Assembly: GCA_034408725.1 (NCBI GenBank)
Contig: JAWXCN010000222.1
Location: 1-61,379, forward strand
DNA from: Candidatus Hydrogenedentota bacterium
Lineage (GTDB): Bacteria > Hydrogenedentota > Hydrogenedentia > Hydrogenedentales > SLHB01
Length of the DNA stretch: 61,379 nucleotides
Reading direction: 5' to 3'
A program made the translations under genes and the position numbers. The notes beneath the pieces are model-generated. The model saw only the letters and a list, made by a program, of their open reading frames with translations. It had not been told where the DNA came from and searched no databases. Positions 1 to 61,379 of this stretch are shown one piece after another (positions within the stretch are counted from its first letter, which is position 1; every line of letters starts with the position of its first letter).

Positions 1-536
1 ATCACCGATACTTTTCCCGGTGCGCATCCACATGCCACGAGGTACTGCGCGAGCGCGGCGTGCGGCGCGACGATTTGCGCGGCGCGGCGCGGAAACGTAC
101 GGTCGAGCCATGTGCCCAACTGCTTTCCCCCGAAACGGAATCCGCGATAGTGGGGCAGTTCATCGGCCATCGCGTTGTGCGCCTGGTACACGACGGGACA
201 CGCGCGCGCGGCCAAAGCGACGAGAAGACCTTCGTAGTTGTGCGCCTGCACAACTTCAATTCGTTCCGACCGGACGACGGCGCGCAATGTCGCGACCAGC
301 GCGAAATCAAGCAACGGTTTCGCGAGCGTGGGACCGGCCTTCGTGTGGTGTCCGCCGGCGACGTGCGCGGAACGATGAATTTGCAGTCCGCTTTCGTCAA
401 TGCCCTCGCCATATCCATAGACGACAAGATGAATATCATGGCCGCGCTCGCGCAACGCGAGCGCGGTGTCCCGCAAAAATACTTGCGAACCCTGCGGCAC
501 GGGATATGGACACGCGCCAACGATTGCAACGCGCAC
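1..536 (-). CDS. Glycosyltransferase family 4 (GT-B) protein, N-terminal part; runs off the window edge
   Basis: Not in the ORF track. Manual translation from GTG at 536: MRVAIVGACPYPVPQGSQVFLRDTALALRERGHDIHLVVY...VVQAHNYEGLLVAL...PVVYQAHN, a typical GT4 N-terminal domain. Starts 2 nt after the upstream stop codon. Confidence 0.8.
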   Translation of the reverse strand, partial: MRVAIVGACPYPVPQGSQVFLRDTALALRERGHDIHLVVYGYGEGIDESGLQIHRSAHVAGGHHTKAGPTLAKPLLDFALVATLRAVVRSERIEVVQAHNYEGLLVALAARACPVVYQAHNAMADELPHYRGFRFGGKQLGTWLDRTFPRRAAQIVAPHAALAQYLVACGCAPGKVSV

Positions 537-538
537 CG

Positions 539-1810
539 CTACTTCTCGATGATCAATTCGTCCCGCAGCACGCCGTCGAAATCGTAACAGCGGTATGCGA
601 GCCGGTCGGGATTCGTGGTGATGTCGATAATCTGATACGTCGACACGTTCGCAAAGGCAACATCGGCGTAGGTGTGCGGTTCTTGTTCGTAATATTTTTT
701 CCCAGACACCGACACGATGTAGTACGTACCGTCTTCTGCCGACGCCACGCGCGCGTTGTCACGCATTGGGAACGTGCGAAGATAAGCGTGATCGTGCCCT
801 GTAAACGCGATGTCCACGTGGTACCTGTCAAACAGTTCGCCCCACGTGTCCCGCACATACGCATTCTCGCGGTGCGGCGCCGAGGGATACGACGGATGAT
901 GGTACGCCGCGAACTTCCAGGTGGCCTTCGAGTTCTTCAGTTGCTGCTCCAACCACGGCGTTTGCTCGTGCAAGTCGCGGTTTGAGTCAAGCACCACGAA
1001 CAGCGCGTTGCTGTACATGAAACTGTAGGCCCGCTCCGGTCCGATTGACGGCGGCCCGTTCTCATGCACTGCGAACGATTCCAGGTACAAGCGCGGCACG
1101 CTCTTCTTGTCGTAGTCATGATTGCCCAGCACGGGAACAATGGGGCGCTGGTTAAACACGTCTTTCCCGGCATCGAAAAACTTGTCCCATTCGTTGCGCC
1201 AACTTCCACTGTTCACGAGATCGCCCGCGACAACGTAAAATGCCGCGGCTGAGTACTGTTCGTTGGCCTTGCCGATTAATTTGCCCCAATATTCGAGACC
1301 GAGCTGCGGATCGCCGAGGTAATTGAAACTAAAATCGGCGATGGTATCCGGCGCGGTCGTAAAATCCGCCCACTCGGTCCAGGTATTTTTCTGTTTGCTT
1401 CCGGCGCGGTAGGTGTACAGCGTCGCCGGACGCAACCCCGTCATCACACAGGTGAACCGGTGAATCACCGGATCGTTGATCAGCATTTTGTCTTCGAGCA
1501 CGGCGCGCGACGCGGGTAGCTCAACCGCTGTTTCGGGACCCGCGTCTTTCACGCGCCATTGCACCCACCCATCTTCGACGGCAGTGCTTGTGCGCCACTG
1601 AACAGTTTGCGTCGTTTGCGGCGCTCCGCTCCAGGTAAGACAAAGCTGGTCTGGCTGCTCCGTTGCAACCAATGCGGTCTTTCGCTCGAAGGTGCGGTCG
1701 ATATACCAATCGCGGACATTGTTCTCGAATTGGACATACGCAACGATTCCCGCAGTGAGCAGTACCAGAGCGAGTGTTCCGCGAAGAGCATATTTTGCGG
1801 GGCGGTTCAT
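539..1810 (-). CDS. Membrane-anchored purple acid phosphatase-like metallophosphoesterase (FN3-like + calcineurin-like domain)
   Basis: N-terminal TM helix; motifs GDPQ, GDLV, GNHD, HHP, GHDH. Confidence 0.9.
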   Translation of the reverse strand: MNRPAKYALRGTLALVLLTAGIVAYVQFENNVRDWYIDRTFERKTALVATEQPDQLCLTWSGAPQTTQTVQWRTSTAVEDGWVQWRVKDAGPETAVELPASRAVLEDKMLINDPVIHRFTCVMTGLRPATLYTYRAGSKQKNTWTEWADFTTAPDTIADFSFNYLGDPQLGLEYWGKLIGKANEQYSAAAFYVVAGDLVNSGSWRNEWDKFFDAGKDVFNQRPIVPVLGNHDYDKKSVPRLYLESFAVHENGPPSIGPERAYSFMYSNALFVVLDSNRDLHEQTPWLEQQLKNSKATWKFAAYHHPSYPSAPHRENAYVRDTWGELFDRYHVDIAFTGHDHAYLRTFPMRDNARVASAEDGTYYIVSVSGKKYYEQEPHTYADVAFANVSTYQIIDITTNPDRLAYRCYDFDGVLRDELIIEK

Positions 1811-1880
1811 ATAATTCCTGCGTGTGGCGATGTTATGCGCTTAGGGCGTGGGGAAGACTACGCGCACCGTATGTTTGCAT

Positions 1881-3461
1881 TCACTCGAAATACCCAAGAT
1901 CGCGCAGGCGTTGTTCGATGGCGCGCTCTTGCGCCTGAGAATACACGCTTGCACTGGCGAGTGCATAGCCGGATGCAGCTTCACTTTCGGAGTACTGCGA
2001 CAACAGACTCGTTCCATCCATCGGCGGTCCAGCCACGCCCAGTTCAGCAAGCACCGTCGGAGCGAGGTCTTCGAGGCGCGCCGCGCCGCAGGGCGTAGGC
2101 CGCGATAAAAAGAGCACGCCCGTTGGCCGGTGGTTCCCGGTCATTCCGCGCTCTTTACCGCCGGGATACTCATCCGGCTGCAATCGCCGGAAGCTGGGCC
2201 CGCCCCGGCTGCGAATGCACGAATGCGAATAGCTGTTTTCCAGAGCAAGTTCGATAATGATGTCTGGAGCACGTTCCACAAAAGGACCGTCATAGACGTC
2301 GGATCGGCGGCGCGCGCACGCAATGACGTCCCAGGATTCGAGGCGCTCGCACAGCTCGGCACAGAATGCATCATACTCGCCAGGCACGACGACGCCTCGC
2401 TGCTCGCGGCCCGCGAGGTTCACGCGAATCGACGGAAAATAGTTGAGTTCATCCGACCATGCGCGGGTATGGGCGAAGTCAATGCCCGCGTATCGCGAGT
2501 GACTTTCCGCGCGCGCTGCAAGCCCTTCAAATGCACGAAAGAGCGCGCCGCGCGCCGCATGCGGGGTGAAGCGAAGCGCCGCGCGCTTTAGCATGCTGCC
2601 GCGCGCCGGTGCGAAGGTGAGATAGCCGTTTTCCGCCAGCCAATTGTTAATGTGTACAACGCCCGTCCCTGCCCCGCCGAATCCGTGGTCGGAGCATACG
2701 CCGACAACAACCTCTTCTCCGGCGGCGTCGATCAGCCGCGCGACGGCGTGGTCTAATTTCTCATACACCTCGCGGATCGCGGATTCCTTCCCCGGACGGA
2801 ATCGCGGCGACTGCGGATCATGGAACGACCAGAAATGGTGAGAGACGGTATCCGATTCGCCAAACACCACCATGAAAAAGTCCCAGGGTTCCCGTCGAAG
2901 CAAACGTTCGGCAATTTCCGCTTTGTCGTCAATCTTCGCCAGCAGTTTGGCATGCGCCATCGTGTGCCAGCCTTCGCCGATATCGTGTTCCTGGAAATCC
3001 GCAAAACGCCAGGCAATCACCTCGTCATATATTTCCGGCGGTTCAACAAATGAACGGTCTATACGCGTTGCGACCGGCGAATCGAATCCCGCTACCATGA
3101 TGCCGTTCACTGCTTCCGGCGGATACGTGCCCGGCACGCCAAGCACGCAAACCCGCTTGCCCGCTTGCGAAAGAATGTTCCATAGCGCGGGGGCACGCCG
3201 GTGCGTGCTGTTCACGAAGCGAATCGCGTATTCACCGTCCACCTGCTCCGTGAAATCGAAGATGCCATGCCTGCCCGGATTCATTCCGGTAACGCAGGTA
3301 CACCACGCGGGAAACGTCACCGGCGGCTCGACGCTCGCACACGGAAGATACGCGCCCCGGTCGCGTAGCGACGCCAATGCCGGCAGGCGTCCCTCGTTCA
3401 TCCAGCGTTCGCAGAGGGTAGGCTCTGCGCCATCCAGGCCAATCAGTAAAAATCGCGACAT
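1881..3461 (-). CDS. Alkaline phosphatase superfamily protein (type I phosphodiesterase/nucleotide pyrophosphatase-like)
   Basis: IGLDGA, PPVTFPAW...TGMNPGRHGIFDF, SDHGFG, GNHRPTG and C-terminal RLRDLGY motifs. Confidence 0.85.
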   Translation of the reverse strand: MSRFLLIGLDGAEPTLCERWMNEGRLPALASLRDRGAYLPCASVEPPVTFPAWCTCVTGMNPGRHGIFDFTEQVDGEYAIRFVNSTHRRAPALWNILSQAGKRVCVLGVPGTYPPEAVNGIMVAGFDSPVATRIDRSFVEPPEIYDEVIAWRFADFQEHDIGEGWHTMAHAKLLAKIDDKAEIAERLLRREPWDFFMVVFGESDTVSHHFWSFHDPQSPRFRPGKESAIREVYEKLDHAVARLIDAAGEEVVVGVCSDHGFGGAGTGVVHINNWLAENGYLTFAPARGSMLKRAALRFTPHAARGALFRAFEGLAARAESHSRYAGIDFAHTRAWSDELNYFPSIRVNLAGREQRGVVVPGEYDAFCAELCERLESWDVIACARRRSDVYDGPFVERAPDIIIELALENSYSHSCIRSRGGPSFRRLQPDEYPGGKERGMTGNHRPTGVLFLSRPTPCGAARLEDLAPTVLAELGVAGPPMDGTSLLSQYSESEAASGYALASASVYSQAQERAIEQRLRDLGYFE

Positions 3462-3505
3462 GGCGCCTATTGTAACGATTCAGAATTGCCGTGCCTAGAA
3501 TCGGC

Positions 3506-6500
3506 CTACTCGAGTGAAAATCCTTCGTCACTGTTATCGCCCACACTTTTGTACGTTGTGGACACTACACGTACCCGATACCCGCTGCTTGCAGCTAAAT
3601 CATCACGAAATTTGCATTTTTGCTTACCATCGTTGGGAGTAAATTTCTTTAGATTTTTTACGAACTTACCGTTTCGCCACAGTTCCAGACGCACATCATT
3701 TCCAACAATGCCCTCTGATTTCCATGTTACTTTCGATTTCTTTCCAAGCTCCCATACTTCGCCGCCATTAGGACGGCGCATTTGAAGGCGACCGAGATCA
3801 CGCGGATTGGTGCCAGCTTGATATTCTGCAAAGTTAGTCACCCCGTCCAGATCCGCGTCCAAAGGCGCGTCCGCTAGGGATAAGGGATTAAACTGGTACG
3901 CGACTTCCCATCCGTCTGGCATCCCATCCAGATCTGTATCAGCCTTCGCAGGATCAGTCCCAAGTGTAGTCTCCGCCGTGTCCCAGATACCGTCATTGTC
4001 TGCATCATTGTCCAAATAATCCGCAATGCCATCCTGATCTTCGTCTGTCGTGCCCTCGACCGAATCCAGTATAAAGTCTCCGTCTGAATCGGTATCTAGG
4101 TAATTGGGCAAACCATCGCCGTCCGAGTCATTCGCACCTTCTTCCCAATCGGGAATGCCATCTCCATCCTCATCAGTGATGTTGTGTTGGGTCGCGGCGA
4201 GCGTCAGTTCGTCAATCACAACTTCAACCGGATGATCAGCCGCGGTAGATGACGCGATGATAGTTAACAAAACCTCCTGGCCAGCAAAAAGCGAAACATC
4301 AATCCATGGTGTCAGTTGATCTATCCCAGCGAGAATCTCTGTCGACTGAGTTGTACACAATGGAATTCCGTTGACGAATAATTCCAGCATGTCCCCAGCG
4401 TATGCAGATTCAAACCGATAAGCGAATTGTAGGAATTCAGACTCCTCCGGCATCGTAAAAGCGAATTGTGCAGTTGTCGAGGTTGTGGTGCCCATGCTTA
4501 GCGTGCCACTGGAAATCGAGGAGCCCACGCTCAATTGCCAATCGCCCGAATCGTCGAAAGCGTCCACAAAAATCGGAACTAACTCCGTATCGGGCAAGTT
4601 TTTCATTGTTTTTGAGGCAGCTTGCATAACATATGGATAGTAACCGAAGAGTAGCGGAATGGAAGTACGCTTGGGACTCCAAGTCCCTGTTGTAACGTTT
4701 GAATTCATTCCGGCCGAGGTTAAGCCTTGCCAGAAAATCGCGCCATTCGGATCAGTGGTGCTATTAAGTTGGAGATAGTAGCGTCGCATCGCATCGCCCC
4801 AAGCCGTCGAACTAGCTGGCAACTGAGATGGTACATTCGTATCTATAGTGCTTGTAAACCACCAGTATGAGAAACTGTGATCTCTGACTATGCCGGGATT
4901 TGAGATTTCCGTAACGGGAAGGAGTGAAATATTGGATGCAGATTCATATCCGCGCCCTGCAAATTCGGTTATGTAACAATCAACTTTGGTGTCGTCAGCG
5001 GTGAGGTCACTAACCACATCTTGAAGATTGACCTTGACTGGCAGAGCAGGGTACGCACCAGCCAGCAGAATAAGGGATCCAGCTTCCGGAGGATCGAGCA
5101 GCGTAACCCGCTCAGCATGTCTGTCTGACTTTCGAAGTTTATCTGCCGCGTGAGCGGCGACAGCCGCTCCGAGACTGTGGCCGATCAAATGGAGTTTGTT
5201 TGCCGGTCGAACATTTTTCAGCCGTTCCGCAAGTGCATCGGCTTCTACTGGCACTCTATATAAAGGCGGGTACGGGAGCACAATCCAGCCCAATACCGGA
5301 AGCCTCACTTCCAATGAGCGCGCATCATCCAGCCAATTCCAAGCAATAATCTCGCTGTTTGTATCCCGCCGAGCGATGGCTGCAGCCATCTCGCTCATCC
5401 AGTTCGGGAGTGCTGTATCTTCAGCGAAGTTCCAACCATGGATAATTACATACGTGTGCTTGTTTGGGTCGGGCGTCCAGTTTGGAAGTTGACCTCCGAA
5501 TCCTGTTTGTGGGTTCCAAGCTCGTATTTTCAATTGGCCCGGCAACCCCGACGTTTCAGTCTGACTAATGACATTTAGCAATGGCGGCGTGGAATTGGCC
5601 GTATCAGACTGGATTGTGATGATTCCGAATCGGGCTTGATCGCTGGTATTCGGCGAAAGCTGGCTTAATGTGACTTCTCCGGAACCAACACCTGTAGATG
5701 GGGAATCGAATTTCAGCCAGTCTGAGCCTTGATCGATTTGCATTTGCCAATCTGTAGACCCAGCGCCGTTGGCGATTACCTGGACTGCCTTAGATGCCGC
5801 TTTCCCATTTCCTGGCTCGAATACAACGGTCTGTGGGTACACGTCGATGCCTGTTGAAACAGTCCCGGCTTCCTGAGTCAGAGTTGCGATTTGCGGCGAC
5901 CCGGTCGCTCCGGGGGCCGTGACCCGAATTTGTCCCGTGCGTTCGGTTCCAGAGTAGTTCGCGTTGTAATGAACATTAATGATACCTCGTTCCGCGCCTG
6001 CTGCCCCGGAAATGACTCGAAGCCAATCTCCATCAGTTACTTGGGCCGAGTATGTACCACCTGTGTTTGAAATAGTGTATGACGATATTCCTCCTAACCG
6101 CGACACTGAATAATTCGCCGGAGAAATATTAAGCGCACTGTCCATCATGTTGATCTTCGCGATGTAAAGTCCATTGTTCCCCGCCGCCATGCACAGAATG
6201 TCTCCTGAAATTGCCAGTTCCCCTCCGGCATCGAAACTTGCTCGAAGTATTGGGAGAAGCGGATTGGATATATCGATAATTTGCAGCCCTTCGCCGCCTA
6301 GGAATACTAAATTATTCGACACATATACATAGGCGCCAAAAGTTTGCCAAACACTTAACAAAGCTGGATTGGTAGGATTAGAAATGTCAATTATTTCTAA
6401 ACCACCGGTCGTACCGACTAACGCAAGATCAGCAGAAGTAGCTATACTGATTGCTTGGTTGTCAGTCTCAAAAGACTTTAATAAGATTGGGTTGTGCTCA

Positions 6501-8013
6501 TTCGAAATGTCTATTATTTGTATCCCAGAGTTACGAGCGGCTACAATTGCGAGATTACCTGAAACAGCAACTGCAAGCGCTAAATCCGGCATTTCGCAAC
6601 TACCCAGAAGTACGGGTGCCTCTGGATTTGACACATCAACAATCTCAAGTTCGTCGTCTCCTGATAAATATGCTCGATTTCCAACGACAGAAAGTCCAAG
6701 CACGTATGTGGAATATGAGCCACGGAAAGTTGGAGCATTTACATTAGATACGTCAAAAATTCTCAATTCTCCGGCGGCAGCTACATACGCATAATTGCCG
6801 ACAACTGCGATGTCAGTCCCGCCGGATAAATTTGATTCTCCCAATAGCTGGGGGTTTCGCGGATCTGTTAAATCTATAACTCGCATTGCGTGAAATTGGT
6901 CAGCAACAAAAGCTATATTCCCTACCATATCAACGCTTCGCGGGTTATAAGGCGGTGCGGAACTTCCGAGAAAGCTTGGCTCCTCTGGATTTGAAATGTC
7001 TACGATCTGTAAGCCAACGTGACTATCAGCTAGAAATGCGAGCTGATTCGAGATGGCAACTCCATTTGTGTACCATGGCGTATCGTACGTGCTCGAAAGT
7101 CTTGGGTTAGCCGGATTGGAAGTGTTGATAATGTGCAGCCCCTCGTATTCATCTGTAATATAGGTCCGGTTTCCGGAAGTCGCAATGCTCTGCGCCGCCA
7201 TTGATGAGTAATTACCGCGTAGCGCGACGGCACTGGGAATCGAAAAATCTACAATGTGCAGCCCAGTCCCTTCGTCGGCGAGATATGCCAAGTTTCCAAA
7301 AATAGCTATATCTCGCAGACTCCCCGGTGTGTCATACGTGCCAAGGTACGACGGCATCGCAAGATTGGAGATATCCAAGATTTGCATTCCAGATAGGCCG
7401 TCTGCAATTAATGCGTAATTGCCCGCTAAAGCGACTGCGTATGCAAACCCTGGCGTGTCATAACTACCGCGTAAGATAGGTGCAGTTGGATTCGTGAAGT
7501 CAATAATCTGCAGGCCTGACATTGTGTCAGCAACAAATGCAAGATTTCCCAAAATGGCTACACCATGTGCGTTTCCAGGAGTGTTGTAATTTCCGCGCAA
7601 TTCGGGAGCATTTGGATTTGAAACATCTATGATTTGGAGACCAGATACACCGTCGGCCACGAAAGCCAGATTTCCCGAGACAGCTACGTCAAGAGCAAAC
7701 CCAGAGGTATCACAACCACCGAGGAAGATTGGATTCGCTGGATTGGAGATGTCAAAAATCTTTAGTCCCCAGAAATTTCCAGTCGCAACGAAAGCCAGTT
7801 GTCCACTAACGGCAACAGCTTCTGACTCTCCCCCCCAAAACGATCGAGTAATTCAATTTCAATGTCTTCCCCAAGGGCTAAATCTGGAAGAAATAAAATA
7901 AAAAAACTGAATAGAAACAGACCCCACACCACCACGAAAGATTTAAGCGGTATGTGGCAAGCTCGTCTTTCAACCAAGATAGCACCTGTGATGAAGGTTG
8001 AGTTTCGAGGCAT
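3506..8013 (-). CDS. Large exported modular protein (LVIVD repeats, two BACON-like domains, lipase-like alpha/beta hydrolase, Ca-binding DxDGDG repeats, C-terminal Ig-like domain); frameshifted at a G7 tract at 7830-7836
   Basis: Track ORF 3506..7660 is open upstream to about 7830 with further LVIVD repeats (ESEAVAVSGQLAFVATGNFWGLKIFDISNPANP). ATG 8013 with a GGAG RBS and a hydrophobic signal lies in another frame. Hydrolase motifs HGW, GHSLG, LDP. Confidence 0.8.
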
Positions 8014-8309
8014 TCTTATCTCCATAATTGGATGGCTATCGCGTCCAATGCCTGGACGAAGCATTCTATCGAACCCCACACAATGACCGCTGAAATAATC
8101 AACGCGACAATTATGGAACTATCCTTTGCGAAGCTAGCTCAAAAAAACTTTGGAGTTTGCCGAATCAAAAGGAGACCGCACAGAGAATCAATCAGGCCGT
8201 CGTCGTATGACGACCAACTGAATTGATTTCAGTATATCAAATTGCCCACGCCATTTTAGGTCATGATTAATAAATATTCCAGAAACCTATTCTCTCTCTG
8301 CCATAGTCT

Positions 8310-8348
8310 AAAAAAACTGATGGGCCGCAACATCGCTGCTGCGGCCCA
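8310..8348 (-). terminator. Intrinsic terminator closing the small-peptide operon
   Basis: Minus strand TGGGCCGCA-N10-TGCGGCCCA followed by TCAG and T7. Confidence 0.75.
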
Positions 8349-8406
8349 CCTTAAACTACGCTCATGAGCGGGCTCCGATCAGTGCCGGAGCCAAAAACGA
8401 CAGAAC

Positions 8407-8601
8407 CTAGAGGTTGTCGTCGGCGACTTGATCCCGCAGATCAGCGGGGATCAAACGGCCTGTCCAGAAGCCAAAGAACTTCTCGAGGGTCAGACCGATA
8501 ACGACGACGATGTCCGTCCAGTCCGAAATTGCAAAGATGTTTCGCGGCACCAGGTATGCGGGAGCCGGAAGCGCCTTTGAAACGCGACCGATGTGCTTCA
8601 T
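8407..8601 (-). CDS. Small peptide 3 of the MKH-leader family (64 aa)
   Basis: MKHIGRVSKALPAPA-YLVPRNIFAISDWTDIVVVIGLTLEKFFGFWTGRLIPADLRDQVADDNL; RBS GGAGG/GAGGA upstream; leader shared with both neighbours. Confidence 0.8.
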   Translation of the reverse strand: MKHIGRVSKALPAPAYLVPRNIFAISDWTDIVVVIGLTLEKFFGFWTGRLIPADLRDQVADDNL

Positions 8602-8719
8602 GATCCTCAAACCTCCAATGAGTAGTCAGACCGTCACAACGTAAACGAAACCATCTCTCACCCCATGGAGAGAATGGCAGGGCAATACCGGCGAAGAATT
8701 CACCGGCGAGAACCCATCG

Positions 8720-8887
8720 TTACACGTCCCGCGGGTCCAGGGTGCCCAACGTGTTGAAAAGTGCGTTTACGTACAACGCCTTGGCGCTTGCCGCACCGCC
8801 CGATTTCAATTCACCGACACCGGTGAACCAGCCAAACCACCAGGCGGACATTGGTGTGGCCTTTGATATCTTACGAACATGTTTCAT
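8720..8887 (-). CDS. Small peptide 2 of the MKH-leader family (55 aa; not in ORF track)
   Basis: MKHVRKISKATPMSA-WWFGWFTGVGELKSGGAASAKALYVNALFNTLGTLDPRDV*; AAGGA RBS. Confidence 0.8.
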   Translation of the reverse strand: MKHVRKISKATPMSAWWFGWFTGVGELKSGGAASAKALYVNALFNTLGTLDPRDV

Positions 8888-9059
8888 TTGTCAGAGTCCT
8901 TTCGCGAAACTCTCCCATTGCACAGTGCGATGGGTTTCCGTTTTCCAACTGGTTGTGAACAGGAGTTAGTTCGCGGAAGGTTTGGGTGGATAGATGCTGG
9001 AGCTATCCCCTCCCGGTCTCCCTTCCGCTATGGCAAACTCAATTGGTTCGAAACGGCCA

Positions 9060-9212
9060 CTAGTTCTGACGCCAGTTGTCGAACAACGCAACCAGCCAAT
9101 TTGCCTGTTGCGGGCGCAACTTAAGCGGCCCAAAAATGTTCTTCAACTCGACCCACGCAACCTGTTCGGCTGCAATGGGCTTTTTGGTCGATAGCACCTT
9201 CACATGCTTCAT
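9060..9212 (-). CDS. Small peptide 1 of the MKH-leader family (50 aa; not in ORF track)
   Basis: MKHVKVLSTKKPIAA-EQVAWVELKNIFGPLKLRPQQANWLVALFDNWRQN*; strong RBS GAGGAGGTGA 8 nt upstream. Confidence 0.82.
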   Translation of the reverse strand: MKHVKVLSTKKPIAAEQVAWVELKNIFGPLKLRPQQANWLVALFDNWRQN

Positions 9213-9293
9213 ACGGCGACTCACCTCCTCTCTCCTTCCGACTTGTATTCAGTCGTTCGCATTAAAACCGCCGGGTACACCCCAGCCGGGTCT

Positions 9294-9322
9294 ATTGTGA
9301 ACGATTGGAGCTAATTATGCAA
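9294..9322 (-). promoter_or_regulatory. Candidate sigma70-type promoter for the peptide operon
   Basis: Minus strand TTGCAT-17 nt-CACAAT about 80 nt upstream of peptide 1. Confidence 0.4.
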
Positions 9323-9331
9323 CCCCTTGCG

Positions 9332-10906
9332 TTATGGGGTACTTGGGGCCGGTACTGACGGTGTCTCGAACCGCTGGGTCAACAGCGTCAAATCCCCGGA
9401 ACTCAGAAGCAGATCGGATATCTCGTTCCAGAACTCTTCGGTCATCGAGCTCGTGAACAGCGCATCCAGCGCGGTGAAAAATGTATCGAGTTCCCCAATC
9501 CTGCCCGTCAGCGCCTCGATTGAGGCCGTAACGTCCGATACTCCATCCACAGATTCAATTGTGGCGTAGAGAGCCCCCATGGCGTCGAGCGCCTGCGCCT
9601 GGATGTCCATCCCGGCCAGTTGCTCCTGCGAAAAGGTCGCCCCCTCTTCTACCTGCCGTCCCATCTGTTCGACCGCGCGAAAAATATTCTCCGCAGTCTG
9701 CGTATCATTCGCCGACAGAAATACTTGGCCATAGTCTAGCAGATCGCTGGCCAATTGGCAAAGAAATTTGTTCTCTTCGACCCCTGCTGTCAATGCTGAA
9801 ACCAGTCGCGCCGCTTCGGGATCCATGCCCCCGGCAATCAATGCCTCGGCCTGGGCCAGTGCAGATTCCAAAGAATACGCGCTCGCCTTGCCCATGTTCG
9901 CGGCCAGTTCCAGCGATTGCAGCGCGGATTCGGCATTGTTTTCGTCGAGCCGAATCTTGGCCTCATAGTAGTAAGGAAGCGCATTTCCGGGGTCAATATT
10001 CTTGACATCGGTGAGTTGCGCCACTGCCTGGGTGTCGTTCTGCGCAGCTTCAACCGTGTCCGGCGTCTCTTCCTCTGCAATGGCCCGCGCCAGTTGCAAC
10101 CGGCTTGCCGGGTCTTCCGGAAGCTTACCCACCGCCGTAAGTAGAATCCGCCGGGCTTCCTCGCCTCCAAGACTCTCCGCCGCGCCCACCATGGCCTGCG
10201 GCGTGGCATCCGGCGCCAAGGCGACTTCCATCGCCTTGCTCTTGCTCAAGCTCGCCCATTGCAGCAGCCGGTCCATGTTTGCGCCTCCGGCGACATCGCG
10301 GCGCGCCGCCGCGACTTCCGTCACGTTACCGGGCAATTCGATTCGAGGACCCGCAGTCGCCGTAATAATGGTGTCGGGCTTGACGCCGATCCTGCGATGG
10401 ACGTCTTCCCGTTTCTGGTCCAGTTTTTCTTTTTGTCGCACAAAGGTTTCTGGAAGAGCGATCACCACGGGCGGAGCCGTTGCTTCGGGACCACTCGACG
10501 GCGCGGCGATTTGCCTTCCGGGGACGGAATCGTCCCTGCCGCTGGTACGCCACCACTCATATCCCACGTACAGAATCGCCACTGCCGCAATTCCCGCCGC
10601 AACTTTCCACCATGCGCTTCGCGATGCGCGGACTGTCGCCAGCGATACTGGCGACGTTAAGCCATTGACTTTCTGCATGGAGCGCAGCACGGCGTCCACA
10701 ATATCAATCGACGGCATCTCAGGCGCATCGGCACGCACCACCGCGTCCAGGTCGGCATACGCGGCACGCAGCCAGTCCAATTCCGCGCGGTACGCGCCGT
10801 CGCTCGCGATCCGCAGTTCGACACGGGTGCGCGCCTCGAGGCTCAGGTCGTCCTCAAGGTAGGCGATCAGCTCATCGTGGAGCTTATCCATGTCCCCAGC
10901 GTTCAC
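9332..10906 (-). CDS. Putative membrane-spanning anti-sigma factor with a TPR-like extracytoplasmic domain
   Basis: N-terminal LIAYLEDDLSLEARTRVE resembles an anti-sigma domain without the Zn ligands; single TM; helical repeats (DPGNALPYYYEA); GTGA overlap with the ECF sigma stop. Confidence 0.7.
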   Translation of the reverse strand: MNAGDMDKLHDELIAYLEDDLSLEARTRVELRIASDGAYRAELDWLRAAYADLDAVVRADAPEMPSIDIVDAVLRSMQKVNGLTSPVSLATVRASRSAWWKVAAGIAAVAILYVGYEWWRTSGRDDSVPGRQIAAPSSGPEATAPPVVIALPETFVRQKEKLDQKREDVHRRIGVKPDTIITATAGPRIELPGNVTEVAAARRDVAGGANMDRLLQWASLSKSKAMEVALAPDATPQAMVGAAESLGGEEARRILLTAVGKLPEDPASRLQLARAIAEEETPDTVEAAQNDTQAVAQLTDVKNIDPGNALPYYYEAKIRLDENNAESALQSLELAANMGKASAYSLESALAQAEALIAGGMDPEAARLVSALTAGVEENKFLCQLASDLLDYGQVFLSANDTQTAENIFRAVEQMGRQVEEGATFSQEQLAGMDIQAQALDAMGALYATIESVDGVSDVTASIEALTGRIGELDTFFTALDALFTSSMTEEFWNEISDLLLSSGDLTLLTQRFETPSVPAPSTP

Positions 10907-11490
10907 AATTCATCCTTTTCGGCCACATATAGTGACCGCATCGACTTCAGGATACGATGCAGCCGTGTCCGCACGGCGCCTTCCGTGCTGCCCACGACTT
11001 CGGCAATGTCTCGTGCCTGCATGCGTTCAAAAAACCTCAGCCGTACAATTTCGCGCGACTCCGGGTCCAACTTGTCCAGTGCCTTTGCCACCAGCGTGCG
11101 CCGCTCGGCGGACATCAGCAGTTGGTCCGCGCCATCCGCGGGCGATTGCAACAGCTCGCCGGACTCGCCGCGCGCGCTGCTCGCGTATTCCTCAAGCGAT
11201 TCCATCGAGACCGCCTTCTTGCGCTTAATCTCGTTCAGACACAGATTGCGCGCAATACACAGCAGCCACGGCCGGAATTTCCGGGTCGAATCGAACCGGG
11301 CACGAGCCACGAACACCCGGATAAACGTTTCCTGGGACATTTCCTTTGCACGTTCGATGTCGCGGACGTAATGGAGGCTGAACCTGAAAATGTCGCTTTG
11401 GTACCGGCGCACCAGCTCGGCCAGGGCCGCTTGGTCGCCCTGACTGAGGAGAGCCATAAGCTCTTCATCGGTTCGAGTTGCCGCGCTCAC
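10903..11490 (-). CDS. ECF RNA polymerase sigma-70 factor
   Basis: Region 2 (DEELM...QETFIRVF...FRPWLLCIARN) and region 4 (DIAEVVGSTEGAVRTRLHR). Confidence 0.93.
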   Translation of the reverse strand: MSAATRTDEELMALLSQGDQAALAELVRRYQSDIFRFSLHYVRDIERAKEMSQETFIRVFVARARFDSTRKFRPWLLCIARNLCLNEIKRKKAVSMESLEEYASSARGESGELLQSPADGADQLLMSAERRTLVAKALDKLDPESREIVRLRFFERMQARDIAEVVGSTEGAVRTRLHRILKSMRSLYVAEKDEL

Positions 11491-11760
11491 CCGTTAACCC
11501 AAGTCATGCAAGGACTTGCAGTCAAGCCATAACGCGGCAACCGCATCCGGAACCTGTTGACTATACCGCGCACAGGTATAAGCATCACACTCATTATCAG
11601 TTTTCGCAGTCCGGTAGCATTGAATGACTGTCCCCTTCCCGAAAGTTTACGGCAAGCCCAACAAAAAACGCAAAGCAGGTGAAATGCGTAGCAATGCAAT
11701 CGATTCCTACTTTGCGTCCTACAACCCACTTGCATGCACTATAAAAGGGGTAGGTTGATT

Positions 11761-11914
11761 GTGATAAACAGCCAAAGCGGCGCCTTGGGGGCCGCCGCAG
11801 TCCAGATAGGCTTCTTCCTAGAACGTCGTTTTGGGAGAAGGAGCACTTTGGGTCGTGGACTATTTGGACTGCGGTGGCGAAGCGGGTAGCGCAGACACCG
11901 CTTTGGCTGTTTAT
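11761..11914. repeat. REP-like palindromic doublet (CCAAAGCGG...CCGCAGTCC and its inverse)
   Basis: Near-identical units recur at about 26.8, 40.1, 48.8 and 51.5 kb. Confidence 0.85.
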
Positions 11915-12022
11915 AGGCGAGGTCACACTTCTTTCCATTCGCCGGTTGCACCCACGTTCATCTCCCGATACACTCTTGACTTGTCCGCGTCTTTTTGCGC
12001 GCGCATCAACAGTGGGGAAGTC

Positions 12023-13138
12023 ATGGCAACGGGTTTTGCGCAGCCGTCCCGGCTTGCGTCTCTTGATCAGTTTCGCGGGTATACGGTAGCGGGCATGTTT
12101 CTTGTCAATTTCATTGGCAGTTACGACAACGTGCATGCGTTGCTCAGCCATCACAATACGTATTGCAGCTATGCGGACACGATCATGCCGCAGTTTTTCT
12201 TCGCGGTCGGTATGTCGTTCCGGCTTACCTATATGCGCCGCGCCGAAAAAGACGGCCACTCCGCGGCCATGTGGCACGCCGTCACGCGCAACCTCGGCCT
12301 GATGCTTGTGGGTTTGGCCGTCTACGGCATTGCGCGCGATGTTCCGGATACGTGGGACGCAGTGAGCGCGCTGGGGGTTTGGGGTTATGTAACCCAAAAG
12401 CTATCGTGGTCATTTATTCAGACCCTGGTACACATCGCTTTGGCCTCGTTATTTGTGTTGCCCGTAATCGGCGCCAAACCCGCCATCCGCATCATCTTTC
12501 TCACCGTGACAGCAGGCGCGCATGTGTTGCTATCGTACTTCTGGTATTTCCAGTGGAATGAATCCACTTCCGGTACGGTCGACGGCGGTCCGCTCGGGTT
12601 CATGACGTGGTCCATTCCGCTTCTCATCGGTTCGCTTGCGTACGACACCATGGCTGGCCGTGGCTCGAAAGGTTCGCTGAAACCTTTCGCAGTGTGGTCC
12701 GTCGTGTTAATGGTGATTGGGTATGCGCTGGCCTGTCTCAACGTGGTGCACAATCGCATGCTCGGCAACACGGTTTCGCGCTGGCTCGTCGAGCCGCCGT
12801 TTGTTCCGCCATCGCTCCCTGTAGATATGTGGACCATGAACCAACACGCGGGCTCGGCTTCATACCAGATTTTTGCGGCGGGGTTTTCGCTGCTCGTGTT
12901 GCTGTTCTTCATCTGGCTGAGCGATTTGCGCGGCGTGCAATTTGGCGTGTTCCGGACGCTTGGCGTAAACGCGCTCGCCGCGTACATCATTCACGATCTC
13001 ACCGGCAGTGCCATCAAACCACTTGTCCCGGAAGACGCGCCGGCCTACATGGCGGCGCTGAATTTTCTGTTGTTCTTCTGGCTGACGTGGCTATTCTTGC
13101 GGCATCTTGAAAAACACAAATTATTTCTGCGGCTTTAA
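12023..13138 (+). CDS. Heparan-alpha-glucosaminide N-acetyltransferase-like membrane acyltransferase
   Basis: RLASLDQFRGYTVAGMFLVN and YADTIMPQFFFAVG motifs; multi-TM; GVNALAAY. Confidence 0.8.
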   Translation: MATGFAQPSRLASLDQFRGYTVAGMFLVNFIGSYDNVHALLSHHNTYCSYADTIMPQFFFAVGMSFRLTYMRRAEKDGHSAAMWHAVTRNLGLMLVGLAVYGIARDVPDTWDAVSALGVWGYVTQKLSWSFIQTLVHIALASLFVLPVIGAKPAIRIIFLTVTAGAHVLLSYFWYFQWNESTSGTVDGGPLGFMTWSIPLLIGSLAYDTMAGRGSKGSLKPFAVWSVVLMVIGYALACLNVVHNRMLGNTVSRWLVEPPFVPPSLPVDMWTMNQHAGSASYQIFAAGFSLLVLLFFIWLSDLRGVQFGVFRTLGVNALAAYIIHDLTGSAIKPLVPEDAPAYMAALNFLLFFWLTWLFLRHLEKHKLFLRL

Positions 13139-13169
13139 CCCGCCGCCAACGAAACAGGAGCGGTCGATA

Positions 13170-15389
13170 ATGCGCAGTCTTTACATGCCCGCACTCATGG
13201 TGCTCGCACTAATTTTCGCGATGGGCTGTAGCCCGCAGGAATCCGTACCTGCCACAGGACCCGTCACGGAACCTGCACTGCCGCCAGGGAGTGAGCCGGT
13301 GACTCCTCCTTCTGAAGATACGTCCGCGGCGCAGGGCGAAGCAGTGGCGGGCAAACAGGTCACCATTTATCGCGACACCTGGGGCGTGCCGCATATCTAC
13401 GCGGATACCGACGCGGCGGCGGCGTATGGTCTCGGATACGCGCAGGCGGAAGACCGAATCGGGGATATTTACGGCAATGCGCGCATCGCAACCGGTACAG
13501 CGGCCGAAGCGTTCGGCCAATCGCATATCAGAAACGACTTCGGCTTGCAGCTTGTACGCAATGCCGAGGTCGCGCAAAAAAGTTATACCGATGCGCCGGA
13601 CTATCTGCGCGAACTGGTGGACAATTTTGTCGCCGGCATGAACGCTTATATCGAGCGGCATCCGGAGAAAAAACCTGAATGGTCGCTGGATTTCCAACCC
13701 TGGCATTGCTCCGCCATTGGACGCGCCATGATCATGCGTTGGCCGCTTGGCACGGTCGCCGATGATCTCGGCAACAAGAAAGAGCGCACCGGCGCGGGCG
13801 CGTCAAATGAATGGGCTGTTTCTCCCCAACGCTCGGCAACCGGCGGCGCAATCCTGCTCACCGATCCGCACCTTTCCTGGGACGGCATGGCGAATTTCTA
13901 CGAAGCGCGCGTACACGGCGACAAGCTGCATATGAACGGATTCTTCCTCGTGGGCTCGCCATTGCTCGGATTCGGCCATTCGAACCACATTGGCTGGGCA
14001 CCCACCACCGGCGGACCCGATACCTCGGACGTGTTCGAGGTAAAACTCGATATGTCGAATTTCATGAAGCCAAAGTATGAAATGGACGGTCAATGGCACG
14101 ACGTGACTGTGTCCGAAATGAAGGTCCTCGTTAAAGACGGCGAAACGAGAATCCAGCCGCGCATGGAGACCCCGCTCGGACCCATCTTCGATGTAGACCG
14201 CGAAAACATGATCGGATACATCGGCGCGTCACCCTATTTCGATGACGCGAATCTGTTCGAGCAAACCTACCGCATGCTGCTCGCCAAAGACGCGGATGAG
14301 TTTTACGAAGCACTCAGTTTCTGCGCGTTGATGGAACAGAACATCATGTTTGCCGACACCTCTGGCAACATCCAATACGTGCGCAATGGCCGAGTGCCGA
14401 AGCGCAGTCTCGACTACGATTGGAACGCGCCAGTGCCCGCGACCGCCGCTTCGGTTTGGACCGAAATCCATCCCATCGCCGACCTCGTGCAAATCAAGAA
14501 TCCTGAATCGGGTTACATGCAAAATTGCAATATCAGTCCCTTGAACATGATGAAGAATTCGCCAATGACGCCTGACAAGTACATCCCCTACATCTACAAT
14601 GTAACGTGGGACCGGAATAATCCGCGCAGCAAGCGCGCGGTGGAATTGCTTGATGCCGATGCGTCGATCACGAAAGAAGAAGCCATCGCAATTACCATGA
14701 ACGTCTACGACATCCTCGCGAAGCCGTGGCAGGAAGCGTTGGCCGGCGCCATCGAAGGCGCGGGCGCCGACCGCATGAAGGACGAAACATTCGCGAAGAT
14801 TGTAAACAACATTCTCGCGTGGAACGGTGAGTTCCTGCCGGAAAGCAATGCGACCGCCGTGTACAAGGTGTGGCGCATGAAATGCAGCGATAGTGTCAAC
14901 GTCAAGGCCATTGCCGAGCGCGCCACGCTCACACCAGAAGAAAAAACCGCGCTGCTCGATAAACTCGCTGAAGCCATCGCCGAAATGACGGCGACCTACG
15001 GCTCCGCGGAAACGCCCTGGGGTGAAATCTATCGTGTGGGCCGCGGCGATAAATATTTCCCCGTCGGCGGCGCGGACTTCGGGGGATCGACAGACGGGCT
15101 CAACATGTCTGAAACCTTGTTCGACGTGCGGTGCTCGGAAGACCGCGCCAACCCCGGAAAATACATTGCAAACAATGGATCAATGGCAACGATGATCATG
15201 TTCTTCTCGCCCGAAGGCGTCGAGTCGCTCACATGCACGCCGTGGGGACAAAGCGGCGACCCCGCGTCGAAACACTATGTCGATCAGGCTGAAAAACTTT
15301 ACTCCAAACGACAAATGAAACCATCGTGGTGGACCCGGGAAGAAGTGCTTGCCAATCATGAATCGGAAGTTACGCTGGTACTCCCGTGA
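13170..15389 (+). CDS. Penicillin acylase family Ntn-hydrolase (lipoprotein)
   Basis: Lipobox AMGC; IYRDTWGVPHIYA, YAQAEDR, catalytic SNEWAV, DPHL. Confidence 0.92.
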   Translation: MRSLYMPALMVLALIFAMGCSPQESVPATGPVTEPALPPGSEPVTPPSEDTSAAQGEAVAGKQVTIYRDTWGVPHIYADTDAAAAYGLGYAQAEDRIGDIYGNARIATGTAAEAFGQSHIRNDFGLQLVRNAEVAQKSYTDAPDYLRELVDNFVAGMNAYIERHPEKKPEWSLDFQPWHCSAIGRAMIMRWPLGTVADDLGNKKERTGAGASNEWAVSPQRSATGGAILLTDPHLSWDGMANFYEARVHGDKLHMNGFFLVGSPLLGFGHSNHIGWAPTTGGPDTSDVFEVKLDMSNFMKPKYEMDGQWHDVTVSEMKVLVKDGETRIQPRMETPLGPIFDVDRENMIGYIGASPYFDDANLFEQTYRMLLAKDADEFYEALSFCALMEQNIMFADTSGNIQYVRNGRVPKRSLDYDWNAPVPATAASVWTEIHPIADLVQIKNPESGYMQNCNISPLNMMKNSPMTPDKYIPYIYNVTWDRNNPRSKRAVELLDADASITKEEAIAITMNVYDILAKPWQEALAGAIEGAGADRMKDETFAKIVNNILAWNGEFLPESNATAVYKVWRMKCSDSVNVKAIAERATLTPEEKTALLDKLAEAIAEMTATYGSAETPWGEIYRVGRGDKYFPVGGADFGGSTDGLNMSETLFDVRCSEDRANPGKYIANNGSMATMIMFFSPEGVESLTCTPWGQSGDPASKHYVDQAEKLYSKRQMKPSWWTREEVLANHESEVTLVLP

Positions 15390-16390
15390 CAACAAACGTA
15401 GATTCGCTGGACATGCTGGCCCAAGTCATCCGGGAGCACTACGATCTCGGACGCGTGGATCGTCCGACCGTCATGCCGGCGGCGCACCAGCGCCGGCACC
15501 GCAAACTGATTATCAGCACCGCGATCGGTCAATTCCTCGCCAAGACCTACAAACGCGATCCGTTTGTGCTCGACGCGTTGCGGTTCCAGCACCGGCTTTC
15601 TGATCATTTGCTGATCAATGGCGTGCCCGTTGCGAAGGTGCAACGCACCAGCAAAGGCACCCGCATCGTCGAGCTGAACAATTGGGCGCTCGAACTGCAG
15701 GAATTCGTTGAAGGCGCCCCGATGATTGTGTCGAAGGAAACACTCGCGGTGTCAGCCGAAACCTTGGGCCGCTTCCACCAGGTGTGCCGCGATTTTCCGC
15801 GGCCCGAACGCGACACGACCATGTGGCGGTTTAGCGAGGTGCCGCGGCAGGCGTTTGCGACGCTGTACAATCTCGCGAAGGAAGAAGGCGATCTCGATAC
15901 AGTGAACGATCATTGCAACCGGCTGGCGCTGTTCCTGCGGGACGCGGCGGAGGCTTTGAGCCTGGAAAACCGTGGGCGGTTCGAGACCGGACTCATCCAC
16001 GGCGATTGGCACAGCGGAAACCTTATTTTTAAGGGAGACCGTCTGTCTGCGGTAGTAGACCTCGAATTCGCGGGTGACGGCTGTTACCTCGAAGATTTGT
16101 CCTATGCCATTTCAAACCTGTGTGTGCGGACCACCATGCGTCCCGAACGCCTCGCAAAACGCGTCGATGAATTGCTCGATCATTATCAGCGATACCGCAC
16201 GCTTTCGTATTACGAAGAAGCTGCGTTGTACTACGCCGTCGGCGTGAAACACATCGCCACGGTGTCATTTCAAATCCAGCAGCAAGGCGCAATTGTCGCC
16301 GGTCACTCCGCTGCGGAATGGATGGAACGCCTAGCAACCCAGGTGGGATGGCTCGCAGATCGCGCGCAAAAAGTCCGCTACGGAAGATAA
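15386..16390 (+). CDS. APH/homoserine kinase type II-like phosphotransferase
   Basis: LIHGDWHSGN and VDLE motifs; GTGA overlap with the acylase stop. Confidence 0.85.
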   Translation: MTTNVDSLDMLAQVIREHYDLGRVDRPTVMPAAHQRRHRKLIISTAIGQFLAKTYKRDPFVLDALRFQHRLSDHLLINGVPVAKVQRTSKGTRIVELNNWALELQEFVEGAPMIVSKETLAVSAETLGRFHQVCRDFPRPERDTTMWRFSEVPRQAFATLYNLAKEEGDLDTVNDHCNRLALFLRDAAEALSLENRGRFETGLIHGDWHSGNLIFKGDRLSAVVDLEFAGDGCYLEDLSYAISNLCVRTTMRPERLAKRVDELLDHYQRYRTLSYYEEAALYYAVGVKHIATVSFQIQQQGAIVAGHSAAEWMERLATQVGWLADRAQKVRYGR

Positions 16391-16399
16391 GAAGTTTTT

Positions 16400-16543
16400 T
16401 CCGCAGATTCCGCAGATGAGCGCAGATTGAAAACTGATGGGCAATTCCATTTTGTCGTGAAGATTCTTACCCATGGGGTAAACGCCATTTCTTGAATTGA
16501 ATTGTTCTTACCTAAATCTGTGTTCATCTGCGTAATCTGCGGA
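16400..16543. repeat. Element with imperfect 29-bp terminal inverted repeats built from CGCAGAT units (MITE-like)
   Basis: TCCGCAGATTCCGCAGATGAGCGCAGATT ... AATCTGTGTTCATCTGCGTAATCTGCGGA around an AT-rich core, between convergent genes. Confidence 0.7.
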
Positions 16544-16548
16544 CAGTT

Positions 16549-17136
16549 CTACTCCAGCAACATGTCGTAGTCCACTGTCTGAAACTCACCTCCGTCGAGT
16601 TCGCGGGCGAGCATGAAGAGCGTGTCGCTCAGCCTGTTCACGAACACAACGATGTGCGCGCAATCGAACGCAGGCTCAACTTCCTTCAGACGCACCAGCG
16701 CGCGTTCGAGTCTGCGCGCGATTGTAGTCAGCACGTCGACCTGCGCGGCGACGCGGTTTGACGCGGATACCACGAAGTTTTTGGGTAGACGCACCCGCTC
16801 CTCGATGCGTTGCTGGAACGCTTCGAGTTTCGCGAGGTGTTCGGGTCCGATGTCAATCTTGCGGTATTCGGGATGCGCGTTGCCGGGATCGCTGCATTGA
16901 CTGCCGATAGCGAAACAGCAATGTAACAGCCACCAGAGAAATTCGGCCATCTCGCTGTCGCCGGGGTGCTCCGCGAGGATTTCGTGGCGCATGAGCGCCG
17001 TGTACCCGCGCAACTCATCCACGCAGCCGCAACATTCGATGACCGGGTGCGCTTTCGACACATGGTCTCCGCCCAATGTCGTCGTCTCGCCTTTGTCGCC
17101 GCGCTTACTGGTCACCTGCGAGCGCGGGCGCATCAC
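16549..17136 (-). CDS. ATP:cob(I)alamin adenosyltransferase (PduO type)
   Basis: SKRGDKGET, GCVDEL, ARRLER, NRLSDTLFMLAR. Confidence 0.9.
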   Translation of the reverse strand: MMRPRSQVTSKRGDKGETTTLGGDHVSKAHPVIECCGCVDELRGYTALMRHEILAEHPGDSEMAEFLWWLLHCCFAIGSQCSDPGNAHPEYRKIDIGPEHLAKLEAFQQRIEERVRLPKNFVVSASNRVAAQVDVLTTIARRLERALVRLKEVEPAFDCAHIVVFVNRLSDTLFMLARELDGGEFQTVDYDMLLE

Positions 17137-17900
17137 TTCACCGTGATGGATACAGGGCAGTGATCGCTCCCGCGCACGTCACAATGAATCGCGGCGCTGG
17201 CGATCCGGTCGATGAATTCCGCGTTGACGCAGTGATAATCAATGCGCCAACCGATATTTTTTTCCCGCGCGCCGCTGCGATAGGACCACCAGGTGTAATG
17301 GTGGGGGTCAGGCGTAAAGTGACGAAACGTGTCCAGATAACCGGCGCTTACGAAAGCGTCCATGCATGCGCATTCTTCCGGATAAAACCCAGGGCTGTCG
17401 CGGTTGGTCTTCGGGCGGGCCAGATCGATTTCCTTGTGCGCGATGTTGTAGTCACCGCAGATGACGACATTTGTCCCTTTCGCGCGCAGTGCATTGCACA
17501 ACGATAGCATCGCATCGCAAAACCGGACTTTGTACGCCAGCCGTGCGCGTTCCGCCTGCGCATTCGGGTAATAGGCGTTGATTACGGTGAAATCTTTGAA
17601 CTCGACGACCTGCACGCGGCCTTCATCGTCAAATTCCGAAATTCCCAGCAACCGCACGTCGATCGGTTCATATCCCGTCCGATAATACGTGGCGGTGCCG
17701 CTATAGCCTTTTTTCTGCGCCGATTGCCAAACGCTCGCGTAACCCGCCGGCTCGCGCAACACCTGCTCGACATCTTCTGCCTGCGCTTTTACTTCCTGAA
17801 GACAGACAACGTCGGGGCCCGTTCCATCCAGCCATTGCAGGAAACCGTTGCGCCCGGCGGCCCGCACGCCATTTACATTCCACGAAACAAGTGTACGCAT
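17133..17900 (-). CDS. xth: Exodeoxyribonuclease III
   Basis: SWNVNG, CLQEVK, GYSGTA, GDYNIAH, YTWWSYR, GWRIDY, SDHCP; start taken at ATG 17900. Confidence 0.95.
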   Translation of the reverse strand: MRTLVSWNVNGVRAAGRNGFLQWLDGTGPDVVCLQEVKAQAEDVEQVLREPAGYASVWQSAQKKGYSGTATYYRTGYEPIDVRLLGISEFDDEGRVQVVEFKDFTVINAYYPNAQAERARLAYKVRFCDAMLSLCNALRAKGTNVVICGDYNIAHKEIDLARPKTNRDSPGFYPEECACMDAFVSAGYLDTFRHFTPDPHHYTWWSYRSGAREKNIGWRIDYHCVNAEFIDRIASAAIHCDVRGSDHCPVSITVK

Positions 17901-18215
17901 GAGTAAACCTCGGTCAAATCGCCAATGATGGGCAAAGCATACGACTTTCGAGACATACTCCGCCAGCAACGTCCAACCCACTACTTGCCCCGGAAGTTGC
18001 GGTGCGGTGTCGCGCATGGAATTCCCTGCCTTGCGCCGGCGTTCCTATCAACCGATCATTTGGCTGGGGCAACATGTTCCAAATTGGAGCGGCGGCTTCT
18101 GCGTGTTTCCTACTTCTTGCCCCACCCGTCCTGCTCCGGTATAGTCTGCGCCCGCTACCCTCTATACGAAAGAACCGGGCGCAACCCCGAGGCGGCGCCA
18201 AGGAGTAGTCAGTTA

Positions 18216-20615
18216 ATGAGCAAAATACTGGTCGTCGTGGAATCGCCGGCGAAGGCGAAGACGATCAACAAATTCCTGGGCCCGAACTACATCGTCCGGG
18301 CGAGCTATGGGCACGTCCGTGACCTGCCCAAAAGCGATCTCGGGGTAGACGTCAACAACAATTTTCAACCCAAATACGTCACCCTGAAAGACTCCGCCAA
18401 GGCGGTCAAAGCTTTGCAGGAAGCGGCAAAAACCGTCGATTCAATCCTGCTTGCCTCCGACCCGGATCGAGAGGGCGAAGCCATCGGGTGGCACGTCGCC
18501 ACCCTGCTCGAGAAGTCCAAGAAACCGGTCCAACGGATTGTCTTCAACGAAATTACGAAGCGGAGCGTCAAAGCGGCGACCAAGCACCCTCGAGAAATCG
18601 ACCTGAACCTGGTGAACGCCCAGCAGGCCCGGCGGGTATTGGACAGGCTTGTGGGCTACAAGATCAGCCCCTTCCTGCAATGGGCGGTGAAAAAGGGCTT
18701 GAGCGCGGGACGTGTGCAATCGGTTGCCGTGCGGATGGTCTGCGAGCGCGAGGACGAGATTCGCGCGTTCATCATCGAGGAATACTGGACCATTGAGGCC
18801 CTGCTCGAGACTATCCGGGGCGACGTGTTTACAGCTCGGCTCGTTCGAGTCGCGGGAGAAAAACCCCAGCTACCCAACGAGGACTCGGTAAAACAGGTCC
18901 TCGCGCGGCTCGACGGCGCGAAATACAGCATTGCGAACATCGAGACCAAAGAAGTCCGCCGCCGCCCCTATCCGCCATTCATTACGAGCTCGTTGCAACA
19001 GGAGGCTTCGCGCAAGCTCGGGTTCTCTCCGCGCAAGACCATGATCCTCGCGCAGCAGTTGTACGAAGGTATCGCGCTGGGGGCTGAGGGTACCGACGGG
19101 CTCATCACGTACATGCGAACCGACTCGACGCGCATTGCGAACGAGGCGTTGGACGAAGTGCGCGCATTCATCCGGGAGAACCATGTGCCCAAGATGCTGC
19201 CGGAGAAGCCAAATTTTTATGCGAGCAAAAAGGGCGCGCAAGACGCGCATGAAGGTATCAGGCCCACGGTGCCGGCACGCACGCCGGAGAAGGTCGGCGC
19301 ATTTCTAGACGACGACCAGCTCAAACTGTACACGCTGATCTGGCGCCGGTTCGTGGCCAGTCAGATGACCCCGGCAGTGCTCGACCAGACGATCATCGAT
19401 ATCACCGCGGCCGACTGCGCTTTTCGGGCCTCCGGTTCTGTAATGAAATTCCAGGGTTTTACGGTGCTTTACGAAGAAACCGTCGAGGACAAACAGACCA
19501 GCAAGGACACCGAAGAGGATCCGTCGGGGTTGTTGCCGCAGGTGAACGCGGGCGAAAGCGTCGCCTCGCGAGAGCTCAAACCGGAACAACATTTCACGAA
19601 ACCCCCTCCGCGTTATTCCGAAGCCAGCCTGATCCGCGCGCTGGAAGAAAATGGCATTGGCCGACCCAGTACATACGCGCCGACCATCAACACCATCACC
19701 GAGCGAGGCTACGTCGAACGGGAAAAAGGGCGGCTGAAACCAACCGAGCTCGGCGAACAGGTCAATACGCTGTTGGTCGCGAATTTTCCCGAGATTCTCG
19801 AGATAGGGTTTACCGCGCAACTGGAATCTGACCTCGATCATGTCGAAGAGGGCACGCGCGAGTGGCACGACCTCATCAAGGATTTCTACACGGAATTCGA
19901 CAAGGTCCTGACCACGGCGCAGAAAAAGATGATCACGGAACTCGTCGGAGAGGAACCGGCGTGCCCAAAATGCGGCAGCCGCATGGAGCTCCGCCACGGG
20001 TTCTACGGCATGTACCTCGCCTGCACGCAGGCGGAATGCGACGGCCGTATCAGCGTCAAGAAGAAGGCAAGCGCGGAGCCCACAGACATCGTCTGCGACC
20101 TGTGCGGCTCGCCGATGGTGTTGCGCATCGGAAGGTTTGGAAAATTCCTCGCGTGCTCGACCTATCCGGCGTGCAAAAACACCCACAAAGTGGATAAAGA
20201 GGGAAACAGGGTCGACACCGGACCGAAGGAACCACCCAAGAAGACCGATCAGAAATGCCCGACCTGCGGAGGCTTTCTACTTATTCGCAAAAGCCGGCGC
20301 GGCGAAGAGTTTTATGGTTGCGAGAAGTATCCGAAGTGCAAATTCACCAAGCCAATGGAACTTGGGATTGCTTGCCCGCAATGCAGCGTAGGCAACCTCG
20401 TCAGCAAAATGGCGCGCGGACGCCGTTTCTACGGCTGTGATCGCTACCCCGAATGCGACTACAAATTCTTCGGCCAGATCGATAAGACTGTGCCCTGCGG
20501 CAAATGTGGAAATTCATGGACGGTGATTACGAAGGGCAAGAACAAGCCGACCATGCGAACATGCCCGAAGCCGAACTGTGGGTTTGAAGAGGAATTGCCG
20601 CCCGACGAAGTCTAG
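18216..20615 (+). CDS. topA: DNA topoisomerase I with C-terminal C4 zinc ribbons
   Basis: VVVESPAKAKTI, DPDREGE, SAGRVQS, ITYMRTDS, GIGRPSTY; several C4 motifs. Confidence 0.97.
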   Translation: MSKILVVVESPAKAKTINKFLGPNYIVRASYGHVRDLPKSDLGVDVNNNFQPKYVTLKDSAKAVKALQEAAKTVDSILLASDPDREGEAIGWHVATLLEKSKKPVQRIVFNEITKRSVKAATKHPREIDLNLVNAQQARRVLDRLVGYKISPFLQWAVKKGLSAGRVQSVAVRMVCEREDEIRAFIIEEYWTIEALLETIRGDVFTARLVRVAGEKPQLPNEDSVKQVLARLDGAKYSIANIETKEVRRRPYPPFITSSLQQEASRKLGFSPRKTMILAQQLYEGIALGAEGTDGLITYMRTDSTRIANEALDEVRAFIRENHVPKMLPEKPNFYASKKGAQDAHEGIRPTVPARTPEKVGAFLDDDQLKLYTLIWRRFVASQMTPAVLDQTIIDITAADCAFRASGSVMKFQGFTVLYEETVEDKQTSKDTEEDPSGLLPQVNAGESVASRELKPEQHFTKPPPRYSEASLIRALEENGIGRPSTYAPTINTITERGYVEREKGRLKPTELGEQVNTLLVANFPEILEIGFTAQLESDLDHVEEGTREWHDLIKDFYTEFDKVLTTAQKKMITELVGEEPACPKCGSRMELRHGFYGMYLACTQAECDGRISVKKKASAEPTDIVCDLCGSPMVLRIGRFGKFLACSTYPACKNTHKVDKEGNRVDTGPKEPPKKTDQKCPTCGGFLLIRKSRRGEEFYGCEKYPKCKFTKPMELGIACPQCSVGNLVSKMARGRRFYGCDRYPECDYKFFGQIDKTVPCGKCGNSWTVITKGKNKPTMRTCPKPNCGFEEELPPDEV

Positions 20616-20642
20616 TTTTAATGGAATTACGGCAGTTCTATA

Positions 20643-20671
20643 TTGACAATTACCCCGCAAATCCCTAAACT
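20643..20671 (+). promoter_or_regulatory. sigma70 promoter
   Basis: TTGACA-17 nt-TAAACT immediately upstream of the GTG/ATG at 20678/20681. Confidence 0.6.
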
Positions 20672-20677
20672 TTCCCG

Positions 20678-21346
20678 GTGATGAGCTGGCCGTATCAACA
20701 TACTCGCTATCTCGCGCTTGCGGCTGGTTGCATTTTTCTTGTGTCGCTATTTCTGTATTCCTTCACCAATCACGCTACGCTCGAGGCAGAGGCAACCAAC
20801 AAGCCGGATGTCGCCGCCCCTGCCAAACCGGCGCCCATTCATAGTGATGGCGGCGCGGCCGTGCTCTATGCGAATGCGTATCAGGAAGGTAATTGCGACG
20901 AAATCATCCGGCTGACCGCCTGGATGTCGGACCGGTTGCGGCGGGTCGCCATCGAATCGTCCGATCCAGCCACCTTGCAGCGGGAGCGGAAAGAACTCTG
21001 CGCGAAGATATTGTGGCGTCCATACGAAGACAATGTGCTGAGAGCGGAAGGCATCGACGATCAATTCATATTTCCCGCGGGATGCACGATAGCCGTCGAG
21101 TCCAAAGACGGGGGCCGGAGCGATTTGGGAAACACTGTTCGAGAGCGCGTGTGGTTGCGCGTGACATACCCCCGGCGCGATACCGCGCCATTGGCGCAAG
21201 ACACCGGGGCCGAATTGAAGCCCGTGCGCGCGTGGACCGTGGGGGTGAATGTTGGGCGTGAGGTTGGCGTCGTATTGAAAGCGTCCGTACGTGGGAACCT
21301 TGAGATAAAAGATGCGTCCGCGTTGTTCGATTGGCCAAACCATTAA
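20678..21346 (+). CDS. Hypothetical membrane-anchored/exported protein
   Basis: N-terminal hydrophobic helix; fills the intergenic space behind a good promoter. Confidence 0.7.
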   Translation: MMSWPYQHTRYLALAAGCIFLVSLFLYSFTNHATLEAEATNKPDVAAPAKPAPIHSDGGAAVLYANAYQEGNCDEIIRLTAWMSDRLRRVAIESSDPATLQRERKELCAKILWRPYEDNVLRAEGIDDQFIFPAGCTIAVESKDGGRSDLGNTVRERVWLRVTYPRRDTAPLAQDTGAELKPVRAWTVGVNVGREVGVVLKASVRGNLEIKDASALFDWPNH

Positions 21347-21360
21347 AACGGGAGGATGAT

Positions 21361-21762
21361 ATGGGACTCGCGAGTTGCGCCCGGTGCAAGAAGCTGTTTT
21401 TGAAGGTGCGGGCGAACGTGTGTCTTGCCTGCGAGGCGGAAGACGAAGCGTTTTACGAGCGGTTGCGGCAACATATCGGGATACATCCCAATCAAACCGC
21501 GGAAGAGGTCAGCGAAGCTACGGGAATCGAGATCGAGACGGTGCTGCGCTTCATCAACGAAGGGCGCATTGAAGTGCAGGGTTCGACCAAAGTCGCATGT
21601 GGCAAGTGCGGAAAGCCGGCGATCAGCGCCGCGAAAAAGCTGTGCGCCAACTGCCTTCAGAAATTGAACACGGAACTTGCGCGGCAACAGGCGCGCATTG
21701 TCATGCTGGCCCAGAAAAAAACAGGACCCAACGAAGCATTGAACACCTATAAAGAAAGGTGA
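21361..21762 (+). CDS. YvyF-like zinc-ribbon/HTH protein
   Basis: CARCKKLF...CLAC, EEVSEATGI...RFINEGRI, CGKCG...CANC; GGAGG RBS. Confidence 0.75.
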   Translation: MGLASCARCKKLFLKVRANVCLACEAEDEAFYERLRQHIGIHPNQTAEEVSEATGIEIETVLRFINEGRIEVQGSTKVACGKCGKPAISAAKKLCANCLQKLNTELARQQARIVMLAQKKTGPNEALNTYKER

Positions 21763-21774
21763 CGCACGCGCCGT

Positions 21775-24693
21775 TCACTTCACAAATATCTGGTCATCGG
21801 TGACTTCGATAATGGCGCCAATCTTCGCGAGTCGCGCCATGTCAATCTTCGCCTTGTCCCCGACAACGGAAATCAGCTTTGGCTTTCCGGCGATCTGGGT
21901 CTTGTAAAAATCGAGCATGGTGTCAATGTTTGCGTTCAGCGCCTGTTCGTAGCGCGCGCGGCGAGGGTCAACCGGCAGGTTCAACCGTTCCCAGGTGCGC
22001 ACCGAATCGATGATGCCGCGGAAGCCGAGGCGCGTGGACGTGAAACTGTTGAGCAGGGACGCCTTTGAAATCTGGAACCGATCGTCGGACACCGGCATGT
22101 CATCGAGAATCTGCATGAACCCCTCGACTGCTTCCGGCGTCTTGTCACTCTGCGTGCCCATGCCGCCGACCATATAATTCTGATCGCCGGTGCGTGGCCC
22201 GGTGATATAGCGCGCACCCACTGAGTACGCCAGGGCGCGCGCCTCGCGCAATTCCTGAAAGACGATCCCCGCCATACCCCCCGCGAAATAATTGTTGAAC
22301 ATGATGGTGGCCGGTACGCGTTCCTCGGAATAAAGTTCTCCCGCAAAATCGATTTGTACCTGGGCCTGCGCGGTTTCCTTGTTAAAGAAATAAATCTCGG
22401 TCTGTTGGGCTTCGCGCACCCGGTCTCTTTTGTACGGAGGCGGGTCCGTCAGCGCGGCGGATACCGGATTATATTTGCGTACCAGTTCCAGGACCTTTTC
22501 GCGGGGCAGTGCGCCGACATACATAACGGCGTGCTTGTACTTCAGCAAGCCGCGGCTGAGACCATGAAGTTCTTCCACCGTCAACGAGCGCACTGCGTCG
22601 CCCGGCATCATCCGCAGGAACGACGATTCCGGCCCAAACCGGTTGTACTGGACCAGCGCGCCGGAAATCGTTGCCGGTTCCTTCTTCGCGTCTTCGCGCC
22701 GCGCGAGAATAATTTCCTTCAATTGATCGAGCGTTGCCTGGTCCGACTTTGGGTTGTTCACGATGTCCATCATCAACGCGAGAGACGCTTCGAAATTTTC
22801 GTCGAGGCCCGAAATCGAGAATCCAGATTCCGAATCGCCCACGCCAAAACTGAAGCTCGTGCCGAGCTTGTACCACTCTTTTTTCAGGTCATCCGGTGAA
22901 TGCGTCGCGGTGCCCGACTTGTCCAGGAGTTGTTGCGCTGCCTGGAGCCGGTTGTCGTGGTCGCTTCCGAAATCAACGGAATAGGTCAACGCGAACAGGT
23001 CATTGATGGGATTATGCACGTAGTAGAACCGGATGCCGTTCGGGTCCTCCGTGATCGAGAAGTCTTTTTCCGGATCCAGGAAGACTGGCTCAAGCGGGGT
23101 AACCGGTTGCGCCATGATGTTTTTCGCGAACAACGACTCCCGTTGCGGATCGATTTGCAGGTGATCGATCTGCGGCTTCTCGATCTTCGGCACGGTATGT
23201 TGCGCGTCTTTGCGGTGGCCCGCGACATAGTTTGCGCCGAAGTATTTGTTCGCGACGCGCACGACGTCTTTCTTCGTCAGTTTCGCCATGCGATCCAGTT
23301 GCGCAGTGGCGTGGCCCCAGTCTTCAAACGCGACGAAGGCTTCGCGAAGGTACGAGACGCGCGACTCATCGGATTCGTAGCCGCTTTTCCGCATCTTTTT
23401 GAAATCGGTGACAATCGCGGGGATGACCCACTCGTCGAAGTCGCCGCGCTTGATCGTTTCAAGCTGATCGAGCAGCAACTGCTCGACTTCTTCGAGCGTC
23501 TGGCCTTCGTTCGGGACGCCAAACAGGTATTGCGCGCCGTAATCATTGTTCAAAATGGGATATGAACCCGCGCCCCGAACTTTTTGCGCCTGAACCAGAC
23601 GTAAATCGATGAGGCCCGCCACGGAGTTCGACAGCGTCATGTCCAAGAGGCGAAGCGCGTCAGCGTCCCGGTGGTCCTGCGGCGTGGTCCGGAATGCGAG
23701 CAAGGCAAATTCTTCGCCCGGATAATTCGTCGTGACCCGTTCGACGCCGTTAATCGGTTTCTCGCGCCACTTTTTTTGTTTGGGTAATTTTTTTGGTTGC
23801 CATGCGGAGAAGTGCGTGTCGATCAGTTTGATCGCGGCGTCTTTTTGAATGTCGCCGGACAGGCAGATCGCCATGTTGTTCGGCACATAGTAGGTATTAA
23901 AAAAGTTTTCGATATTCACCAGCGATGGATTCTTGAGATGTTCTACCGAACCCAATGTCGTTTGTTGGCCGTAAGGATGGTTCTTATACAAGATGGCGGA
24001 CACCGCTTCGTTGATGATGCGGTCCTTGTTGTCCATGGACCGGTTTTTCTCTTCATACACGATTTCGAGTTCGGGTTGGAACAGCCGGAACACCGGATTG
24101 GTAAACCGCTCGGTTTCGACGATGGCCCATTGCTCGAGCCGGTTCGACGGCAGTTCCACTTTGTACACGGTCTCTTCATTCGACGTGTGCGCGTTCACCG
24201 CGGACGCGCCCATCGCCTTGTACAACCGGTCAAACTCATTCGGAATTGCGAACTCCGCGGCCTTCTTGGATTCCTCGTTGATCTGCGCATAGATCGCCTT
24301 ACGCTTCTCGGGGTCTGTTTCGCGGAAATGTTCTTCATAGAGCGCGGTGATACGGTCGATATGTACTTTTTCCTTCGCAAAATCGAGCGAACCCAGCTTT
24401 TGCGTCCCTTTGAAAAGCAGATGTTCAAGGTAATGCGCCAGCCCGGTCGTTTCCGCGGGATCGTGTTTGCTGCCCGCTCGCACGACGATTTCCGCGTAGA
24501 AGCGCGGTTGCTGATGGTTCTCGGTAAGGTAAACGGTCATGCCGTTTCCCAGCTCGTAAATCGTAACGGCCATTGGGTCGTTGGGGGCTGAATCGTGAAC
24601 GACCTTGTACTCCGCCCAGCCTGGGAGCGAGTTTGCCAGCAGAATTGACACAAGCATCCAAGTCCGTCGAATCCACACCGCGCCCATTGCCAT
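21775..24693 (-). CDS. Exported M16 family zinc peptidase (insulinase-like)
   Basis: TGLAHYLEHLLFKG (HxxEH), NAHTS, ELREARALAY; signal peptide; GGAGG RBS. Confidence 0.93.
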   Translation of the reverse strand: MAMGAVWIRRTWMLVSILLANSLPGWAEYKVVHDSAPNDPMAVTIYELGNGMTVYLTENHQQPRFYAEIVVRAGSKHDPAETTGLAHYLEHLLFKGTQKLGSLDFAKEKVHIDRITALYEEHFRETDPEKRKAIYAQINEESKKAAEFAIPNEFDRLYKAMGASAVNAHTSNEETVYKVELPSNRLEQWAIVETERFTNPVFRLFQPELEIVYEEKNRSMDNKDRIINEAVSAILYKNHPYGQQTTLGSVEHLKNPSLVNIENFFNTYYVPNNMAICLSGDIQKDAAIKLIDTHFSAWQPKKLPKQKKWREKPINGVERVTTNYPGEEFALLAFRTTPQDHRDADALRLLDMTLSNSVAGLIDLRLVQAQKVRGAGSYPILNNDYGAQYLFGVPNEGQTLEEVEQLLLDQLETIKRGDFDEWVIPAIVTDFKKMRKSGYESDESRVSYLREAFVAFEDWGHATAQLDRMAKLTKKDVVRVANKYFGANYVAGHRKDAQHTVPKIEKPQIDHLQIDPQRESLFAKNIMAQPVTPLEPVFLDPEKDFSITEDPNGIRFYYVHNPINDLFALTYSVDFGSDHDNRLQAAQQLLDKSGTATHSPDDLKKEWYKLGTSFSFGVGDSESGFSISGLDENFEASLALMMDIVNNPKSDQATLDQLKEIILARREDAKKEPATISGALVQYNRFGPESSFLRMMPGDAVRSLTVEELHGLSRGLLKYKHAVMYVGALPREKVLELVRKYNPVSAALTDPPPYKRDRVREAQQTEIYFFNKETAQAQVQIDFAGELYSEERVPATIMFNNYFAGGMAGIVFQELREARALAYSVGARYITGPRTGDQNYMVGGMGTQSDKTPEAVEGFMQILDDMPVSDDRFQISKASLLNSFTSTRLGFRGIIDSVRTWERLNLPVDPRRARYEQALNANIDTMLDFYKTQIAGKPKLISVVGDKAKIDMARLAKIGAIIEVTDDQIFVK

Positions 24694-24740
24694 ACCTCCA
24701 GCCGTTTTTGGGAGTAAAATGCTTCGCGGCATCGCGCGGA

Positions 24741-25433
24741 TCAATCCGTCGCGCGATCCGGATCACGTTGAAAAACGAAGAAATGCTGCGACGGAAGAAA
24801 TTCGAGGAGATCAACCAACTCGAACCCTGCCTTGTTCCATTCCACCAGGACCTGCTTTACCGACATCCTGTGTTCTTCCTTGATGTGCAGCGCGGTGTCG
24901 CCATCGAGCCGGTATTCAATGAGCGCGATTTTTCCATCTGGTTTCAAGGCTTCGCGCATGCGCGCAAGCATGGGCTGGGGCTGCTGGAACTCGTGATAGA
25001 CGTCAACCAGCAGCATCCAGTCAACGCTGGCTTTCGGAAGTTTCGGGTCCACTTCGTCGCCCAGGATGGGCACGACATTCGTGATTTTTTCGGCCGCGCA
25101 TTTTTCCTTCATCATTTCGATGAATTCAGGCTGAATCTCAACTCCGTAAACCTTGCCCTCCGGCGCCACGGCCTTCGCCATGCGCCGCACGAAGTATCCC
25201 GTTCCGCACCCGATGTCCGCCACCACGTCGCCGGGTTTCAAGCCCATCGCCTTGATGACCTCGGCGGGGCGCTCCTCTTGATCGCGTTCGGGGCGTTCGA
25301 GCCAGTCCGCGCCGTGATAACTCATGACCGGCGCGGGTACGCGCGGAGCAGGTTCATCCGCATAAGCGAGCATGGCAAGGACCGCGGCCAAGGGTACAAT
25401 GCGCCAATGGTAAGATCGAAACTTATCGGGCAT
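24741..25433 (-). CDS. Class I SAM-dependent methyltransferase with a signal peptide
   Basis: GADWLERPER, VADIGCGTGY, VDVYHEF; GAGGTG RBS. Confidence 0.88.
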   Translation of the reverse strand: MPDKFRSYHWRIVPLAAVLAMLAYADEPAPRVPAPVMSYHGADWLERPERDQEERPAEVIKAMGLKPGDVVADIGCGTGYFVRRMAKAVAPEGKVYGVEIQPEFIEMMKEKCAAEKITNVVPILGDEVDPKLPKASVDWMLLVDVYHEFQQPQPMLARMREALKPDGKIALIEYRLDGDTALHIKEEHRMSVKQVLVEWNKAGFELVDLLEFLPSQHFFVFQRDPDRATD

Positions 25434-25567
25434 GAAATCACCTCGCAGCTTGAGGATAAGACTATAGGGCAAGAACAACCGAAACGCCAGCTTTGCGGCC
25501 CTCTGCACCGGATTGATAGACTAGACGGCCCGCACCGGCGTGCGGACCCCAAACGGACGGAGCACCA

Positions 25568-26413
25568 ATGGCTAAATCAGACACAGCACTCGAGTTTCGC
25601 GGCACGGAGCGCTACTACCTCGACCCGGAGCTGGAAGCCATCGTCAACATGGCATTGGCCATGGAGAAGCCGCTGTTGCTCACCGGCGAAGCGGGCACCG
25701 GCAAGACCCAGCTTGCGATGGAGGTGGCGCGCGCGCTCAAGCTGGATTCGGAGGTATTGCGCGCGAAATCGACCATCAAAGGCGAGGAAGCCTGTTATGT
25801 GCAGGACACGGTGTTGCGCCTGAACGATGCGCGGTTTGGCAGCGGCGAAACCGGACGGGGCGTGGATAATTTCTTTGACTACGTAATCTGGGGCCCTATT
25901 GGACGGGCGTTTCGCGCGGATACCAAGGTCATGCTGCTGTTGGACGAGATCGATAAGACGGAATCCGACGTGCAGGACAACCTGCTCGATATTCTCGAAG
26001 ACTGTGAGTTCACCATTCGCGAAGTGAACAAGACGATTAAGGCATCAATTCGCCCGGCGATTTTTCTGACCTCGAATGCGAAACGCGAATTGTCCGACCC
26101 GTTCCTGCGCCGCTGTTTTTGCCATCACATCGCGTTTCCCACGCCGGAGCAGATGCAGGAGATTCTGAAACTGCATTTTCCAAGGACCAGCCCGAAACTC
26201 ATGGAAACGGCAATCGCAATTTTTTATGAATTAAGGGAGCGGGGGTTCGAGAAGCCCCCGGCAACCAGTGAGCTGATAAACTGGATCGGGGCGCTCGAAC
26301 GCAGCGGGCGGACGCCGGACGCCAAGGAACCTCCGTTGATCGGCATTTTGCTCAAGCGCGCGGGCGACATTGCCACCTACCGCGACAGCGGAAAAGGGCG
26401 GCGGTACCTGTAA
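25568..26413 (+). CDS. MoxR-family AAA+ ATPase
   Basis: Walker A GEAGTGKT, Walker B LLDEIDK, TSNAKRELSDPFLRRC. Confidence 0.92.
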   Translation: MAKSDTALEFRGTERYYLDPELEAIVNMALAMEKPLLLTGEAGTGKTQLAMEVARALKLDSEVLRAKSTIKGEEACYVQDTVLRLNDARFGSGETGRGVDNFFDYVIWGPIGRAFRADTKVMLLLDEIDKTESDVQDNLLDILEDCEFTIREVNKTIKASIRPAIFLTSNAKRELSDPFLRRCFCHHIAFPTPEQMQEILKLHFPRTSPKLMETAIAIFYELRERGFEKPPATSELINWIGALERSGRTPDAKEPPLIGILLKRAGDIATYRDSGKGRRYL

Positions 26414-26493
26414 ACGGAATTTCCCCGTCCGGCATCGTAAAGAGTACGGCGGGCCTTGCGAAATACGACAGTTGACGACAGGGAGGGTTGGAA

Positions 26494-26724
26494 ATGAGCG
26501 TTGAGACTGTCCGGCGTAAACGGAGCGTGTTCCGGTGGCCGTTTGTTTTGCTGTGGCGCGGCGTCTCGCTGATATCGAACCGGATGGGTATCATCGCGTC
26601 ACTCGCCCTAGGCGCGGCAATGATGCTGGTGGGGTTCGTCCTCACCGGGACGCTCATTGGCGCGGTTATCGGCATCCCGCTGTTTTTCCTTGGACTTGTA
26701 CTGTTTATCCGCGGCGTTATCTAA
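26494..26724 (+). CDS. Small membrane protein
   Basis: Hydrophobic helices (GTLIGAVIGIPLFFLG); GGAGG RBS. Confidence 0.7.
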   Translation: MSVETVRRKRSVFRWPFVLLWRGVSLISNRMGIIASLALGAAMMLVGFVLTGTLIGAVIGIPLFFLGLVLFIRGVI

Positions 26725-26825
26725 AGGCAGCGTGGTAAACGAACACAACCGCCGATATACCCTTACACAACTCTGCTCGACCCGCACCCAAATTCAGCGC
26801 CGACACGCGCGACATGTTCTAAGAT

Positions 26826-27053
26826 GAAGCCTATTTGGACTGCGGCGGCCCCAAAGGCGCCGCTTTGGCTGTTTATCACGGATGGTCTGCCCCTAATCAT
26901 GCACGCACGAAGTTGTCGCCCATGAACAACCAAAGCGGTGTCTACGCTACCCGCTTCGCCACCGCAGTCCAAATAATTCTCCACCCAAAACAGTCCTCCG
27001 CCCAAACGAGGAAAAGCGGCGCTGACACGCCGCACTCCAAGGCGCTTCGCGCG
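26826..27053. repeat. REP-like palindrome cluster (3 units)
   Basis: TTTGGACTGCGG...CCGCTTTGGCTGTTTAT; CCAAAGCGG...CCGCAGTCCAAATA; AAAGCGGC...CCGCACTCCAAGGC. Confidence 0.85.
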
Positions 27054-27162
27054 CTCAATAGCATGCCCGGCGCAGCTCATCAATTTGAGATTGACCTGCG
27101 CTTGACGGTTTGGCACGCTACCCTGTTCGTGGACCTTTCTCCAACCCGTCAGAGGACGCGCA

Positions 27163-28281
27163 ATGAGCAGCGATTCGTTAAAAGACATGTACCGTTCGCG
27201 GAACCAGGGAGATTTTCCCGCCACCTTTGATTTCATGGGCCGCGGGTACGTGAAAGTCGAAGACCTGCGATACGGCACAAACCCTCACCAGCCAGCCGCA
27301 TTCTACCGCCCGGCGAACTCTCCGCAATTGGTACTGGGCGCGCACAAAATTCTCAAGACCGGTAAAAGCGGATTGTCGCAAACCAACATCGAGGACATGC
27401 ACCACGCAGTGGGCATCTTGAAATACATCCAACGCCCTGCCTGCGCCGTCATGAAACACTGCAATCCATCCGGGGTCGCGATGCAGGTTGACGATATGCC
27501 GCTCGCCGGGGTGTACCAACGCGCGCGGGACGCCGATGCGCAGGCCGCGTTTGGCAGCGTCGTGGTCTTCAACCGCAAGGTAGACAAGGAGACTGCAAGC
27601 GCGATCATGCAAACCATCGTCGAAGGCGTCGCGGCACCGGGATTCGACGATGACGCGCTTGCCGTGCTCAATGATTTTGATACGTTCCGCCGGAACAAGG
27701 AAATCCGGATAATCGAGTTGCCGGAATTCGCGTCACTTCCAAAGTTTGTGGGCGACGCAACGGACGTGCTGGAAACCAAGGTATTTGACGATGGAAGCAT
27801 TGTGCTCGCCGCGCCGTATCTATCGCGCGTGCGCAACGCGGATGACCTGGTAAACGCCCATGCCGAACACAAGACCGTGGGCAAAGTTGCCGTTACGCGC
27901 GCGGCCACGCCGCGTGAGCTGGAGGATCTATTATTCGCGTGGTACGTGAATATCCACGTCCGTTCCAATGGGTGCGTCATCGCTCGCAACGGGCAGACGC
28001 TTGCCGTGGGCACGGGTGAACAGGATCGCGTCGGCGCGGTCGAACAGGCGATTGCCAAAGCCAAAGCCAAATATGCTGGAAAAGAATCGCTGGCGGGCGC
28101 GGTGCTCGCTTCCGATGGTTTTTTCCCGTTTCGCGACGCGGTGAACGCGGCGGTTGATGCGGGTATCACCGCATTTGTTCAGCCCGGCGGGAGCGTGAAC
28201 GACCACGACGTGATTGCCGCGTGCAATGAAGCGAACGTGTCGATGCTCTTCACGCTCGAACGCTGTTTCTCTCACCACTGA
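27163..28281 (+). CDS. purH: AICAR transformylase (PurH C-terminal domain only)
   Basis: LRYGTNPHQ, MKHCNPSG, AFGSVV, VRSN, GTGEQDRV, ASDGFFPFRD, QPGGS, RCFSH; no N-terminal IMP cyclohydrolase domain. Confidence 0.85.
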   Translation: MSSDSLKDMYRSRNQGDFPATFDFMGRGYVKVEDLRYGTNPHQPAAFYRPANSPQLVLGAHKILKTGKSGLSQTNIEDMHHAVGILKYIQRPACAVMKHCNPSGVAMQVDDMPLAGVYQRARDADAQAAFGSVVVFNRKVDKETASAIMQTIVEGVAAPGFDDDALAVLNDFDTFRRNKEIRIIELPEFASLPKFVGDATDVLETKVFDDGSIVLAAPYLSRVRNADDLVNAHAEHKTVGKVAVTRAATPRELEDLLFAWYVNIHVRSNGCVIARNGQTLAVGTGEQDRVGAVEQAIAKAKAKYAGKESLAGAVLASDGFFPFRDAVNAAVDAGITAFVQPGGSVNDHDVIAACNEANVSMLFTLERCFSHH

Positions 28282-28290
28282 TTCGAGACA

Positions 28291-29241
28291 TCATCTTTTC
28301 CTTGGCGGATTCACCAACGTCTTCCACAATAGCCGCCGGAACTCGCCGGGTTTGCCAAACATGGGTTCGCGTGCAATGCACTCGATGGTGTGTTCACCTG
28401 GCTCCTTGAAGGTGTGTGTGAACTCCTCATCCTTTCCGGCGTCGCGTCCATCCAGTTTCCACGTGTGAATTGTATAGCCGCGCGGCGCGCGCAACACGAA
28501 GGGCTCGCGCGCGCGGACTTGCCACTTCATATCGGGATACGGAATAACGCGAAGCAAACCGCTCCATTGCGCGACAATCGCGTCGCCCTGCCGCGCTTCC
28601 ATATCGATCCGGTGGTCACCCGGAAAGCCGAGCACGTAGGACAACGCGTTTTTATCCAAGCCCTGGTCCACCACCGTGCCGTTGATTTTCCACGTGAACG
28701 CGCGGCCCGGCGGCGTGGGAACGCGCAGCGCAAACGTGCTGCCTTCGTATTGCCATTGCGGCAACCGTACGGTAACCGATTCGCGTTGTCCCTCCTTGGA
28801 CAAACCGAGCTTCGCTTTCATTTCCTCGACCGTCACGCCTTCGGCTTTGGCGCGGTTCTCAAGCGTGTCCGGCATTTGGTCGAGCGGCATGTCCACGGCA
28901 ACCAATGCATCACCCTGTTTCGTTGAGATGACCAGGGTGAACGTGCCGGACTGCGCTTCTTCGGGGTTCGGCTTGACCGTAATCGTTGCGTCACCTTTGT
29001 CACTCTTCGTAATCACAAACTGGTGGGTATAGGTGTTGTTGCCGATTACCGCGCGCACTTCTTTAATCGCTTTCGATGGCAATGGCTTTCCACCCGACAA
29101 CACCTGAATGGTGGCGGAATCATTCATCGTCGCAAACCGCAGATGATCGGGTTCGGCGGTTACGGCATTTTGCGCGAACGCGTTCCATCCAAAAGACATT
29201 GTGATTGCAAGCTGTGCCGCAAATGATGCGAGCGATTTCAT
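28291..29241 (-). CDS. Exported hypothetical protein with PKD/Ig-like domains
   Basis: Signal peptide ending AFA; FTWKING and HTFKEPGEHTI PKD-like motifs. Confidence 0.7.
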   Translation of the reverse strand: MKSLASFAAQLAITMSFGWNAFAQNAVTAEPDHLRFATMNDSATIQVLSGGKPLPSKAIKEVRAVIGNNTYTHQFVITKSDKGDATITVKPNPEEAQSGTFTLVISTKQGDALVAVDMPLDQMPDTLENRAKAEGVTVEEMKAKLGLSKEGQRESVTVRLPQWQYEGSTFALRVPTPPGRAFTWKINGTVVDQGLDKNALSYVLGFPGDHRIDMEARQGDAIVAQWSGLLRVIPYPDMKWQVRAREPFVLRAPRGYTIHTWKLDGRDAGKDEEFTHTFKEPGEHTIECIAREPMFGKPGEFRRLLWKTLVNPPRKR

Positions 29242-29299
29242 CTATGTCGCCTTTCCAACAATTCCCGTAGCGATATTATATCCGCTCTCGGCGGAAGGG

Positions 29300-32128
29300 T
29301 TATGCGCCGCGCGCAAGCGCGTTTGCGATCAGTTCGGCCATGTGAATCGGCGTGACGTCCGTGAGATGGTCGATCTGGTGCCTGCAACTCGTTCCCGACG
29401 CAACTACTTCGGTGCCCGCCGCTAGCGCGTTGATTTGGTCCACGAGAGGTTGCGCGACGGCTAGCGAGAGATCGTATTTCGACGCCATTTGGCCGAACGC
29501 CCCGGCCATGCCGCAACATCCGGTATTCAACATAGTGACTGTTGCATTCGGCAACCGGTCGCACAGTTTTTTCATGATGGAAGTATTCGTCAGCGCCTTC
29601 GCATGGCAATGCGCATGAATTGCAACCCATGCGAAGCCGGGATCAAATTCCAGCGCGTGAGGTTCGCGCTCCAACAAGTCGTACAGGAACTGCTCGAACA
29701 GTTTGCAGCGTTTTGCCACGTCCCGCGCGCCAGGCACCTTCAATTCGATATAGTCTTCGGCGAACATCGAGTAACACGACGGCTCCAGAAATACAATGGG
29801 ATCATCGCTGTCCCGTAGCAGCGCGATATTGTGAACTCCATTCGCGCGCGCGGTATCCAGGCAACCGACGCTGAACGCGGGCCTGCCGCAGCAAACACGG
29901 TTGGAAGCCAGCGCGACCTCGAAGCCCGCAGCTTCGAGCACCGCGACCGCAGAGACGCCGATTGCGGGTTCGTGATAACGCACAAATGTGTCGTCCCAAA
30001 GAATTACGCGGCCGCGTGTGGGCGTCTTGGCGGGCGCATGCCGCGCGAACCAGCGATCAAACCGGAATGGCCCGTATGGTGGAAATGGCCGTTGCGGTGC
30101 GAACCCAAGGGTCTTGGCGGACAGCGTTCGCAGAGGAGACCATTTCATCATGGCGTTTGCAAGCCGCGGTGCAATGGTCGCCATGCGGCCCATCAAGTCG
30201 ACATTGCTGATCACGCGGTCGCGGAGAGGAACGCCGTCCCGCCGATGCCGGGCGTGCAGGAGTTCCGCTTTCAACAGCGCCATGTTCACGTTCGATGGAC
30301 ATTCCGTTGTACAGGCCTTGCACGAGAGACAACTGCCGAGAGCCAGCTCGAGCGACGCGGACGTAAGCGGGTCTTCCAGGATGCGTTGTTCGAGCACCGC
30401 GCGAATTGTGTTCGCACGGCCCCGCGTGGACATAATTTCATCGCCGGTCACCGGATAAGTCGGGCACATTGTCGGCGCGGCTTTCCGGCAACCGCCGCAA
30501 CCGTTGCATTGTTCCAGATTGCCGATGAAGGATTCGTCTTTCGCCGCAAACGCCAAAACCGGTTCAAAAGGAAGTGGAATCGTTCGGCCCGGTCCCTGGC
30601 GAAGGTTCGTTTCGATGCGATAGTCCTCTTGTCCGGGGACGATTTTGCCGGGATTGAAAACATTCTTCGGATCAAACAACGCTTTGATGGTGCGCGTCAG
30701 GTCCATGATCTCCGCGCCCATGTGTTCGGGCATGTATTCCGTGTGCCCGATGCCGACGCCATGCTCGGCTGAAATCGAACCTTTTACCTCTCGCACGAGC
30801 GCGGATACATCGTCGGATATTTGCCGATACCTTTCCACGTCTTCGGCGCGATGCAGGTCCAGCACGGGCCGCACGTGCAGCAACCCCGCGGCGGCGTGCC
30901 CGTAGAACGATCCTTCAAGGCCGCGCTTTGCGAAAATGCTCAACAGGCCGTTGACGTATTCCGGCAGCTTGTGCGGCGGCACGGCCACGTCTTCGATACC
31001 CGGCACGGGTTTGGCAGCGCCCTTGCAACCAGTGAGCAGTGACAACCCGGCTTTTCTCAGGGTCCAGACCATCTCCATTTCGCGCGGCGCTTTGACGATG
31101 ATTTTACGCACGCCGATATCGCGCTTCGCGAGTTCCTCAATGCGATCTTCTACATCCTCGAAGAATTCAACGATGAGAATCGCCTTGCACGGCGCGCTGT
31201 CAAGGCCCAGGAGTTCGCGTGTTTCGACAAATGCAAGTTGGCCTCGCGTGGACTCCCAGAGAATGTCGTCGATCAATTCGATCGCGGCGGGCTTCAGATC
31301 AAGAATATCGAGCGTTGCATGGGCGGCATCCGGAATCGAATTCACGCAGATAAGGCACAGCCCTTTGTGAACGGGCATCGGGTTCAACGCAAGTTCAGCG
31401 GACGCGATCATGGCCAGCGTGCCCTCGCTGCCGGCGAGCACCTTCGTCAGATCGGTCTGGCTCCGCAAATACAAATCCAGCCCGTACCCCGGCCAGCGTT
31501 TATTGAGCGTATCCGGAAAACGCTCCCGGATCGTGTTGGCGTGTTGCTGGATCGCGGCATCGACCGCGCGCCGCAATTCGCCCAGCGTTTCGTATCCGGG
31601 GCCGATGGTTTCGATGCGGCCATCCGACATCACCAGTTCAAGCGCGCGCACGTGGGCCGCCGTCGTTCCGTACACGGGCACGTGCGCGCCGCTGCTGTTG
31701 TTCGCGATCATGCCGCCAAGCGTCGCGCGCGCGCTTGTGGCGACATCCGGGCCGAACCACAGGCCGTGCGGCTTTACGCGCGCGTTCAACTGGTCCAACA
31801 CCACTCCCGCGCCCACGCGCACCGTCCGGCGTTCCAGGTCGAGGTCCTCGATTGCGCGGTTGTAGCGTGAGAAATCCACGACCACGCCCCGGCCCAATGC
31901 GCCGCCGGACAGGCCCGTCCCCGCGCCGCGGGGGATCACGGGCAGGCCTGCTTCGCCTGCCGCGCACACGATTCGCGACGCCTCGCTTGCGTCCCGTGGA
32001 AATGCCACCGCGTCGGGCGCGATTTCGTAAAGCGAGGCGTCGGTCGCGTAGAGTTGCCGCGTAAGATCGTCCGTGCGCACGTCGCACGCGGCGGCCCGCG
32101 TAAACTGGCGAATTGCAGTAGCGTTCAT
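29300..32128 (-). CDS. FAD-binding, Fe-S cluster oxidoreductase (GlcD/YdiJ-like fusion)
   Basis: YATDAS, RGAGTGLSG, GSEGTL, SAEHGVG, CNGCGGC, CLSCKACTTECP, CCG domains. Confidence 0.92.
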   Translation of the reverse strand: MNATAIRQFTRAAACDVRTDDLTRQLYATDASLYEIAPDAVAFPRDASEASRIVCAAGEAGLPVIPRGAGTGLSGGALGRGVVVDFSRYNRAIEDLDLERRTVRVGAGVVLDQLNARVKPHGLWFGPDVATSARATLGGMIANNSSGAHVPVYGTTAAHVRALELVMSDGRIETIGPGYETLGELRRAVDAAIQQHANTIRERFPDTLNKRWPGYGLDLYLRSQTDLTKVLAGSEGTLAMIASAELALNPMPVHKGLCLICVNSIPDAAHATLDILDLKPAAIELIDDILWESTRGQLAFVETRELLGLDSAPCKAILIVEFFEDVEDRIEELAKRDIGVRKIIVKAPREMEMVWTLRKAGLSLLTGCKGAAKPVPGIEDVAVPPHKLPEYVNGLLSIFAKRGLEGSFYGHAAAGLLHVRPVLDLHRAEDVERYRQISDDVSALVREVKGSISAEHGVGIGHTEYMPEHMGAEIMDLTRTIKALFDPKNVFNPGKIVPGQEDYRIETNLRQGPGRTIPLPFEPVLAFAAKDESFIGNLEQCNGCGGCRKAAPTMCPTYPVTGDEIMSTRGRANTIRAVLEQRILEDPLTSASLELALGSCLSCKACTTECPSNVNMALLKAELLHARHRRDGVPLRDRVISNVDLMGRMATIAPRLANAMMKWSPLRTLSAKTLGFAPQRPFPPYGPFRFDRWFARHAPAKTPTRGRVILWDDTFVRYHEPAIGVSAVAVLEAAGFEVALASNRVCCGRPAFSVGCLDTARANGVHNIALLRDSDDPIVFLEPSCYSMFAEDYIELKVPGARDVAKRCKLFEQFLYDLLEREPHALEFDPGFAWVAIHAHCHAKALTNTSIMKKLCDRLPNATVTMLNTGCCGMAGAFGQMASKYDLSLAVAQPLVDQINALAAGTEVVASGTSCRHQIDHLTDVTPIHMAELIANALARGA

Positions 32129-32230
32129 GGTTACCACTATCGTAACGGCCCGTATGCACGCGAGCAAGAGCGATTATTGCGGTTGATCGGCAACAAGGAA
32201 ATCGGCAATGTGTGCGCGGGAGCAATAAGC

Positions 32231-33178
32231 GTGCGCGCAACCGACCCTTCTATAATTACCATCGATTGCCATTACGGCGGGCCGGGTTACGCGTCGGCGT
32301 ATCTCATTGTCGAAAATGGGCGCGCCGCATTCGTCGACACCAACACGGTTCACGCCGTTCCATACCTGCTGCGCGCGCTTGCCGAGGCTGGAATTTCTCC
32401 CGGCGCGGTAGACTACATCATCGTCACGCACATTCACCTCGACCACGCGGGGGGCGCGGCAGGTTTGATGCAGGCCTGTCCAAATGCGGCGCTCCTGTGC
32501 CATCCGCGCGCGGCGAGGCACCTCGCCAATCCGAAACGGTTGGTCGCCGCGGTAAAACAGGTCTATGGCGATGAAGTATTCGCACAATTATACGGCGTGA
32601 TAGAACCCATTGCGGACAGCCGGATACGCTCGGTGGAAGACGGAGAAACCCTTGCGTTTGGGAGGAGGAGCTGGACTTTCCTGCACACACTCGGCCATGC
32701 AACGCACCATATCTGCGTTCACGATTCCGCGGCGAACGGCATCTTCACGGGCGATTCGTTTGGTCTGTACTACGATTGGCTGACGCGCGATCCTGCCCGG
32801 CCCTTCATCGTGTGCCTATCGACGCCGACGGAATTCGATGCCGTCGAAGCGCGGCGCTCGGTTGACCGGCTTGTCGGGCGAAACGCCGAGCGCGCATACG
32901 TTGGTCATTTCGGTCCTTTGGAAGGCATGCGGACTGCCGCGCCAACATTGCTGCATACAATAGATGCGTTCGACGTGATTCAGGGGGAAGCGGTACGCAC
33001 GTCACTCGAAGGTGAAGACCTTCTCGAGTTTTGCAGGGAACGTGTCGAACGCGTCACGCTCGACTTGTGCGAAGCCTGTGGCAACCCGCCCAACGACGCC
33101 CAGCGCGTCCGGCTCACCGGCGACATGTTAATCAACGCGCGCGGTCTCGCGCACAACGCGCAACGTATGCGGCAATAA
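32231..33178 (+). CDS. MBL-fold metallo-hydrolase
   Basis: THIHLDHAGG, GHATHH, FTGDSFG; GTG start chosen by its RBS. Confidence 0.9.
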   Translation: MRATDPSIITIDCHYGGPGYASAYLIVENGRAAFVDTNTVHAVPYLLRALAEAGISPGAVDYIIVTHIHLDHAGGAAGLMQACPNAALLCHPRAARHLANPKRLVAAVKQVYGDEVFAQLYGVIEPIADSRIRSVEDGETLAFGRRSWTFLHTLGHATHHICVHDSAANGIFTGDSFGLYYDWLTRDPARPFIVCLSTPTEFDAVEARRSVDRLVGRNAERAYVGHFGPLEGMRTAAPTLLHTIDAFDVIQGEAVRTSLEGEDLLEFCRERVERVTLDLCEACGNPPNDAQRVRLTGDMLINARGLAHNAQRMRQ

Positions 33179-33193
33179 CCTGGACGCGCCCGC

Positions 33194-34024
33194 TTATATT
33201 GCGGGAAGCGCGGCGCCCAGTTCCGTCATCAGCGTGCTGTTGGCTTCGTCACCCTGGAGCGTATACGCATGAATGAGATTGTTCAGCGCGCGCCGCATCA
33301 GCTCCACCGGTTGCACGGGTTCCGCGAGCACGCGCCAAAGGTGCGGCGGCATGTGGGAACGAATTTTCGCGATTTCCTTGTCCGTAAGGATACGCCCCCC
33401 ATTAAAACAATCGAACAACAACGTGCTTCCGCCGATTCGCGCGCGCGCTAAAAAATGCTGCGGCGCGCAACACCCTTCAACTGCGACGCCGCACCGCGCG
33501 CCGACAAGAATGAAGACCGCCACCAAGCTGATCGGCAGCCCCAGCTTATGTTCGATGACATGGATCAAATTGCAATTCATGGGCGCGTAATAATCATTTG
33601 TATTGCCGCGCAGTTGCCTGGTTACGAACAGGAACCGGCTAAGTGAGAGTGCGTCGCGCGTGTGGCAGGTCGTGAGGAAATCCCGCGCAAGCCCGTCCAG
33701 CAGGTCGCGCAAGGTGATCGGCGGGAGCCAGCCGTACTGAAACTGGGCCAAGAGTTCAAATGCGGCTTCGAGCTGGGCGTTTGGCTCGTCGATCTCCGGC
33801 CACGCCCGCCACGCGTCCCAGCGCGCTTGCCCCTGTTTGTGCGACGTAATCATCCATTCCGCGATACGCCGCCGGTCCGCGGGAAGCTGATCCACCAACG
33901 CGCGCATTTCTTCCTCGAGCGTATCGCCAAAGGACAACAGCTCGCGCAAAACATGATCCCGCACATCCGGCGAATGATCGTCGAGCAATTCGATCAAATG
34001 AGGTATATCGTTTCGGTTCGCCAT
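33194..34024 (-). CDS. SirB1-like transglutaminase-core family protein
   Basis: LRGNTNDYY...N, GLPISL, PQHFL, DCFNGG, RALNNL. Confidence 0.85.
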   Translation of the reverse strand: MANRNDIPHLIELLDDHSPDVRDHVLRELLSFGDTLEEEMRALVDQLPADRRRIAEWMITSHKQGQARWDAWRAWPEIDEPNAQLEAAFELLAQFQYGWLPPITLRDLLDGLARDFLTTCHTRDALSLSRFLFVTRQLRGNTNDYYAPMNCNLIHVIEHKLGLPISLVAVFILVGARCGVAVEGCCAPQHFLARARIGGSTLLFDCFNGGRILTDKEIAKIRSHMPPHLWRVLAEPVQPVELMRRALNNLIHAYTLQGDEANSTLMTELGAALPAI

Positions 34025-34135
34025 TAGAACTCGCACCCGGGCCCGCGCAGCCACCAGTATATCAAAGCTATTGCTATGGTATCATTCGCGCCGCTCGAAT
34101 CGTGTTTTTTATTCGCATCAGCCCGGAAAGTTGCC

Positions 34136-36016
34136 ATGTCGATTTTCATTCGCTACCTGTGCGCGCTCCTGCTGCTTGCATCGACCGTTGGTTACGCCCA
34201 ACAGGCTGGTCTCCAACCGCCGGATATTGACTCGATGGCGCCGCAAATCCATCCCGAAGACATCAAGCGACATGTCTACTATCTCGCTTCGGACGTGCTT
34301 GCGGGCCGGCTCACCGGCGCGGAAGGCGAGCGGTTGGCCACGGACTACGTCGCGGAAGCTTTCAAAGACCTGGGACTTAGACCCGCTGGTGATGACGGTG
34401 GTTTTTTTCAGCCCTTCGACTTCACCGCGGGCGTCTCGCTCGCCGCAAATAACAAATTTACGGTAATAGTCGGCGAAAAAACGACGGAGTTCGCGGTCGA
34501 TAGCGATTGGCGCCCACTCGCGTTCTCGAAGACCGGCGCGTTCGATGCGCCGATTGTTTTCGCGGGGTATGGACTCGCCGCGCCGGAGTTGGACAGCCTC
34601 TCCGAATACGATTCGTACGTTCACCTCGATGTCACGGACAAGTGGGTGCTCATGTTGCGGTATATCCCCGAGGATGTATCCACCGAGCGTCGGCTTCATC
34701 TGACGCAGTACGCCGGGCTGCGCCAAAAAGCGATGGTTGCGCGTGATCGCGGCGCCACGGGCGTGCTGATCGTTTCCGGGCCCAACTCGGCGGCCGCGCA
34801 GCAGCTGGTGCCTTTAAATGTCGATGCATCGTTTGCGGGTTCGGGTCTCACTGCAATCAGCATAACTTCCGCGATCGCCGATGCGCTGCTGCAACCCACG
34901 GGCAAAACCCTAAAGCAGCTTCAGGATCAGTTGGATACCGGCGACCCCGTGATGGGCTTCCCTGTTCCCGACGCGCGCGTCGCGGCTTTCGTCGACATCA
35001 AGCAGGAGCGGCGCACGGGCCGCAACGTGCTCGCGCGGCTGGACCCTCCCAGCGGTCCCACACCATCCACGGTCGTCGTAGGCGCGCACGTCGATCATCT
35101 TGGGGCAACTGCCGGCGCGGGTTCACTTGCGCGGGACGACGAACGCGCGCGCATTCACAGCGGCGCCGACGACAACGCATCGGGCGTGGCGGGCATGCTC
35201 GAAATAGCGCAATGGTTTGTCGAAGGAGAACGGCCGCGGCCGGTGTTCGAAAACAGCATTCTCTTCGCGGCGTGGTCGGGAGAAGAATTGGGCTTGCTGG
35301 GCTCGGCCCATTTCGTCCGCGAGTTGGCCGAAGAACTGAATGTCGATACGCTTTCACCGGCGATTCTGGCGTATGTGAACCTCGACATGATCGGTCGAAT
35401 GCGCAAAAATGTCGTGATTGGCGGCGTGGGTTCAAGCTCGATCTGGGCCGAAGAAATCCCCAAATGGAACGAAGGAATCGACGTGCCAATCGTGACCCAA
35501 AATGACAGCTACCTGCCCACCGACTGTACCTCCTTCTTCGTGCGGGGCGTGCCGTTTATTAACGCTTTCACCGGCGCGCACGAAGACTACCATTCTCCCC
35601 GAGATACCGCGGACAAAGTGAATTGCGAAGGGGCCGCGAAGATTTCAAAGTTTCTCGCCAATGTTACGCGCGGTCTGGCGGAACGCACGAAACCTCCCGA
35701 TTACATCGGCCAGGCGAAACCGAAAGACGGCGGGACCAGCACGGGGCTGCGCGCCTATCTCGGCACGATTCCAGACTACGCGCAGCCGGACGTCGCCGGC
35801 TTGCCGCTTTCTGGCGTCGCTGAGGGCGGGCCTGCCGCTATGGCCGGCCTCAAAAGCGGCGACGTCATCATCGAGCTGGGTGGCAAGAAAGTAGAAAATA
35901 TCTACGACTACACCTATGCGATTGAGGCGCTAAAAATCGGCGCGCCGGTGAAGGTGGTCGTGGTGCGCAAGGGCGAACGGCACGAATTCGAGATTACACC
36001 CAGCGCGCGGGAATAA
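34136..36016 (+). CDS. Exported M28 family peptidase with PA and PDZ domains
   Basis: GAHVDHLG, GADDNASG, SGEELGLLGS, NLDMIGR, HEDYH, YLGTIPDY. Confidence 0.93.
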   Translation: MSIFIRYLCALLLLASTVGYAQQAGLQPPDIDSMAPQIHPEDIKRHVYYLASDVLAGRLTGAEGERLATDYVAEAFKDLGLRPAGDDGGFFQPFDFTAGVSLAANNKFTVIVGEKTTEFAVDSDWRPLAFSKTGAFDAPIVFAGYGLAAPELDSLSEYDSYVHLDVTDKWVLMLRYIPEDVSTERRLHLTQYAGLRQKAMVARDRGATGVLIVSGPNSAAAQQLVPLNVDASFAGSGLTAISITSAIADALLQPTGKTLKQLQDQLDTGDPVMGFPVPDARVAAFVDIKQERRTGRNVLARLDPPSGPTPSTVVVGAHVDHLGATAGAGSLARDDERARIHSGADDNASGVAGMLEIAQWFVEGERPRPVFENSILFAAWSGEELGLLGSAHFVRELAEELNVDTLSPAILAYVNLDMIGRMRKNVVIGGVGSSSIWAEEIPKWNEGIDVPIVTQNDSYLPTDCTSFFVRGVPFINAFTGAHEDYHSPRDTADKVNCEGAAKISKFLANVTRGLAERTKPPDYIGQAKPKDGGTSTGLRAYLGTIPDYAQPDVAGLPLSGVAEGGPAAMAGLKSGDVIIELGGKKVENIYDYTYAIEALKIGAPVKVVVVRKGERHEFEITPSARE

Positions 36017-36071
36017 TTATCGCGCTGCCTGCTTTGGGGCGCTATGCTGAATCGTGGGGAGGACACCTGCC

Positions 36072-37970
36072 ATGTTCAAACAATGCTTACGCGCCGCAAT
36101 CTCGATTATCGCTGTGTTTGCCGCCGGCATCGCCCAGGCACAAACTGCGCCAACGCTCGCCGATACTCGCGATGTGGAAGCGTTCATGGACGGCGTCGTC
36201 TCGACCGTCATGCGCCAACGCCAGATTCCCGGCGCGGTCCTCGTCGTCGTACACAACGGCGCGGTGCTTCTCAACAAAGGCTATGGTTACGCGGACCGCG
36301 ACAAGAAAACGCCGGTGCTTCCAGACCGCACGCTGTTCCGCATTGCATCCGTATCCAAAACGGTAAACGCGACAGCGATCATGCAATTCGTTGAAAGGGG
36401 TGAGTTCGATCTGGAAACGCCGGCCGCGGAACTGCTCGCGAAGTACAACGCAGCATTCGTAATTCCGGAACACTACGCGGAACCAATCCGGCTCATCGAT
36501 CTCATCAACCATACCGCGGGCTTCGACGAGCGCGCAATCGGTATGACGCGGGCTGGCATTAACGACGTGCCGGCGCTTGGCGATTACCTGGCCCGGCGCA
36601 TGCCCCCGCAAGTGATGCCGCCGCGTGAAACGATGAGCTATTCCAATCACGGCGTCGCATTGTCGGGGTATCTCGTCGAGCTTGCCGCGAACCAGCCCTA
36701 CGGCTCGTATATTCGCGATAACATTTTCGGACCGCTTGGCATGACGCATTCGGCGTTCGCGTGGGCGGAATCCCTCGCGCCGGATGTTGCCCAGGGGTAT
36801 GAGGTGGCAGGCGGGGCAGTGAAACCTGTTCCCTTTGATCACATCTGTATTGGGCCGGCGGGCGCCATGTTGAGTTGCGGCAGCGATATGGCGCGATACA
36901 TGATCGCGCACCTGCAAAAAGGACAACTTGACGGCGCGCGGATTCTCAATGAATCCACCGCTATCGAGATGCACCGCTTGCATTATAAACAGGATGATCG
37001 GCTTAACGGCGGCATGGCCGTAGGGTTCTTCACCGGCATGCGCAATGGACGCCGCATGCTCGAACACGGCGGCGATTTCAATGGCTTCGCCAGCGAACTA
37101 TTCCTATTGCCCGACGACGGCGTTGGTATTTTCGCCTCATGCAACGTGGACGACGGCGCATTGCGTTCCGCCATTGTCAGGCAATTCATGGACCGCTATT
37201 TTCCGTCGCCGGAACCTGCGGTTGCGCAGAAAGAAATTCCGTTCCAGGCCGACGCCGTAAGCCTGGCGGGGGTGTATCGCAGCAACCGGTATGGCCGGCG
37301 CAGCATTGAAAAACTGATTACGTTGATGGCGCAAATAAACGTGCGCCTTGACGGCGACCATGAATTCGTCGTCGCCGGCGCGAGCGGCGAGCCCGTACGG
37401 TTTGTGCAAACTAAACAGGGACAGTTTGCCGATCCGCGCACGGGCAGCACGATGGTGTTTCGCACCGGCGCGGACGGCGATGTCACGCACATGCTGCTGG
37501 ACGGCGCGGCCTTTGAACGGTTGAAATGGTACGAAACATCGAAATGGCAATTGCCCTACATCGCTGCATCAATTTTGCTTCTGCTTTCCGCCGTGATGTA
37601 TTGGCCCGTTGCCGCGTTGCGCCGCCGTGCTTCTTCGGATGCGGCCCCGGATGCTCCCGCGCATTATCGCGTCACGACCTGGTTCATAGCCGCGCTCAGC
37701 CTGTTCCTGTTGGTCATGTTCGCTTGGAACATGCTAAATCTCAACGAGTGGGAATTCGCATTCGAGATGCCAATGCGCATTGCCTTGCTGCTGTGCATTC
37801 CGCTCGTGCTCATCCCCGCCGCCGCGCTGCTGGCGTGGAATGCGCTCGCGGTATGGTGGCACGGGTATTGGCGGGTAGGCGCGCGCATTCACTACACCCT
37901 GGTCATCGCGGCGTGCATCGGACTGCTCCCATTCCTGCACTTCTGGAACATGCTCGGATTCAATTGGTAG
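36072..37970 (+). CDS. Beta-lactamase-family serine hydrolase with C-terminal TM helices
   Basis: FRIASVSK (SxxK), HTAG, YSN, HGG; signal peptide. Confidence 0.9.
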   Translation: MFKQCLRAAISIIAVFAAGIAQAQTAPTLADTRDVEAFMDGVVSTVMRQRQIPGAVLVVVHNGAVLLNKGYGYADRDKKTPVLPDRTLFRIASVSKTVNATAIMQFVERGEFDLETPAAELLAKYNAAFVIPEHYAEPIRLIDLINHTAGFDERAIGMTRAGINDVPALGDYLARRMPPQVMPPRETMSYSNHGVALSGYLVELAANQPYGSYIRDNIFGPLGMTHSAFAWAESLAPDVAQGYEVAGGAVKPVPFDHICIGPAGAMLSCGSDMARYMIAHLQKGQLDGARILNESTAIEMHRLHYKQDDRLNGGMAVGFFTGMRNGRRMLEHGGDFNGFASELFLLPDDGVGIFASCNVDDGALRSAIVRQFMDRYFPSPEPAVAQKEIPFQADAVSLAGVYRSNRYGRRSIEKLITLMAQINVRLDGDHEFVVAGASGEPVRFVQTKQGQFADPRTGSTMVFRTGADGDVTHMLLDGAAFERLKWYETSKWQLPYIAASILLLLSAVMYWPVAALRRRASSDAAPDAPAHYRVTTWFIAALSLFLLVMFAWNMLNLNEWEFAFEMPMRIALLLCIPLVLIPAAALLAWNALAVWWHGYWRVGARIHYTLVIAACIGLLPFLHFWNMLGFNW

Positions 37971-37976
37971 TTGTCA

Positions 37977-39026
37977 TCAGGGCGCGTGCTTTAACGCACG
38001 ATCTATGAATGCGTACGCGCGATCCCGCGTCTCCGGCGGAAAATCGTGTTGCGAATCCGGGTATTCGACCACGAGTTGGTCATCTGCATCGTGCAACGCG
38101 AATATTTTCCTCGCCGCTTCGACACTTTCACGAACGCCGCCCACATCGAAGTTGCTGTCGCCGGTGGGCGCGTTAATAAACAAATGGCGCGGCGCAATGG
38201 CCGCGAGAATGTCCGGGAAGTCGAACGGCATGCGCGCGGGGTCTTTTCCATAAACCGTATCGATACGCGGCATGTAGCCCCTATGCGTCCAGCCGGTCAG
38301 GTCTCCGTCATAATATTTCGCGAATCGCGTAAACCCGCAGCTCGTGACCGCGACCTTGATGCGCTCGTCAAACACGCTCATAAACAGCGTGTTGTGTCCG
38401 CCCAGCGAGTGGCCGATGCACCCAATGCGATCCGCATCCACTTCAGGCAGTCCTTGCAACAGGTCCACGCCGCGCATGTGGTTCCAGATGCCTTTCATCG
38501 TCGCGCTCGCATAGCCCATCGCGTACACGTCGATATCGTAATCCCCGAAGCGCGGATAATCCGGCGCAAGGCACACGTACCCGCGCGTGGCCAGTTCGTG
38601 AGCATAATCAAGATTCGTATTCTCGCCAAGGCCCGCGGGCTCGGCCTTGCCAATCTTGATGGTCTGATGCAGACACAGCATCGCCGGGGCTTTTCCATCA
38701 ATCTTCGATGGGATCAGCAAATAGGCGGGAACCCGGTCTCCTGATTCAGCCGCATACGAAATTTTCTTCCGCGAATACGCTGGCGTCTCAACTTCTTCCT
38801 CGACCCGCACATCAAGAGGCGCCCGTTTCGCGCCGTCCGGCATGTCTCCCATGACGAGTTGCATGTTGGCGAGCAAATGCTCGCGCCGGGTACGCCACTC
38901 GACCGGTGAAGTAATGGGAGCTTCGTCGCCCGACTCGTTTCGCACGACGAGGAGATTTAGTTTGTCGGCGTAGAATGGCGGAGGCGAATCACCGGCCGCG
39001 AGCAATAACAACGCAATGAAAATCAT
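37977..39026 (-). CDS. Exported alpha/beta hydrolase (dienelactone hydrolase/esterase-like)
   Basis: VPAYLLIP, CLHQT, GHSLGG, IAPR, HDFP. Confidence 0.85.
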   Translation of the reverse strand: MIFIALLLLAAGDSPPPFYADKLNLLVVRNESGDEAPITSPVEWRTRREHLLANMQLVMGDMPDGAKRAPLDVRVEEEVETPAYSRKKISYAAESGDRVPAYLLIPSKIDGKAPAMLCLHQTIKIGKAEPAGLGENTNLDYAHELATRGYVCLAPDYPRFGDYDIDVYAMGYASATMKGIWNHMRGVDLLQGLPEVDADRIGCIGHSLGGHNTLFMSVFDERIKVAVTSCGFTRFAKYYDGDLTGWTHRGYMPRIDTVYGKDPARMPFDFPDILAAIAPRHLFINAPTGDSNFDVGGVRESVEAARKIFALHDADDQLVVEYPDSQHDFPPETRDRAYAFIDRALKHAP

Positions 39027-39139
39027 GTTGTCTCTCCGGTTTGTCCATGCGTTCTAACAGACCGCGCGCGCGCGGTCAATTTCCCGGATCGCTGGCAGGA
39101 GGACCTGCGTTTGTGCTATTTTCCGTGCCGGAGCGTGTA

Positions 39140-40069
39140 ATGTCCGAAGAAAAACGAGGTTTTTTTGGGCGGTTGCGAGACCGTCTGTCAAAGACCCGCG
39201 AGAGTTTCGTCGCCAACGTGCGCGGAATTTTTGCGGGTCGTTCCGCTGTCGACGACGAGCTTCTCGAAGAACTCGAACAGGTACTCATCCAGGCGGATAT
39301 TGGCGTCGAGACCACCATGACTGTCATCGCGGACATGCGGCGCCTCGCGCGCGAACGCCGCGTAAGCACGCCCGACGATTTTCTCGCGCTACTGAAAGAC
39401 GAGCTCATCAAAACGCTCGAACCGGGCGATCACACCTTAACGTGGAACGGCGGCGACGGGCCTCACGTTACATTGATTGCCGGGGTCAATGGCTCCGGCA
39501 AAACCACTACAACCGGCAAGATAGCCGCCAAACTCAAGGCCAGCGGCAAAACGGTAATGCTGGGCGCGGCGGACACCTTTCGCGCGGCGGCTGTCGAACA
39601 GCTCACGGTGTGGAGCGATCGCGCGGGCGTTCCAATCATAAAGCACCAGAACGGCGCGGACCCCGCGGCGGTCGCGTTTGACGCGGCGGATGCGGCGGTA
39701 TCGCGCAACATTGACTGCCTGCTCATCGATACTGCCGGCCGTTTGCACACCAAAGTCAACCTGATGGAAGAGTTGCGCAAGGTGCAGCGCGTGATTGCAA
39801 AGCGCATACCCGGCGCGCCCCACGAAGTCTTGCTCGTTCTCGACGCCACCACCGGCCAGAATGGTCTTCAGCAGGCCCGCGTGTTCACAGAAGCCCTAAC
39901 GGTGACCGGCATCGTGCTCACAAAACTCGACGGCACCGCTAAAGGCGGCATCGCGGTCGCCATTCAGAAGCAGTTGGGAATTCCCATTAAGCTCATCGGC
40001 GTAGGTGAAGGCGTCGACGATCTTCAACCCTTCAACGCACGGGAATTCGTAGAAGCTCTGTTCACATAA
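39140..40069 (+). CDS. ftsY: SRP receptor GTPase FtsY
   Basis: GVNGSGKTTT, DTFRAAA, DTAGR, TKLDGTAKGG, GVGEGVDDL. Confidence 0.97.
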   Translation: MSEEKRGFFGRLRDRLSKTRESFVANVRGIFAGRSAVDDELLEELEQVLIQADIGVETTMTVIADMRRLARERRVSTPDDFLALLKDELIKTLEPGDHTLTWNGGDGPHVTLIAGVNGSGKTTTTGKIAAKLKASGKTVMLGAADTFRAAAVEQLTVWSDRAGVPIIKHQNGADPAAVAFDAADAAVSRNIDCLLIDTAGRLHTKVNLMEELRKVQRVIAKRIPGAPHEVLLVLDATTGQNGLQQARVFTEALTVTGIVLTKLDGTAKGGIAVAIQKQLGIPIKLIGVGEGVDDLQPFNAREFVEALFT

Positions 40070-40124
40070 CGCTTCTTGTTGGGCAATCGCGTTTAATTGC
40101 GATGCGATCTTGGCCCAGGGAATC

Positions 40125-40333
40125 GAAAGCGGCGGCTACCCGCTTTCGCACTCCAAGGCTTTGGACTGCGGTAGCGGAGTCCGCTTCGGACGCAGCTACC
40201 GCTTTCGCTTCGGATTTCAAGTGGTCTTGAGCAGTTGCTTGGCGCGATTGGTCTCTTGAAGTAAAAGCGGCAGCTACCCGCTGCCGCACTCCAAGGCGCA
40301 CGGCAACGACGCGATAAACAGCCAAAGAGGCGG
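40125..40333. repeat. REP-like palindrome cluster
   Basis: AAAGCGGC..CGCACTCCAAGGC twice, TTGGACTGCGGTAGC...GCTACCGCTTT, GATAAACAGCCAAAG. Confidence 0.8.
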
Positions 40334-40667
40334 CCGCGCCCGCAGCGGTTCGGGCGCGGCCTGGGAAGATAGAGGGGGGGACCCTCGTGATGGCGCATTA
40401 TCGATTCGGACGCGTTCTTTGCGACCGTCTAAACACTAATACAATCCACCGTTTTCCCCATTACAGCCTTAACCAAACATTCACGAAGCACTAACCTGCG
40501 GCAAATCATCAAGCCGTAAACTTTTTTCGTTAAGAATAATAATTGCCTGTCCAGGAGCTTCCGTGGTCGACTCACCACATCCCCCTTTCCCCCAAGGTCG
40601 GATCACGGAAGCTCCGGTCCCTTGAACAAAAATGGGTGAGGAAGCTCGACAAAAGGAAAGCTGCTGC

Positions 40668-40832
40668 ATGAACAACGGATACGTCTATCAACAATTTGGC
40701 GTGTGGTGGGTGTTTATCGAAAGCTCGCTACGCGGACCCATCCGTCTTAGCGGCCCGTACCGCGATCGTGATGCCGCTGAAGCCGCGATGCTGTCGTTGG
40801 AAATAGCCGGGCGGTTACCGTCGGCATCGTAG
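40668..40832 (+). CDS. Small hypothetical protein (54 aa)
   Basis: MNNGYVYQQFGVWWVF...SGPYRDRDAAEAAM; AAGGA upstream; converges on the NtrC-family gene. Confidence 0.55.
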   Translation: MNNGYVYQQFGVWWVFIESSLRGPIRLSGPYRDRDAAEAAMLSLEIAGRLPSAS

Positions 40833-40835
40833 GGC

Positions 40836-42209
40836 CTACTTCAATCCGTACTTCTTAATCTTGTATTGAAGCGTCGTGCGCTTCAGTCCGAGATGATCGG
40901 CGGCTTTTGTTTTGTTCCAATGAAACCGGCTCAGCGCGGCGGCAATCATTTCAGATTCCATATGATCGGTGCGTTCCACCAGCGATGCCGTATCGAGCAA
41001 GGTGCTTGGATCGGATTCGAGTTCTTCCTGCATGAAAAACATGTCGGGCGGAATCACGTCGCGCGTAATTGTGCTGCCTTCCGCGAGAACCACGGCGCGT
41101 TCGAGCACGTTCTCGAGCTCGCGCACGTTGCCCGGCCACGGATAACGCATGAAGAAGCTCATCACGTCGTCTTCGATTTGCGTGATTTCCTTGCCCAGTT
41201 CAAAGCTGAACTTTTTCAGAAAATGATCGATGAGCGCGGGGATGTCGTCAGGCCGCGAACGTAGCGGCTCGACGCGCAGTGAAAACACGTTCAGCCGGTA
41301 ATAAAAGTCTTCCCGGAATGTGCCGACACTAATCGCCTCGCGCAGGTCCCGATTGGTCGCGGCGATAATCCGCGTATCCACACGCACGACCTGGTTGCCG
41401 CCTACGCGTTCGAATTCGCCCTCCTGCAATACGCGCAAGAGCTTGGTCTGGATGTTCGGATCAATCTCCCCAACTTCATCGAGAAACAGCGTGCCCGTGT
41501 GCGCGCGCTCGAAACGCCCTTGACGTTGGCTGACTGCACCGGTGAATGCGCCTTTCTCATGCCCAAACAATTCACTTTCGAGAACGCCGGTGGCCAGCGC
41601 GGCGCAGTTCAACGCGACAAACGGCCGGTCGTTGCGCGGGCTGGAATCATGAATGGCGCGGGCAACCAATTCTTTACCCGTGCCACTCGGGCCGGTGATC
41701 AGCACCGAGCTTCGGCTCGGCCCAATCTTTTGAATCATCTTGAGTAGTTGTTTGCTCTCTTTGCTATATCCAACGATTTGACGATCATTGCTCACCGTTA
41801 GGGGCGTGCGTTGCGCGTATTCGCGGACCGGGCGTTCACCGATGATTTTGTCGACCTTCAGTTCGATTTCCGCCAGCTTGAACGGCTTGGCGATAAAATC
41901 GCGCGCGCCGAGCCGCATGGCTTCGACCGCCGTATCAATCGTCCCGTACGCGGTAATCATTATCACGGGGCTATCATGCGAAGACGCGCGCGCGGACCGC
42001 AGCACCGCCAGCCCGTCGCGTTCGGGCATTTTGAGGTCCGTGATAATGACGTCGAACGCTCGCTGGTTGATGACTTCGATGGCCTTGCTGCCATTGGACG
42101 CCGTGGTGACGTCGAACCCCCGGTCCGTGAAGGTTCCTTCCAGCATTTGGCACATGCCTGGCTCATCGTCCACGACGAGCATATGTCGGCGCGGGCTAAT
42201 CGTGGCCAC
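40836..42209 (-). CDS. Sigma-54-dependent response regulator (NtrC/AtoC family)
   Basis: Receiver VVDDE/TDLKMP, GPSGTGKE, GAFTGA, LFLDE, WPGNVRELEN, Fis-type HTH. Confidence 0.95.
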   Translation of the reverse strand: MATISPRRHMLVVDDEPGMCQMLEGTFTDRGFDVTTASNGSKAIEVINQRAFDVIITDLKMPERDGLAVLRSARASSHDSPVIMITAYGTIDTAVEAMRLGARDFIAKPFKLAEIELKVDKIIGERPVREYAQRTPLTVSNDRQIVGYSKESKQLLKMIQKIGPSRSSVLITGPSGTGKELVARAIHDSSPRNDRPFVALNCAALATGVLESELFGHEKGAFTGAVSQRQGRFERAHTGTLFLDEVGEIDPNIQTKLLRVLQEGEFERVGGNQVVRVDTRIIAATNRDLREAISVGTFREDFYYRLNVFSLRVEPLRSRPDDIPALIDHFLKKFSFELGKEITQIEDDVMSFFMRYPWPGNVRELENVLERAVVLAEGSTITRDVIPPDMFFMQEELESDPSTLLDTASLVERTDHMESEMIAAALSRFHWNKTKAADHLGLKRTTLQYKIKKYGLK

Positions 42210-42353
42210 AGTGCTCAGTCTCCCAAGGGCGAATTCCCCCGTCGAAACTGTACCACCTACTCCGAATTTCTGTCAACTGTTTCTCGAAAAGCTAGTCCAC
42301 ATATTCGGCAAAACAATAAATCCGCGTTTCTGTACTGCGAATTATGTTCAAGT

Positions 42354-42707
42354 CTACCGATCCTCGCCGAACAGGTTCTTGAACCGATCCAGCTTCTCCG
42401 CGTCCGATTGGCCCGGCTCGTCACCGAACAAGGTGTCCATCGCGCCCCGGGCTGAAGCGGCCTTTGCGGTGTTTTCGTTTGCGGCGCCAGCGATCCTGAA
42501 TTCAAATTCATCGCAGAAATTGGTTCCTGCCTTGTCACCGACCCAATCGGTATTCGGAATGGCGCACTGGTTGTGATAGGCTGGGTTGTGGTGACGGCAG
42601 TTCAGGCAACAATGCAGGTAAGACGTGCAGTGGGCGCAAAATTCCTTTACGCCCGGCACGCGCTTGATGCTGTCCCACTCGGCGCCGCAGCGATGGCACC
42701 GTCGCAT
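42354..42707 (-). CDS. Cys-rich hypothetical protein (putative metal-binding)
   Basis: CHRC, CAHC, HCCLNC, QC, NFCDEF; AGGAG RBS before ATG 42707. Confidence 0.8.
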   Translation of the reverse strand: MRRCHRCGAEWDSIKRVPGVKEFCAHCTSYLHCCLNCRHHNPAYHNQCAIPNTDWVGDKAGTNFCDEFEFRIAGAANENTAKAASARGAMDTLFGDEPGQSDAEKLDRFKNLFGEDR

Positions 42708-42766
42708 CGCACATCTCCTGTTTTCATTTGCTCGCGACGGGGATACCGTAGCATTTTTCATTGCAG

Positions 42767-44830
42767 CTAACGAACCGCGGGACCTGCGCCTTGCCGGATG
42801 CTGAAATCCATAAGGGCGCGCGCCGTTGCGTTGTCCGGCCCTACTTCGAGCACCTGAAGAAATTCCAGGTGCGCGCGTTGGTAATCGCCCTGTTTCATGT
42901 ATGCGCGTCCGAGGTTCATTCGAGCCATGTGAAATCCGGGGTCTAGCGCACAGGCGGCACGGAAAAGGCGCGCCGCGGTATCGTAAAACCCATACTCGGC
43001 AGCCGCGCAGCCGAGATTGTTCAGCGCTTCCTTGTTGGCGCGGGCGATTTGGGCCGCGCGCTCGAAATCGTTGATGCCGGCGGCGCGCTGACCCGCGTCG
43101 AAGGCGGCGCGGCCGCGCGCAAAGTAATACTCGAATAAAATTACTTCCGCGGACCAATCATCTTCAAAAGCCGCCTCATCCAGCGTGCGCCACGTGTACA
43201 AGTCCCATGGGGAGGATTGCGAAACCGCGACACCTTCGGGCGCATAGCGGTACAACAGACCCTTGTTCCAAACTTGCACGCCATCCACCCTGCGTTGCGC
43301 GGTTGTGTACACGGGGCGGTCGCCATATTTGACTAGCCATTCAAACACGAGTTGTTCATCCGCCTGTGTCGGAATGCGGGCAAAACGCGACGTGACTTCT
43401 TCGGGCATCGCGCTGTACGCGGCCTCGATTGGATATCCGTAAGGGTTGGCTATGAGGACGTCCGTCCGCATGCGCTCCACGATCTGGTAGTACATCACCG
43501 GAAAGAGCGCGAGGTCGCTGTCGCCAAAATAAACCGCGCCGGGCGCAAGCGTCGACAGAATGTTCCGCGCATAATCGGCGGCGAGATAGTAATCACTTTT
43601 ATCATTCCGTTCGTAATGCGCGATCAGCGGCGCGCCAATGGCGGCAATGCACAATCCGGTTGCGACGATAACCCGGACCCCGGCGCGCGGCGTGGCCGAG
43701 CAAACGCCGGCGATGACGGCGCCCAGCAGAATAGCGGCGACCAGATATGCGGGAATCCAGTATGTCGTGTTGAGCCAGATGGACATGCGGTCCGTGCCGT
43801 AGTTCGGAATGAGGATCGAGCCGAGCACGTTGCAGACCCAGAGCAGGACAAGCATCGTGCATACGGCGCGGTGTCCCCGCCTCCACAACACTACCGCGCC
43901 GAATGGTGCGATCAAACCGACGCCAATCGTGAACTGTTTGAGGTAAATATGTCCGAATTCGTTCCACTGTCCGATGAACCGCGCCCAGGTGCGAGGACTG
44001 TCCGTAATAATAAATTGATATTGCGCGCGCGTGACAACGTCTACAAAACCCGCCCAGGTTTCCGGGTTTCCCCAGTCCATCGCCGGGTTCGCGGCGGACC
44101 GAATCGGCAGGTATAGGTAGAAGGCAAGTCCAGCGAGCGCGCACACGAGCGCGATCAGATGCATTGTCCACGCGCGCCACCGCATTCCAGCCACGAGGAG
44201 CGCGTAGCACGCAAACGCAGGCGTGGCAAGCAACAAGACGTGATGATTGGTGAGTCCGATTCCAAACAGCGCGCCGCATGCGTATAACAGCCAGTTTTGC
44301 CGCGTCTGTCCCCAGACTACCAGGAAAAGCAGGCACAGCGCGGTGAAGAACGCATTGAGCGTATACACCTCGGCGATCACGCTTTGCTCCCACAGCTCCC
44401 TCGAGAACGCCAAGGACAACGCGCCCGCAAACGCGGCGACACGGTTTCGCACAAGCATGCAGATGAGGAGCGAAGTGAGCATTGCCGTGCCGGCGCCAAA
44501 CACGGCCGACATCAAATTGGCACGCCACGCCATTTCGCCGGACGGGACAATCACCATGAACAGTTTCGCAAGCAGACACCACAACGGATATCCCGCCGGG
44601 TGCGGAATCCCAAGCGTGTACGCGGCGGCGATTAGTTCGCCGCTGTCTTCGCCATATACAGTTGGTGCGAGCGTGGCCACATAGACCGCCATCGATAGGA
44701 CAAAAACCACAATACCGGTGATGAAATCCAGCGGGCCCAGCGCACGGCGTTGGCGCAGATGTAAAACTGGTTGGACGATCTCAGCGGCATCCGGCACGGC
44801 TGCCGGCGATGGAGGGCCCGAATTTTCCAT
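42767..44830 (-). CDS. DUF2723/TMEM260-like GT-C membrane protein with C-terminal TPRs
   Basis: TLAPTVYGEDSGE, LGIPHPAGYPL, AEVY, GLTNH; multi-TM; TPR motifs. Confidence 0.88.
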   Translation of the reverse strand: MENSGPPSPAAVPDAAEIVQPVLHLRQRRALGPLDFITGIVVFVLSMAVYVATLAPTVYGEDSGELIAAAYTLGIPHPAGYPLWCLLAKLFMVIVPSGEMAWRANLMSAVFGAGTAMLTSLLICMLVRNRVAAFAGALSLAFSRELWEQSVIAEVYTLNAFFTALCLLFLVVWGQTRQNWLLYACGALFGIGLTNHHVLLLATPAFACYALLVAGMRWRAWTMHLIALVCALAGLAFYLYLPIRSAANPAMDWGNPETWAGFVDVVTRAQYQFIITDSPRTWARFIGQWNEFGHIYLKQFTIGVGLIAPFGAVVLWRRGHRAVCTMLVLLWVCNVLGSILIPNYGTDRMSIWLNTTYWIPAYLVAAILLGAVIAGVCSATPRAGVRVIVATGLCIAAIGAPLIAHYERNDKSDYYLAADYARNILSTLAPGAVYFGDSDLALFPVMYYQIVERMRTDVLIANPYGYPIEAAYSAMPEEVTSRFARIPTQADEQLVFEWLVKYGDRPVYTTAQRRVDGVQVWNKGLLYRYAPEGVAVSQSSPWDLYTWRTLDEAAFEDDWSAEVILFEYYFARGRAAFDAGQRAAGINDFERAAQIARANKEALNNLGCAAAEYGFYDTAARLFRAACALDPGFHMARMNLGRAYMKQGDYQRAHLEFLQVLEVGPDNATARALMDFSIRQGAGPAVR

Positions 44831-44913
44831 GGCCTACCGTAAGCAATAGTGAGCGGTGGTGCAAAAAAGGAAGGGAGGCGGGGAGCGAGGGAGGCAGGAA
44901 GAATAGGGAGACT

Positions 44914-45030
44914 GGAAGACAGGAAGTCGGGAAGACAGGAAGTCGGGAAGACAGGAAGACTGGAAGAAGTATTAACCGCGGTCCGTGTTAGTCCGTGTAC
45001 GTCCGTGTTGGTCCGTGTGTGTCCGTGTGC
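44914..45030 (+). repeat. Two adjacent short tandem repeats: 7 x GGAAGnnn (8 bp) and 5 x GTCCGTGTnn (10 bp)
   Basis: Read directly at 44914-44969 and 44981-45030. Confidence 0.85.
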
Positions 45031-45038
45031 GTCGTTTT

Positions 45039-45914
45039 TTACTTCGCTTCCACGAATCTAATGAAAGCTTCGAGCATCCGCTCTGGCGCTTCCACCTGCG
45101 GGTAGTGCCCTATACCTTCCAGTAACACGACGTTCGCATTGGGAACGATTCGCCGGTACGCCTCCGCCATGTGACGCCCGGAAATAGGGTCTTCCGGACC
45201 GTTTATGAAACAGCGCGGGACTTGTGCGGTCTTTAAGACGCCCACCCAGCGCTCTTGAAACTCGAGACGCTCGCGCATGTAGCGGATCAGCTTGTGCATG
45301 ATACGGCGGCCGCCGTTGTGTTCGATCAATCGCCAGAATTGGGAAAGCTCTTCAGACGTTGGCCGCGTGTCGGGCCCGAAAATTTCCGCGAAACTCACGC
45401 GAAACTTTCGCTCCGTCATCAATCGTCCGACAAGTGCGCCAAACGGGCCCGCGAGAAGCCGCTGCACGGGCCGTGGGCGGTGTTCGGCGGGAAAAATTCC
45501 GCCGTTGAGCAGGCACAGGCTTCGAATCCCCAAGCCCGCTGCACCCGTGGCCCGCAGGTCTTCGTGGCGCGCAAGCAGCTCCTGCGCGACGCTGTCGCCG
45601 TAGTCGTGCGCAAGAACGTGCGCATCAGCAATACCGAGGGAATCGAGCAGGCGCTCGTGCAACGTCGCTTGATCGCGCAAGGTGTAGTCGTATGCGCGGG
45701 GTTTCGCAGAAAAGCCAAACCCAATCATGTCAGGCGCGATAACGCGAAAACGCTGCGTCAACTCCGGCCAAATCCATGCCCAGTCCCATGACGCCGTCGG
45801 AAAGCCGTGTATGCACAACAATGGATCGCCGCGACCTTCATCAACGTAGAATATGGGGTTGCCGTTATAGTTAAAGGTATTGCCCTTCGCCTGCCACGCG
45901 TCCAGCGAAACCAT
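45039..45914 (-). CDS. Alpha/beta hydrolase (MEST/epoxide hydrolase-like)
   Basis: HGFPTASWDW, DMIGFGFS, AHDYG, GHYPQVE. Confidence 0.9.
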   Translation of the reverse strand: MVSLDAWQAKGNTFNYNGNPIFYVDEGRGDPLLCIHGFPTASWDWAWIWPELTQRFRVIAPDMIGFGFSAKPRAYDYTLRDQATLHERLLDSLGIADAHVLAHDYGDSVAQELLARHEDLRATGAAGLGIRSLCLLNGGIFPAEHRPRPVQRLLAGPFGALVGRLMTERKFRVSFAEIFGPDTRPTSEELSQFWRLIEHNGGRRIMHKLIRYMRERLEFQERWVGVLKTAQVPRCFINGPEDPISGRHMAEAYRRIVPNANVVLLEGIGHYPQVEAPERMLEAFIRFVEAK

Positions 45915-46033
45915 TGGGTGCTCCCTCGCCGGAGTTCGGGTTTTTCCTGATCGACCCGCGCTCCGATTCTTCCCGCCGTGTATAATAGCGTTTTCGTTGG
46001 GCCGAACAGCGTGAGAGGCAAGGAGACGTTCCC

Positions 46034-46921
46034 ATGGTACGGGTGATCACTGTTGGTCTTGTATGTGGGTTCGCATTCGCATCGGTCGCTTACGCGCAAT
46101 CCAGCGAGCGCGCGGGAAAACCATTCTTCTCCGGACAGTTCCTTCTCGGCGCGCACCGGGGTGGCGGCGATCTGTGGCCTGAAAATACGCTCTACGCATT
46201 CGAGGCGGCCGTAGCGCGATTTCCAGACATCGTGCTGGAGACCGATGTCCGCCTTACATCGGATGGCGCCGTCGTGTTGATGCACGATAAAACGGTGGAC
46301 CGCACCACAAACGGCACGGGCGAAGTCACCACGCTGACGCTCGCCGAATTGAAAGCCCTCGACGCAGCCCATGATTTTAGCACCGACAACGGGACCACGT
46401 TTCCCCACCGCGGGAAGGGCCTGACAGTCGCCACATTGGACGAAGCGCTGAACGCACAGCCACGGTCGCGTTTTCTAATCGAACTGAAAGGCGAGCCGGC
46501 GCTGGCCGGCGCGGCCCTGCGCATCATCGCCGCGGCCAACGCGGAGTCACGCGTATTGATTGCATCGTTTGTCGCGCCGACGATGGAACGCGCGCGGTCG
46601 CTGGCGCCGGACATTGCCTATTGCTACGACATGAAGACTGGCATGGCGCTGTTGATGGCATTGCGCGGCCCGGCATGGGAGACGTACGCGCCGCAAGCCG
46701 ATGTGCTGTCGGTGGACCAGGCAATGATTCCAAAGTACAAGTTAACTCCGGACGAAATCGGCAAGTTGCAGGCAAAAGGCATTCGCTTTCAGGTCCACAC
46801 GATCAATGATGCCGCGCGCATGCGGGAATTCGTCTCACAAGGCGTGGACAGCATATTGACTGATCGGCCGGACGCGCTCGCGCAGGTCATTGCGGAAATC
46901 AGGGCCGGCGCCAGTCCATGA
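46034..46921 (+). CDS. Glycerophosphodiester phosphodiesterase
   Basis: AHRGG, PENT, ETDV, HD, TIND, ILTDRP. Confidence 0.93.
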   Translation: MVRVITVGLVCGFAFASVAYAQSSERAGKPFFSGQFLLGAHRGGGDLWPENTLYAFEAAVARFPDIVLETDVRLTSDGAVVLMHDKTVDRTTNGTGEVTTLTLAELKALDAAHDFSTDNGTTFPHRGKGLTVATLDEALNAQPRSRFLIELKGEPALAGAALRIIAAANAESRVLIASFVAPTMERARSLAPDIAYCYDMKTGMALLMALRGPAWETYAPQADVLSVDQAMIPKYKLTPDEIGKLQAKGIRFQVHTINDAARMREFVSQGVDSILTDRPDALAQVIAEIRAGASP

Positions 46922-48093
46922 AGAAACGGATTATTCAAATCACTGGCGTAATCGTCACCCTCGCGATGTTCGGCGTCATTCTTGCCTTCGTGATCGTGCC
47001 GCCCTATTTTGATTGGAGCATGAACGCAGTCGAACGCACCCAACCCTATGCGCCTTCGGAAGAAACTACCGCGCTGCACGATACCCTTTTCGTTGCGGAC
47101 ATGCATTCGGATTCGTTGCTCTGGAACCGCAATCTGCTCGTCGAGAATGGCCGCGGCCATGTAGACATCCCGCGGCTCGCCAAAGGGAATGTCGCGCTGC
47201 AGGCCTTCACGATCGTGACAAAAACGCCGAAAAGCATGAACTATGAAAACAACACCGGCGACACTGACAATATCACCACGCTGGCGATCATGCAGCGCTG
47301 GCCAAGCGAAACCTATTCCAGTCTGCTCGAACGCGCGTTGTACCAGGCCGAAAAACTGTACGCCTTCGAGGCAAAATCGAACGGCGCGTTGACGATCATT
47401 ACCTCTGGCCGCGGCTTCGATGCGTTTCTTGAAAAACGCGCGGCAGACCCAAACGCCGTCGCTGGCCTGCTCGGCATCGAAGGAGCCCATTGCCTCGAAG
47501 GCGATATTAAAAACATCGACGTGCTGTTCGACGCGGGTATCCGCATGATGGGCATCACACATTTTTTTGACAACGAACTCGGCGGGTCCGCGCATGGTGT
47601 GTCAAAGGGCGGTCTCACCGATTTTGGCCGCGCCTGCGTCACGAAAATGGAAGAAAAAAATATCCTGATCGATCTCGCGCACGCTTCGCCAGCGGTCATT
47701 GACGACGTACTGGACATGGCCACGCGGCCCGTCGCAATGTCGCACGGCGGAGTTAAAGGCACTTGCGACCGCACGCGCAACCTCAGCGATGATCACGTCA
47801 AACGGATCGCGGATACCGGCGGCGTCGTTGCCATTGGATATTGGGATGAAGCGGTGTGCGGTCTCGACGCGCAATCCATCGTGAAGGCCATTCTCCACGC
47901 CGTGTCCGCCGGGGGAATTGACCACGTGGGTCTCGGCTCGGATTTCGACGGCGTAATTACCGCGCCTTTCGACACCGCGGGTCTCGCGGAAATTACGGAA
48001 GAACTGATGAAACAGGGTTTGCCGGAACCGGATATCGCGAAGATCATGGGCGAGAATGTGCAGCGCCTGCTGCGGGAGTCCCTGCCGGAGTAA
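46918..48093 (+). CDS. Membrane dipeptidase (M19)
   Basis: DMHSD, IEG, DLAHAS, SHGG, RNLSDD, GSDFDG. Confidence 0.92.
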   Translation: MKKRIIQITGVIVTLAMFGVILAFVIVPPYFDWSMNAVERTQPYAPSEETTALHDTLFVADMHSDSLLWNRNLLVENGRGHVDIPRLAKGNVALQAFTIVTKTPKSMNYENNTGDTDNITTLAIMQRWPSETYSSLLERALYQAEKLYAFEAKSNGALTIITSGRGFDAFLEKRAADPNAVAGLLGIEGAHCLEGDIKNIDVLFDAGIRMMGITHFFDNELGGSAHGVSKGGLTDFGRACVTKMEEKNILIDLAHASPAVIDDVLDMATRPVAMSHGGVKGTCDRTRNLSDDHVKRIADTGGVVAIGYWDEAVCGLDAQSIVKAILHAVSAGGIDHVGLGSDFDGVITAPFDTAGLAEITEELMKQGLPEPDIAKIMGENVQRLLRESLPE

Positions 48094-48779
48094 TGGAACA
48101 AACGCTCCGCGAAGTGGATTTGTATCCGGCCTTGCGCGCCTACCTCGAAGCGCAAGGCTACACCGTTCGCGCGGAAGTTCGCGACTGCGACGTCTGCGCA
48201 TTGAAAGACGGCGAGCTCATCCTCATCGAACTTAAGCGCGCGCTCAACGTGTCGCTGCTCGTCCAAGCCGTCGAGCGCCAACGCGCAACCGACTCGGTGT
48301 ACATCGCGATTCCGCGCCCGAAAGGCGGCGCGTGGACCCGCCAGTGGCGGGGTGTGCGACGATTGCTTCGGCGGCTCGAACTGGGCCTGATTTTCATTTC
48401 GCCGCGCGCCCGCATCCGTCCCGTCGAAATTCTGTTGCACCCTGAACCCTTCGCCAAACGAAAGCGCGCGCAACTACGGCGCGCCGTGATCCAGGAAATG
48501 AATGGCCGAAGCTCGGACCACAACGTCGGAGGCAGCAACCGCCGCAAACTCGTCACCGCGTATCGCGAGAACGCACTTCGCATCGCGCACCACCTCGCCG
48601 CCAACGGCCCAATGACAACCCGCGCCCTGCGCAAACTCGGCACGGGCCCCAAAACCACGCCCATCCTCTACGATGATGTCTATCACTGGTTCCAACGCGT
48701 CAGTCTCGGAACTTACTCCCTCACCGAAAAAGGCCACGCTGCCCTATCTGACTTCGCGGAATTAGTGAGAACTTTTTAA
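48093..48779 (+). CDS. DUF2161-like putative PD-(D/E)XK protein
   Basis: EVDLY, GYTVRAEV, IELK, QAVERQ, TAYRENAL, WFQRV. Confidence 0.85.
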   Translation: MEQTLREVDLYPALRAYLEAQGYTVRAEVRDCDVCALKDGELILIELKRALNVSLLVQAVERQRATDSVYIAIPRPKGGAWTRQWRGVRRLLRRLELGLIFISPRARIRPVEILLHPEPFAKRKRAQLRRAVIQEMNGRSSDHNVGGSNRRKLVTAYRENALRIAHHLAANGPMTTRALRKLGTGPKTTPILYDDVYHWFQRVSLGTYSLTEKGHAALSDFAELVRTF

Positions 48780-48819
48780 CTTTTTCGATTCCGTTTCCAC
48801 GTGTCGTTCTGCGTGGAGG

Positions 48820-48970
48820 GCTATTTGGACTGCGGTAGCGGAGCGGGTAGCGCAGACACCGCTTTGGCTGTTTATGGGAGAGGACTTCGTGCGCGCACCA
48901 CAGCAAGGGTAGGCCATGATAAACAGCCAAAGCGGCGCCTTTGGGGGCCGCCGCAGTCCAAATAGGCTTC
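48820..48970. repeat. REP-like palindromic doublet
   Basis: Same two units as at 11761-11914, in swapped order. Confidence 0.85.
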
Positions 48971-49007
48971 TGGTCAGAACGTTATTTTTGGTGCCATTGC
49001 ACCAATC

Positions 49008-49958
49008 CTACACATTCGTAAACAACACGCTGATACTTTCCCGATTGTGAATGCGGCGGATGGCCTCGGCCAGGAACGGCGCGATGGATACGAACTCGAC
49101 CTTGTCTGAAATCGGCGAAGGCTGTGTCTCAATCGAGTCGGTGACGAGTAGCTTTGTGATAGGACTGTTGTCGATCCGCTCTTTTGCCGCGGGAGAAAAA
49201 ACGCCGTGCGTCACTGCGGCATAGACTGTTTCTGCACCGCGCTCAATGAGGGTTTCGGCCATCTCGACAAGCGTGCCGCCGGAGATTGTGAAGTCATCCA
49301 CCACCAGGGCGGTTTTCCCCTTCACGTCCCCCATGATTTGTAATACCTCGGCGGATTCATCGTGGTTCGTTCGTTGTTTGTCGCCGATGGCGAGTGGTGC
49401 GTTGAGTAGGGTGGCATAGCGGCGCGCCTGTTTAACAAACCCGGTATCTGGTGACACGACAACGAGGTCGCGCAGCTTTTTTGATTTGGCCGCCTTGCCC
49501 AATACGGGCAGCGCGTACAGATCGTCAACCGGAATGCGAAAGAATCCCTGAATTTGCGGAGCATGCAGATCAAGCGTCACCACGCGATCGGCCCCCGCGG
49601 CTTCGATGGCGTCCGCGCACACACGCGCGCGGATGGACACGCGGGGTTCGTCTTTTTTATCGCCCTTGGCATAGCTGAAGTACGGCATGATCACCGTTAC
49701 ACTGTCGGCGCTCGCGCGTTTAAGCGCGTCAATCCAGAACAACATTTCCATGAAATTGTCGTTCGCGGGAAACGCGGTGGACTGAATCAGGTAGCAGCGG
49801 CGCCCCCGCACATTCTCCTGCACGCGAACAAAGAGGTTTCCCTCGGAAAACCGCAGCACCTCACTACGGCCCAGCGGCACGCCCAAATGTTCGCAAATTC
49901 TTCCCGCAAGCTTTGGGCTGCCGGAACCGCCAAAAATAAGTATGCCATTTGGATCCAT
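49008..49958 (-). CDS. prs: Ribose-phosphate pyrophosphokinase
   Basis: FSEG, PYFSYA, DLHAPQIQGFF, VSPD, VDDFTISGGT, THGVFS. Confidence 0.93.
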   Translation of the reverse strand: MDPNGILIFGGSGSPKLAGRICEHLGVPLGRSEVLRFSEGNLFVRVQENVRGRRCYLIQSTAFPANDNFMEMLFWIDALKRASADSVTVIMPYFSYAKGDKKDEPRVSIRARVCADAIEAAGADRVVTLDLHAPQIQGFFRIPVDDLYALPVLGKAAKSKKLRDLVVVSPDTGFVKQARRYATLLNAPLAIGDKQRTNHDESAEVLQIMGDVKGKTALVVDDFTISGGTLVEMAETLIERGAETVYAAVTHGVFSPAAKERIDNSPITKLLVTDSIETQPSPISDKVEFVSIAPFLAEAIRRIHNRESISVLFTNV

Positions 49959-50065
49959 ATCGCGCGTTTTCCCCTCTGCATTGCACCGCCACCATGGTAC
50001 GCGATTGGGGTATCCGTATTGAAGAGGGCTGTTTCAGTAAATAAATCGCGAGAATTCGATTTGAA

Positions 50066-51385
50066 TTATCGCATCCCCAACAGTTCCCGCGAGGACTGGT
50101 TGAGAATTCCCTGCGCAACGGGGAGTACGTCGGACGTCGTGTACTGGCCAAGCTCAACTTTATCCGCAAGCACGCGGGCCAACAGTCTGCGCACGATCAC
50201 TGCCTTTGCGTAGGTCCATTCCACGCAGTAAGCGTCGCTGAAAAAGCCGATCTGCCGGTTGAGCGGCAACATGTCGAGCCGCTCTTCCATTACCTGTCGT
50301 ATCGCTCCCGGAAAAAAATTGTGCCACCAATAACCCGCCAGCGAGAAGTTGGGCAACTCGCGCGCAAGCGTGCAGAGCGACTGGTTTGCATGGCGGCTGG
50401 ACAGGAAACACATGAATTTCAGTCCGGGATATTGCGCGATGATACCGGCCAACTCGCCAATAGTGCGTGAATTCAGGCGCGAAGCCGATTCGTGTGGCAG
50501 CGGCTCCGCGCCGAGTGAAAACTGAAATACGATCTCGTCGCCATGTTTCTCCAACTCAGCCAGAAACCGGTGGAGAGTATAGCTTGCATACACGTCGCGT
50601 TCGGCGTCCCCGGCGTTGGTGCGCCGTTTCAACGCATTCGCGGCAGTCTCGCGATTCGGAACGGTATATGAAATATCGGTGGAAATGTGCTGCGCCGTGG
50701 CCAGAACTTTGCCGTAAGGGATCAACGCGCAATAGTGCGCGACCGCTTCATCAATGTCGTCCACACTTTTGATCGTTCGCAACAGCGGCGCCGCGGTTGC
50801 GCGGTCAAAGCTGACCGGAATCGGCGGTTCCGGCGCGGTCGCGTTCCACGCGCGCTCGAGTTCGTACAGCGGAATGTCAGGCTGGCCCCATTGCGCCCGT
50901 GCAAAGAAGGCCCACTCCAACGAGTATTGCAGGAGATCGTTCGCGGAACCGTCGCGTGCGCGCCAAAGTTCCGTGCCGGTTCGCGCAATATTTGCTCGTC
51001 GCAAAATTTCCCGCGGCCACGCGGGGTCTGCCGCGCGCTCCATTATAAGCGCGTCGAGCGAGCGCCAATTCGTTTCGCCAACGGGTTCATGCCAGTCGTA
51101 GAGATCGGCAAGTATAATCCGCACGCCCCACGACATCGCCGTATTACGGGTGGACGAAAGATACGGCAGGGCCTCCTCGACGCGTTGCGCGGATTCAGCG
51201 GGGGACGGGTCTTCAGACAGGCGCGCGCCATTCGGACAGCCCGCGGCATACAAATCGCTTACGCACATATGGTAAAGAAGAATGTCGTCGAGACCGCGCG
51301 CGGACAGGTGCGCCGCGTCGATATGCGTGTGCGGATCCATCCAGGGAAACGAGAGCAGGATTTCCTCGATCGCGTCTGGCTTCAT
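50066..51385 (-). CDS. Uronate isomerase-like amidohydrolase superfamily protein
   Basis: DPHTH, DILLYH, GYWWH, GFFSDAY; GGAG RBS. Confidence 0.75.
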   Translation of the reverse strand: MKPDAIEEILLSFPWMDPHTHIDAAHLSARGLDDILLYHMCVSDLYAAGCPNGARLSEDPSPAESAQRVEEALPYLSSTRNTAMSWGVRIILADLYDWHEPVGETNWRSLDALIMERAADPAWPREILRRANIARTGTELWRARDGSANDLLQYSLEWAFFARAQWGQPDIPLYELERAWNATAPEPPIPVSFDRATAAPLLRTIKSVDDIDEAVAHYCALIPYGKVLATAQHISTDISYTVPNRETAANALKRRTNAGDAERDVYASYTLHRFLAELEKHGDEIVFQFSLGAEPLPHESASRLNSRTIGELAGIIAQYPGLKFMCFLSSRHANQSLCTLARELPNFSLAGYWWHNFFPGAIRQVMEERLDMLPLNRQIGFFSDAYCVEWTYAKAVIVRRLLARVLADKVELGQYTTSDVLPVAQGILNQSSRELLGMR

Positions 51386-51452
51386 GCAATGTGTCTCCGG
51401 CCGGAGACTATGCCACACCGATAGCGGGCCCAGCCATTTAAACTTAACTGAG

Positions 51453-51495
51453 AAAGCGGCGCCTTGGGGGCCGCCGCAGTCCAAATAGGCTTCTT
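51453..51495. repeat. Single REP-like unit
   Basis: AAAGCGGCGCCTTGGGGGCCGCCGCAGTCCAAATAGGCTTC, near-identical to the units at 11.8 and 48.9 kb. Confidence 0.85.
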
Positions 51496-51549
51496 GTGAA
51501 CGCGGTTTTGAGTAGCCATATGGGCTGCTTAACAGTCTCTCCCAATTGG

Positions 51550-52074
51550 CTATTTCAAGTTGTCCAGCGCAAGGGAGCCCGCGAGGTTTTGCCCCGTGTA
51601 GTACCCGGTGTCAACGCACTTCCGCGTCTTCGTGTAATACGTGATTTGTCCGGTGTGATATGAAAAATGTTCGACGACGTGTACGAGAATGCTCATACCC
51701 GTTTCCTGGTAAATCTGCACCGGCCGCTTGACCAGCAGGGAATCGGGGTCCAGCCCGTCGAGCACGGCCTTCGCGTCGTGCAAGGTCAGTTCAAGATTAC
51801 GCAGCAGTTCAACCGCAGGTATCGGACCGGCCGCCGAAAATTCCTTGTCGCGCTCGCGATGGTCTGGTTGGCCGCCCAGCCCGGTGCAAATCCATTGCCG
51901 CACGTTGCCGCACAGGTGCAACACGAGATTCCCCACGCTCACGGTTTCCGCATTGGGCCGATGCCAGATTTCCTCCTCCGTAAGCAGGCCAAGACATTTC
52001 TGGATGCGCGGCAACGACTCGCCGATTATCCGGTGTACCGACTCCGCAATGAGGGCAGCTCCGAGCGTGTTCAT
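51550..52074 (-). CDS. DinB superfamily (DUF1572-like) protein
   Basis: SVGNLVLHLCGN, RERDKEF, HVVEHFSYHTGQI. Confidence 0.88.
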   Translation of the reverse strand: MNTLGAALIAESVHRIIGESLPRIQKCLGLLTEEEIWHRPNAETVSVGNLVLHLCGNVRQWICTGLGGQPDHRERDKEFSAAGPIPAVELLRNLELTLHDAKAVLDGLDPDSLLVKRPVQIYQETGMSILVHVVEHFSYHTGQITYYTKTRKCVDTGYYTGQNLAGSLALDNLK

Positions 52075-52138
52075 AAAAACGTCTCCAATTCCGTGTATTG
52101 GGTAGAATGATACTTTCTCGTTCAACCCAGGTTGCATT

Positions 52139-52972
52139 ATGCGCACGTTAATTGCCGGTTGTGGATATGTGGGCGCCGCGCTCGGCGAATTTCTTGCGCG
52201 CGACGGTCACGCGGTATGGGGCATCATGCGAAACGCCGAAAGCCTTGCAGGCATTCAAACCATTTCGGCGGACGTAACGCGGCCAGAGACCTTGTCCCAA
52301 TTACCGATCGGTCTCGACGCGGTGGTCTATGCGGTGGGCGCGGGCGGTTATGACGAGGCTCGCTACCGCGCCGTCTACGTCGATGGCGTGCGCAACCTGC
52401 TCGACGCTTTGATTTCGCAACGCCAGCAACCGCGAAGATTCGTGTTTGTGTCCAGCACCGGCGTATACGCGCAGCACTCAGGCGAATGGGTAGACGAAAC
52501 GTCGCCGGCGGAACAGACCCATTTTCCCGGAGCAACGCTGTTGGCCGGCGAACGACTCGCGCACTCCTGCGCCTATCCCGCAACCGTGGTGCGGTTTGGC
52601 GGAATCTACGGCCCTGGCCGTACCCGCCTGATCGATTCCGTGCGGGATGGCTCCGCGACGGTATCCACTAAACAGTCGTACATCAACCTGATTCATCGCG
52701 ACGATTGCGCGGGAATTCTTCATCACGTTCTCGCAAGCGACGCTCCGCAATCGCTCTATCTGGGCGTAGATAACCAACCGGTCGACCGTCGCATCCTGCT
52801 CGAATGGGTGGCGGAAAGAATTTGCGTAGCGCCGCCGCGCGTCGTGGAAAACTCCGAATCAACTCGCGGCGCGCGCAGCAACAAACGTTGTAACAACGCC
52901 CGGATCACCGCCGAAGGATATTCATTCCGCTATCCAACATTTCGAGAAGGCCACGGCGGACTGATCGGATAG
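52139..52972 (+). CDS. Atypical SDR / NAD-dependent epimerase family
   Basis: GCGYVG, SSTGVY, GIYGPGR, NLIHRDD, YPTFREG. Confidence 0.88.
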   Translation: MRTLIAGCGYVGAALGEFLARDGHAVWGIMRNAESLAGIQTISADVTRPETLSQLPIGLDAVVYAVGAGGYDEARYRAVYVDGVRNLLDALISQRQQPRRFVFVSSTGVYAQHSGEWVDETSPAEQTHFPGATLLAGERLAHSCAYPATVVRFGGIYGPGRTRLIDSVRDGSATVSTKQSYINLIHRDDCAGILHHVLASDAPQSLYLGVDNQPVDRRILLEWVAERICVAPPRVVENSESTRGARSNKRCNNARITAEGYSFRYPTFREGHGGLIG

Positions 52973-53057
52973 CCCATCAACTTGTGCATCATTTCCCACA
53001 CAATTGCATTCGGGTATACTTGGTTCTCGAATTCGAAATCTCAATTAAATTATCGCC

Positions 53058-54152
53058 ATGACTTCAGAACTTTCCGAACAACCCCTCGACTCAACCTCCT
53101 TTCGCCGCGCCCTTCTGTCGTGGTACCGGAAATCCGCGCGCGATTTACCGTGGCGGGGCACGTGCGATCCCTATGCGATTTGGCTGTCGGAAATTCTTTT
53201 GCAGCAGACGCGCGTTGATCAGGGCTTGCCGTACTTCGAGCGATTCCTGCGGACCTTTCCGACGGTCCAGAAGCTCGCAAGCGCGCGAGAAGACCGCGTG
53301 CTGAAAGCCTGGGAGGGGCTCGGCTATTACACACGCGCGCGGAACCTGCACAAGGCGGCAAAACTCATCGCCTATGATCGCGCTGGAGAATTCCCCCGCA
53401 CGGCGGAAGACTGGCAAACCCTTCCCGGCGTGGGCCGGTACACTGCGGGCGCGATTGCCAGCATCGCATTTGGCGAGCGCGCGCCCGTGTTGGACGGCAA
53501 CGTTATTCGCGTGCTGTCGCGTTTATACGATGTGCGCGAATGTACCGACGATCCGCGCGTTCGCGAGAGCTTGTGGCAATTGGCAAAGCGTCTCGTGCCC
53601 GCGAAAAATCCCGGCGACTTCAATCAGGCCATGATGGAGTTGGGCGCATGCGTGTGTACGCCGAAATCACCTTTGTGCGCCGCGTGCCCCGTGCAACTGC
53701 ATTGCGCCGCGCGCGCGCTCGGTGTTCAACACGAGAGGCCCGTGCGCAAGGCGAAATCGCGCACTCCGCACCAGGAAACTGTCGCCGCCGCGGTTCAGCG
53801 CGATGGCAGGTACTTGCTCGTCAAGCGCCCCGAATCGGGATTGCTTGGCGGGATGTGGGAATTTCCGGGCGGACGCGTCTGTGCGGGAGAATCGCATGTA
53901 GCGGCATTGTCACGCGCGTTGCGCGACCAGCTCGGACTGCGCGTAAAAGTGCGTGGCGTGATCGCAACCGTGCAACACGCCTACACGCATTTCAAAGTAA
54001 CGCTCACGGTATATGCCTGTGACATCGTGGCGGGTGAACCAGCAATCAACGGCAAACTGCGCTGGGTGTCCGGCAAGCAATTCAAGAAGTTGGCGTTGCC
54101 GAAGGTGGTACACAAAGTGTTGGCGGTGATCGGCGAGAACGGATGGGAGTGA
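53058..54152 (+). CDS. mutY: A/G-specific adenine glycosylase
   Basis: RDLPWR, SEILLQQT, WEGLGYY, LPGVGRYTA, DGNV, Fe-S Cys motif, C-terminal NUDIX-like domain. Confidence 0.96.
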   Translation: MTSELSEQPLDSTSFRRALLSWYRKSARDLPWRGTCDPYAIWLSEILLQQTRVDQGLPYFERFLRTFPTVQKLASAREDRVLKAWEGLGYYTRARNLHKAAKLIAYDRAGEFPRTAEDWQTLPGVGRYTAGAIASIAFGERAPVLDGNVIRVLSRLYDVRECTDDPRVRESLWQLAKRLVPAKNPGDFNQAMMELGACVCTPKSPLCAACPVQLHCAARALGVQHERPVRKAKSRTPHQETVAAAVQRDGRYLLVKRPESGLLGGMWEFPGGRVCAGESHVAALSRALRDQLGLRVKVRGVIATVQHAYTHFKVTLTVYACDIVAGEPAINGKLRWVSGKQFKKLALPKVVHKVLAVIGENGWE

Positions 54153-54171
54153 TCGGCCGGATCGGTCCGAT

Positions 54172-55137
54172 TTAGAATGCCGCGGCGAGCCGGCTGAAAA
54201 TGCCCTTGATGCCCCGGCGATGTGAGTTCGGGCAGGCGCTTTCGCTGCAATCGCGGCAGATCACCGGCATTTTTCCCGTGTCTCCCTCCGCGAGCGCGTC
54301 GCGCACCTGCGTCACCGGCGCGGTGTGCCACACTTCCTGCACCGGCTGCGTGTATACATTTCCGAGGATATAGGTCCGGTGCCAGTCCACGCAGCATAGC
54401 GGCACGTCGCCATTGAACAGGATCATCATGTCCCGCGAGGGACGGATGCAGTTGCCCATCGAGCGCATTTCGCCGACGTTCAATTTATCCGCGTCAGTGA
54501 TATTTCCGCCGCGGTTTTCCAGCGCCGACGTCACCAGGCGCACGCCGTGTTTTGACCAGAACTTGCGCGTCTTAGGAATCTCATCGACATTTTTGTTCGT
54601 CACTACCATCGACACGCGAAAGTCGATCTGCGCTTTTTTCTTCTTGATCAATTTCTGGAATGTAATGCAGTTCTCGATCACCTTACGGCTGTCGTAGCCC
54701 ATGATCTCCCGGTTGGTCTCCGGGTCAAGGGATTGCAGACTGCACTTGAGCTGCTTCAACCCCGCTTCGAGCAACGCCTCGCCTTTCTCTTCCGTGAGGT
54801 GCGTGCCGTTTGTGATGATCTGCGTCTTCGCAGCCGGAATGCGCTCGGTGACGTATTTCGTCAATTCAGGCATGCGCTTGTCCAGCAACGGTTCGTTCTG
54901 CATGTACATCCCGATGCGTCGCGGCGGCGTCTTGGCCAAGTCGTCCACAATCTTGTAAAACATCGGAAGCGGCATGCGGCCGTGTTCGAGGTCGGATTTT
55001 AATACTTCCTCGTTCGGACAAAATATGCAGCGGCCATTGCAGCCCGCCTGCGTTTGTATTTGCACCCGGGGCGGTCCCGGCAAAAGGGGATGACGCACGG
55101 ATTTCGCTCCTCTCGTGAGATGTTCAACCCATATCAA
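54172..55137 (-). CDS. Radical SAM protein with SPASM/twitch domain
   Basis: CNGRCIFC, NEPLL, ITNG, CIRP...GDVPLCCVD...CRDC; start uncertain. Confidence 0.88.
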   Translation of the reverse strand: MIWVEHLTRGAKSVRHPLLPGPPRVQIQTQAGCNGRCIFCPNEEVLKSDLEHGRMPLPMFYKIVDDLAKTPPRRIGMYMQNEPLLDKRMPELTKYVTERIPAAKTQIITNGTHLTEEKGEALLEAGLKQLKCSLQSLDPETNREIMGYDSRKVIENCITFQKLIKKKKAQIDFRVSMVVTNKNVDEIPKTRKFWSKHGVRLVTSALENRGGNITDADKLNVGEMRSMGNCIRPSRDMMILFNGDVPLCCVDWHRTYILGNVYTQPVQEVWHTAPVTQVRDALAEGDTGKMPVICRDCSESACPNSHRRGIKGIFSRLAAAF

Positions 55138-55200
55138 GGAGCCAAGTATACCAGATCACCGCTAGCACCGAAAACGGGCGGGGAAATCGCACTGAGGACA

Positions 55201-58200
55201 TCAGTTCTTGTTCAAAATTCCCTTCAACGCGTCGGTGGCTCGGTTGAGAATTTCGTCGCGGACGATATTGCCCCCGCCCTTCACGCTGTTGCGGACGTCA
55301 TCCGTAATCGAGCCGGGTTTCGGGCCGAATCCGTAATTTGTGTCGGGATCGATTGGCGAACCTGTAAGCAGGATGCGAAACCCTCCCGTATTGCGAAACG
55401 CACCGACGACATCATTCAATCCGGGGATGTTATCCGCCGGCCCCAACACCATTTCCAGCAAATCCACGTGAACGAGAATATCTGTTTGTTGGGCGTTGAA
55501 ATCAATGCCACCCAGAGCCGTTATCACGTAGCTCGGTGTTTTCAGGTTCAACGTGCTCATTGTCATCACGCCATCGTTAAACGTCGCTTCCATTTCACAG
55601 GTGTCATAGGCGAGTCCCTGGTCTTTCAACTTGGGCGCGCGCAACCGCGTGATCTCGAGGGTCCGCAAAACAGACAACACCTTCGTAGCTATGCCGAGCT
55701 TACCGAAGGTTCCATCAGTCGAGGTGAGTTTTACTGCGCCCGTTGTGCCCGAAAGAAGCGGCAATGTCTCGCCGGAGGGGACTTCGAGTTCGACCGTTCC
55801 CCACATCGGCCCCTGGAGCCCTCGAGGCTCGTCGAATACCAGGTCATCGAGCAACGCCTGATCAACGCCATCGAGTTTGAGATTCATCGCGGTGTATGCC
55901 CGTTGGGCGCCACGCGCCTGCCCGAACCGGACCCAACCCGATCCCGTGCCCTCGCGGTTTGCGAATGTGAGGTTCCCGATCTCGATATCGCCGTTCACGG
56001 CTTTCACATTCGTAAACACATTATTAAGCTGGCCTTTTTTTACGAGCACCGTGCCCATGTTGATGTCAAAGGTCCCGTTAAATCCTCCGCCCGTCTCTGG
56101 CGCGGAATCTCCGCCGGGAGTGCCCGCGGCGGATTGCGACGCCAATGCTGTTCTCATCGCCAGCATGGCGTTCACATCAAGCTGTTTTCCGGTCAGCGCG
56201 CCGGACCAACCCGATTCGCGCGAGACCAAATCAATTGTGAAATCTGAATTCGCGCCGCGCACGGCGAGGTTCTTTGTCGCAATCGCCCCGTCATTATACG
56301 TGACGCCACCGTCGAGGAAGTCGACACCAAGCTGATCGTTTAGCGCGAAGTTCACCTGGTCCAGTTCGACATTCGCGGTGACCGGCTGAGTCGCGAAATT
56401 CCCGCGGATACGCCCGCCGGCCTGGGCGCCATCGGGCATCAATGCCGCCAGCACACCCGCGCTGATATCAAACTGCGGCACTTCAAACCGCGCTTCGGTG
56501 AACTTGCCGCTGATGCTTTGGTCGAGGCACGAAATCAGTACAGTCTTCGCCGCCCAGTTGCCCGTCGAGGCAATGCCATTTATTTTCATGCTGGCCGCAA
56601 TACCTTCGCGCTTGGTGAGGTACTCACTGAGTTCGACCGTGTTACCCGAAAGTTCGATCATCGCCTCGAATACCGCGGGCTCGGTTGTCCTCACAAAATC
56701 TATGGGAACCAGTCCGCTCACGTGCATGGTCGCCGGCAACATCGGCTGGAATGCGTTTCCAGGAATCGTCGCATACACATTTACATCGCCCAATTCCCAG
56801 CCGGACCCGCGGCTTAGCATAACGACATCGCCTTCGAGTTTTGGAGCACCGTCGCGCGCGAACGCAATGAGCAATCGCTTTGCCTTCTCCGTAGGAAGGT
56901 CAAGGTTGAGCGTGAAGTTCGAGTCGCCGAACGCCTCGAGTATGCCCGGCGCGACGTTCTTCGCGGCTTCCTGTTTCAAAAAAGGCAAATTTATATTGCC
57001 AAGGTTGCCGCGCGCCGTGCCGGTCCAATTCCGTTCGCCAATGGCGTATTTACCTTTTATACTCACCGCCCCGAGTTTGCTCGTGTCGGCGCTCGCGGTG
57101 GTGTCGATTACTCCAGGCGTCGCTTTGAAATCCGCTGACACACCGCGCAGCGAATCGGACCAGGCCTCGGACTCGATGTCGAAACTGCCATCGGCGAGTT
57201 TTCCCGTAATGGAAAGGTCGTCCGGCACGTCACCCCCCGACCCAAACGTGCCTGTCACATGATCAAGCGTGACCGTGCCCTTCGCCTGTTTCACAACGTC
57301 CAATGGCATGAACATGCCCAGCCGTTCGCGCGTGAGTTCAATGCGGCCGCCGAGATCAATGACAGCCGTTGCGTCACTAAAATTTGGCAACACGGTTCCC
57401 TTAACCGATAGCCCTGCCGCATCAAGCGACGTGATGCGAATCGCGTCTTTTTCGAACGCAATCTCGCCCGTAATCCCCGTGATCGCGTCCGCGCCGCCTG
57501 GCAACGAAAGATTGACGCCGCTAAATGTGGCCGTGCCCCCAGCAAGCCGCAATTTCTTGTCCGCGGTCACGCCAATCAACAAGCCGGATCCCAATATCTG
57601 CGCTTCGTCGGTCGCGGTTACGCGGTAATCGTCTGAAGGTTGCGCGGACAACAACGCCTGCACGCCATCAACGTTCGCAGTGACTTCTTTAATACTGACC
57701 GCCACGCCTCCGTCAGGTTGGACGGTGATGTCGGTAGTCAGTTCGACTCCGGGCGCGCTCCACGTAAGACCATTGAGCGTAATCTGCCCGCTGTCCCACC
57801 AGCCCACGCCGCTAAAGTCTCCAGCAATTGCGCTGAGGTCCACACCGCCGTTTTCAACCGGTTGGGCGTTACCACTAACATCGATCCGATACTGGCTCGG
57901 TTCCGTGCGCTCGATGGTTCCATGCGCGGTCGCTATCGCGCGCGGCACGCGTTCGGCCGCGAAAAGTGCCGCCGTATCGATCGTCGTAAGATCGATATCA
58001 CCGGTCACGCCGAGGCCGACACCCTCGACGCCATTGCGGTCCAGCGTTATCGTTCCCGCAATCCGCGCATCTTCACCGTATGCCGGCGATGCTGCGTCAC
58101 CGATAATCGTAATGATTTTCGACAGGACATTAGTGGCGGCAAGCGCGCCAGAGAACACAGGTCTATCGGCCCCTTCCAACGTAATTGATGCGTCCGGCGC

Positions 58201-58692
58201 ATCAATGCGGCCAATCGCAAACGAGATGCGGCCCGAGTTGGTTTTGTTAGTGGCGTTTGTGGCGGCATTGTCTTCGTATGCCGTCACCATTGCGTCAACC
58301 CGCGTTTTCAACTCTCCGGGAGTTTTAGGAAGAACAACGACAAGATCGCTGATCGAAAGTTCGCTTACATCGATCACCCCGCGCACAAGACTGCTGAGCT
58401 GCGCCTGCGCCGAAAGTTGCGAACAGACCGCCTTGAAATCCCCATCGCCCACGGTGACATCGTGCGCGCGAACATTTGGAACCGGGAACAGCGCGAGGTC
58501 CACGAGCCCTATCGATACGGGCAGTCCGGTGTTCTTCGTGATCTTTTCAATCAGCATCGGCCGGTAGCTGTCCACGTCAACCGTGCGCTCGATCACCTGC
58601 CACGCGATAATTACCAGGACTACGAGGATCGCGACCACAAAAGGCCAGCGCTTACGCTTGCGTTGAAATCGCAGTGTGGGCGAATCGGGCAT
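55201..58692 (-). CDS. AsmA-family protein
   Basis: N-terminal TM, DVDSYRPML, long beta-rich body, AsmA-like C-terminus (NDGVMTM...GGIDF). Confidence 0.8.
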   Translation of the reverse strand: MPDSPTLRFQRKRKRWPFVVAILVVLVIIAWQVIERTVDVDSYRPMLIEKITKNTGLPVSIGLVDLALFPVPNVRAHDVTVGDGDFKAVCSQLSAQAQLSSLVRGVIDVSELSISDLVVVLPKTPGELKTRVDAMVTAYEDNAATNATNKTNSGRISFAIGRIDAPDASITLEGADRPVFSGALAATNVLSKIITIIGDAASPAYGEDARIAGTITLDRNGVEGVGLGVTGDIDLTTIDTAALFAAERVPRAIATAHGTIERTEPSQYRIDVSGNAQPVENGGVDLSAIAGDFSGVGWWDSGQITLNGLTWSAPGVELTTDITVQPDGGVAVSIKEVTANVDGVQALLSAQPSDDYRVTATDEAQILGSGLLIGVTADKKLRLAGGTATFSGVNLSLPGGADAITGITGEIAFEKDAIRITSLDAAGLSVKGTVLPNFSDATAVIDLGGRIELTRERLGMFMPLDVVKQAKGTVTLDHVTGTFGSGGDVPDDLSITGKLADGSFDIESEAWSDSLRGVSADFKATPGVIDTTASADTSKLGAVSIKGKYAIGERNWTGTARGNLGNINLPFLKQEAAKNVAPGILEAFGDSNFTLNLDLPTEKAKRLLIAFARDGAPKLEGDVVMLSRGSGWELGDVNVYATIPGNAFQPMLPATMHVSGLVPIDFVRTTEPAVFEAMIELSGNTVELSEYLTKREGIAASMKINGIASTGNWAAKTVLISCLDQSISGKFTEARFEVPQFDISAGVLAALMPDGAQAGGRIRGNFATQPVTANVELDQVNFALNDQLGVDFLDGGVTYNDGAIATKNLAVRGANSDFTIDLVSRESGWSGALTGKQLDVNAMLAMRTALASQSAAGTPGGDSAPETGGGFNGTFDINMGTVLVKKGQLNNVFTNVKAVNGDIEIGNLTFANREGTGSGWVRFGQARGAQRAYTAMNLKLDGVDQALLDDLVFDEPRGLQGPMWGTVELEVPSGETLPLLSGTTGAVKLTSTDGTFGKLGIATKVLSVLRTLEITRLRAPKLKDQGLAYDTCEMEATFNDGVMTMSTLNLKTPSYVITALGGIDFNAQQTDILVHVDLLEMVLGPADNIPGLNDVVGAFRNTGGFRILLTGSPIDPDTNYGFGPKPGSITDDVRNSVKGGGNIVRDEILNRATDALKGILNKN

Positions 58693-58720
58693 GAGGATAG
58701 TTTACCAAGAAGGAGTCTTA

Positions 58721-59087
58721 ACCACGAAGACATCAACGACAACCCGGAAATTCCCCAAATCCGGAGTATCCCACCACGGAGACACAGAGAACGCGGAGAA
58801 TGTTGAAGAAGATTTCACCACGGATTCGATTCCCCACCAAGATGCAAAGACCGGAATTTCAACCACGAAGACACGAAGGTCACGAAGAAGGCAAATGCCA
58901 ATCGGTTCCAATCAAGAGAATCTCTTTATGCTTTTTTCTTGGCATTTCTTCGTGTGCTTCGTGTCTTCGTGGTGACAGTTGTTGTGGCCGGTCTCCGACC
59001 GTCAGGTCTCCATCTCCGTATTCTACGTACCCTCCGTGTCTCCGTGGTTGTATTTCTTCTTCGTGTCCTTCGCGCCTTTGCGGTGAT
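58721..59087. repeat. Nested imperfect inverted repeats (ACCACGAAGACAC / CACCACGGAGACAC families)
   Basis: Forward units at about 58721, 58772 and 58862 are mirrored by reverse units at about 58946, 59031 and 59057. Confidence 0.75.
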
Positions 59088-59995
59088 TAGTTCTTCTTCA
59101 CTTCCACCGCCACCACCCGAAACCCGATATGGCTGTGCGACCGCTCCGGCTCAAACCGCAACCGAAATGCAGACCGGCACGGCCACCCCTGGTCCGCCCA
59201 ACACCCGCCTCTCCGCGCCCGCGAATACGTCCCCTGTTCACTCGCTGTACCAAGGACATCGTGCAAGTCGGGATCGGTTCCGCCGGGCAATCGGAAGTGA
59301 TACCAATCGCGGCACCATTCGAAGACGTTGCCGGGCATGTCGTGGATGTTCCATGCATTCGCGGGGTAACGCCCTACTTCACAAGTTGTGTTCAACGCCG
59401 GCCCCACCGCTGCGCCGTTGTACGGAAACTCCCCCAGAAAATTCGCCTGATGACTGCTCAACGAATCTCCAAACGGCGTAGCCGTCGTCGTGCGAGCGCG
59501 ACACGCATACTCCCACTGCGCCTCCGTCGGCAACCGAAACTCCCAGCCCTCTGGCAACGCCCCCGCCGCGCGCGCCTGCTCCGTCAACTTCACACAAAAC
59601 GATTCCGCCTCCGCGAAGTTGACGTTATAGATCGGAAACCGATCCCCCGCGCCCTCATCCAAGACCGGCGGCAACGTGCCCAACACGCGCTTCCACTCGC
59701 CCTGGGTCACCTCATACTTCCCAATCCAGAATCCCCGCGACAGCCTTACCGCGATCTGGTCCTCCCCCGGCCGCCGCTCTGGTTCGTCTACCGGACTCCC
59801 CATCACAAACAGGCCCGCCGGACACCAGCACAATGCGACGCCATTGACAGTTGATTCGTCGCCCGCCGTAGTTCCTCGAAAAGACACATCGCCGCGATCC
59901 GATGCGACACCATCCCCAACAGACGCGCAACCCGACATCACCGCGCAAACGGTACAAGCAAATATGTTGTGCGCTACTTGTTTCACTGAAGTCAT
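59087..59995 (-). CDS. FGE-sulfatase (SUMF1-like) domain lipoprotein
   Basis: Lipobox MSGC; FVMGSP, YEVTQ, RLPTEAQWEYACRA, GNVFEWC, RGGCW, IGFRV. Confidence 0.9.
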   Translation of the reverse strand: MTSVKQVAHNIFACTVCAVMSGCASVGDGVASDRGDVSFRGTTAGDESTVNGVALCWCPAGLFVMGSPVDEPERRPGEDQIAVRLSRGFWIGKYEVTQGEWKRVLGTLPPVLDEGAGDRFPIYNVNFAEAESFCVKLTEQARAAGALPEGWEFRLPTEAQWEYACRARTTTATPFGDSLSSHQANFLGEFPYNGAAVGPALNTTCEVGRYPANAWNIHDMPGNVFEWCRDWYHFRLPGGTDPDLHDVLGTASEQGTYSRARRGGCWADQGWPCRSAFRLRFEPERSHSHIGFRVVAVEVKKN

Positions 59996-60270
59996 TTCCC
60001 TTCCTGGTAGCGCCTCGTTTGTCAAACGCGGCGAGTTTCGGAGGGGTCGATTGTATGCAATTCCTGTAAATAAAGGTGTCCGATCGCTCCGGCACTCACC
60101 GCCCTTGGCAATGGCGGCGCTACAACGTCGTCGCGTCGTTGTAGCCAATGCGCACTGGGTTTAGGCAAGTGAGGCGCTACGAAATCGATTAGGATTACGA
60201 GGAAGATTACGAGTACGATTAGACAAGGTTGCTCGACGCCAGCAGGTGAATATTCAAAGGAGTCTATGTG

Positions 60271-60546
60271 ATGCAAAAACTGTTCAATGTCCCGCTGGTG
60301 CTTTCTCCTCAGCCGGAAGGTGGTTTTACCGTAACCAGTCCTGTGCTGCCGGAGTTAATCACCGAGGGTGATACCGTAGATAAAGCATTGGGCAACGTGC
60401 AAGACGCTATTACCGCCGCATTGGAGATTTACGACGACGAGGGGCGGCCCTTGCCGGGAAACCTTCTGCAGGACTCGCAACATGATTCGATCTTGATACC
60501 GGGTTGTAATGCGCGTCTGCGGTCCAGAATTCGTCGCAACCATTAA
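60271..60546 (+). CDS. HicB-family antitoxin (3' end probably disrupted)
   Basis: EGGFTVTSPVLPELITEGDTVDKALGNVQDAI...GRPLP; AAGGAG RBS; no hicA seen. Confidence 0.75.
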   Translation: MQKLFNVPLVLSPQPEGGFTVTSPVLPELITEGDTVDKALGNVQDAITAALEIYDDEGRPLPGNLLQDSQHDSILIPGCNARLRSRIRRNH

Positions 60547-60723
60547 CTTCGGCAATAGCAAGGTGCAGCGCATCCGGAACCAGTAGTCCGTGCAAAAATC
60601 GGATATCCGCGGCCCTTTCTCAAACCTCTTCGCTAATCGGCAATGACGTTGTGGCATTAAAAAAGCGTCGATAGCGATCGGACAGCGCAGTATCTGATCT
60701 TTTCAAGGCTCCGACGAGGCACC
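60505..60723 (-). pseudogene. PIN-domain (VapC-like) toxin remnant
   Basis: CLVGALKRSDTALSDRYRRFFN...EEV*ERAADIRFLHGLLVPDALHLAIAEVNGCDEFWTAD; N-terminus missing; in-frame TGA at 60620-60622. Confidence 0.7.
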
Positions 60724-60837
60724 CTGCGGCGCCTGCTCGGTTATAACGTGAATTTCCGCCCGGCCGGTAGGAACTTTGGCTGGCAGTTCAATCGTATGGT
60801 CATCACCGATCAATGTATTGAATTTATAGGTTGCCAT
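60703..60837 (-). pseudogene. Truncated antitoxin-like ORF
   Basis: MATYKFNTLIGDDHTIELPAKVPTGRAEIHV... lies directly upstream of and overlaps the PIN fragment. Confidence 0.5.
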
Positions 60838-61210
60838 GGACAAATCGCTTTCTGACAGTTCAGAACCTGGTTTCATTCTGGCCCGACGGACCGAACGCGC
60901 ACAACTCATATTTTTGATGAGCCCACGAATACGGTTCTCCGTTGTGGCCGTCTCCCGACCGCGCCACTCGCCGTGATGAAGTTTGGAAATCAGACCTTAC
61001 ATCCCCCTTCAAAGGGGACTTTGAAGATCAGATTATGCGTGTGACTTTTGCCAAGGATTTGGGATTGATGACACTACCATCCCTTGGAGTAACGATGAAG
61101 ATGAGGGTTTCCCTCGCATCGTCGAACCTCCCTGCCCCCGTGGTGTCTCATCCGATATGCGCGCTGAAGGTATTGATTGGATGTGTTCGCAAACTGGGAG
61201 ATACACCACC

Positions 61211-61379
61211 ATGTTTTCGTTAACCCGTTATGTTGGAAGGGCCGGGGCGGTCTTGTTGGCTGCGCTGACTGTTTTCGCGTCGCCGGCGCCGGCGGAGGAA
61301 ATTTTGCCGGGGGGTTGCGTGATAGTCCCGCCGAAGGATGGCCGGCCGGAGGGGCAGTGTCCGTTGGAGCACACGGACG
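61211..61379 (+). CDS. Exported protein, probably VIT-domain; runs off the window edge
   Basis: Not in the ORF track. MFSLTRYVGRAGAVLLAALTVFASPAPA-EE...CPLEHTD; GGGAG RBS; PLxHTD resembles the start of VIT domains. Confidence 0.6.
   Translation, partial: MFSLTRYVGRAGAVLLAALTVFASPAPAEEILPGGCVIVPPKDGRPEGQCPLEHTD

Follow-up and report, generated by a model that had tools for sequence, protein, structure and literature searches.

Three short tandem genes in the genome of a Candidatus Hydrogenedentota bacterium encode peptides with a common 15-residue leader, and the evidence suggests that this phylum, about which little is known, has a family of processed peptides that had not been described. 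The window, meaning the whole stretch of DNA that was analysed (61,379 nt), carries these genes on its minus strand, where they appear, judging from gene order and regulatory motifs, to form one operon together with a stress-type ECF sigma factor and an anti-sigma protein dedicated to it. The features are given from the promoter to the end of the operon.

11564 to 11589, minus strand: TGTGATGCTT-N13-GTA, a putative ECF-type, autoregulated promoter situated ~75 nt 5' of the sigma gene.
10903 to 11490, minus strand: ECF sigma factor, 195 aa (Pfam Sigma70_r2, 1.1e-15, and Sigma70_r4_2, 1e-12; TIGR02937, 7.5e-29).
9332 to 10906, minus strand: anti-sigma-like membrane protein, 524 aa, overlapping the sigma gene by 4 nt.
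9221 to 9240, minus strand: double Shine-Dalgarno sequence preceding peptide A, CGGAAGGAGAGAGGAGGTGA.
9060 to 9212, minus strand: peptide A gene, 50 aa (leader encoded by 9212-9168, followed by an amphipathic core of 35 aa).
8888 to 9059, minus strand: A-B spacer, strongly conserved, with hairpins GCGGAAGG..CCTTCCGC, GGATAG..CTATCC and CCCAT..ATGGG.
8720 to 8887, minus strand: peptide B gene, 55 aa (leader and a Trp-rich core ending ..GTLDPRDV; family B).
8407 to 8601, minus strand: peptide C gene, 64 aa (leader and a core that includes a hydrophobic stretch; family C).
8319 to 8350, minus strand: intrinsic terminator-like hairpin with a 14-bp stem and a T run, closing the operon.

The three minus-strand ORFs were found where the original prediction had placed them (9212-9060, 8887-8720 and 8601-8407), and the ribosome-binding site that it gave each of them corresponded to a Shine-Dalgarno sequence located 6-10 nt ahead of the ORF. 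The three N-termini aligned without gaps, as described there, on the 15-residue leader MKH[VI]xx[ILV]SxxxPxxA, in which M1, K2, H3, S8, P12 and A15 were invariant, and all three cores lacked Cys and contained Trp, again in agreement with the first description. The leader match among the ORFs of the window was far beyond chance. The leaders differed in synonymous codons (AAG/AAA, CAT/CAC, TCG/TCA, CCC/CCA/CCG and GCC/GCA) and are therefore conserved at the protein level. Peptides A, B and C matched no Pfam or NCBIfam model; at E ≤ 1, the NCBIfam search returned nothing but a spurious match to NuoH, without a match to TIGR03973, and an ESM Atlas search with the peptides gave unnamed small clusters only.

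The proposal of a new leader was accompanied by a call for six-frame and related-genome scans, and these uncovered further copies. When the 5.17-Mb genome was translated in six frames, the strict protein pattern had 4 matches, all of them at the start of an ORF of 46-64 aa, and the MKH-start matches of a looser scan of the same genome were ORFs of 32-64 aa. Among related genomes, the back-translated DNA pattern matched 45 times in 20 of 41, compared with 0 matches for a reversed-pattern control. A profile built from 62 leaders was positive in 32 of the 41 genomes (E ≤ 0.05); by taxon, the leader was detected in 23 of 24 members of the same family and in 8 of 16 other genomes of the order. Among the matches listed from a scan of ~185,000 species, multi-hit loci were all titled as Hydrogenedentota MAGs or carried the same A-B-C triad, and the remaining listed matches were single and in unrelated taxa, as chance predicts. 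The MKH-leader peptide family thus appears to be confined to Candidatus Hydrogenedentota in the collections searched, and the general form of its leader is M-K-H-hydrophobic-x-x-hydrophobic-S/T ... P-[A/V]-x-A. Searching the leader profile against PDB chains gave nothing at E ≤ 10, and a literature text search for MKHIKT-type strings found no paper. Genomes carried up to 8 MKH-leader genes, most of which are too short for standard gene callers.

Beyond A15, the three peptides showed no mutual similarity, as had been noted, but the hypervariability attributed to their cores did not hold. When dN/dS of leader and core was compared, as had been suggested, it was low for both, at 0.25 and 0.08, respectively, in family A, 0.19 and 0.20 in family B, and 0.09 and 0.38 in family C. 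Leaders and cores are both under purifying selection and, given core dN/dS values of 0.08-0.38 and conservation across genomes, the cores therefore represent distinct conserved families. Family A (consensus ..AWVELKNIF..NWLVA..DNWLQ.) directly followed the anti-sigma gene as the leading member of the array in the loci read; a 19-sequence alignment had invariant columns M1, K2, H3, S8, P12, A15 and W39, and all 74 of its clusters in a set of 5.8 billion proteins were named hypothetical. The consensus of family C was Y.VPRN.F..S.WTDIVVVIGL. Across the leader family, cores were amphipathic or hydrophobic and 30-50 aa long. Each gene is a short reading frame in which a conserved leader precedes a core of its own, the arrangement expected of a RiPP precursor.

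The same measurements bear on whether the ORFs are genes at all. A nucleotide-level element or a chance motif would leave unexplained the synonymous codon differences among the three leaders, dN/dS values well under 1 in leader and core alike, a Shine-Dalgarno sequence ahead of 97 of the 97 MKH peptides read, and the 45 matches against 0 for the control pattern. Some constraint on nucleotides is nevertheless suggested by strongly conserved spacers and by synonymous divergence in family A, where pS was lower in the leader than in the core (0.33 vs 0.66). We regard the non-coding reading as extremely improbable, and the window ORFs, on these sequence criteria, very probably are real, translated precursor-type peptides.

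The order of the operon (ECF sigma gene, anti-sigma gene, then the peptide array last) was conserved. The sigma factor has sigma-70 regions 2 and 4 only and adjoins an anti-sigma gene, as is characteristic of the ECF group, and it clustered with those of 14 loci adjoining MKH peptide arrays. The 524-aa protein comprises an N-terminal anti-sigma region, one predicted membrane helix and a conserved helical C-terminal domain, with alignment indicating that a large conserved domain is extracytoplasmic; its orthologues occurred beside MKH arrays in 20 loci. It matched the anti-sigma model NF052375 at 8.3e-9 with 35.8 bits, below the cut-off of 100, and the anti-sigma assignment is therefore provisional. 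A complex model of its residues 190-524 with peptide A had a score of 0.00, which is uninformative in either direction. Two promoter boxes with identical 13-nt spacing lay 5' of orthologous sigma genes in 9 loci, and the motif TGTGAYGTTT-N13-GTA occurred a single time in the whole genome; the peptides therefore appear to be the signalling module's only output. The double Shine-Dalgarno sequence was nearly invariant before family A genes, including those of distant genomes. The consensus fold of the A-B spacer over 14 loci had weak covariation, and an Rfam search of the operon, this spacer included, gave no match. Contigs from RNA libraries (4 runs from 4 studies; 88-93% identical) covered and bridged the array between 8486 and 9706; they covered little of the sigma and anti-sigma genes, the uncovered parts being uninformative. 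An ECF sigma/anti-sigma pair, MibX/MibW, also controls the microbisporicin lantibiotic cluster, and in both systems a dedicated pair would govern ribosomal peptide production. Unlike MibX/MibW, the pair studied here would drive precursor genes only, as a second promoter-motif site was found neither beside the enzyme cluster described below nor elsewhere in the genome.

Statistics of the leader end suggest a processing site. Among 105 peptides, residue 15 was the last of the P..A site in 89, and residue 13 was so in 9. Within the group of 89, position -3 was A in 48 and V in 21, and Pro, present at -4, never occurred at +1. A positive N-terminus, an (A/V)-x-A site, Pro at -4 and no Pro at +1 are likewise features of Sec signal peptides. 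In contrast to Sec signal peptides, the leader has no h-region (at least ~7 hydrophobic residues): columns 4-11 place just two hydrophobic positions between charges, amid Lys, Arg, Ser and Thr. Leaders also ended in A-x-A and not in the GG, GA or GS of double-glycine leaders cut by C39 peptidases, and the earlier statement that both signals are missing was thus correct. Two C39 matches were present in the genome, one of them part of a 1181-aa ORF. The better match was rejected as the processing enzyme: it is a 280-aa protein beside a sugar-binding protein, neither fused to an ABC transporter nor near MKH peptides. We infer from gene content and motif statistics that the peptides may be cleaved after PxxA, exported and modified. 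A role of the N-terminal M-K-H as a copper/nickel (ATCUN-type) site is less attractive if the leader is removed.

Candidate machinery is encoded elsewhere in the genome, as the original prediction had supposed. It had also called for a search for enzymes co-located with the peptides; none recurred beside the window genes, but the leader family had them: of 30 genomes examined from the order, 29 carried MKH-leader peptides directly upstream of a conserved cluster. In order, this cluster contained 1-4 MKH peptides, 2-3 GNAT acyltransferases, a CPBP protease, a DrrA-type ABC ATPase, an ABC-2 permease and a 640-aa protein resembling CteB. The cluster-linked peptides had the orientation of the operon and preceded the CteB-like gene by 4.0-5.6 kb, with ATG (53) or GTG (2) as start codon; their leaders often ended in R-A-D-A or K-A-x-A with other spacing and not in P-A-x-A. 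In the present genome, the cluster began on contig C7, at its end, and continued at the beginning of contig C124, the last 99 nt of the former being identical to the first 99 nt of the latter. In the CPBP (Rce1-like) protease, EExxxR, FxxxH and HxxxD/N were invariant in the 4 orthologues aligned and the score against PF02517 (33-44 bits) was above the cut-off, which makes it, by its motifs, a putative glutamic intramembrane protease. The cluster was also present where the leader profile found no peptide (e.g. G025, G028, G030, G034 and G039) and, being near-universal in the order (40 of 41 genomes), its co-occurrence with peptides therefore does not discriminate. A literature search combining SPASM, GNAT, CPBP and RiPP returned a general review only, and none of the papers listed in a further search dealt with leader peptides, RiPPs or bacteriocins of Hydrogenedentes or Hydrogenedentota.

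Parts of this cluster resemble known systems. In streptolysin S biosynthesis, the CaaX-like protease SagE is a suspected leader peptidase alongside an ABC exporter, according to two reports (PMC4513790, PMC4603692). Like that module (SagE, SagGHI), the cluster has a CPBP/CaaX-like protease adjoining an ABC ATPase and an ABC-2 permease together with precursors; unlike it, the genome, which is 92% complete, gave no match to a YcaO cyclodehydratase (PF02624), and the cores are not rich in Cys, Ser or Thr. Selidamides are described as RiPPs acylated by GNAT enzymes (PMC10849128). GNAT enzymes are similarly encoded inside the precursor-peptide cluster here, whereas the leaders are not of the NHLP or Nif11 type and the 3-4 GNAT domains include one fused to a radical-SAM body that is probably dead.

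That fusion is the 640-aa protein, single copy in 40 of 41 genomes, in which an RRE-like domain is followed by a CteB-like radical-SAM/SPASM body and a C-terminal GNAT domain. SCIFF precursors probably also begin MKH[IV]K. As in the SCIFF/ranthipeptide CteA, a peptide of ~45-60 aa opens with a short leader, which has 15 residues here and 18 in CteA, and CteB (5WGG/5WHY) was the sole match of the 640-aa protein among PDB sequences (E 2.8e-17, residues 4-427, leader-binding N-terminal domain included). CteB was also the best fold match: Foldseek with the AF2 model placed 5WHY/5WGG at the top at ~1e-16, with GNAT enzymes next. The N-terminus was modelled as three strands and three helices with a pLDDT of 53-84, and the RRE assignment, which draws on the CteB alignment and this moderate-confidence model, is a tentative one; Pfam PqqD had no match in this genome. 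Unlike CteB, the protein scored 73 bits against TIGR03974 (cut-off 425), carries an added GNAT domain, and is missing some of the SPASM cysteines; the CX3CX2C radical-SAM cysteines were absent from 11 of 11 orthologues aligned. Radical chemistry is therefore unlikely, and our guess is that the protein is a leader-binding scaffold. Unlike SCIFF precursors, the peptides have neither a match to TIGR03973 (six Cys in 45 residues) nor a Cys-rich core; with CX3CX2C missing as well, thioether formation is therefore not expected. Another radical-SAM/SPASM protein, that of C235, was rejected as a maturase as it is an anaerobic sulfatase maturase (548 bits).

With little more than even confidence, we favour the explanation that the window peptides are satellite precursors using the machinery of the C7/C124-type cluster in trans. 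The proposed link draws on the leader that they have in common with the cluster peptides and on the absence of other candidates. The 18-residue CteA leader binds the RRE of CteB as a beta-strand (PMC6231123, PMC8326336); by analogy, the MKH-x4-S/T segment would dock as a beta-strand on the RRE-like domain. The core would then be acylated by the GNAT domains, the leader removed by the CPBP protease after the (A/V)-x-A site, and the product exported through the ABC-2 transporter. The earlier reading of a new leader-peptide system with machinery elsewhere is, on the whole, supported by the cluster, its linkage to the leader in 29 of 30 genomes and the failure of Pfam and NCBIfam models to match the peptides.

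The leader could instead be an export and cleavage signal only, with peptides leaving the cell unmodified like class II bacteriocins or pheromones, carried by the CPBP/ABC-2 pair or another exporter; together with the sigma pair, this could form an autoinduction or envelope-signalling loop. Consistent with such export are the resemblance of the (A/V)-x-A leader end, with Pro at -4 and never at +1, to a cleavage site, the amphipathic or hydrophobic character of the 30-50-aa cores, the operon promoter that is unique in the genome and the large conserved extracytoplasmic domain of the anti-sigma protein. Cores with 0, 2 or 1 Cys numbered 83, 17 and 4, respectively, a distribution that suggests disulfides and hence an oxidising compartment, although the counts include orthologues and are not independent. 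It is hard to explain on these terms why 3-4 GNAT domains and an RRE-like scaffold are kept with precursors in 29 of 30 genomes, and unmodified export seems unlikely to us.

Satellite peptides, the window genes among them, occurred in several operon types (ECF, next to a sigma-54 activator, porin). Comparison of the neighbourhoods of these loci found no peptidase, transporter or modifying enzyme recurring beside them; the only recurrent neighbours were sigma/anti-sigma genes and, round family D, LRR and BACON/VWA proteins. Prochlorosins are made from many scattered ProcA precursors that have one leader and unrelated cores and are served by a single ProcM. The peptides described here are likewise scattered precursors with one leader and unrelated cores, their putative enzymes encoded elsewhere; they differ in a 15-aa leader (vs the long Nif11 type), the absence of a lanthionine synthetase, conserved core families and satellites in defined regulons.

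This variety of operons would also suit small uncleaved envelope or membrane proteins, in which MKH would be a cytoplasmic tag for membrane insertion, turnover or a common partner, and the likeness to cluster-linked peptides would reflect common ancestry and not shared processing. Families C and D and the peptides beside porin/FadL genes have one hydrophobic stretch right behind the leader, and the hydrophobic members in porin operons could equally be small membrane proteins of an ordinary kind. A membrane segment is absent from families A and E and from a Lys/Pro-rich family, however, and a simple tag leaves the invariant A at the leader end unexplained. In this genome, moreover, the motif in its strict and looser forms started nothing but the short ORFs given above, and a screen of 7998 candidates for longer proteins with an MKH leader gave none, although this counts for little. 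Overall, we consider uncleaved proteins quite improbable and retain satellite precursors processed in trans as the preferred reading.

A broader version of that reading is a tentative possibility, about which we are doubtful: an order-wide core pathway in which a radical-SAM peptide maturase has lost its catalytic function, become fused to an acyltransferase and taken on the role of a leader-binding scaffold, serving many regulons (its own cluster, the ECF sigma operon, loci adjacent to sigma-54 activators and porin operons). Its products would be small envelope peptides acylated at the N-terminus or on side chains, and might act in signalling, membrane remodelling or as porin partners rather than as antibiotics; the sigma/anti-sigma pair and the three peptides would then be a self-contained sense-and-secrete module.

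Hydrogenedentota are an uncultured and almost unstudied phylum, in which a 15-residue leader ties small genes to one conserved enzyme/exporter cluster. If the link is true, these peptides would constitute a new class of ribosomal peptides, with a dead radical-SAM/SPASM body kept for substrate binding combined with GNAT chemistry, and would exemplify one maturation system fed by precursors under separate regulators. A defined output would also be assigned to an ECF sigma/anti-sigma pair, and the leader profile together with the cluster would provide a simple search handle for annotating such peptides in metagenomes.

The three small genes on the minus strand of the window lie where the original prediction had placed them, co-oriented, each behind a Shine-Dalgarno sequence and each opening with the leader MKH[VI]xx[ILV]SxxxPxxA (N-termini MKHVKVLSTKKPIAA, MKHVRKISKATPMSA and MKHIGRVSKALPAPA). 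They follow an ECF sigma factor gene in this order:

11589-11564, minus strand: promoter-like motif TGTGAYGTTT-N13-GTA, upstream of the sigma gene
11490-10903, minus strand: ECF sigma factor (Pfam/NCBIfam), upstream of the peptides on the same strand
10906-9332, minus strand: anti-sigma-like protein, 524 aa, with a single membrane helix and a helical C-terminal domain that is conserved
9212-9060, minus strand: peptide A, 50 aa, Shine-Dalgarno present
8887-8720, minus strand: peptide B, 55 aa, Shine-Dalgarno present
8601-8407, minus strand: peptide C, 64 aa, Shine-Dalgarno present
8350-8319, minus strand: strong terminator hairpin, after peptide C

The conserved leader residues are encoded by differing synonymous codons in the three genes, so the constraint acts on the protein. 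Searches of Pfam and NCBIfam returned no model for the three peptides. A Shine-Dalgarno sequence preceded every peptide read (97/97), and core family A carries a near-invariant double one (CGGAAGGAGAAGGGAGGTGA; window 9221-9240, minus strand) that is kept even in distant genomes.

The promoter-like motif, with its spacing fixed, was common to nine orthologous loci upstream of the sigma gene and occurred once in the window's genome, at the position listed; by this test, the sigma factor would target only its own operon, and the three peptides would be its only non-regulatory products. When 383 ORFs from Hydrogenedentota loci with MKH peptides were clustered, the recurrent neighbours were the anti-sigma protein (20 loci) and the sigma factor (14 loci), together with a 202-aa LRR protein and BACON/VWA giants around family D peptides (5–6 loci). 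No recurrent peptidase, ABC or other transporter, or modifying enzyme, which the original prediction had proposed to look for beside such arrays, was found among these 383 neighbours. In the loci read, family A was the first gene after the anti-sigma gene, usually followed by a family B member. Metatranscriptome contigs from four runs in four studies (ice, soil) covered and bridged the array (8486-9706); being 88–93% identical they come from relatives, and they show presence in RNA libraries rather than a transcript map.

The spacer between genes A and B (window 8888-9059, minus strand) is better conserved than wobble positions in the genes on either side and contains nested hairpins (GCGGAAGG..CCTTCCGC, GGATAG..CTATCC and CCCAT..ATGGG), of which the outer stem was kept in 14 loci with G-U changes only. 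The 5' arm of the hairpin, GGAAGGAG, resembles the double Shine-Dalgarno of family A. The spacer matched no Rfam family, and could act after gene A in processing, stabilisation or attenuation. Downstream of the operon (3506-7660, minus strand) lies a 1384-aa protein with nine LVIVD repeats, BACON domains, a lipase-like domain and TSP3 repeats, which is probably unrelated to the operon, since the gene in this position differs in other genomes (sulfatase or UvrD helicase). The genes divergent from the sigma operon (11831-15389, plus strand) encode a membrane acyltransferase that weakly matches Acyl_transf_3 and a protein of the penicillin-amidase family (PF01804, 5e-117).

Further copies of the leader were sought in six-frame translation of the whole assembly (5.17 Mb, 280 contigs, 57% G+C), where the strict pattern gave four matches, all starting ORFs of 46–64 aa. 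The fourth copy lies at the end of contig C150 (8593-8733, plus strand) and is closely followed by genes for a CgeB-like glycosyltransferase-domain protein (Glyco_trans_1_2, DUF3880) and for an ABC ATPase. A looser pattern added four ORFs of 32–56 aa on contigs C7, C17, C99 and C200, and two longer ORFs starting with MRH (93 and 172 aa), apparently chance matches. Back-translated to DNA, the pattern had 45 matches in 20 of 41 related genomes (17 of the 24 in the same family), and the reversed control had none in the same 41. A profile of 62 leaders detected the leader (E ≤ 0.05) in 23/24 genomes of the family and 8/16 in the rest of the order, with up to eight copies per genome. A wider scan of one genome per species (~185,000 species) matched at least 119 stretches; among the matches listed, all stretches with two or three matches were titled Candidatus Hydrogenedentota/Hydrogenedentes or held the same three-peptide array under another label, and single matches in unrelated taxa were short random frames, about as many as expected for a 33-bit pattern. 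As far as these searches reach, the leader is specific to Hydrogenedentota, and its presence places the window's organism in that lineage. MKH peptides also occur in several public MAG records that bear the titles 'uncultured Nitrospiraceae' or 'Nitrospirales' (L073, L091, L094, L097, L113 and others), one of which, L073, has the complete A-B-C array known otherwise from Hydrogenedentota records; these taxonomic labels may be wrong.

Among 105 distinct Hydrogenedentota peptides, 89 had a P..A site ending at residue 15 and 9 had one ending at residue 13. Within the 89, position -3 was Ala in 48 and Val in 21, and position +1 was never Pro. P12 and A15 are partly imposed by the search pattern, yet recur in peptides found only via an MKH..S regular expression. 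Cores had no Cys in 83 cases, one in 4 and two in 17, and fell into separate families, every one conserved between genomes:

Family A: ..AWVELKNIF..NWLVA..DNWLQ.
Family B: WWFGWF...G[ST]LDP.D[VFY]
Family C: Y.VPRN.F..S.WTDIVVVIGL
Family D: two-Cys, hydrophobic
A further family: KSCGP..DF.GLC
A further family: Lys/Pro-rich; others exist besides

Columns M1, K2, H3, S8, P12, A15 and one Trp do not vary in family A, whose profile found 74 clusters among 5.8 billion proteins, all 'hypothetical' where named. Compared pairwise over 8–10 orthologues, peptides A, B and C had leader dN/dS values of 0.25, 0.19 and 0.09 and core values of 0.08, 0.20 and 0.38. Purifying selection acts on both parts, so the 'hypervariable core' of the original prediction does not apply.

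SCIFF precursors begin with a similar MKH sequence, and a SCIFF-type maturase was therefore sought. The window's genome holds no true one, the best match scoring 73 bits against a cut-off of 425. That match, a 638-aa protein, is the last gene of an operon on contig C124, behind a CPBP/Rce1-like intramembrane protease (PF02517) that retains EExxxR, FxxxH and HxxxD/N, a DrrA-type ABC ATPase and an ABC-2 permease. Its sole PDB sequence relative was 5WGG/5WHY (E 2.8e-17; residues 4-427, N-terminal domain included), with CteB's CNLRCKYC aligned to a Cys-free stretch. Across the order, 11 of 11 orthologues lack these radical-SAM cysteines, and all conserve a SPASM region with CxxCx5C and one more Cys, a C-terminal GNAT domain (alignment; Pfam) and an invariant N-terminal DPETCFCFEC. 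The C-x-C-x-x-C of this stretch (L194, C124 2954-4870, and orthologues), which CteB lacks, could bind a metal or cluster within a leader-binding domain. Modelled with AlphaFold2 (mean pLDDT 69.5), the protein has three strands and three helices at its N-terminus, a barrel-like core predicted with confidence, and a GNAT fold; Foldseek ranked 5WHY/5WGG first (~1e-16) and GNAT enzymes next. Homology to CteB and this moderate-confidence model suggest that the N-terminal domain is RRE-like; the Pfam PqqD model had no match in the window's genome. Full-length relatives were few, with 50 representatives out of 1.84 billion reaching E ≤ 1e-30, and below them came ordinary radical-SAM/SPASM maturases of 450–490 aa at 21–27% identity.

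In the first three genomes read, two or three MKH peptides and two GNAT genes immediately preceded the CPBP gene in the same orientation. The window's genome has the same peptide family on C7 (46105-46251), followed by GNAT genes up to where the contig stops. C7 closes with the same 99 nt, base for base, that open C124, so both contigs can be joined into a single cluster; the join restores a GNAT gene split between them. Within 9 kb upstream of the CteB-like gene, MKH peptides were found in 29 of 30 genomes of the order: 27 had one to four with ATG starts (53 in total, all 4.0–5.6 kb from the gene), and two (G011 and G014) had the same cluster peptide with a GTG start. G028 had none in these 9 kb, and its upstream arrangement is different. 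The final peptide before the GNAT genes was nearly always of one family (..RADAF.DF.N..W.AW.DF.Y.KKNE), and cluster-linked leaders often diverge in their second half (RADA or KAxA, not PAxA).

The cluster has the genes of a pathway that matures and exports peptides by way of their leader: precursors, a candidate domain for leader binding, tailoring enzymes, and a protease with an exporter. The leader would bind the RRE-like domain, as the 18-residue CteA leader binds the CteB RRE, where it adds a beta-strand (PMC6231123, PMC8326336). GNAT enzymes would acylate the product, as in the selidamides (PMC10849128). Cleavage would fall after (A/V)-x-A and export would follow; in the streptolysin S system, the CaaX-like protease SagE is the suspected leader peptidase and acts with an ABC exporter (PMC4513790, PMC4603692). 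Activity, if any, would belong to the released products.

The window's genes and the other dispersed copies carry the leader and have no enzymes of their own, and are most simply read as satellite precursors that the cluster processes in trans. Prochlorosin precursors, likewise dispersed, are processed in trans by ProcM. The machinery that the original prediction had placed elsewhere thus has a conserved candidate beside MKH peptides, on C7/C124 in the window's genome; its use by the window's peptides is suggested by the common leader. Of the 41 genomes of the order, 40 have a single CteB-like gene and its cluster, including genomes without a leader-profile match, so co-occurrence is no proof of the trans relationship. 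Some family members, in porin operons, have the look of plain small membrane proteins. Genes for outer-membrane channels are immediately followed by MKH peptides at L041 (9723-9875, minus strand), L043 (9840-9992, plus strand) and L047 (10173-10379, minus strand), the channels being two phosphate-selective porins O/P (one near phoU) and one FadL/TodX. A two-Cys hydrophobic family (QD[IV]LC...GG.P.L....KC; L003 on C17, 12883-13053, minus strand; L044, L046, L049 and L050) adjoins the 202-aa LRR protein and BACON/VWA proteins of 900–1500 aa at every locus except L050; the C17 copy has a GAF/sigma-54 activator immediately upstream.

The peptides match no family in the libraries searched: Pfam, NCBIfam and Rfam had no model for them, for the CteB-like/GNAT protein as a family or for the spacers, database names were all 'hypothetical protein', and a search of open-access full text found nothing on such a system. 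These genes point to a leader-dependent ribosomal peptide pathway with dispersed precursors. It would be unusual in having GNAT fused to a radical-SAM maturase body that lacks its cluster, in having precursors controlled by an ECF sigma factor, and in its core-gene status across a whole order.
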